A stretch of DNA of 64,000 bases from NCBI GenBank assembly GCA_964016885.1, contig OZ024742.1, positions 37,200,001 to 37,264,000 of the forward strand, in the 5' to 3' direction. Each line of letters opens with the position of its first letter. The first letter of the stretch is position 1. Under the pieces are notes generated by a model, which saw only the letters and a list, made by a program, of their open reading frames with translations, was not told the origin of the DNA and ran no database searches. Made by a program: the position numbers and the translations under genes. This document shows, in pieces, positions 1-64,000 of the stretch. Origin of the DNA: Eledone cirrhosa (taxonomy: Eukaryota).

Positions 1-449
1 GATGTTACACTGCTGTCACTGTACTGATGTTACACTGCTGTCACTGTACTGATGTTACACTGCTGTCACTGTACTGATGTTACACTACTGTCACTGTACT
101 GATGTTACACTGCTGTCACTGTACTGATGTTACACTACTGTCACTGTACTGATGTTACACTACTGTCACTGTACTGATGTTACACTACTGTCACTGTACT
201 GATGTTACACTACTGTCACTGTCACTGATGTTACACTGCTGTCACTGTACTGATGTTACACTGCTGTCACTGTCACTGATGTTACACTGCTGTCACTGTA
301 CTGATGTTACACTGCTGTCACTGTACTGATGTTACACTGCTGTCACTGTCACTGATGTTACACTGCTGTCACTGTACTGATGTTACACTGCTGTCACTGT
401 ACTGATGTTACACTACTGTCACTGTACTGATGTTACACTGCTGTCACTG
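1..449. repeat. 25-bp tandem minisatellite (GATGTTACACTGCTGTCACTGTACT)n, ~18 copies, runs off the window start
   Basis: Read directly; variants CTACT/CTGCT and a 26-bp GTCACT variant. Confidence 0.97.
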
Positions 450-544
450 TTGATGGTTGTAGTGATGATGACGACAATGATTGCTGTGATGGAGTTGTTC
501 AAGTTGATGACATTATATATACAATATGTGGATTGGCAGTATCA

Positions 545-692
545 GTTGAGGGTTGAATGCCATACTATGCAGCACAGAGTTACGGCTCTCGCCAAGGTTA
601 ACTTTGTCTTTCATCCTTAAAGGGTCAATAAAATAAAGTACCAGTAAAGCACTGTGATAATTGCTGGCCTTGTGCCAAAAGCAGAAACAATT
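545..692 (+). mobile_element. Degenerate tRNA-derived Meta-type SINE fragment
   Basis: GGTTAACTTTGTCTTTCATCCTTAAAGGGTCAATAAAATAAAGTACCAG...GCTGGCCTTGTGCCAAAAGCAGAAACAATT matches the reverse complement of the fuller copies at 5026-5245 and 44395-44583. Confidence 0.8.
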
Positions 693-715
693 ATATATAC
701 AATATCTCTCCACAG

Positions 716-865
716 AATCAGAAGCAGACCCACTTGCAAGAAAACACAGCATTAGCCTCTAAGTATCGCTGGCATCTGAACCAACACCTTTACCTGCAGT
801 ACCTCCACGCACAAGAGTGTGACAAGAACTTACAGATACAACAATCAATCAAGGATATTAGACAG
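716..865 (+). CDS. CCDC178: Penultimate coding exon of a coiled-coil protein gene, probably CCDC178-like (NQKQTHLQENTALASKYRWHLNQHLYLQYLHAQECDKNLQIQQSIKDIRQ)
   Basis: Acceptor tctctccacag, donor CAG/gtaaga, 150 nt open, phase 0-0. The peptide resembles my recollection of the CCDC178 C-terminus (LQEN..LA..Y ... DK.L....SI.D..QL). Not searched. Confidence 0.62.
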
Positions 866-984
866 GTAAGATATAGACTGCTGGTAGTTGTTATTGTTGT
901 TTCTGGTAGAGGTAGTGTTGGAGATATTAGTGGTGCTGTTGTTGTTGATGGTTGTCGGGCTGTTGGTGTTGTTGGTTGTCTTCT

Positions 985-1095
985 TCTTCTTCTTTTTCTC
1001 TTTTCTCTTTTTTCTTTTTCTTTTTCTTTTTCTTTTTCTTTTTCTTTTTTCTTTTTCTTCTTTATCTTTTTCTTCGTTTTCTTTTTCTTCTTCTT
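985..1095. repeat. Polypyrimidine (TTTTTC)n/(TTC)n microsatellite flanked by (GTT/GGT)n low complexity
   Basis: Read directly. Confidence 0.9.
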
Positions 1096-1893
1096 CAACA
1101 GCCACATTAGATGGTTTTGACTTGGTGGTGGTGTTGTTGTTGGTGGTGGTGGTGCGGTGGTGGTGGAAGTGGTGCGGTGGTGTTGTTGGCTTCTAGGTAC
1201 TGCTGGCCCCAGAACCAACATCGCTATGTTCAGTATACTCACACACAATAGAGTGACAAATTCACATTTAGAAATCAAATATCTTAGACAGGTGTAATAT
1301 GGACTAGAGTCTGTTATTGATCTTTTAAGCAATTTTTTAACATACGAGGGTCCTTTAGGGGGTAATATTGTTCAGCCAGATGTTTTTCGTGGCATCAAAT
1401 CTTTCAGTTGTCTCTACGACATTTAGGTATACATTGTACCTATCCTAAACTGGATACACATAGTATTGTAAAAATATTTGTTCCAGCTCATTGCGCCCCA
1501 AGTTCAAATTTTTTTAAAGTCAACTTTGCCTTTCCTCCTTTCAAAATTGATAAAATACCAGTACAGTACTGAAGTTCTCTCTCTCCCCTCCCCACTCTCT
1601 CTCTCTCTCTGACACACACGGACCCACACACACACAAGAAATCAGCTGTTTTAAGACTCTGAGAAGGAAAGCCTATGCTAGGTTTGAAATACCCCAGACA
1701 TGTCATGTGTCAGGACAGTACCCATATCACTCTACCCACAGTTAAGGGTTCTTTACTTTTATTTTATAGGTAGGGTATCAGGATTTTGGAAAATTATGTC
1801 AGGGTTTTGCAACAAAATAAACATTAGGAACTACTGATCTAAGTTCACAAATTTACACTCCTAATATTCTTATTTTTCTACATTATTTTCTAG

Positions 1894-2148
1894 TTGCTGT
1901 CAATGCAAGCAAAAGTGCACCAGAATCTGCACACCTATTTCCAGTACCGTGGTATGTACAACACGCAGACATTGCAGCACTTGCAGCATAAATCTCTTGA
2001 ACACAAGATGCAAGTGTATGAGATAAAGAGAACCATGGATATCAACATACTGAAAATGACTAACTACATGGAAAAAGAGATCAATGATTCAATCCAGAGA
2101 AGCGTCAGATTCAAAGAGAAACGACTGCACCTGCCCAACATTTCCTGA
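1894..2148 (+). CDS. CCDC178: Terminal coding exon of the same gene ([20 protein letters not shown]...HLPNIS*)
   Basis: Strong acceptor tttttctacattattttctag, phase 0 compatible with exon 716-865, 84 open codons to TGA. Similarity to CCDC178 is from memory only. Confidence 0.62.
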
Positions 2149-2186
2149 TAATGTATTTGTGTATGTGAACATGTTTTTGTAATAGT

Positions 2187-4220
<2,034 letters not shown>

Positions 4221-4298
4221 GAGGGGGGAAGAGAAAGTGAGAGAGGAGAAAGAAAAAAAGAGGTTTTCCATTGAGGAACAGTAAAAGACCGTAGTTAA

Positions 4299-4519
4299 CT
4301 CTTTAACATTTACATTACTCTATATTTACTATTGTATTTTCACAGTAAAGGCCTTACCTCACATAATTATCTCACATAATATCGAATCTATGGGATTTTG
4401 ATATTATCTATTTGGAGAACAATACCTTAACATCAGTATGAGGGGCTGGTTACCACCAGTTTGAACTGAAAGAGGTGAGGCAATTCTGGCCAGATACAGC
4501 TGGTTTAAATGCTAAAGAG
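4299..4519. mobile_element. piggyBac-type MITE
   Basis: TTAA on both sides (4295-4298, 4520-4523); TIRs CTCTTTAACATTTA / TAAATGCTAAAGAG match 13/14. Confidence 0.75.
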
Positions 4520-4675
4520 TTAAATATGGTATTCAGTATATAAAGTAGAAATGACTTCTACATGACTAGTTTCAGTTGAAATCATCAAGGATTTGATTCC
4601 AACTGACAGAAAGAGTACTAGTCCTGTAGAAGTCATTTTTATATGGAATAAATTATATATGTATTTATATGTATG

Positions 4676-4714
<39 letters not shown>

Positions 4715-4744
4715 CATATATATGTATATATATGTATGTATGTA

Positions 4745-4955
4745 TCAGCAGCACTGTTTTACGTCCATTCTTTCACGCTAGCATAGGTTAGACGAGTTGT
4801 CCTGTTGTGGGCAGTGCCAGGTCAGGTGACAGTGTCTTGCTCATACAGAACTGATTTTGGCTTGGTTTCTACAGCTGGATGCCCTTCCTAACACCAACCT
4901 CATTTACAGTGAATACTGGGTGCTTTTTACTGTGGCACCTACATGACCACTTTAT
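4745..4955 (-). mobile_element. 5'-truncated RTE-A-type 3' tail
   Basis: Similar to 20545-20760 (TTTTACGTCC...GCTAGCATAGGTTAGACG...GGATGCCCTTCCTAACACCAACC). Confidence 0.8.
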
Positions 4956-4980
4956 GCATGTATATATATGTATGTATATA

Positions 4981-5013
<33 letters not shown>

Positions 5014-5025
5014 GTTTGTGTGCGT

Positions 5026-5245
5026 ATAATAATTGTTTCTACTTTTGGCACAAGGCCAGCAATTATTCCAGTGTATTACTGGTACTTTATTTTATTGACC
5101 CCGTAAGGATGAATGGCAAAGTTAACCTCGACGGGATTTGAACTCAGACCGTAAAGGGACGTAACTGTGCTGCAAAGCATGGCGTCCGACCCTCTACCGA
5201 TTCTGCCAATCCACTGCCCTTTACTGCCAATCCACTGCCCTTAGG
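5026..5245 (-). mobile_element. tRNA-derived Meta-type SINE, near full length
   Basis: Minus strand has A box TGGCAGAATCGG, B box GAGTTCAAATCC, a Meta-like central TTCATCCTTACGGGGTCAATAAAATAAAGTACC and an (ATT)n tail; flanking direct repeat TGTGCGTATAATAAT. Confidence 0.85.
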
Positions 5246-5391
5246 GCGTATAATAATGTGTGCGTATAATAATATAAATAAATATACATTATATATTTGT
5301 GATAATTTCAGTAATACCATATATTATAGTGCATAGTTTTTTTACTTATTTTCTAATAATACAAACATAAATGTGCCTTATACTCGTTTTC

Positions 5392-5800
5392 AATTTGTGT
5401 ACACTCTGATATATGTTTATAAATATGAATATGTTGTGTGTGTATAGTTCGTTTTTCATGATCCTCCTAAAGTGACTTGATAAGTATTATATATATTGAA
5501 TGTACGTATTGTATGTTTAATAATATACTGTATGTTTGTTTACAAACTTTTTGAATGCCATTCACTATGAATTCTAACGTCACATACCTAGCTTCGGCAA
5601 AAGCAAAGGCAAGTAATCAACGGTGACCATTTCTCACTTGTAAATGGTTGTCAAGACTACATACCCCTTCGCTTTTGCCGAAAGCTATAGAAGCTGGATT
5701 CTTATAGAATTCCAGTTATATTTATGAACTGTTGAAACTCATTTGCATACAGAGTGGTTGCCGGCTCAGCATCAATTATTTCAGAGCACCGATACAAATT
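5392..5800 (-). mobile_element. Small non-coding hammerhead-bearing element, diverged member of the family at 47487 and 52864
   Basis: Shares GATTCTTATAGAATT, TACAGAG.GGTTGCCGG, CAGAGC.CC.AT and ACTGTATG.TT..TTA.AA in the same order as the other copies; degenerate TIR; TA flank on the right. Left boundary approximate. Confidence 0.6.
5589..5686 (-). ncRNA. Type I hammerhead ribozyme candidate, U3-A8 core variant, GUU cleavage triplet
   Basis: Minus strand: gtagtc TTGACAA c catt taca agtg a GAAA tgg tca ccg TT gattac. Stem I is 6 bp, extended by CGGCAAAAGCGAAGG/CCTTTGCTTTTGCCG. Confidence 0.65.
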
Positions 5801-5881
5801 TATATATATACATATATGTTAGGTAATTCCGAAGGAAAAACAAAGGAAAAAAGAGTGCTCTATGTATAGAACAGAGCTATT

Positions 5882-6118
5882 TAATTAGAAAGTGAACAAC
5901 ACAAAATATAACTACTCCATTACCAAAGGTTTCTGGATCCCAGACAATATTAACATACATCTGTATCGGTCATCAAACAGAGATGTTATGGATAAAAATA
6001 TTTTTTATCCATAATAACTCTGTCTGATGACCAATACAGATGTATATTAATATTGACTGGGATCCAGAAACCTTTGGTAACGGAGTAGTTATATTTTGTG
6101 TTGTTCACTTTCTAATTA
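5882..6118. repeat. ~237-bp near-perfect palindrome (probable inverted PLE pLTR remnant) containing a hammerhead-like motif
   Basis: The arms are reverse complements. Plus strand 6017-6086 reads actctgt CTGATGA ... GAAA cc ttt gg TA acggagt (7-bp stem I). Confidence 0.8.
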
Positions 6119-6329
6119 TATATATATATATATAAACCTGTAGAGCAAATATTTATTATTTCCACAGATTAAAAGTTTAAGCAAACAATTTCTGCTTTTG
6201 CTCTTATAATGAATCTTCTAAAACTAAGATATATATCAATCCATGGGTGCAGATATAAATATTTTGAAAATATGAGTAAATATCACATTAAAAAAATAGT
6301 TAGATATAATGATGACATGTGAAAATGTT

Positions 6330-7135
6330 CAATGGAGTTACAGTTATTTGTTGGCAGAGTTGTTAGAGCATCAGATTAAGAATGGCTTGAACTAAATCTA
6401 TAGCTGAATCTATGGCTGATTTATACAAGAAATTCCAAACCTAGAAGTATAGCTTGGAAGCAAAAAGTCAACTTGGAAAAGGAAAACAGGGCCCAGATCC
6501 CTTCAGGAAAATGCCCTTCTCAGTGTACAAGAAAGAAGTGGGTAGAAATTCCATCCTAGCTCCCAAATACAAACTATGAGTACACAAGAGATGGTGTGGG
6601 ATCTCAGGCAGGCTAGCAAAGGATGTAGGTTTATATATGGTTGCAGTAAGCAGCAAGAGCTCACAAGAAACAAGCTCTATCAAAAGCTCAGAGGGCTCCA
6701 AAAGTAGTTGATAGCCTCTGTTACCTGGATGACCAAATTAATAGTAGAGGTGGATGTTCTGAAATTAAAGTAGCTTGAATGAGAACAGGATCATCCTGCT
6801 GATGACAGGAGAATAACAGCACCCAGCCCACCCTGCAAGGGGGTTGTGCTGGTGACATGACAAGTGGCTCCCAGTCCACCATTTAAAGTAGTTTTGCTGG
6901 TGACATGACAAAAAGGGCCCAGTCTATTCTGTAAGGGATCATGATGGTGAAAAGTTGGAAAAACACCCAGTTCACACTGTAACATGGTTGAAGGGCATCC
7001 AACCATAGAAACCAAGCCAAAATACTGATCCATATAAGCAAGACATGGTTACCTGACCTGATTTGTCTCATAATATGACAACCCATCTAAACCATGGAAG
7101 CATGGAAAAGTAGATGTTAATTGATGATGATAATG
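6330..7135 (+). mobile_element. Old, decayed RTE fragment plus RTE/SINE-type 3' tail
   Basis: Degenerate SGKxPxSVxKKxVGRNSI...VHKRxCGISG-like coding remnant; tail with GAAGGGCATCCA and (GAT)n. Confidence 0.65.
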
Positions 7136-7244
7136 ATTTGTTTCAGCTTACTGCACTCTGAATTCAAACTTTGCCTTTCATCCATTTGAAATTGATGAAA
7201 ATAGTACCTATCCAATACTGGGTTGATTCTTCCTCTATCTTTCT

Positions 7245-7293
<49 letters not shown>

Positions 7294-7624
7294 AAGAAGA
7301 AGAAGAAATCAGTTGTATTCCAACCTAGAACCTAGAAAAAGATGGTCTTCACCAGGTTTAAAACACTCAAAACATTCCATATGTGAGGGCGACATCTCAA
7401 CTACTACATCAGTAGTTAAGACCCTTTCCTATATATCTATCTATATATTCTTTTATTTATTTACTGGTTTCTATTATTAGACAGTAACCATGTTTAATCA
7501 ATCATATTGATCCCAGTACTTATTTTTTAAATATCTAATACTTATTTTATCGATCTCTTTTTGTTAAATTTGCTAAGTTACAGGATATAAACACAGACTC
7601 AAGCATAAAAACACAAATATGGAC

Positions 7625-7762
7625 ACACATTGGCAATTAAACTGGCAACCCAACCAAGCCTACATGGTGAGGAAGGTGAATTCTTTGGACATTGTGTGGG
7701 ATGAAAAACAAAACCCATCAAAGGGCAGATAAACTCAGGAAAATCAATGATCATCTCGTTGC
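7625..7762 (+). mobile_element. Old fragment of the bipartite RTE-derived element 5' region
   Basis: TAAACTGGCAACCC...GGTGAGGA.GGTGA...AAAAACAAAACC..TCAAAGGGCA matches 22495-22582. Confidence 0.7.
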
Positions 7763-7789
7763 ATGATATATATATATATTTGTATATAT

Positions 7790-8422
7790 ACCAAGATGAA
7801 GAGAGCCAGTGATGTAAACCTATTCCAGTCACAGGAAGGACCCATAGAAGTGGTTGATAGCGTCTGCTATCTAGGCAACATAATTAGCAACGGAGGAGGG
7901 TGCTCTGCAAGCATAATAGCTAGAATAAGGATAGGATGGAAAAAGTTTAGAGAGCTACTCCTACTGTTGACCACAAAAGGGTTCTCCCTACATACAAAAG
8001 GATGACTGTATGACGCTTGTGTGTGAAGTGCGATGCTGCATGATAGTGAAGCATGAGCTGTGACTGCAGAGGACATGTGTAGACCGGAGAGAAATGAAGC
8101 AACCATGCTCTATTGGAGTTGCAATGTAAGTGTGATAGAAAGGCAGAGCTTGGACAAGTTGAGGGAAAAGCTGGGTTTAAGAAAAATCCAAGGTGTTGTG
8201 CAGAGGAGAAGATTGTGTTGGTATGGTCAATGATATTTGGGTGAAGAAGCCACTGTAGAGCTAGACCAAGAAAGACTTTGGCAGAGAGCTGACCTCAAAT
8301 CACTGAGACTCACTGAGGAGATGACAAAGGATCGTGATGAGTGAAGAGATGCTGTACTGAGAAGAACCTGTCTAACCCATGCAAGCCTAGGAAAATTGGA
8401 CGTAAAAACGATTATGATGATA
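7790..8422 (+). mobile_element. Decayed RTE 3' fragment
   Basis: EGPIEVVDSVCYLGNIISNGGGC...GWKKFRELL, with in-frame stops; ends AACCCATGCAAGC...GGACGTAAAAACGATTATGATGA. Confidence 0.85.
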
Positions 8423-8435
8423 ATATATATATAGA

Positions 8436-8589
8436 TATAAGTCAAGGGAACATGAAAGGAACAAACAAGAGTATGCAATAACATGAAGTGTATTAGTTTC
8501 ACACTTGGAGAAAGAAGAATGGGCTACAGTAAAACTAATATACTTGATGTTATTGCATCCTCTTGTTTGTTTTGTTTCCTTGACTTATA
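8436..8589. repeat. ~155-bp imperfect palindrome next to (TA)n
   Basis: TATAAGTCAAGG..AACAAACAAGAG.ATGCAATAACAT.AAGTGTATTAGTTT is the reverse complement of the right arm. Confidence 0.8.
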
Positions 8590-8694
8590 ATTCCACACTT
8601 ACGCACACTCCTCTGCCCTCGAATTACTCTTGAACCACACCAGGATGTACCTACAGACTCTGATGTTTGACCCGTTGTACTGCTATATATATAT

Positions 8695-9005
8695 ATATTG
8701 TTATACTTTGGGAGTGGTCATGCTGCGAATAAAAACACATGCACTTGTTGGTTTTCACTTTCATTTATTATAAATTTCCGGTTGGTTGATTCAATAATCA
8801 GATGGTGTAGCAGAGACACACAAAAAAAAGAAGAAACCAGTCACTGAGGAGGTCACAGAATGTGTGACAAAAGAGCTATGACAATATATAAACAACGATC
8901 CAGTTATTGAACCAACTAACCGGAAATTTATAATAAATTGAAGTGAAAACCAACAGGTGTGTGTGTTTTTATTGGCAGCATGACCCTCCCAAAGTATAAC
9001 AATAT
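8695..9005. repeat. ~100-bp inverted repeats around a spacer with a degenerate hammerhead motif (probable PLE pLTR remnant)
   Basis: Arms 8695-8798 and 8903-9005; spacer 8840-8882 reads gtca CTGAGGA g gtcac agaatgt gtgac aaaa gagc TA tgac, lacking the G of GAAA. Confidence 0.75.
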
Positions 9006-9313
9006 CTGTTTCAACACACGTTTTCAGATAAGAAATCTTGCAAAACAAAGTGTATATATATATACACTTAGTTTTTTTATTTGTTATATACACATATATA
9101 TATATATATATAATAATAAGTAAAGTAATTAAGACAAAAACATTACCTCAAAATACTTCATGATTCTTACTGCAGTTTCACCCTTAAGATTAATTATTTA
9201 GTTAATTCATTCATTAAGCAAAAATTGTAATTAATGTACACTTTTATATGTATCTATACGCTTATGTATATGAATATATATATACACGCTTATGTATATG
9301 AATATATATATAT

Positions 9314-9655
9314 GGAGGCACATGGCTTAGTGGTTAGAGCATTGGGCTTGCAATCGAAAGGTTGTGAGTTCAATTCTCAGACCGGGTGATGTGTTGTTTC
9401 CTTGAGCAAGACACTTTATTTCACATTGCTCCAGTTTACTCAGCTGTAGAAATGAGATGATAGGGACTGGGATCCATATCATCCCACTGCAAAGTGGTCG
9501 TGGAGGTGCCACGGCAAAAAAGCATCCAGCACTCACTGTAAATGAGGTTGGTGTTAGGAAGGGCATCCAGCTGTAGAAATCAAGCCAGAATCAGTTCCCA
9601 TCCCACCCTTGCAAGCAGGGAAAAAGCAGACGTAAAATGAAATGATGATGATGAT
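9314..9655 (+). mobile_element. Full-length tRNA-derived CORE-type SINE with RTE-derived 3' tail
   Basis: A box TGGCTTAGTGG, B box GTTCAATTC, CORE-like TCCTTGAGCAAGACACTTTATTTCAC...CTCAGCTGTAGAAATG, tail CCCACCCTTGCAAGCAGGGAAAA...CGTAAAATGA then (GAT)n. Confidence 0.9.
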
Positions 9656-10194
9656 AGATAGTTGTGCTAGGACTGGACTTTGGTACTTAGGTACACCTTC
9701 AGTCTACCAGGGTGGATTAGAATCTAATCCAGGGTGAAAACAACTAACCTCGGAGATGGAGAACTCTTATAAGATATTCCTGAGGTATGTTGTTCATTGA
9801 GTTTGTGGTAAGAATTTGCACCAACTTTCTGCTATCAACATTTCCAAAAAATCTGGCTGATCATACACAAGCCTTCACCACTGAAAACAAACTAGCTGTG
9901 TGGGTAGTCTAACAGCTATAATATTACTTCTGCTATTCCACCAAAAGCAAACAAACATGTCCACTGGGGAGAGTTAAAGTAAGAGGGGCAAGTAAAGGAT
10001 ATCACTGGAAGTCTCTAGCTGGAGATCTATACAGTAGTATCTATTATCATGTAACCACTTTGTATAACAATCCTTTCTTATGTCCAATCTGTGGTCTCGC
10101 CTGAACTATGAAAGAAAATTTATTGGACCCTCATATGTTGAAAATAACAAGAGAATTTATTATATATATATATATATATACACACTTGACAATA

Positions 10195-10313
10195 CAAGCT
10201 TTTGAAGTTTCCATCCACCAAATTTCACTCACAAAGATACATGCCCAAGATGCTCTGCTGTGGGATTAAGCCTGAATCCATGTTGTTGTGAAGCCATCTT
10301 CTTAAGTACTCAG
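10195..10313 (-). mobile_element. Decayed fragment of a second tRNA-SINE family, related to 42432-42590
   Basis: AGTTTCCATC.ACCAA..TTCAC.CAC...TGCCCAAG...GTGGGA.T.AA.CTG is shared with 42432-42590. Confidence 0.55.
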
Positions 10314-10348
10314 CTTTATCTGTGTCTCTATAAATATAAATATATATA

Positions 10349-10424
10349 CATGGTGTAACAGAAAAGCCTCTCATATTTTACACATGGATCATGTAAAATA
10401 TGGAAGGGTATCTGCCACACCCTG
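10349..10424. mobile_element. Tiny palindromic Tc1/mariner-type MITE
   Basis: Ends CATGGTGT.../...ACACCCTG (CAGGGTGT-type TIR), inner arms CATATTTTACA/TGTAAAATATG, TA on both sides. Confidence 0.65.
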
Positions 10425-10428
10425 TATA

Positions 10429-10465
<37 letters not shown>

Positions 10466-10624
10466 GTATATGTATATATATATGTATATATATATGTATA
10501 TATATATGTATATATATATATGTAGGAGGTGAGTTTTATTGTAGTACAATAAAGCAATGCAGATATCGGATAAGAAGCACTCTACAGTTTGTGGGACTGG
10601 AGTATGCATATTGATCTTATATTA

Positions 10625-13110
<2,486 letters not shown>

Positions 13111-13194
13111 CGTTATTCCGGGTTGAATCGGAGGTAACCACAGTAAGTAAGGTACTCAATACATAGCAGAGTATAACAGTTTTAATATAGATGA

Positions 13195-13245
13195 GATTCT
13201 ACAGGACTAGAACTGTTTCATTCATTAGAAATCATCAGGAATCTG
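13195..13245 (-). ncRNA. Type I hammerhead ribozyme in pLTR (sense copy)
   Basis: Reverse complement of 16791-16841. Confidence 0.75.
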
Positions 13246-13789
13246 GGTATCAAAAAATAAATATGGTATTTATAGGTCTCTACAAGTGGTAGGAGAGGGT
13301 GGGGAGTGGGATGGGTGCAGGTCATTGGTTGATAGAGAAGGGAATTCATTAAAGGCTAATTCTACATAGCTATAGTTAATTTATATTTATTTATGTTTTT
13401 AGAGTAACAAAGGCAGACAGAATTCTATAAACAGGTTCCGGATGGCATACCATTCCTTGTCAATAAGTTTCTCTTAAGCTAGCAGATGTCTATAAAATCA
13501 GTGGGGGGTCATTCATGCCTCGATAGAATTAAAGAAAAGGGAGATTCTTTAAAAGCTAAAGTCATTAAGTTCTGCTAAGTGACAAAGGTCTAGGGAATTC
13601 TGCAGACAGATTCAAAATACTGAGTGCATATCTTACTATTATCTTCGAACTTCTCTTAAACTAATCAACAATATGCCAAATCAACAGACACATTCACAAA
13701 AAAAACAAAAAAACCCCAAAAAACAAAAAAAACAGAAAAACAAAAAAAACCACACCTAAAAAAACAAAAAACCACACATACTCACTCAC

Positions 13790-14009
13790 ACACTTACGCG
13801 CAACCATAAACACACACATAAACACAAATACACACATAAAAACACACACACATATATAAAAAAAATATATAAATATATACAAATATATATTCATGTACAC
13901 GCACATACATACACACATACATACATACATACATATATAAAATACATATACACATATACATACGCACACACATATAATAATATATATATACATATATATA
14001 TATACATAA

Positions 14010-14042
<33 letters not shown>

Positions 14043-14145
14043 TACATATATATACACATATATATATATACACACATACACACACACACACATACATACA
14101 TATATATATACATATATATATATATACATACATATATATACACAA

Positions 14146-14176
<31 letters not shown>

Positions 14177-14183
14177 CATACAC

Positions 14184-14214
<31 letters not shown>

Positions 14215-14359
14215 CACACACACACAGATACACACACACATACACATACATACACACATACACACATATATACACAAATAAATACACTGACACGCATACA
14301 TACAAACACGAGTATACATATGTATAAATATCTATACACACACACACATACACACACAT

Positions 14360-14393
<34 letters not shown>

Positions 14394-14472
14394 CATATAC
14401 ACACATACATACACACACATATACACATACATATATATATATATACATATACATATATATATATACATATAT

Positions 14473-14511
<39 letters not shown>

Positions 14512-14763
14512 TATACACATATACATACACACACACACACATATACATATATATATATATATATATCTCTATACACACACATACAAATACATATATATAT
14601 ATACATATAAATATATATGCATATATATATATATATATATACACATATATATATATATATATCCATACATACACAAACATACACATGCATACACAGACCT
14701 ATACATAAATATACACATATATATACAGAGATATAACGCACATATACACACACATATATACAT

Positions 14764-14814
<51 letters not shown>

Positions 14815-14837
14815 CATACACACACACATACACACAC

Positions 14838-14895
<58 letters not shown>

Positions 14896-15266
14896 GCATG
14901 CATACACACATACACACACCCACACACAAAATATATATACACACACACATTCTCTCTCTCATGCACATATATATATATATATACATATACATACACATAC
15001 ACATACATATATATATATGTATGTATATATACACAGACACATACAAATACATACATACATACACATACACATACACATACATACACACATATACATATAT
15101 ACACATATATACATATATATATACACGCATGCATATACATATACACATACATATACATACACATACGTACATACACACACACACATATATGTACATATAC
15201 ACTCACAAATACACACACATACACACATATATACATATACATACACACAAACACATACATATACAC

Positions 15267-15300
<34 letters not shown>

Positions 15301-15332
15301 GCACACATATACACACATACGCACACGCACAC

Positions 15333-15387
<55 letters not shown>

Positions 15388-15474
15388 TACACACAAATAT
15401 ATACACACACACATATACGAACATACATATACATACACATACATATATATACATATATACATACATATACATAC

Positions 15475-15543
<69 letters not shown>

Positions 15544-15719
15544 TACATATACATACATACACACACATACATACATACATACATACATATATACAGACAC
15601 ATACAAACATATACCTGCATAAATATACACACATAAAACACGTATTCACACAAACATATATATATATACACATATATACATATATACACACACACATATA
15701 TATATATATATAAATATAT

Positions 15720-15766
<47 letters not shown>

Positions 15767-15840
15767 CACATACATATATATATACACACACAACACATAC
15801 ACATATACACATATACAAACAAATATATACACATACAAGT
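13790..15840. repeat. Highly degenerate (CA/TA)n array
   Basis: Read directly; C-rich on the plus strand, unlike neighbouring arrays. Confidence 0.95.
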
Positions 15841-16015
15841 AAATAGGTACTCAATAAATATACGCATATACACAGGCACATAAAGACACCTCTACAGGCA
15901 GAAAAAGTAGATACAAAAGAGGTACTCACATGACCATAGTGGCCGTATTTCAGGTTGAGGAGGGGTGGGGGTAGGGTGGGGAGGAGGTATAGGGGCCAAT
16001 AGGGGGAGGTCGTTT

Positions 16016-16320
16016 TTAGCCATCGGGCTTTAACACTGGCTTAAAGTGTTTGAATGTTGCAAAGTTCTTGTGCATGCAGTTCGGGCAGTGTTCAGAGAGT
16101 TTGTTCAGTAGCGGGCCCTTGGCGAATAAAATTTCGTAACTCTCTGAAATACAAAGGTCGCAGCCCTTGTGTCCTCCGTCGTAAGAGCGCGCTTTCTGGA
16201 GTATTTTCCAATTAAGCGTGAAGGGGGTGGAGTTCCTTTTGAGGTCCCAAACGTAGGAGGCGAGTGTTGTTTGGTTTGATTTATCCGGTCTTCTGAAGGA
16301 GTGGGTATGGTCATACCTTT
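16016..16320 (-). pseudogene. C-terminal fragment of a PLE GIY-YIG endonuclease
   Basis: RYDHTHSF...TTLASYVWDLK...LNWKILQKARSY....CDLCISESYEIL...LLNK.SE....CMH aligns by eye with the C-terminus of the 772-aa ORF. Confidence 0.85.
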
Positions 16321-16790
16321 GGGTTTTTTTGTTTTTTTGTGAATGTGTCTGTTGATTTGGCATATTGTTGATTAGTTTAAGAGAAGTTCGAAGATAATAG
16401 TAAGATATGCACTCAGTATTTTGAATCTGTCTGCAGAATTCCCTAGACCTTTGTCACTTAGCAGAACTTAATGACTTTAGCTTTTAAAGAATCTCCCTTT
16501 TCTTTAATTCTATCGAGCATGAATGACCCCCCACTGATTTTATAGACATCTGCTAGCTTAAGAGAAACTTATTGACAAGGAATGGTATGCCATCCGGAAC
16601 CTGTTTATAGAATTCTGTCTGCCTTTGTTACTCTAAAAACATAAATAAATATAAATTAACTATAGCTATGTAGAATTAGCCTTTAATGAATTCCCTTCTC
16701 TATCAACCAATGACCTGCACCCATCCCACTCCCCACCCTCTCCTACCACTTGTAGAGACCTATAAATACCATATTTATTTTTTGATACCC

Positions 16791-16841
16791 AGATTCCTGA
16801 TGATTTCTAATGAATGAAACAGTTCTAGTCCTGTAGAATCT
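16791..16841 (+). ncRNA. Type I hammerhead ribozyme in the inverted pLTR copy
   Basis: agattc CTGATGA t ttc taat gaa t GAAA cag ttctagtc ctg TA gaatct: 6-bp stem I, canonical core, GUA site, U.U at the base of stem II. Confidence 0.75.
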
Positions 16842-16862
16842 CATCTATATTAAAACTATATG

Positions 16863-16895
<33 letters not shown>

Positions 16896-16941
16896 GTATA
16901 TATATATATGTATATATATATATGTGTATATATATATATAT

Positions 16942-16981
<40 letters not shown>

Positions 16982-17020
16982 GTATATATATATATGTATA
17001 TATATATATGTATATATATG

Positions 17021-17065
<45 letters not shown>

Positions 17066-17090
17066 GTATATATATATATGTATATATATG

Positions 17091-17120
<30 letters not shown>

Positions 17121-17122
<2 letters not shown>

Positions 17123-20100
17123 AAATTTCAGGTTATCAATAATGTAGTGATAATATATCGTTACGTTAGAGATGAACAGCGTACGTGTAGGTTTGCTCAA
17201 CGAGTATAAATTATATTCCGGAGAAATGTAGAAAGGATGAATATAAAATGAAAGTGCTTTTGTTAAAAAAGGAATTTATTAGGTATTGACATATGTTTCT
17301 GTAACAGACCGAATACCTATGTATCGCTGCTTGCGTAATCATATAATGTTAGCAAGTATTCGATAGCAAATGTATAATCAGTTGTCACTTCTTCAGAGAT
17401 TTTGGATAAACTGGATAAAATCAGAAAAATTGAAGTATTTATATTAGTAAAAGAGGAAGGAACAGAGGGGATAGAATATGACAGATGGTAAAATAATTTA
17501 CTGCTAAACAAGTATATAATGGGATTTTAATGAGAATACCATGAGTAAATCTAAATAAGAATTTTGGGAGTGCCGATTTTAATCTCTACTTGACCAACTG
17601 GACAGTGGACAGGGCTGGTCATTTGGTGCAGTAGTATTAATCATAAAGTGTCAATTGGAGAAGGGGGAGATTTCGATTGCTACTAAATAACATCAATGCT
17701 AGTAGTCAGCTGGTATTTCCACTAGGGAATTGAATCAAAAAATCAGAAATCACATTTTATCTATAGCAGTTTGTATTAAAAGGTAAATAATAGAAGAGTT
17801 GATAGAATTAAGACTAATAAAGAATGTTCATATCTATTTTGACAATCAAACGGGGATAGAGACAGGCGTTCAATCCTGGTAGTATTTATAATATGAAAAT
17901 GTAGATTTTAAGCGATGGTTACAGTATAACGATCGCTCTATTCTGTTATTTAATAAAATGTTTTTGGATTTCATAATACAAAATAATTCTACATTACATA
18001 ATTTACAAAATTCCTGTCCATTGGAATATGGGGGGGCAGTTGCTATTATATCCCATTTTAGGTGAAATTGTTGGTTATTTTCACGCAGCTGCCAAGCCTT
18101 GTCTGCGAGTGTTGTTACATAACGCTGGTTTTCATGTTTTATCGAATAACGATGTCTATAAAGGCGTGATTTAAAGGAGGTGGCTGTAGATCCCACATAG
18201 TACCACTTCTGTCTATCCGATTCGATAGTACATTTGTATACGATGTTGCGTTCAAGACACTGATTGTTCAACGGACACATTCCTGGTTGGACACAGTTGC
18301 AATTACAATTTTGCGTTGTTGTATTGCCATGGATGGGTTGATGAGGTTGCTTATGCAGGACAGGATGTTGTTTGTTGTTTTGTGATGTTATAGCTAATGT
18401 TTTACGTGTATTGTTATGTGTTGGAAGGCGTTTATACAACCGTTTTGCGTTAAGCATTTTTATATGTTGTTCAATATTAGGGGCGGTTGAATATGAAAGT
18501 CGGATGGTGTTAGGGTTTAAGATTTTATTATATTTATGTGATGTTGGAAAGTGTTTTCTAACTAATCGAAAGAATTTTGTGGGTAGATTGGTTTTAATAG
18601 ATTTGTTATAGACCGGGTTGTACCAGATATACTCCTTACATCGCCTTCTGTTTGGTGGTGTGCGACTATTATTGTGTCTATTGCGGTAGTGTATGTATGG
18701 TGGTGATTCTGTGCTATTTCTACTCCTATGTGATTTATTTTGGGTGTTTTGGTGATCATTGACTATATACTCTATATTATCTAGGTGACCGGCTTTCCTA
18801 AGTGCATCATCATAATACTCGGCATGTTCTTTGAAGGTTTGTTGGTTGGACGATAGGCGGGAGATTCTAAGAGAAACATTTCTAGGGATGGATTTAATTA
18901 TAGAGAGTGGATGGTTAGAACTCGTATTTACATATTTAAGGTTCTCATTTAGTTTATGGAACGGTTTAATCGTATCTGTATTGAGATTGAAAGTAACATC
19001 AAGGAAATTGACCTCTTTGAGGTTATATTCAAATGTAATATTTAATCCTAGTTCTTTAAAAAGTTTTCTGATATTTTTACGCATCCTTTCTAAATTCTGG
19101 TTATTCATATTCTTAACTAATAGGAGCGCATCGTCACGGTAAATTCCACCGTGGAGATCCTTGAATTTTCCTTGTAATCTGTGGGTGATATAAATTCCCA
19201 CAAGATCTGTTACTTCCGCCGAATCATTAGAACCCATAGTGATATCAAAATTAGAAGGTCTATCTTTGCGAACCCAGTAGCTATCATCGAATTTAACTAT
19301 AGTTTTTCTCGCTTCCATAATAATTTTAATTTCAGCATCCGTAAGGTCGGAATTATCCTTAGCGAACGAAAGAGCTTCATGTAGAGTATCAGGTGAAATT
19401 GAGGAATAATATTCATCAATATCAAACTGAATAAATTTTGATTTTTTCTTATCAGTAATGTTGTTAAACCATCTTATTGCTTCATGAGTGTTACCCCATA
19501 GTTTAATCTCTACTTTAACCTTAACTTGGGGGATAATTCTGTCTAGTATATATTTGCTAATTTTACCTATATCAGATTTAGAGGGGCATATAAGTCTAAT
19601 ATTAGGGTTAGTATCGAAGTTTACCTTGTGGTCCTTCAGGTTGAAGGATGGTATAGCTGGTGTTAAGGGTTGCGTTCTATCGTCAATACAAAGTTTTTTA
19701 ACAATATCACATGCCGAGTTGTTGATGTTTTTAAGTGTGGCTTCATTAGTTTTCCTGTATTTTTTATGCAATTCCTTACGGATGAAGTTATTGTAAGTGT
19801 CCACATCCATGGTATATACGTTTGATGTTTTGTCTGCTCTAACAATAACTCCATTGGCGTTTTTTAGATTATTGAGCAGTGCCATGATGTCATTCTGTAG
19901 TTTATTGTTCTTACGTTTTGTAAATTTGATCTCCATGATCATATCCATTAGGTCTTGTTCAAATGCATCCAAAAGTGGGTTTGAGGGTGGGTTCTTGTAA
20001 GATTTAAATCCAAATTTATCCTTGTTAAGATCCGATGTTTGGTTTATACGGCTTTTGTCAAAATGGAATGTTTTCCATCTGATTCGTCGAATAAAATCAT

Positions 20101-20538
20101 TGGTCCTTCGTATCATACCTAGAATATATTCCCTTTTTGCCTGAATAGGTATGTTTTTTAACGACATATCCAATTGGTGCCTTTCCATTTTAGAAGCGTA
20201 TGCTGAATTAGTTGCTCAACTGTATAGGAGATTAATAAAATTTCAGGTTATCAATAATGTAGTGATAATATATCGTTACGTTAGAGATGAACAGCGTACG
20301 TGCAGGTTTGCTCAACGAGTATAAATTATATTCCGGAGAAATGTAGAAAGGATGAATATAAAATGAAAGTGCTTTTGTTAAAAAAGGAATTTATTAGGTA
20401 TTGACATATGTTTCTGTAACAGACCGAATACCTATGTATCGCTGCTTGCGTAATCATATAATGTTAGCAAGTATTCGATAGCAAATGTATAATCAGTTGT
20501 CACTTCTTCAGAGATTTTGGATAAACTGGATAAAATCA
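17121..20538 (-). mobile_element. Apparently intact, young Penelope-like retroelement (Hydra-clade-like) with direct pseudo-LTRs, inserted in (TA)n
   Basis: 303-bp direct repeats 17121-17423 and 20236-20538 (one mismatch seen) flank an uninterrupted RT-GIY-YIG ORF. Confidence 0.93.
17870..20188 (-). CDS. PLE polyprotein: reverse transcriptase plus C-terminal GIY-YIG endonuclease, 772 aa
   Basis: Motifs RADK, FIQFDIDEYYSSI, ITMGS, GIYRDDAL, NFLDVTF, SNHP, CNC-x5-CPL...CL, IVY...YVG and CKLC..E. Confidence 0.93.
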   Translation of the reverse strand: MERHQLDMSLKNIPIQAKREYILGMIRRTNDFIRRIRWKTFHFDKSRINQTSDLNKDKFGFKSYKNPPSNPLLDAFEQDLMDMIMEIKFTKRKNNKLQNDIMALLNNLKNANGVIVRADKTSNVYTMDVDTYNNFIRKELHKKYRKTNEATLKNINNSACDIVKKLCIDDRTQPLTPAIPSFNLKDHKVNFDTNPNIRLICPSKSDIGKISKYILDRIIPQVKVKVEIKLWGNTHEAIRWFNNITDKKKSKFIQFDIDEYYSSISPDTLHEALSFAKDNSDLTDAEIKIIMEARKTIVKFDDSYWVRKDRPSNFDITMGSNDSAEVTDLVGIYITHRLQGKFKDLHGGIYRDDALLLVKNMNNQNLERMRKNIRKLFKELGLNITFEYNLKEVNFLDVTFNLNTDTIKPFHKLNENLKYVNTSSNHPLSIIKSIPRNVSLRISRLSSNQQTFKEHAEYYDDALRKAGHLDNIEYIVNDHQNTQNKSHRSRNSTESPPYIHYRNRHNNSRTPPNRRRCKEYIWYNPVYNKSIKTNLPTKFFRLVRKHFPTSHKYNKILNPNTIRLSYSTAPNIEQHIKMLNAKRLYKRLPTHNNTRKTLAITSQNNKQHPVLHKQPHQPIHGNTTTQNCNCNCVQPGMCPLNNQCLERNIVYKCTIESDRQKWYYVGSTATSFKSRLYRHRYSIKHENQRYVTTLADKAWQLRENNQQFHLKWDIIATAPPYSNGQEFCKLCNVELFCIMKSKNILLNNRIERSLYCNHRLKSTFSYYKYYQD

Positions 20539-20544
20539 TATATA

Positions 20545-21646
20545 TCATCATCATCATCATCACCGTTTTACGTCCGTTCTTCCACGCTAGCATGGGTTAG
20601 ACGGGTTGTCCTGTTGTGGGCAGTGTCTGGTCGGCTGACCATGCCTTGCTCATACAGGAACTGATCTGGCTTGATTTCTACAGCTGGATGCCCTTCCTAA
20701 CACCAACCTCATTTACAGTGAGTGCTGGGTGCTTTTTCGTGGCGCCTACACGTCCACTTTACAGTGTGGGCTGGGTGCTTTTTTGCCGTGGCACCTCCAC
20801 GACCACCTTGCGGTGGGGGGGGGGGGGGGGGCATATTGTTTATATGCTTCAGCATGTACCCATGGGAGGTCGGGTACCCTGTATTACTGCGTGACGCCAG
20901 AAGTCACGGTCGTGTGTCATTGACTTTGAGAGGTGTAGTTGGGTAAGGTCGGCTTTTATCACCTCATCCCAAGTCATCTTGGGTCTCCCCACTCCGCGGT
21001 TTCCATCAACTTCTAGTGCTCTGCACCTTTTTATGCAGCTGTCATCCTTCATACGCATCACATGTCCATACCAGCGTAACCGCCTCTCCTGCACGCAGCA
21101 TTTGATTCCTCTTATGCTCAGTCTCTCTCTCAATTCATTTATGCTTTGTCGTTCACGTATATTACTGTTACACATCCATCGGAGCATGCAGGCTTCGTTT
21201 CTCTCTAATCTACGTAAGTCTTCCACCTTCAGCGCCCGGGTCTCACTACCATGCAACATCGCTGTTCGGATACACGCATCATACAGTCTGCCTTTCATTC
21301 TGAGGGAGAAGCCTTTTGCAGCTAGCAGTGGTAGTAGTTCCCTAAACTTCTTCCATCCCGTTCTTACCCTAGTTATTGTACTTTCTGAGCACCCACCTCC
21401 GTTGCTAATTCGGTCACCTAGGTAGCAGAAGCTGTCTACTGTTTCTACAGGGCCCTCCCAGAGATTGGTGGTACTTGTTTCCTGTGGCTGTTTGCTTGCT
21501 GTTTCAGCACAGCTGCTGCATGTGAATCCTACATTCTTAATTAAGCTTCCTGAGATCCCGCTACATCTCTTGTGTACCCATTGTTTGCATTTGGGGCAAA
21601 GAATGGAGTTCCTACCTACACCTTTCCTACATACTGAGCAAGGCCA
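20545..21646 (-). mobile_element. RTE LINE subfamily A, 5'-truncated
   Basis: Near identical to 29065-30164; ORF end [10 protein letters not shown]; (GAT)n tail; the 5' end abuts (TA)n. Confidence 0.93.
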
Positions 21647-21649
21647 ATG

Positions 21650-21680
<31 letters not shown>

Positions 21681-21879
21681 GTATATATATATATGTATAT
21701 ATATATATGTGTATATATATATATGTATATATATATATGTATATATATATATGTATATATATGTATATATATGTATATATATATGTGTATATATATGTAT
21801 ATATATATATGTATATATATATGTATATATATATATGTATATATATATGTATATATATATGTATATGTATATGTATATG

Positions 21880-21945
<66 letters not shown>

Positions 21946-21982
21946 CATATATATATTCGTCCGCGGATGGCTAACATAACCC

Positions 21983-22266
21983 TCCGCGCCATCCAGGCCG
22001 AAACAAATGAGATCGTGTAGGTGTCACGACAAAAAAACACACAGTCCACGCTGTAATGTGGCCGTGTAGGCAACACGGTAAAAACCTCCCAGACCCACAC
22101 TGTAAATGTGGTTGGTGTTAGGAAGGGCATCCAACTGTAGAAAACCTGCCAGACAGTCCTATGCGAGCAAGACAATCACTCTTGCATCAAGTGGGACTAC
22201 CCCCGTCCAAACCCATGCAAGCGTGGAACACGGACGTTAAACGTTGATGATGATGATGATGATGAT
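21983..22266 (+). mobile_element. RTE subfamily B 3' tail, solo
   Basis: Reverse complement of 24145-24425. Confidence 0.85.
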
Positions 22267-22269
22267 ATG

Positions 22270-22324
<55 letters not shown>

Positions 22325-22417
22325 ATATATATGTATATGTATATATATATGTATATATGTATATATATATGTATATATATATGTATATATATATGTATAT
22401 ATATATGTATATATATA

Positions 22418-23029
22418 TTGTGTCAGGTCACCAGTTGGTGCTACTGGTAACATGTATCCCAGTACAACCTGTCTCATGGTCGGGTCGTTGGCGACTAAAC
22501 TGGCAACCCCACCAAGGTTTCTTGGTGAGGAGGGTGACTTTGGACATCCTGCAGGACTAAAAACAAAACCTGTCAAAGGGCAAAGGAGCTCTTAAGAGTC
22601 AATGGCCTTCCAAAATCACCGGGAGAGATGACCCCTTAGCCTTTGTCAAGGCAGAATTCTAGGAGAAGGAAAACTCTGATATAACACCTGCAACCCTGAT
22701 GGTATCCAATGATGTTGACTTGTTCTTCTTTTTGGTAAATATCATCTTGGTTAAGAGAGTGGGACTGGCTTTGTGCAATGCCTTTGCTCACTATAAAAGC
22801 TTCACGGCACAGGCATTGCTTTATATCTGGAGATCTCTCTGCACTTGTCATCACATGGTACCATGGGCCCAGCACTGTGTGTCAATAATTGTCACAGGTG
22901 TAGTGTTTGTACCAGAGTTTTCAAGTCGCTGGCTGGACTCAAAAGTCACACTCGTTCAGCGCATCGGTAGGGGTTCTCCTACATGGATATAAAGTAGTGG
23001 CCGTACTCGAAAACGAGTTGGCAGCCACC

Positions 23030-23030
<1 letters not shown>
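22418..23030 (+). mobile_element. Non-autonomous bipartite RTE-derived element (5'UTR-like part fused to a zinc-finger-bearing 3' end)
   Basis: RTE 5'UTR-type motifs ACTGGCAACCCC and GAGAAGGAAAACTCTGA; 3' C2H2-like [19 protein letters not shown]; three copies in the window, all in (TA)n. Confidence 0.7.
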
Positions 23031-24144
<1,114 letters not shown>

Positions 24145-24145
<1 letters not shown>

Positions 24146-26309
24146 CATCATCATCATCATCATCAACGTTTAACGTCCGTGTTCCACGCTTGCATGGGTT
24201 TGGACGGGGGTAGTCCCACTTGAGGCAAGAGTGATTGTCTTGCTCGCATAGGACTGTCTGGCAGGTTTTCTACAGTTGGATGCCCTTCCTAACACCAACC
24301 ACATTTACAGTGTGGGTCTGGGAGGTTTTTACCGTGTTGCCTACACGGCCACATTACAGCGTGGACTGTGTGTTTTTTTGTCGTGACACCTACACGATCT
24401 CATTTGTTTCGGCCTCGATGGCGCGGCACCAACATAACTTTACATAGAACGGGGTGGTGTGGATCGGGTGGGGGTGGTGGTGGTGGGACGGGGTGTATTT
24501 TGTTAGAGATGCCTACTGGCTGGAGTAGGTTTTACTATATATTTAGGTAAGGCGGGTCTTCTCTGTTACTGAGTACCGCCAAAGGTCTCGGTCCAGTGAC
24601 ATTGTCTTGGAGAGGTGTAAGTGTGTGATGTCGGAGTTTATCAGCTCGTCCCAGGTTTTTCTAGGTCTGCCTATTCCGTGACTATCGTCTATCTTTATTG
24701 CCCTGCACTTTGTTATACAGCTATCGACTTTCATGCGCATCACGTGTCCATACCAACGTAGCCTTCTCTCGAGTAAACAACATCTGATCCCTCTTATCTC
24801 TAATTTTTTCCTTAGTTCGTTTATGCTTTGCCGTTCACGTATATTACTGTTACACATCCAGCGGAGCATGCAAGCTTCGTTCCTCTCTAGTCTGCGTATA
24901 TCCTCTGCACACAATGCCCAGGTCTCACTGCCATGCAGCATTGCTGTTCGTACGCAGGCATCGTACAACCTGCCTTTCATTTTTAGTGAGAACCCTTTAG
25001 CAGCTAATAGTGGTATAAGCTCTCTGAACTTTTTCCAACCAGTTCTGACTCTAGCTACAGTACTTTCAGAGCACCCTCCCCCACTGCTGATTTTATCGCC
25101 CAGGTAACGGAAGCTGTCCACTATTTCTATAGAACCCTCTGCGCAATTGAAAGAGCTAGTAGTTTGTGGGCACTTGCTGCTACTTATTGCACCAGAGCAC
25201 CGGCCACATGTAAAATCTATGTTCTTAGTTAGCTTACCTGTGATCCCACTACATCTTTTATGCACCCATACTTTGCATTTAGGACATAAAATGGAGTTTC
25301 TACCTACGCCTTTCCTACACACCGAGCACGACCATTTCCCAGAAGGGACCGCCGCCTTGTTTTCTTTCCTACAAACTAGTACTTTGGTCTTAGCCAGGTT
25401 AATTTTAAGTCCTTTTGACTCTAGGCCGTGCTTCCATGTTTGGAATTTCTTCTCTAGCTCGGCCATTGATTCCGCTATGAGTGTCAGGTCGTCTGCGTAT
25501 AGGAGTTCCCATGGGCAGCCTGTCTTGAACTCCTCTGTTATAGCCTGAAGGGCAATAATAAATAGTAGTGGACTGAGAACAGAGCCCTGATGGACGCCAA
25601 CTTTTACGCTAAACTCTTCACTATATTCGTTGTTAATTCTAACCTTGCTGACTGTTTCTTTATACATGGCTTGTATAGCCCTCACAAGCCATTCGTCAAC
25701 GCCTAGTTTTCTAAGAGCCCACCAGATAATGGAGCGGGGGACTCTGTCGAAGGCTTTCTCCAAGTCGACAAAAGCTAAGTAGAGGGGTTTACCTTTAGCT
25801 AGGTACTTCTCCTGTAGTTGTCGTACTATGAAAAGAGCGTCTGTGGTACTTTTGCCTGACACAAACCCGAACTGCATTTCATCTAGGTCAATTCTCTCTC
25901 TGATTAGTTGCGCTATTACTTTTTCCGTGACCTTCATGACCTGGTCGATTAATTTAATGCCTCTATAGTTACTCCTATCTAGGGCGTCTCCTTTACCCTT
26001 ATAACAGTTAACGATGATGCTGCTATGCCAGTCCTTCGGAACAACCCCATTCTGTACGACTTGGTTAACTATGCGGGTGACCATGGTGTGTCCCACCGTG
26101 CCAGATGCCTTCAGCATCTCAGCAACTATTTCCGAAGGCCCAGCCGCCTTACCAGTCTTCATATCCTTGATTGCCTTACTTATTATACTCCCCTCGACTA
26201 ACACTGCTGGTCCCTCTATTGGGTCGATATGGGGGAGACTGCCTTTCTCCCAATTATTCTCCTCATTTAGTAGCCTTTCATAGTGACACTTCCAAGCTAC
26301 CTTCTTATC
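24145..26309 (-). mobile_element. RTE LINE subfamily B, 5'-truncated, with open RT domain
   Basis: KGKGD..NYRGIKL, QFGF, FVDLEKAFDRV, GVHQGSVLSPLLF, YADD and CCHC-like insert; stop at 24543; long 3'UTR and (GAT)n. Confidence 0.95.
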
Positions 26310-26498
26310 TGTATATATATATATATATATATAGTATATATATGTATATATATATATATATATAGTATATATATGTATATATATATATATAGTATATATA
26401 TGTATATATATATATATATATAGTATATATATGTATATATATATATATAGTATATATATGTATATATATAATATATATATATAATATAATATAGTATA

Positions 26499-26698
26499 NN
26501 NNNNNNNNNNNNNNNNNNNNNNNNNNNNNNNNNNNNNNNNNNNNNNNNNNNNNNNNNNNNNNNNNNNNNNNNNNNNNNNNNNNNNNNNNNNNNNNNNNNN
26601 NNNNNNNNNNNNNNNNNNNNNNNNNNNNNNNNNNNNNNNNNNNNNNNNNNNNNNNNNNNNNNNNNNNNNNNNNNNNNNNNNNNNNNNNNNNNNNNNNN
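26499..26698. other. Assembly gap (200 N)
   Basis: Read directly. Confidence 1.
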
Positions 26699-29600
26699 GA
26701 TGAGCTGGGGAATACACGGCAACTCTGAATCAATAGATGAAAAATGAATCTGCGAGCTACCAAGCACCCACGTGAAGCGCCAACCAGAGACCCCCTCCCC
26801 TACGAGTGTCGACAAATGCCCAAAACTCCGAGTTGGTACCATCAATGTAGGCTCAATGAAAGGAAGAGCAGGAGAAATCGTAGAAATGCTAGAGCGAAAG
26901 GAAGTTGATGTATGCTGTGTGCAAGAGACTAGATGGAGAGGAGGGTCTGCTAGAGTCCTTGTAGGAAAAAGCCAGTGCTAACAAATTTTTCTGGGTGGGA
27001 AATGACGATGGGATGGGGTGGTGTAGGTATACTATTAGCTGACAAGTGGGTAGATAAAGTAATCTCAGTGTACAGGGTAAATGCAAGAATCATTAAACTC
27101 AGACTAGTCCTGAATAAGACAATTACCACAATAATATCAGCTTACGCACCCCAATCGGGGCTGCCAGACGAACTTAAGGATAGGTTTTACGAGTCCCTAA
27201 TACACACTACTGCTCTAACAGACGACAAGGACTTCCTAATCATTGCAGGAGATTTTAACGGACACGTAGGTAAACACTGCGACGGCTTCAATAGAGTACA
27301 TGGAGGCCATGGAGTTGGCACAAGGAATGAGGAAGGATTCAGACTTCTAGAATTCTGCGACGCCAATGACATGTCGATATGTAACACAAACTTTAAAAAA
27401 CCCGACAACCACCTGATCACCTATAGATCAGGGGAGCACTCTAGTCAGTTAGATTTTATCCTCATCAGAGGACGTGACAGATGGACGGTCGTAAACACAA
27501 AAGCCTTCCCTAGTGAGGAATGTACATCCCAACATAGCTTAGTTGTCAGCGACCTCACGGTCAGAACTAGACGAGCCCTGAAACAGAGGCCAACCTGGAG
27601 AAGAAAGATCTGGAAGCTGAAAGTCCCCTCAACCAGTAACAGATTTAAAGATATTTTACTCAACGCCTACGACAGTAAAGAAGAACAGATAGAGACATTT
27701 AACGTAGAAGAGAACTGGGAGTTCCTAAAAAATAACTTACTAGAGGCGACGGATGAGGTTTGTGGCTGGAGTAAGACCTCAAGCAGGAGGAGAGTGACTT
27801 GGTGGTGGAACAATAAGGTAGATGAAGCAGTCAAGGCCAAGAGACAGGCATGGAAAGAATGGAAGAACGGGGGGAGCAGGGTACATTACATAGAGACCAA
27901 GAGGAAGCTAGGCGACAAGTATACTTAGCTAGGAGGGAAGCAGAGGATAGAAAATTCAAGCATGTTTTACAACGTGAGGACCAGAAACAGGAGTATTCAA
28001 GATTGCGAGGCAGTGTGTCAGAGATAGTTGTGATGTCATTGGAGAGAAGTGTATCCGGAATGATAAAGGTGAGCTTGCCCTCACAAGTGCTGAGAAGAAA
28101 GATGCATGGAAGAGTCATTATGATAGATTACTAAATGAGGAGAATGCATGGGAAGAAGAGACCCTACCCCACGTAGACCCTATAGAGGGACCAGCAGTAC
28201 AAGTCAGCGGCAGCGTAGTAAGTAAGGCAATCAGAGATATGAAGATAGGGAAGGCAACCGGTCCATCGGGTATAGCTGCCGAGATGCTGAAGGCATCTGG
28301 GTCTGTAGGTCACACTATAACCACACGTATCGTTAACCAGGTAATACTAGAGGGGGGCCATACCAAAAGATGGTGCAGTAGCATCATTGTCAACTGCTAC
28401 AAAGGTAAAGGCGATGCACTAGATAGAGGAAACTATAGAGGTATAAAGTTGATGACCAGGTCATGAAAGTAACAGAAAGAGTTATAGCACAGCTGATTAG
28501 GGACCGGGTTGAATATAGACGAGATGCAATTTGGGTTTGTTCCAGGGAAAGGCACCACTGATGCGCTCTTCCTTGTGAGGCAATTACAGGAAAAGTACCT
28601 AGCTAAAAGTAAGCCACTCTACTTGGCATTTGTCGACCTTGAGAAAGCCTTTGACAGAGTTCCACGTGCAGTAATCTGGTGGGCTCTTAGAAAACTAGGA
28701 GTAGATGAATGGCTTGTGAAAGCGGTACAAGCCATGTATAGGGGAGCAGTCAGCAAAGTTAGGATTGGCAATGAGTATAGCGAGGAATTTAGCGTACAGG
28801 TTGGGGTCCACCAGGGCTCTGTTCTTAGCCCTCTCCTGTTCATCATAGTCCTGCAGGCAATAACGAGGAGTTTAAGACCGGATGCCCATGGGAACTCCTG
28901 TATGCTGATGACCTCGCACTCATAGCTGAATCTATGGTAGAACTAGAGAATAAATTCCAAACCTGGAAGCAGGACTAGAGAGAAAGGGCCTCAAAGTCAA
29001 CATGACAAAGACTAAGGTCCTTATAAGTAGACGAGAAAACAGAACCCAGATCCCCTCAGGGAAATGGCCTTGCTCAGTATGTAGGAAAGGTGTAGGTAGG
29101 AACTCCATTCTTTGCCCCAAAATGCAAACAATGGGTACACAAGAGATGTAGCGGGATCTCAGGAAGCTTAATTAAGAATGTAGGATTCACATGCAGCAGC
29201 TGTGCTGAAACAGCAAGCAAACAGCCACAGGAAACAAGTACCACCAATCTCTGGGAGGGCCCTGTAGAAACAGTAGACAGCTTCTGCTACCTAGGTGACC
29301 GAATTAGCAACGGAGGTGGGTGCTCAGAAAGTACAATAACTAGGGTAAGAACGGGATGGAAGAAGTTTAGGGAACTACTACACTGCTAGCTGCAAAAGGC
29401 TTCTCCCTCAGAATGAAAGGCAGACTGTATGATGCGTGTATCCGAACAGCGATGTTGCATGGTAGTGAGACCTGGGCGCTGAAGGTGGAAGACTTACGTA
29501 GATTAGAGAGAAACGAAGCCTGCATGCTCGATGGATGTGTAACAGTAATATACGTGAACGACAAAGCATAAATGAATTGAGAGAGAGACTGAGCATAAGA

Positions 29601-30164
29601 GGAATCAAATGCTGCGTGCAGGAGAGGCGGTTACGCTGGTATGGACATGTGATGCGTATGAAGGATGACAGCTGCATAAAAAGGTGCAGAGCACTAGAAG
29701 TTGATGGAAACCGCGGAGTGGGGAGACCCAAGATGACTTGGGATGAGGTGATAAAAGCCGACCTTACCCAACTACACCTCTCAAAGTCAATGACACACGA
29801 CCGTGACTTCTGGCGTCACGCAGTAATACAGGGTACCCGACCTCCCATGGGTACATGCTGAAGCATATAAACAATATGCCCCCCCCCCCCACCGCAAGGT
29901 GGTCGTGGAGGTGCCACGGCAAAAAAGCACCCAGCCCACACTGTAAAGTGGACGTGTAGGCGCCACGAAAAAGCACCCAGCACTCACTGTAAATGAGGTT
30001 GGTGTTAGGAAGGGCATCCAGCTGTAGAAATCAAGCCAGATCAGTTCCTGTATGAGCAAGGCATGGTCAGCCGACCAGACACTGCCCACAACAGGACAAC
30101 CCGTCTAACCCATGCTAGCGTGGAAGAACGGACGTAAAACGGTGATGATGATGATGATGATGAT
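26699..30164 (+). mobile_element. RTE LINE subfamily A, near full length (APE endonuclease plus RT), multiple frameshifts
   Basis: [36 protein letters not shown] (APE); QFGF, DLEKAFD, YADD across frames; 3'UTR and (GAT)n. The 1-bp indels could be sequencing errors. Confidence 0.95.
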
Positions 30165-30625
30165 ATTATATATATATATTATATATTAAATATATATATA
30201 TATATATATTATATTTATATATTATATATATATATTATATATACATATATATATATATTATATATATATTATATATATTATATATATATATTATTATATA
30301 TATATATATATATTATATATATATATATTATATATATATATATATTATATATATATATATTATATATTATATATATATATATTATATATATATATATATT
30401 ATATATATATATATTATATATTATATATATATATATTATATATATTATATATTTATATATTATATATATATATATTATATATATATATATTATATATATA
30501 TATTATATATATTATATTATATATATGTATATATTATATATATATATATTATATATTATATATATTATATATATTATATATATTATATATATTATATATA
30601 TATTATATTATATATATTATATATA

Positions 30626-30681
<56 letters not shown>

Positions 30682-30703
30682 CCTCATATATATATATATA
30701 TAA
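30165..30703. repeat. (TA)n array with TT variants
   Basis: Read directly. Confidence 0.95.
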
Positions 30704-31153
30704 TATCACCTCATCCCAAGATGACTTGGGATGAGGTGATAAAAGCCGACCTTACCGAACTACACCTCTCAAAGTCAATGACACACGACCGTGACTTCTG
30801 GCGTCACGCAGTAATACAGGGTACCCGACCTCCCATGGGTACATGCTGAAGCATATAAACAATATGCCCCCCCCCCCCCCCCCACCGCAAGGTGGTCGTG
30901 GAGGTGCCACGGCAAAAAAAGCACCCAGCCCACACTGTAAGTGGACGTGTAGGCGCCACGAAAAAGCACCCAGCACTCACTGTAAATGAGGTTGGTGTTA
31001 GGAAGGGCATCCAGCTGTAGAAATCAAGCCAGATCAGTTCCTGTATGAGCAAGGCATGGTCAGCCGACCAGACACTGCCCACAACAGGACAACCCGTCTA
31101 ACCCATGCTAGCGTGGAAGAACGGACGTAAAACGGTGATGATGATGATGATGA
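30704..31153 (+). mobile_element. RTE-A 3' fragment with a fold-back 5' junction
   Basis: Matches 29726-30164; begins with the palindrome TATCACCTCATCCCAAG atga CTTGGGATGAGGTGATA. Confidence 0.9.
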
Positions 31154-31159
31154 TTAGTC

Positions 31160-32060
31160 TACACAATATCCCACTACATCTTTTGTGTACCCAAGATTTA
31201 CATTGTGTACATTGTATGGAGTTTATGCCTACTCCTTTTCTACATATTAAGTATGGCCACTTCCCCTGTGGGAATCTGGGTCTTATCTTCTGTACTCACT
31301 AACATTTTAGTTTTGGGTTAATTTTACTCTCAGCCCTTTTGATTCCAAATTCAAATTCGATAATTGGAATTTATTTTCTAGTTCTTTTTTGGTTTCAGCT
31401 ATAAGGACCAAATCATCTGCATAGAGAAGTTTCCATGGGCAGCTGGTCTTAAACTTCTCTGCATAGCCTGGATGAACTCCTACCTGTACTTTGAATTTTT
31501 CACCAAACTCATTTCCTACTCCCACTTTACTGACAGCTCTTCTGTACATAGCTTGCACTGCTCTCACAAGCCATTCTTCTACTACACCTAATTTACTTAA
31601 GGACCACCAGATAGTAGATTGAGGTACTCTGTCAAACTGCATCTCATCTATTTTGACTCTTTCCCTAAATTAGCTGCGCTATGACTCTTTCTGCCCACTT
31701 TCATAACTAGTTTTATTCATCTATAGTTTGCTCCTTTCTAGAGTATCACTTTGCCCTTGTAATAATTTATGATTGTACTGCTGTGCCTGTCATTGGGTAT
31801 GACTCCATCATGTATTACTTGATTTGTAATGTAATACAGGTTACTAGTTTGACTCTTACCTCTCCCAATGCTTTTAGCATCTCGGCAACTATTTCTGATG
31901 GTTCTGCAGCTTTACCATTCTTCATCTCCTTGACTACATCTTTGACCCTAAAACTGTCAACTTCAATAACTGGTCCTTTCTTTGGATAAATTGGGGGTAG
32001 TTTCTCTTCTTCTCATTCATTCTCTACATTTATCAATCTCTCATAGTAAATTTCCAGGCC
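31160..32060 (-). mobile_element. Old, decayed RTE RT fragment
   Basis: FDRVPQSTIWWSLSKLGV...CPWKLLYADDLVLIAE, with deletions and stops. Confidence 0.85.
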
Positions 32061-32073
32061 TCATTCTTATATT

Positions 32074-32410
32074 TCATCATCGTTTAACGTCCATCTTCCA
32101 GCATGGGTTAGACGGGATTGTCCCACTTGAGGCAAGGCTTGGTCGGGTGATCATGTCTTGCTCATATAGAACTGTATCTGGCAGGTTTTCTATGGCTGGA
32201 TGCCCCTTCCTAACACATTTACAGTGTGGACTGAGAGCCTTTTTAACCGTGTCTCCTACACAACCACTTTACAGCGTAGACTGCGTGCTTTTTTGTTGTG
32301 ACACCTATATGACCACTTTACAGTGTGGACTGGATGTTCTGTGGTACCAACATAACTTTACAGAGAAAGGGTGGTGTAGGTGGAAGTTGTAGTAGGAGTA
32401 GTGGCGTGGG
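32074..32410 (-). mobile_element. Older RTE-B-like 3' tail
   Basis: Similar to 62363-62710. Confidence 0.75.
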
Positions 32411-32554
32411 ATATAATATATATATATGAAAAAGTCAGGACCCCGACTTTTTCACTTTACCCACTCTACTACCCCAAGTATCGAGTACTCTGGTGAGACT
32501 TCTGTTGTTACGCAGTATACAGAAGTTTTGATTTCCCACGGGTAGAAACCAAAG

Positions 32555-32850
32555 CTGAAGCATATGGACAGTATGCCCCCCCCCCCCCACTGTAAAGTGG
32601 TTGTGTAGGTGTCACGACAAAAAGCACTCAATCCACATTATAAAGTGGTTGTGTAGGCGCCATGGTAAAAAAGCACCCAGTACTCACTGTAAATGAGGTT
32701 GGTGTTACGAGGGCATCCAGCTGTAGAAATCAACCCAAAATCAGTGTATGAGCAAGACACGGTCACCTGACCTGGCATTGCCCACAACAGGACAACCTGT
32801 CTAACCCAAGCTAGCGTGGAAGAATGGATGTAAAACGGTGATGAGATGAT
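32555..32850 (+). mobile_element. Older RTE-A-like 3' tail
   Basis: GCTGAAGCATAT...TATGCCCCC...GGGCATCCAGCTGTAGAAATCAA...GCTAGCGTGGAAGAA.GGA.GTAAAACGGTGATG. Confidence 0.8.
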
Positions 32851-32890
32851 ATATAGAGATGATATAAAGTATATATCTTTCGTTTATTAC

Positions 32891-32968
<78 letters not shown>

Positions 32969-33124
32969 CACAACTTATAACATATAATCAAGAATACACC
33001 TATATGTACAATGTGAGAGCCCAATTCACCTTAAGATTTCCTAGAATATATAAAAATAACCAGAAGGGAGCTGACCTAAATAGATTTACCTGAGGTAAGG
33101 TATTCTAGGTAAGTTGTGTGTGTA

Positions 33125-34056
33125 GGGATGTTGGTGATGGTGGTTTTTAGTGTGTTGATGGTATTGGGCTAAGTTGGTAGTGGTGATGGTGGATTGATCT
33201 GATGTTGGTGGTGCTGTGTTGATTTGTTGTTGTTGGTGGTGGTTGATCTGATGTTATTGGTGGTGGGTTGATCTGTTGGTGGTAGCAGTGGGTTGATCTG
33301 ATGTTGGTGTTGGTGGAGGGTTGATTTGTTGGTGGTGGTGGGGTGATCCGTTGTTGTTGTGTTGTTGGTGAGTTGATCTGTTGTTTTTGGTGGTGGGTTG
33401 ATTTGATGGTAGTGATGATGGGTTGATTTGTTGTTGGTGGTGATGATTTGATGTGTTGGTGGTGAGAAGCCATACAAATAATCAGTTCAGTTCACACACA
33501 CACACACATGCGCGCATGGTAGAGATAGACACTACACTACACAGGCATATATATATATATTTATATATATATATATAACACAGACCCACATGCTACATAT
33601 ACCTACAGAGGATGTGATGAGGAAGAGCAATTAGGAAATTGTTAGTGGGCTGGGCATAACACTCAGACATTGGCGGTGGCAGTGACAGTAGGGTTTATGG
33701 TTGTTATAGTTGTTGATGGGGGTTGTTGTGATGGTGGTGATAATATGATGTTGCTGTTGACAGTGGTGGCGATGGTGATATTATTTTGACTATAGTGATG
33801 GCAATGGCGTTGATTGTGATTGTTAATGGGTGTTGTGGTTGTTGTGGTATTGGTGATGATGTTTGTGCTGGTAGTAGTGATGTTGCTGTTGGTAATGGGG
33901 ATGGTGGTAGTGGCTGTATTTGTTGTGGTGGTTATGGTGGTAATGGTGTTAATGGTGTTACTGATAGTAATGGTGGTAGTAGTTGTTATGGTGGTGGTAG
34001 TAGTTGTGTTATTTGTGGTGTTAATTGAGGTAGTGGTTATGCTATTGGTGGTGGTG
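33125..34056. repeat. GT-rich low-complexity region, including a degenerate GGTTGAT(C/T)TG-containing minisatellite (33190-33460)
   Basis: Recurrent GGTTGATCTG/GGTTGATTTG units separated by (GGT/GTT)n. Confidence 0.8.
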
Positions 34057-34244
34057 TTTACAGTAAGCTGCTGGGTATATGCCAAATGGCAGCACCAAAA
34101 AACTACCCGCCACGACTACCATCACCACCATTCTTGAGCAGACATGTTCTGACTCCCTAAATCCCCAAGCAGACATGTTTCTGTGTGTGCCAACTAGGGT
34201 GTATAATGTATGATTTTGTATGTGTGCCAACTAGGGTTTCACTG

Positions 34245-34278
<34 letters not shown>

Positions 34279-34285
34279 GCACGCA

Positions 34286-34343
<58 letters not shown>

Positions 34344-35358
34344 CCTTCTCCCCCCCCCTCTCTCTCCATGCACCAACTAGGGCTTTATTGCCAGATTCTA
34401 CCTCTTCTCTTTCTCTGTCTATGTGATAAGATGTGTGTGTTGTGTGTGTGCATGACTGTATGTCTCTGTCTAATCCAGAACTGAGTTACATGTCACCCTC
34501 AATCACCTTACCCCTCTTTCTTTATACACATGGTTGTTGGTGGTGGTGATTTTTCAACCACTTCCTGTTTTTAATGAAACCTTAACATACCCACTGTGAT
34601 GTCACAACCAACACCAGACAGCTTCACAGTGTCTGTCTGTCTCTGAATATGTCAGTCCCTATGTGTGTGTGTGTGTGCTTGCCTGTCAATCTGTCTTCAA
34701 CATATCCTATGTGATGTCATAACCTTCAGTACCCATCAGCAACACTTCTTCACTCCCACATTCCTTCAGAGAAGGGAGCATGGTGGTGGTGTTGGGGAGG
34801 ATAGGTGATTTTTTTTAAATTTTCTCCTAGTCCCCTCCATCCATCTCGTATCAGTTTAGACTTACCTTCATTTGTGTGTGTGGAGGTGCGTGTAATCACA
34901 TTGCCTCTGTGTGTTTGAAACTTTGCAGTTGTGTGGTAATTACTATTGCTCCTGTGAGTCTGTGTGTGTGTGTGGAGGAGGTAATAGTTGTTCCTCTTTC
35001 TTCAGCTTCTACCCCACCTGAAACCTTACAATCAAAGAGAGGGAGGAAGAAGGAAGGGAATGTATTCGGTGGTGGTGGCAGTGTTGGGGTGCTGGTGGTG
35101 GTTGTAGTGGTAGGGGTCTATCTATAAACCACTGTTGCCTCTAATAGTTTATTGGATTGTGAGAGGGAGAGAGAGGAGTGCAGCGGGGCAGGAGGGGAGA
35201 AGAGTAGGTTTATTCACTGGTACCATTTCAACAAACTCTACTGCAACTGTAGCAGACATCTGTCTGTCTTAAATAGGAAAATAGTACAGCTCCCTCCAGT
35301 TTTATATTTTTTTCTTCTTTCTTAGCAGCCTTCAGAAATAGAACAAGAACAATCTTTG

Positions 35359-35990
35359 TAATAATTGTTTCTACTTTTTGGCACAAGGCCAGCAATTACC
35401 CAGTACATTACTGGTACTTTATTTTATCGACCCCCATAAGGATGAAAGGCAAAGTTAACCTCGGCGGGATTTGAACTCAGACCGTAAAGGGACGTAACTA
35501 TGCTGGAAAGCATGGCGTCCGACTCTCTACCGATACTGCCAAACAATCTTTGTAATAATAATAATGGTTTCTACTTTAGGCACAAAACCAGTAATTTTGG
35601 AGGGGGAGAAATATAATGATATTGACCCCAGAACTTGACTGGTACTTTATTTTATCGACTGTGTAAAGATGGAAAGCAAATTTTAACTCAAGAAAATTGT
35701 AATTTAAAGAACTAAACAAATACCACAATAGTAATAATAATAATGATTTCTATTATAGGCACAAGGCCAGCAATTTTGGGAGAGAGGAAAGTTGATTAAA
35801 TTGACCCCAGTGCATTACTGGTGCTTTATTTTATTGACCCCATTAAAATGAAAGGCAAAACTAACCTTGGTGGAATTTGAACTCAGAAGATAATGGGCTG
35901 TAACTATACTTCTGCCTGACGCTCTACCGATACTGTGAAATGGTTTCTGATTTAGGCACAAGGTCAACAATTTTGCAGCTGAGCATAATA
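35359..35990 (-). mobile_element. Cluster of Meta-type SINE copies in (TAA)n
   Basis: Repeated TTTCTACTTT.GGCACAAGGCCAGCAATT...CTGGTACTTTATTTTAT.GAC; the first copy has an 18-bp TSD AACAATCTTTGTAATAAT (35348-35365, 35542-35559). Confidence 0.85.
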
Positions 35991-37334
35991 ATAAAGGTTC
36001 TATCTGAAGAATGTTAAAACACCAAGGCAAGGGCTGACAAACCATTTTAAAGCAAGTCTCCAGAGTGGAAGTATCCCAAATCGGATGTCTAAGGTCCAAA
36101 AAAACCATGATTGTAAAGGTCAAACAAAAAGGGGGCAAAGGTCTCAAACTACCTCTGCCATAGAAATTAATACAAGTATGTTTGTGGAAAGTATCTGTGC
36201 TCACCTAAAAGAACAAAACATTCCCCAAATGAATAGAAAGAATGACAGAAATTCAATTGCAACAGAAGACCAGCTGTTAATTACCAAGATGACAATAGAA
36301 ACCTGCAGAAGAAAAATTAAGTTAGGACTGGGAAAGATTGATTACTAGAAAGCATATGATAAAATGAGCCCGACTCTTGGATTTTGAAGACACTCAAAAT
36401 ATTCGGAATTGAAGATAACATTACTGAGTTGATAAATGTAAGCATGACAGGGTAGAGAAGAGAACTAAAAGTAAGCAACACTCACTTGCTAGAGTAAAAA
36501 TAGATCAGCGGATTTTCTAAGGGGTTAACTTATCATCCCTAATATTTGTCATTGTCCTCACCTTACTTTTACTAGAGTTGAGGAAAATAAAAACTGGATA
36601 TAATTTGCTGTTCATTGATGACCTGAAGTTATATGGCAAAAATGAGAGAGAATTAGAATTGTTTGTCAGCTAAGTTAGAGTATTTAATAATGACTTAAAT
36701 ATGGATTTTGGTATTTTTAAATGTGGGATCCTTGTGATGGAAAAAGGCAAATACAATTAAAGTGTTGGGATGAATTTACCAAATTAAGATATCTGAGAGA
36801 TTGACACACATTATGGATATAAATGAATACCTGAGGGGTTTGGAAAAACTGATGGTATAAAAGATGGACTAATGAAAATCAAAATCCAGAAAGAATATTG
36901 CAAAGGGTGAGAAAATATTAAAATCTAAACTAATCTAAGTATCCATCATCAGATATAGTGCAGGAATAATAAAATGGACAAAGGAAGAACTTAAACAGTT
37001 AGTAAAGAAAGTAATTACTATATTCAGAGCCTTACACCTACAGGCAGATATCAACTGGCTATATTTCAACAGAAAAGAGGGAGGACGAGGGCTGATAAGA
37101 GTAGAAGACTTTGTGGATAGATGTAGAGAGCTTGATGAAGTATGTTGCTGATAGTGGAGACGTGTTTTCAATAGCAATATGAGAAGAGATACTAAGTGAA
37201 GGAAGGGATAAAAGTGAAGTCCTCAAAACTGGTAAGAAACAATGTTAGAAAAACGTACATGGAAAGTTTTTCCAAAAAAACTAAAGTGCATTCTGATGAA
37301 AAGTCATTCCAGTGGCTAACAAAAGGAGGTCAGT

Positions 37335-37622
37335 AATCAATGAAATATATCAGAAAGAATATAGATAAGCAAGACATGTGGTTAGGATGTCTCGGGAAAG
37401 AATTGCTGGACAGATTTTACAGGCAAAAACCAATCGGCAAGAGACCCAGGGGTAGAGCCCGGGCAAGATGGTTGGATAACATCCATGAGCTTGACTGGTC
37501 TCGCTTGGGGATCCAGCTGGATCAGTTGGAGACAATTGCTTCTGACAGGACCTGCTGGAAGGAGCGTTTGAGGACTCTGATCCCATAACCCTCTCAGGAA
37601 TAAGTGGGTGAAGAAAAAGACA
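37335..37622 (+). mobile_element. 3' end of a different RTE-clade LINE nested in the R4-like element
   Basis: GKRPRGRARARWLDNI...IASDRTCWKERL is a typical RTE C-terminus. Confidence 0.7.
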
Positions 37623-37841
37623 TCTCAGTTGCATGTAGAATGTGTGGTGGAGCATGTGGTTGTCTGAATGTAAGATGCTTACTCAAAACCATAAAAATTG
37701 GAAACTTGGAAAGTTACAATTTTACATTGGCAAATATGTAAAATGTTTGAATATGAACATGCAAAGAAATGGTATTTCCACAAAATAGAATGTCCTTGAA
37801 AACAACCATATAAAAGTATTATGGGACATGGATTCAGATGG

Positions 37842-38165
37842 ATAAGCAGATAGAGCATACATGCTCAAATAAGCAGATAGAGCATACATGCTCAAATAAG
37901 CAGATAGAGCATACATGCTCAAATAAGCAGATAGAGCATACATGCTCAAATAAGCAGATAGAGCATACATGCTCAAATAAGCAGATAGAGCATACATGCT
38001 CAAATAAGCAGATAGAGCATACATGCTCAAATAAGCAGATAGAGCATACATGCTCAAATAAGCAGATAGAGCATACATGCTCAAATAAGCAGATAGAGCA
38101 TACATGCTCAAATAAGCAGATAGAGCATACATGCTCAAATAAGCAAATAGAGCATTCATGCTCAA
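37842..38165. repeat. 27-bp minisatellite (ATAAGCAGATAGAGCATACATGCTCAA)x~12
   Basis: Read directly; near-identical units. Confidence 0.97.
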
Positions 38166-38529
38166 TGAAGAGGGAAGAGTGTGTTTGTTAATCATGTTGC
38201 TTACTCATTTAATACTAGAGTGGTAGATAAAGAACACAAGAAAATAGAAAAGTAGCAAGAAATATGAAATGTAAAGAATCTAGAATTGCTGCATCCCAAT
38301 TGTAATAGAAGTCTTAGAGACAGTGGCTAGAAATTTGAATCATTGGTTGAAGATGTTGGATATAGAGGGTTAAATTTCCTGACTCTACAAAAGGCTTGTT
38401 TGCTTGGTACAGCAAAAACCATACAAAAGCTGCCAGATATCAAAAACTACAGGAGACAGCTTCGTATCTAGTAATCTAAATACTAGCAGAGGAACAATGA
38501 AGTGCTGAGTAGGGAGAAGAAAATGATAA

Positions 38530-39365
38530 TTCTTTCTAACATTGGCACAAAGCGAACAATTTCAGGAAAGTTGATTATATATTGACCCCAGTACTTAACT
38601 GGTACTTTATTTTATTGAACTCTGGATTTGAACTCAAAATGTTGAAAGTCATAACTAAATATTACATAGTATTTTGTCCAACACTCTACTAATACTGCCA
38701 ATGTACATAATAATAATTGTTTCTACTTTTGGCACAAGGCCAGCAATGATCCAGTGTATTACTGGTACTTTATTTTATTGACCCTGTAAGGATGAAAGGC
38801 AAAGTTAACCTCAGCGGGATTTGAACTCAGAATGGAAAGGGCCGTAACTCTTTGCGTCAAAGCATGGCGTCCGACCCTCTACCAATACTGCCAATCCACC
38901 GCCTACATAATAATAATAATTGTTTCTACTTTAGGCACAAGGTCAGCAAATACCCAGTACATTACTGGTACTTTATTTTATCGACCCCGTAAGGATGAAA
39001 GGTAAAGTTAACCTTGACGGGATTTGAACTCAGACCATAAAGGGATGTAACTATGCTAGAAAGCATGACGTCCCTTTATGGTCTACATAATAATAATAAT
39101 GATTGCTTATTTTAGCACAAGGCCAGCAGTCTTGAGAGGAAGGAAAAGTTAATTATATTAACACCAGTAATGGACTGGACAGGTAGTTATTGGTGCCAGG
39201 AGTTGAACTCTGCATGATTTGAACTCAGAACAGAAAGAGCCAGAATAAATATTGCAACAATAATAATACCAACATCAACAATAATCATTGTTATCCTTTT
39301 ACATCACTTTCTGATTTAGACATAAGGCCAGCAATTATTGAGAGGGGTGAATTATATCGATTCCA
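38530..39365 (-). mobile_element. Head-to-tail cluster of Meta-type SINE copies separated by TACATAATAATAAT
   Basis: Copies at about 38530-38700, 38709-38903, 38910-39080, 39100-39250 and a stub near 39310. Confidence 0.85.
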
Positions 39366-39632
39366 TTATTTGAAGATAATGACAGTGATGGCAGTGATAA
39401 TGATTATATTAATGATGCAGTGTTGATGATGATAATGATGATATTGATGGTGATGATGATCATCATCATGACAGTGATAATGATGAAGATAATGATCATG
39501 ACAATGATAGTGTGGGTGATGATGTTGATTACAAGTGATGGTAGTGATGGTTATGATGATGATCAGGCCAGTGATGACAGCAATGATGATGGTAGTTATG
39601 TTGATGATAATCATAGTAATGGCGATAATTGA
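39366..39632. repeat. (GAT)n-rich low-complexity tract
   Basis: Read directly. Confidence 0.85.
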
Positions 39633-39742
39633 ATGAACTATACTATTGACTCTTTAGAAAATGAGACAAAAAAACAAAACAAAACAGGATAGATACCATA
39701 TGTTTACCAGTATTTGATAATTGTAAATTGTTTTACTTGCAG

Positions 39743-39888
39743 GTTATACAGTTCCCCCAAACCCCCAACAGAAAGACAAACTCAGGTCAGTCCATACATG
39801 TGGGTGAGGGAAGAATTTGACCACCCGAAGGCAGAAGTGAAGCTAGCCAGGAAATCTTTAGTGCTCAAATTAGAAGAAGTAGCTAGAT
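39743..39888 (+). CDS. Probable exon of an unidentified host gene (LYSSPKPPTERQTQVSPYMWVREEFDHPKAEVKLARKSLVLKLEEVAR)
   Basis: Acceptor ttttacttgcag, donor gtaagt, open frame, ends in phase 1; GC-richer than its flanks. Confidence 0.55.
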
Positions 39889-40851
39889 GTAAGTAGCACT
39901 TAAACACTTAATTTATGATTCTCTCATAAAACATACAATTTGACTTATTTCATCAACTCCCAATTATTTTAATACTTGTCATTTATATTACCAGTTGTTT
40001 ACTATATTTCCAATTTTCAGCTCTTTTATCAATTGTTTATTTTACGACAATACCTTATGGTGTAACTGACTGGAAAATGTTTTAAAATGAAGTGAGAGAG
40101 AAAGAAAACGGGAGTTTATATATATTAGTCTGTTCTGTGAAAGATTAAATATAAATAAGAACACAAATTAAATCTTAAAGACATCTATGACTTAGTTTTA
40201 TTCTAGTATGACATGTGAGCATGAAATAATACCGTAATGTTTGGTATGTGGGGGCCTATGTGCAGGCTGTTTCAAGGTCCCAGCGAACAGAATAGAGAAA
40301 ACATTGTTCCAGAAATTGGCAAGGAAGATGCATTGGAATAGCTATTCCAACTTGCGCAGCTCGCTCCTGCACATAGCCAACTCTGCCCTGATAGTAGTGT
40401 GTAGGGATGTTGTCTGGGGGCCATGAACGCTGGTAATCTCCTCTGCCACAGGCTTAACCACAAGCCTATTGGAGAGCAACCAATATTTCTTGTCAGCTAA
40501 TTTACAAATTGTTAACTGTTTTAACAATTGTCAGCTATTTTAACAATTATCTACTATATTACTAACTGTTTATTATATTAACAATAGAAAATGAAAAAAA
40601 AAAAATTAACAGTTAACATCTATGCAGGTTTAGCTGGCTTCCTACAAGGTTGTATTTCATAGGAGGTTTCAAGGGTATTTTAATAAGGTCCCCAGTCTTA
40701 TATTGTTACAGCTCACACCTATGTCGATTTAGCTGAGCTCCTACAAAGTTGCATCTCATTTGGCGCTTTAATGATAGGTGTAGGGCTCCTATTATTAAAA
40801 GCAATGTAAAATAAAGTATCTTGCACAAGAACACAACATGCTGCCCCCTGT

Positions 40852-41088
40852 TTAACTGTTTTGATACCAACCCAGCCAAAGCTGGCTCTGGTTCTATGAA
40901 ACAAAACCATCCATTTTAAATGATTCCTATTTAAATCAAAATCTTCTAACTTAATTTTATATCAGAACCATAAGTTACGTTACCATCTTAGTAATGAAAT
41001 AATTAATAATTTGAGTAAATTACTCAAATTCTTCATTAATTCATTTAAATAGTGTATTTCATTAGAAATATGATCTTGAAAAGGTTAA
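40852..41088. mobile_element. Degenerate TTAA-flanked MITE, possibly piggyBac-type
   Basis: TTAACTGTTTTGAT... / ...TCTTGAAAAGGTTAA; weak TIR similarity only. Confidence 0.35.
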
Positions 41089-41168
41089 CTAATTGTCTTC
41101 TGTTCAAATTCCTGTCACTTCTCTCTTCACACTATTTTTAATGTTCTCTTTTTGTGTGTATATTTCAG

Positions 41169-41321
41169 TATCTAAAACATCCCCGACTCTATCAGGGTCT
41201 TACACAATTGGCAACCACATGCCTTCAACAAAATCTCGACTAAGTACCTCGTCTGAATTTAGCAGTACCTCTACACCTCCACATGTTCCAACTATCAAAC
41301 AGCCATTGTTATCAACATTAG
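41169..41321 (+). CDS. Probable Ser/Thr/Pro-rich exon of the same unidentified gene
   Basis: Pyrimidine-rich acceptor tttcag, donor G/gtttgt, 153 nt open, phase 1-1, joins in frame to 39743-39888. Confidence 0.55.
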
Positions 41322-41404
41322 GTTTGTACTTTTTCCAGTATATGTAATTATTAATATTGTTATTGTGGTTATTTTATTTGTAGGGTCATGATTGGCCTTG
41401 TAAT

Positions 41405-41562
41405 TTTTCTAGTTCTTTACATTCAAATCTCACCAAAGTCAACTTTATCTTTCATCCTTCTGTAGTTGATAAAATAAAGTACTGGTTATGTATTAAAGTC
41501 AATTTAATTGACCCCACTGCCTCTCAAATTTCTTTCTTGTCCCTAACTTAGAAACCATTATT
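41405..41562 (+). mobile_element. Decayed Meta-type SINE
   Basis: TTCAAATC...AACTTT..CTTTCATCCTTC.GT.GTTGATAAAATAAAGTAC...TTAGAAACCATTATT. Confidence 0.65.
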
Positions 41563-42244
41563 AATGACGTTTGTGTGTGAACATTTTAACACCCCCTCCC
41601 CATCAACTATGTGGTTTATTACTCAAACCTAATTTCATAATTAAAATAATTTTTTTTTTAGTTTTGTTTTATTGTTTCCTATTTTTTCCAGCAATTGTCT
41701 CAAAAAGCTCATCTTATATTCTATAGTTCAACAACAAATACGTTAGGGCTATTTTCCTTTCTAAAGCTGGAGTTAGTCTCAGCTATGCTGGCCTCATGAC
41801 TGGCTTCATACTTATCATGGGGTTCTTTTCAAGGCAATATTTTATGACCATATGCCCTTCCTAGTGCCAACCTTATTCTGGCATGTGGCCAATGGCTGAT
41901 ATAATCACTTGTCTCCTCTTTCCTTGATTGGCTACGTACTTATTTTTTCAAGTCTGATTCTTATTTTATTGGTCTCTTTTTATCAAACTGCTAAGTTATG
42001 GGAAATAAATATACATTCACACACACACACACTTCATCATTATTCAATGTCTGTTTTTCCCTTCTAATAAGAGTTGCAGAGGTAATCAGACACCAAGTCA
42101 ATACTTAACTGGAGTCACTGACCTCTGAGATAGGCCAGCAAACGAATCTTGCTTACATATGTTCCCGCACTATGTATAGTGTACTGGGTGCATTTTGTCA
42201 TGGCACCAACACTCTCTCTCTCTCTCTCTACACACACATACAAT

Positions 42245-42590
42245 GGTAGCATTGGTACTATAAAATGCATCCAAACGGTAAAGTTGTTGGCATTAGGAAA
42301 GGCATCCAGCCATAGATACCATGCCAAAATGGAACACACGGGCAAGGTATGGTCATCTGACATCTCTGATCTCTGAACATAATCCATCCAACCCATGTCA
42401 GCATGGAAAACATGTAAAACAGGGATGATGGGCTTCTGCAGTTTCCATCTACCAACATTCACACACCACACACAAGGTATTGGCCAACCCAAAGCTATAG
42501 TAGAAGAAACTCGTTCAAAGTTCCATGCAGTGGACTTGAACCTGGAATCATATCATTGTGAAGAGAACTCCTTAACTACTCAGCCATGCC
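42245..42590. mobile_element. Decayed RTE/SINE tail (+) abutting a decayed tRNA-SINE (-)
   Basis: GTTGGCATTAGGAAAGGCATCCAGCC...AACCCATGTCAGCATGGAAAA...GATGATG, then AGTTTCCATCTACCAA...GCTATAGTAGAAGA...GCAGTGGACTTGAACC. Confidence 0.6.
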
Positions 42591-43104
42591 TACTAATGTT
42601 TGATACAACAACATTTTAAAGCTATTTTACCCACAAAAGCAGGAGTTAAGCATGCAGACCCCATGGCATAGGGTCCTTATTGAATCACTGTTTTACAACC
42701 AGGTGCTCATCCTGGCATCAACTCTTTTAGTTGCCTCTTATGTCATGCAGAGATATGGGATACCTATTCTAAATTGGATACACACAGGTCCTACTAATAT
42801 GTTATTACAATATTGGTTACTTGGTTTATATTACCACAATAATAAAACAAACTTTGATATTTTGTTTCTGGTGCTGGGTTGAGATAAAATATTTCATTTT
42901 ATAGAGCTGGGTGTCTATTGGCCATGTTGGAAGAAGGGTGCCATTTCTGTCACATTGAACCAAGGAGGGAGGGAAGGAGTGGTGGGGTGTTTTTACCATG
43001 TTGGAACCAATGGGTAGGGAGAGAGGAAGGAACTTTTTCTAAAACTGCCTTTTATGTTGCATTTTATTTCCAAGATCTCTATATACATAAATATGTGTAA
43101 GTAT

Positions 43105-64000: not shown

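Follow-up and report, generated by a model that had tools for sequence, protein, structure and literature searches.

Introduction

Among Penelope-like elements (PLEs), the Cercyon elements of Schistosoma mansoni carry hammerhead motifs with U3-A8 cores, and about 1300 mostly single motifs are reported from this species (Cervera and De la Pena 2014, PMC4209133). The Cercyon motifs are minimal ones, with 7-8 bp in helix II, one additional base between positions 9 and 10.1, and a helix III that is short or missing (PMC4209133). At the level of the element, PLEs with inverted pLTRs and solo pLTRs are described (Schostak 2008, PMC2377424; Arkhipova 2013, PMC3846280; Craig 2021, PMC8557442), the same three reports describe for Penelope inverted terminal repeats that vary between copies, and PLE end modules can contain a short intron (PMC2377424). 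A lizard PLE studied in vitro cuts and extends both strands, starts internally and needs no ribozyme cleavage for insertion (PMC11167929), and PLE hammerhead motifs are reported to cut poorly (PMC4209133); both findings bear on the question of why PLEs keep hammerheads. The non-LTR retrozymes of animals are non-coding units of ~300 nt with low G+C and a type I hammerhead of canonical size, and their defining features are an arrangement in head-to-tail tandems and the formation of circular RNA (Cervera and de la Pena 2020, PMC7229834; Li et al. 2026, bioRxiv 10.64898/2026.07.22.740005). Annotated hammerheads are also present in a squid genome (PMC6962438).

Here we describe a sequence at 5.6 kb of a 64-kb stretch of Eledone cirrhosa DNA, the whole of which is referred to as the window. 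With a probability of roughly 0.74 it represents a decayed member of a hammerhead-carrying repeat family that is ~300 bases in unit length and high in copy number, the repeat being likely a solo or non-autonomous PLE end module (pLTR). The repeat resembles the Cercyon motifs of S. mansoni in U3-A8 core covariation, in type I topology, and in having mostly single, dispersed motifs with high stem variability within one genome. It differs from Cercyon in a 4-bp helix II with a 6-nt loop, a helix III of 3-4 bp and a helix of ~17 bp beyond helix I; with helix II of this length, helix III present and no extra base at 53 kb, it does not have the form of a minimal hammerhead (min-HHR). Variable inverted repeats, microsatellite targets, a hammerhead in the end module and possibly a short intron are shared with PLE pLTR units, whereas the copies here have no linked ORF or direct tandem repeat in the window, and a tail of 30-40 bp, as in PLEs, was not identified. 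Unit size, non-coding character, low G+C and a type I hammerhead of canonical size are shared with retrozymes, from which the repeat is distinguished by inverted ends, the U3-A8 core and single window copies.

A type I hammerhead motif at 5.6 kb

The initial annotation had proposed a minus-strand hammerhead with a U3-A8 core inside a long helix, and all features that it named were found in place. The parts of the motif are as follows.

5613..5660, minus strand: type I hammerhead motif with U3-A8 core
5660-5655, minus strand: 5' strand of helix I
5618-5613, minus strand: 3' strand of helix I, which has 6 bp
5648..5654, minus strand: core from U3 to A9 (UUGACAA)
5647-5634, minus strand: helix II, 3 bp plus a C·A mismatch, with a 6-nt loop
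5630..5633, minus strand: core from G12 to A15.1 (GAAA)
5630-5620, minus strand: helix III, 4 bp, with a 3-nt loop
5619..5621, minus strand: triplet at which cleavage is predicted; GUU in this copy, GUC in the majority of close relatives
5593..5682, minus strand: long outer helix (arms 5666-5682 and 5593-5609) that extends helix I past an internal loop

The conserved core, comprising the 3-8 pair (as its U3-A8 variant), G12-A13-A14 and A15.1-U16.1, is present, and three helices surround it with the ends lying in helix I, 13 of 14 pair positions being formed. The cleavage triplet is GUU, which conforms to the NUH rule, and GUC in the copies at 47 and 53 kb. The pair not formed is the one that closes helix II, where C10.1·A11.1 replaces G10.1-C11.1. 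This pair is typical rather than obligatory, the precedent being the axolotl motif, which is reported to be cleaved weakly although U·U takes the place of the basal pair in its helix II (PMC7229834). The two arms of the outer helix, each of 17 nt, are 94% complementary. The region as a whole has a folding z-score of -6.1, none of 200 shuffles being equally stable, and folds to -46.7 kcal/mol on the minus strand versus -38.1 kcal/mol on the plus strand.

When the window was searched with a strict type I descriptor, only the motifs at 47.7 and 53.1 kb were returned; the 5.6-kb copy was missed because its helix II opens with the C·A mismatch. A relaxed descriptor, in which one helix II mismatch is allowed, gave five matches in the 64 kb, adding the 5.6-kb copy (5654) and an unrelated C3-G8 pair (13238 and 16797) to the two found before (47695 and 53072). 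The relaxed descriptor had no match in 100 block shuffles of the window, and no match was obtained in 20000 shuffles of the 5.6-kb interior.

These shuffles bear on the reading that the motif is a chance pattern within an ordinary repeat hairpin, which is scarcely credible and already largely refuted. Such a reading would account for the mismatched base of helix II, for a minimum-energy fold of the 5.6-kb region that differs from the hammerhead, and for an Rfam scan of the 5.6-kb copy that gave no hammerhead match at E<=10; it is opposed, in addition to the shuffles, by the occurrence of the motif in the same register in a subfamily with different stems, and by the canonical majority letters of its relatives (see below). 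The Rfam hammerhead models carry C3-G8. Hammerhead_HH9 (RF02275), which has the same topology, was aligned over its whole length to the 53-kb copy, yet at a sub-threshold 18.9 bits (gathering score 52, E 0.028). In the scan of the whole window no hammerhead was seen among the 150 of 547 matches listed, all of which were microsatellite and hairpin look-alikes.

In all three copies the hammerhead fold makes up 1e-5 to 4e-7 of the predicted monomer ensemble, as calculated with tertiary contacts ignored. Helix III alone is unstable (-0.2 and 0 kcal/mol), with values of -9.6 and -7.3 for self-pairing. Palindromy of loop III was considered as a sign of dimer action and rejected, random loops dimerising equally well (44% and 24%).

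Comparison with the 47- and 53-kb copies

Sequences homologous to the 5.6-kb repeat are present at 47 and 53 kb, and the segments compared are these.

5488..5802, minus strand: body of the 5.6-kb repeat, homologous to the 47- and 53-kb copies by alignment; read depth rises from about 5490
5392..5487, no strand: span included in the initial annotation, membership unsupported; no significant terminal repeat and little or no read depth from relatives
5697..5711, minus strand: small hairpin upstream of the long helix, the most widely shared block, with the highest read depth
52864..53198, minus strand: best preserved copy of the second subfamily, with 21-nt inverted ends (52864-52884 and 53178-53198, one mismatch)
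53032-53076, minus strand: hammerhead of the 53-kb copy, with G10.1-C11.1 and GUC
47487..47813, minus strand: 47-kb copy, a duplicate of the 53-kb insertion, right end partly deleted
47655-47699, minus strand: hammerhead of the 47-kb copy, with G10.1·U11.1

The left boundary originally placed at 5392 could not be upheld, as homology starts near 5488 and the supposed terminal repeat at 5392 was matched or beaten in 77/300 and 134/300 shuffles. To the right of this point, local alignment of the 5.6-kb and 53-kb copies scored above 500/500 shuffles, both over the full element and over either flank taken singly, and 1/500 shuffles was as good as the alignment of the interiors only. The recurrence of flanking blocks, for which alignment no better than chance had been named as grounds for rejection, was thereby confirmed: three blocks recur, two of which are present exactly three times in the window and at no other places in it, and a repeated end motif has four occurrences in the window. 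The three copies noted previously are thus homologous. However, 47098-47813 and 52476-53190 form a local duplication, containing a SINE-like piece and the hammerhead element and lying inside (TA)n arrays; since the copies at 47 and 53 kb lie in this one duplicated block, 99% identical with the upstream repeat included, they represent one insertion, and the number of independent insertions is two rather than three.

The two subfamilies align over the hammerhead in an ungapped register with the same spacing of 21 nt from U3 to G12, and the distance from the start of the core to a shared block is 42 nt in one and 41 nt in the other. All 11 core letters are identical between the 5.6- and 53-kb motifs, as are 20 of 48 non-core letters. 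Pair changes were tabulated by script from the two independent sequences, a count that is not a formal covariation test. Ten of the 14 hammerhead pair positions are paired in both subfamilies, four with two-sided changes, four with one-sided changes and two unchanged; one position (10.1-11.1) is broken in the 5.6-kb copy and three are broken in the 53-kb copy, namely positions 5 and 6 of helix I and position 4 of helix III. The statement that all helix sequences differ between the copies does not hold for the distal outer helix, in which eight of nine pairs are the same in both subfamilies and the ninth is a two-sided swap, the fifth overall.

The motif is very probably hammerhead-derived and under selection in the family. 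As judged from sequence comparison, the retained core, the covarying stems and the canonical letters of the relatives find their best explanation in selection that acts on the ribozyme of the family's source copies; the earlier proposal of selection on ribozyme function is to this extent supported, the 5.6-kb copy being itself decayed.

Relatives in public reads and decay of the 5.6-kb copy

Four public runs, from at most three samples (X1 and X2 being one sample) and two studies, were compared with positions 5330-5870 at 80% likeness. Summed contig depth, which is not a copy number, rose from 0.4-4.7 in the left flank to 610-2194 across the hairpin and reached 150098/136022 at 5691-5709, the flanks being common to far more relatives than the interior. 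These data indicate a very large, dispersed family with many interiors, the 5.6-kb subfamily making up a small share of it. Two places where reads end, 5573 and 5711, fall on GAATTC sites, which we take to be those of the enzyme used for RAD libraries, and were treated as library cuts.

Variants between the reads and the 5.6-kb copy are available as 40 of 208 rows listed, 13 of these lying between 5595 and 5682. In each of the two contig runs, four of the 13 are majority variants, every one of which gives a canonical letter or pair. They are C15.2 at 5629 (contig depth 630/738 and 395/534; reads 37/39 and 85/87), C17, giving GUC, at 5619 (contig depth 300/411 and 209/285; reads 25/31 and 135/138), C10.4 at 5644 (contig depth 1803/1956 and 1936/2034; reads 31/55 and 26/99), and a G-C pair at 5665-5610 (contig depth 682/736 and 512/555). 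Among the 40 of 208 rows listed there was no core substitution and no majority variant repairing C10.1·A11.1. Some relatives have a deletion of A6 (17/83 and 72/144 reads, with one start each), and some have pair-breaking letters at 5608, 5610 and 5644 (one or two read starts).

As most close relatives have C15.2, GUC and C10.4, the 5.6-kb copy, with GUU and two G-U pairs, is decayed. In its decay C has become U at three places, of which two are CpG sites, and the 47-kb copy shows a single change of this type, at 11.1. That the 5.6-kb copy still cuts efficiently is doubtful, and the GUU site suggested for a cleavage assay makes a poor substrate because the copy is decayed and this triplet is GUC in most close relatives.

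Ends, joints and the kind of element

The features at the ends of the repeat, and the candidate splice sites, are the following.

5747..5764, minus strand: conserved block rich in G+C, with a cluster of junctions to inverted copies at 5750-5764
5777..5802, plus strand: short copy, in inverted orientation, of the opposite end of the family, next to (TA)n; joints 5497/5777 and 5499/5783
5582..5587, minus strand: candidate splice donor immediately 3' of the long helix; a donor-like hexamer at 53002 is its counterpart in the alignment
53002-52882, minus strand: candidate intron of the 53-kb copy, with donor- and acceptor-like sites 121 nt apart

Among the 15 joints listed of 35, seven switch strand and eight skip the hairpin region partly or wholly, or have a diverged interior. 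Two of the strand switches join the family's usual left end to the inverted copy at 5777-5802, and the other five connect 5750-5764 to 5537, 5573, 5577, 5614 and 5663; four of these five occur in each of the two contig runs, and a read from another study also has one. The lengths of the joint sides (41 fits 5497-5537 and 32 fits 5731-5762), together with one contig's loose end, which passes without a break from the right block to minus-strand sequence near 5596, favour a head-to-head topology for the five, and the junction zone at 5750-5764 likely lies near the template's 5' end. The inverted part is about 21-25 nt in the window copies and is estimated at 70-200 nt in the five joints, while the other side is near-fixed. 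At their intact ends the window copies abut (TA)n, an AT-rich target, and these microsatellite flanks mask any target-site duplication. A near-fixed end, an inverted copy of variable length and (TA)n together form a PLE signature rather than the fixed repeat of a MITE.

The MITE reading supposes that an element with true terminal inverted repeats, present in thousands of copies, captured a hammerhead and keeps it working, for example in cutting its own read-through transcripts. It would explain the 21-nt inverted ends at 53 kb, which with their one mismatch were equalled in 0/300 shuffles, as well as the repeated subterminal motif, the TA flanks, the joints that skip the interior and the wider sharing of flanks than of interior. 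This reading is very unlikely, as the inverted length differs between copies, the terminal letters differ between subfamilies and the RNA features are strand-asymmetric. Terminal inverted repeats of fixed length were not found, the 5.4-kb left end having no significant repeat, and no transposase family was matched by the 17 ORFs scanned of 130 listed in the window. There is likewise no tRNA head in the repeat.

A solo descendant of a tandem non-LTR retrozyme, in which a unit of ~300 nt would be cut by its hammerhead, circularised and reverse-transcribed, is unlikely also. The size of the unit fits the ~300-bp monomers with type I hammerheads described in PMC7229834, a helix II of 4 bp and a helix I of 6 bp are canonical by the sizes given in PMC4209133, and solo monomers are reported to be common in retrozyme families (bioRxiv 10.64898/2026.07.22.740005). 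Against these points, a profile search found all window copies to be single, no head-to-tail joint was seen among the 15 of 35 listed, and rolling-circle copying would not be expected to yield a near-fixed 5' junction with an inverted copy. The retrozyme reading overlaps with that of a PLE end module, retrozymes having been proposed to derive from PLEs, but needs head-to-tail masters and circular RNA.

The repeat thus likely behaves as a PLE end module, its membership being putative, and a PLE origin is probable. A short intron, as found in PLE end modules, is suggested as a lead by the candidate splice sites. No copy is linked to a PLE ORF in the 64-kb window. In favour of a PLE origin, the genome does possess PLE machinery, as an uninterrupted PLE-type frame between nearly identical repeats is present in this same window (see below).

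A proposed route of insertion and its significance

For a PLE end module, insertion may proceed as follows. The minus strand would be transcribed, and a PLE reverse transcriptase/GIY-YIG protein supplied in trans would cut AT-rich DNA and reverse-transcribe the RNA in its uncleaved form, starting about 150-170 nt 3' of the ribozyme. The inverted copy of the end, made anew at each insertion, would then be added by renewed priming or by switching of templates. In source copies the ribozyme would cut after GUC; given the instability of helix III in the monomer, it would probably do so in dimeric form or with the help of a protein. The core would be retained, and the stems would drift in pairs, under selection acting on these source copies, and the inserted copies would then decay.

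PLE hammerheads with U3-A8 cores are already published, and the repeat is no new class of ribozyme or element unless the MITE reading is true, in which case a self-cleaving RNA would be maintained in a DNA transposon. In the literature consulted, mostly open-access and exclusive of repeat databases, no description of this repeat family or of a hammerhead-bearing DNA transposon was found. A metagenome scan with a two-block pattern gave no matches, as did a second two-block pattern in viral contigs. An 18-base pattern matched 40 metagenome loci, one further locus was viral, and all were dismissed as chance, none of the 41 continuing past the pattern or having the other blocks at their proper positions. 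The diverged subfamilies, with a U3-A8 core in a frame of canonical size and a long helix, constitute a good natural mutagenesis set for asking why PLEs keep hammerheads. Units of this kind could be misfiled by repeat pipelines as MITEs or SINEs, and are missed by Rfam.

Other elements in the window

A probable intact PLE, identified from its sequence, lies at 17123-20538 on the minus strand, where an uninterrupted frame of 781 codons (17870-20215) is placed between direct repeats of 301 bp that are 99.7% identical. The frame has no Pfam match and is nearest to GIY-YIG/RT clusters in Atlas; we take its motifs to be those named for reverse transcriptase and endonuclease. No relatives of this protein were found in viral or prokaryote genome contigs, and a search for relatives of solved structure gave only weak 14-3-3 matches (E about 0.03). 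At about 17280-17325 (minus strand) the repeat of this PLE contains half a hammerhead, with an 8-bp helix I, GAAAC, a 4-nt palindrome and GUC; the intervening 12 nt are without the usual CUGANGA, and this may be an odd variant. The half hammerhead is 165 nt from the end of the PLE, compared with 171 nt in the 53-kb copy.

Two units of 520 bp, 16339-16857 (plus strand) and 13178-13697 (minus strand), form an inverted pair that is 99.8% identical. Each ends in a type I hammerhead with C3-G8 (core at 16797 and 13238) and U·U at the base of helix II, and the 13.2-kb copy extends beyond the 16.8-kb copy in a PLE-tail-like sequence. The 3' fragment of another PLE at 15840-16339 (minus strand), 34% identical over 96 aa to the C-terminus of the intact ORF, is head to head with 16339-16857 and has a 12-base end motif in common with the tail of the 13.2-kb copy. 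The window's PLE was considered as the partner of the hammerhead repeat and set aside, its terminal repeats being without similarity to it; across eight comparisons, neither of the two PLE-type units in the window showed any likeness to it in the terminal repeats (best, 11/300 shuffles). A likeness among the ends of the PLE-type units and the hammerhead repeat was noted post hoc.

Beside the 5.6-kb copy, positions 5878-6122 form a near-perfect fold-back palindrome with arms of 121 nt, 93% complementary, and a 3-nt spacer. This palindrome cuts off a piece of another very high-copy repeat at 5805-5880 (depth up to 86362), of which no second copy was present among the window matches listed. Elsewhere in the window, frames of non-LTR retrotransposons in which a PHD finger follows the RT domain are found at 24543-26729 (minus strand), 59326-61470 (plus strand), 20849-21970 (minus strand) and 62744-63733 (minus strand), the RT domain being matched in three of the four.
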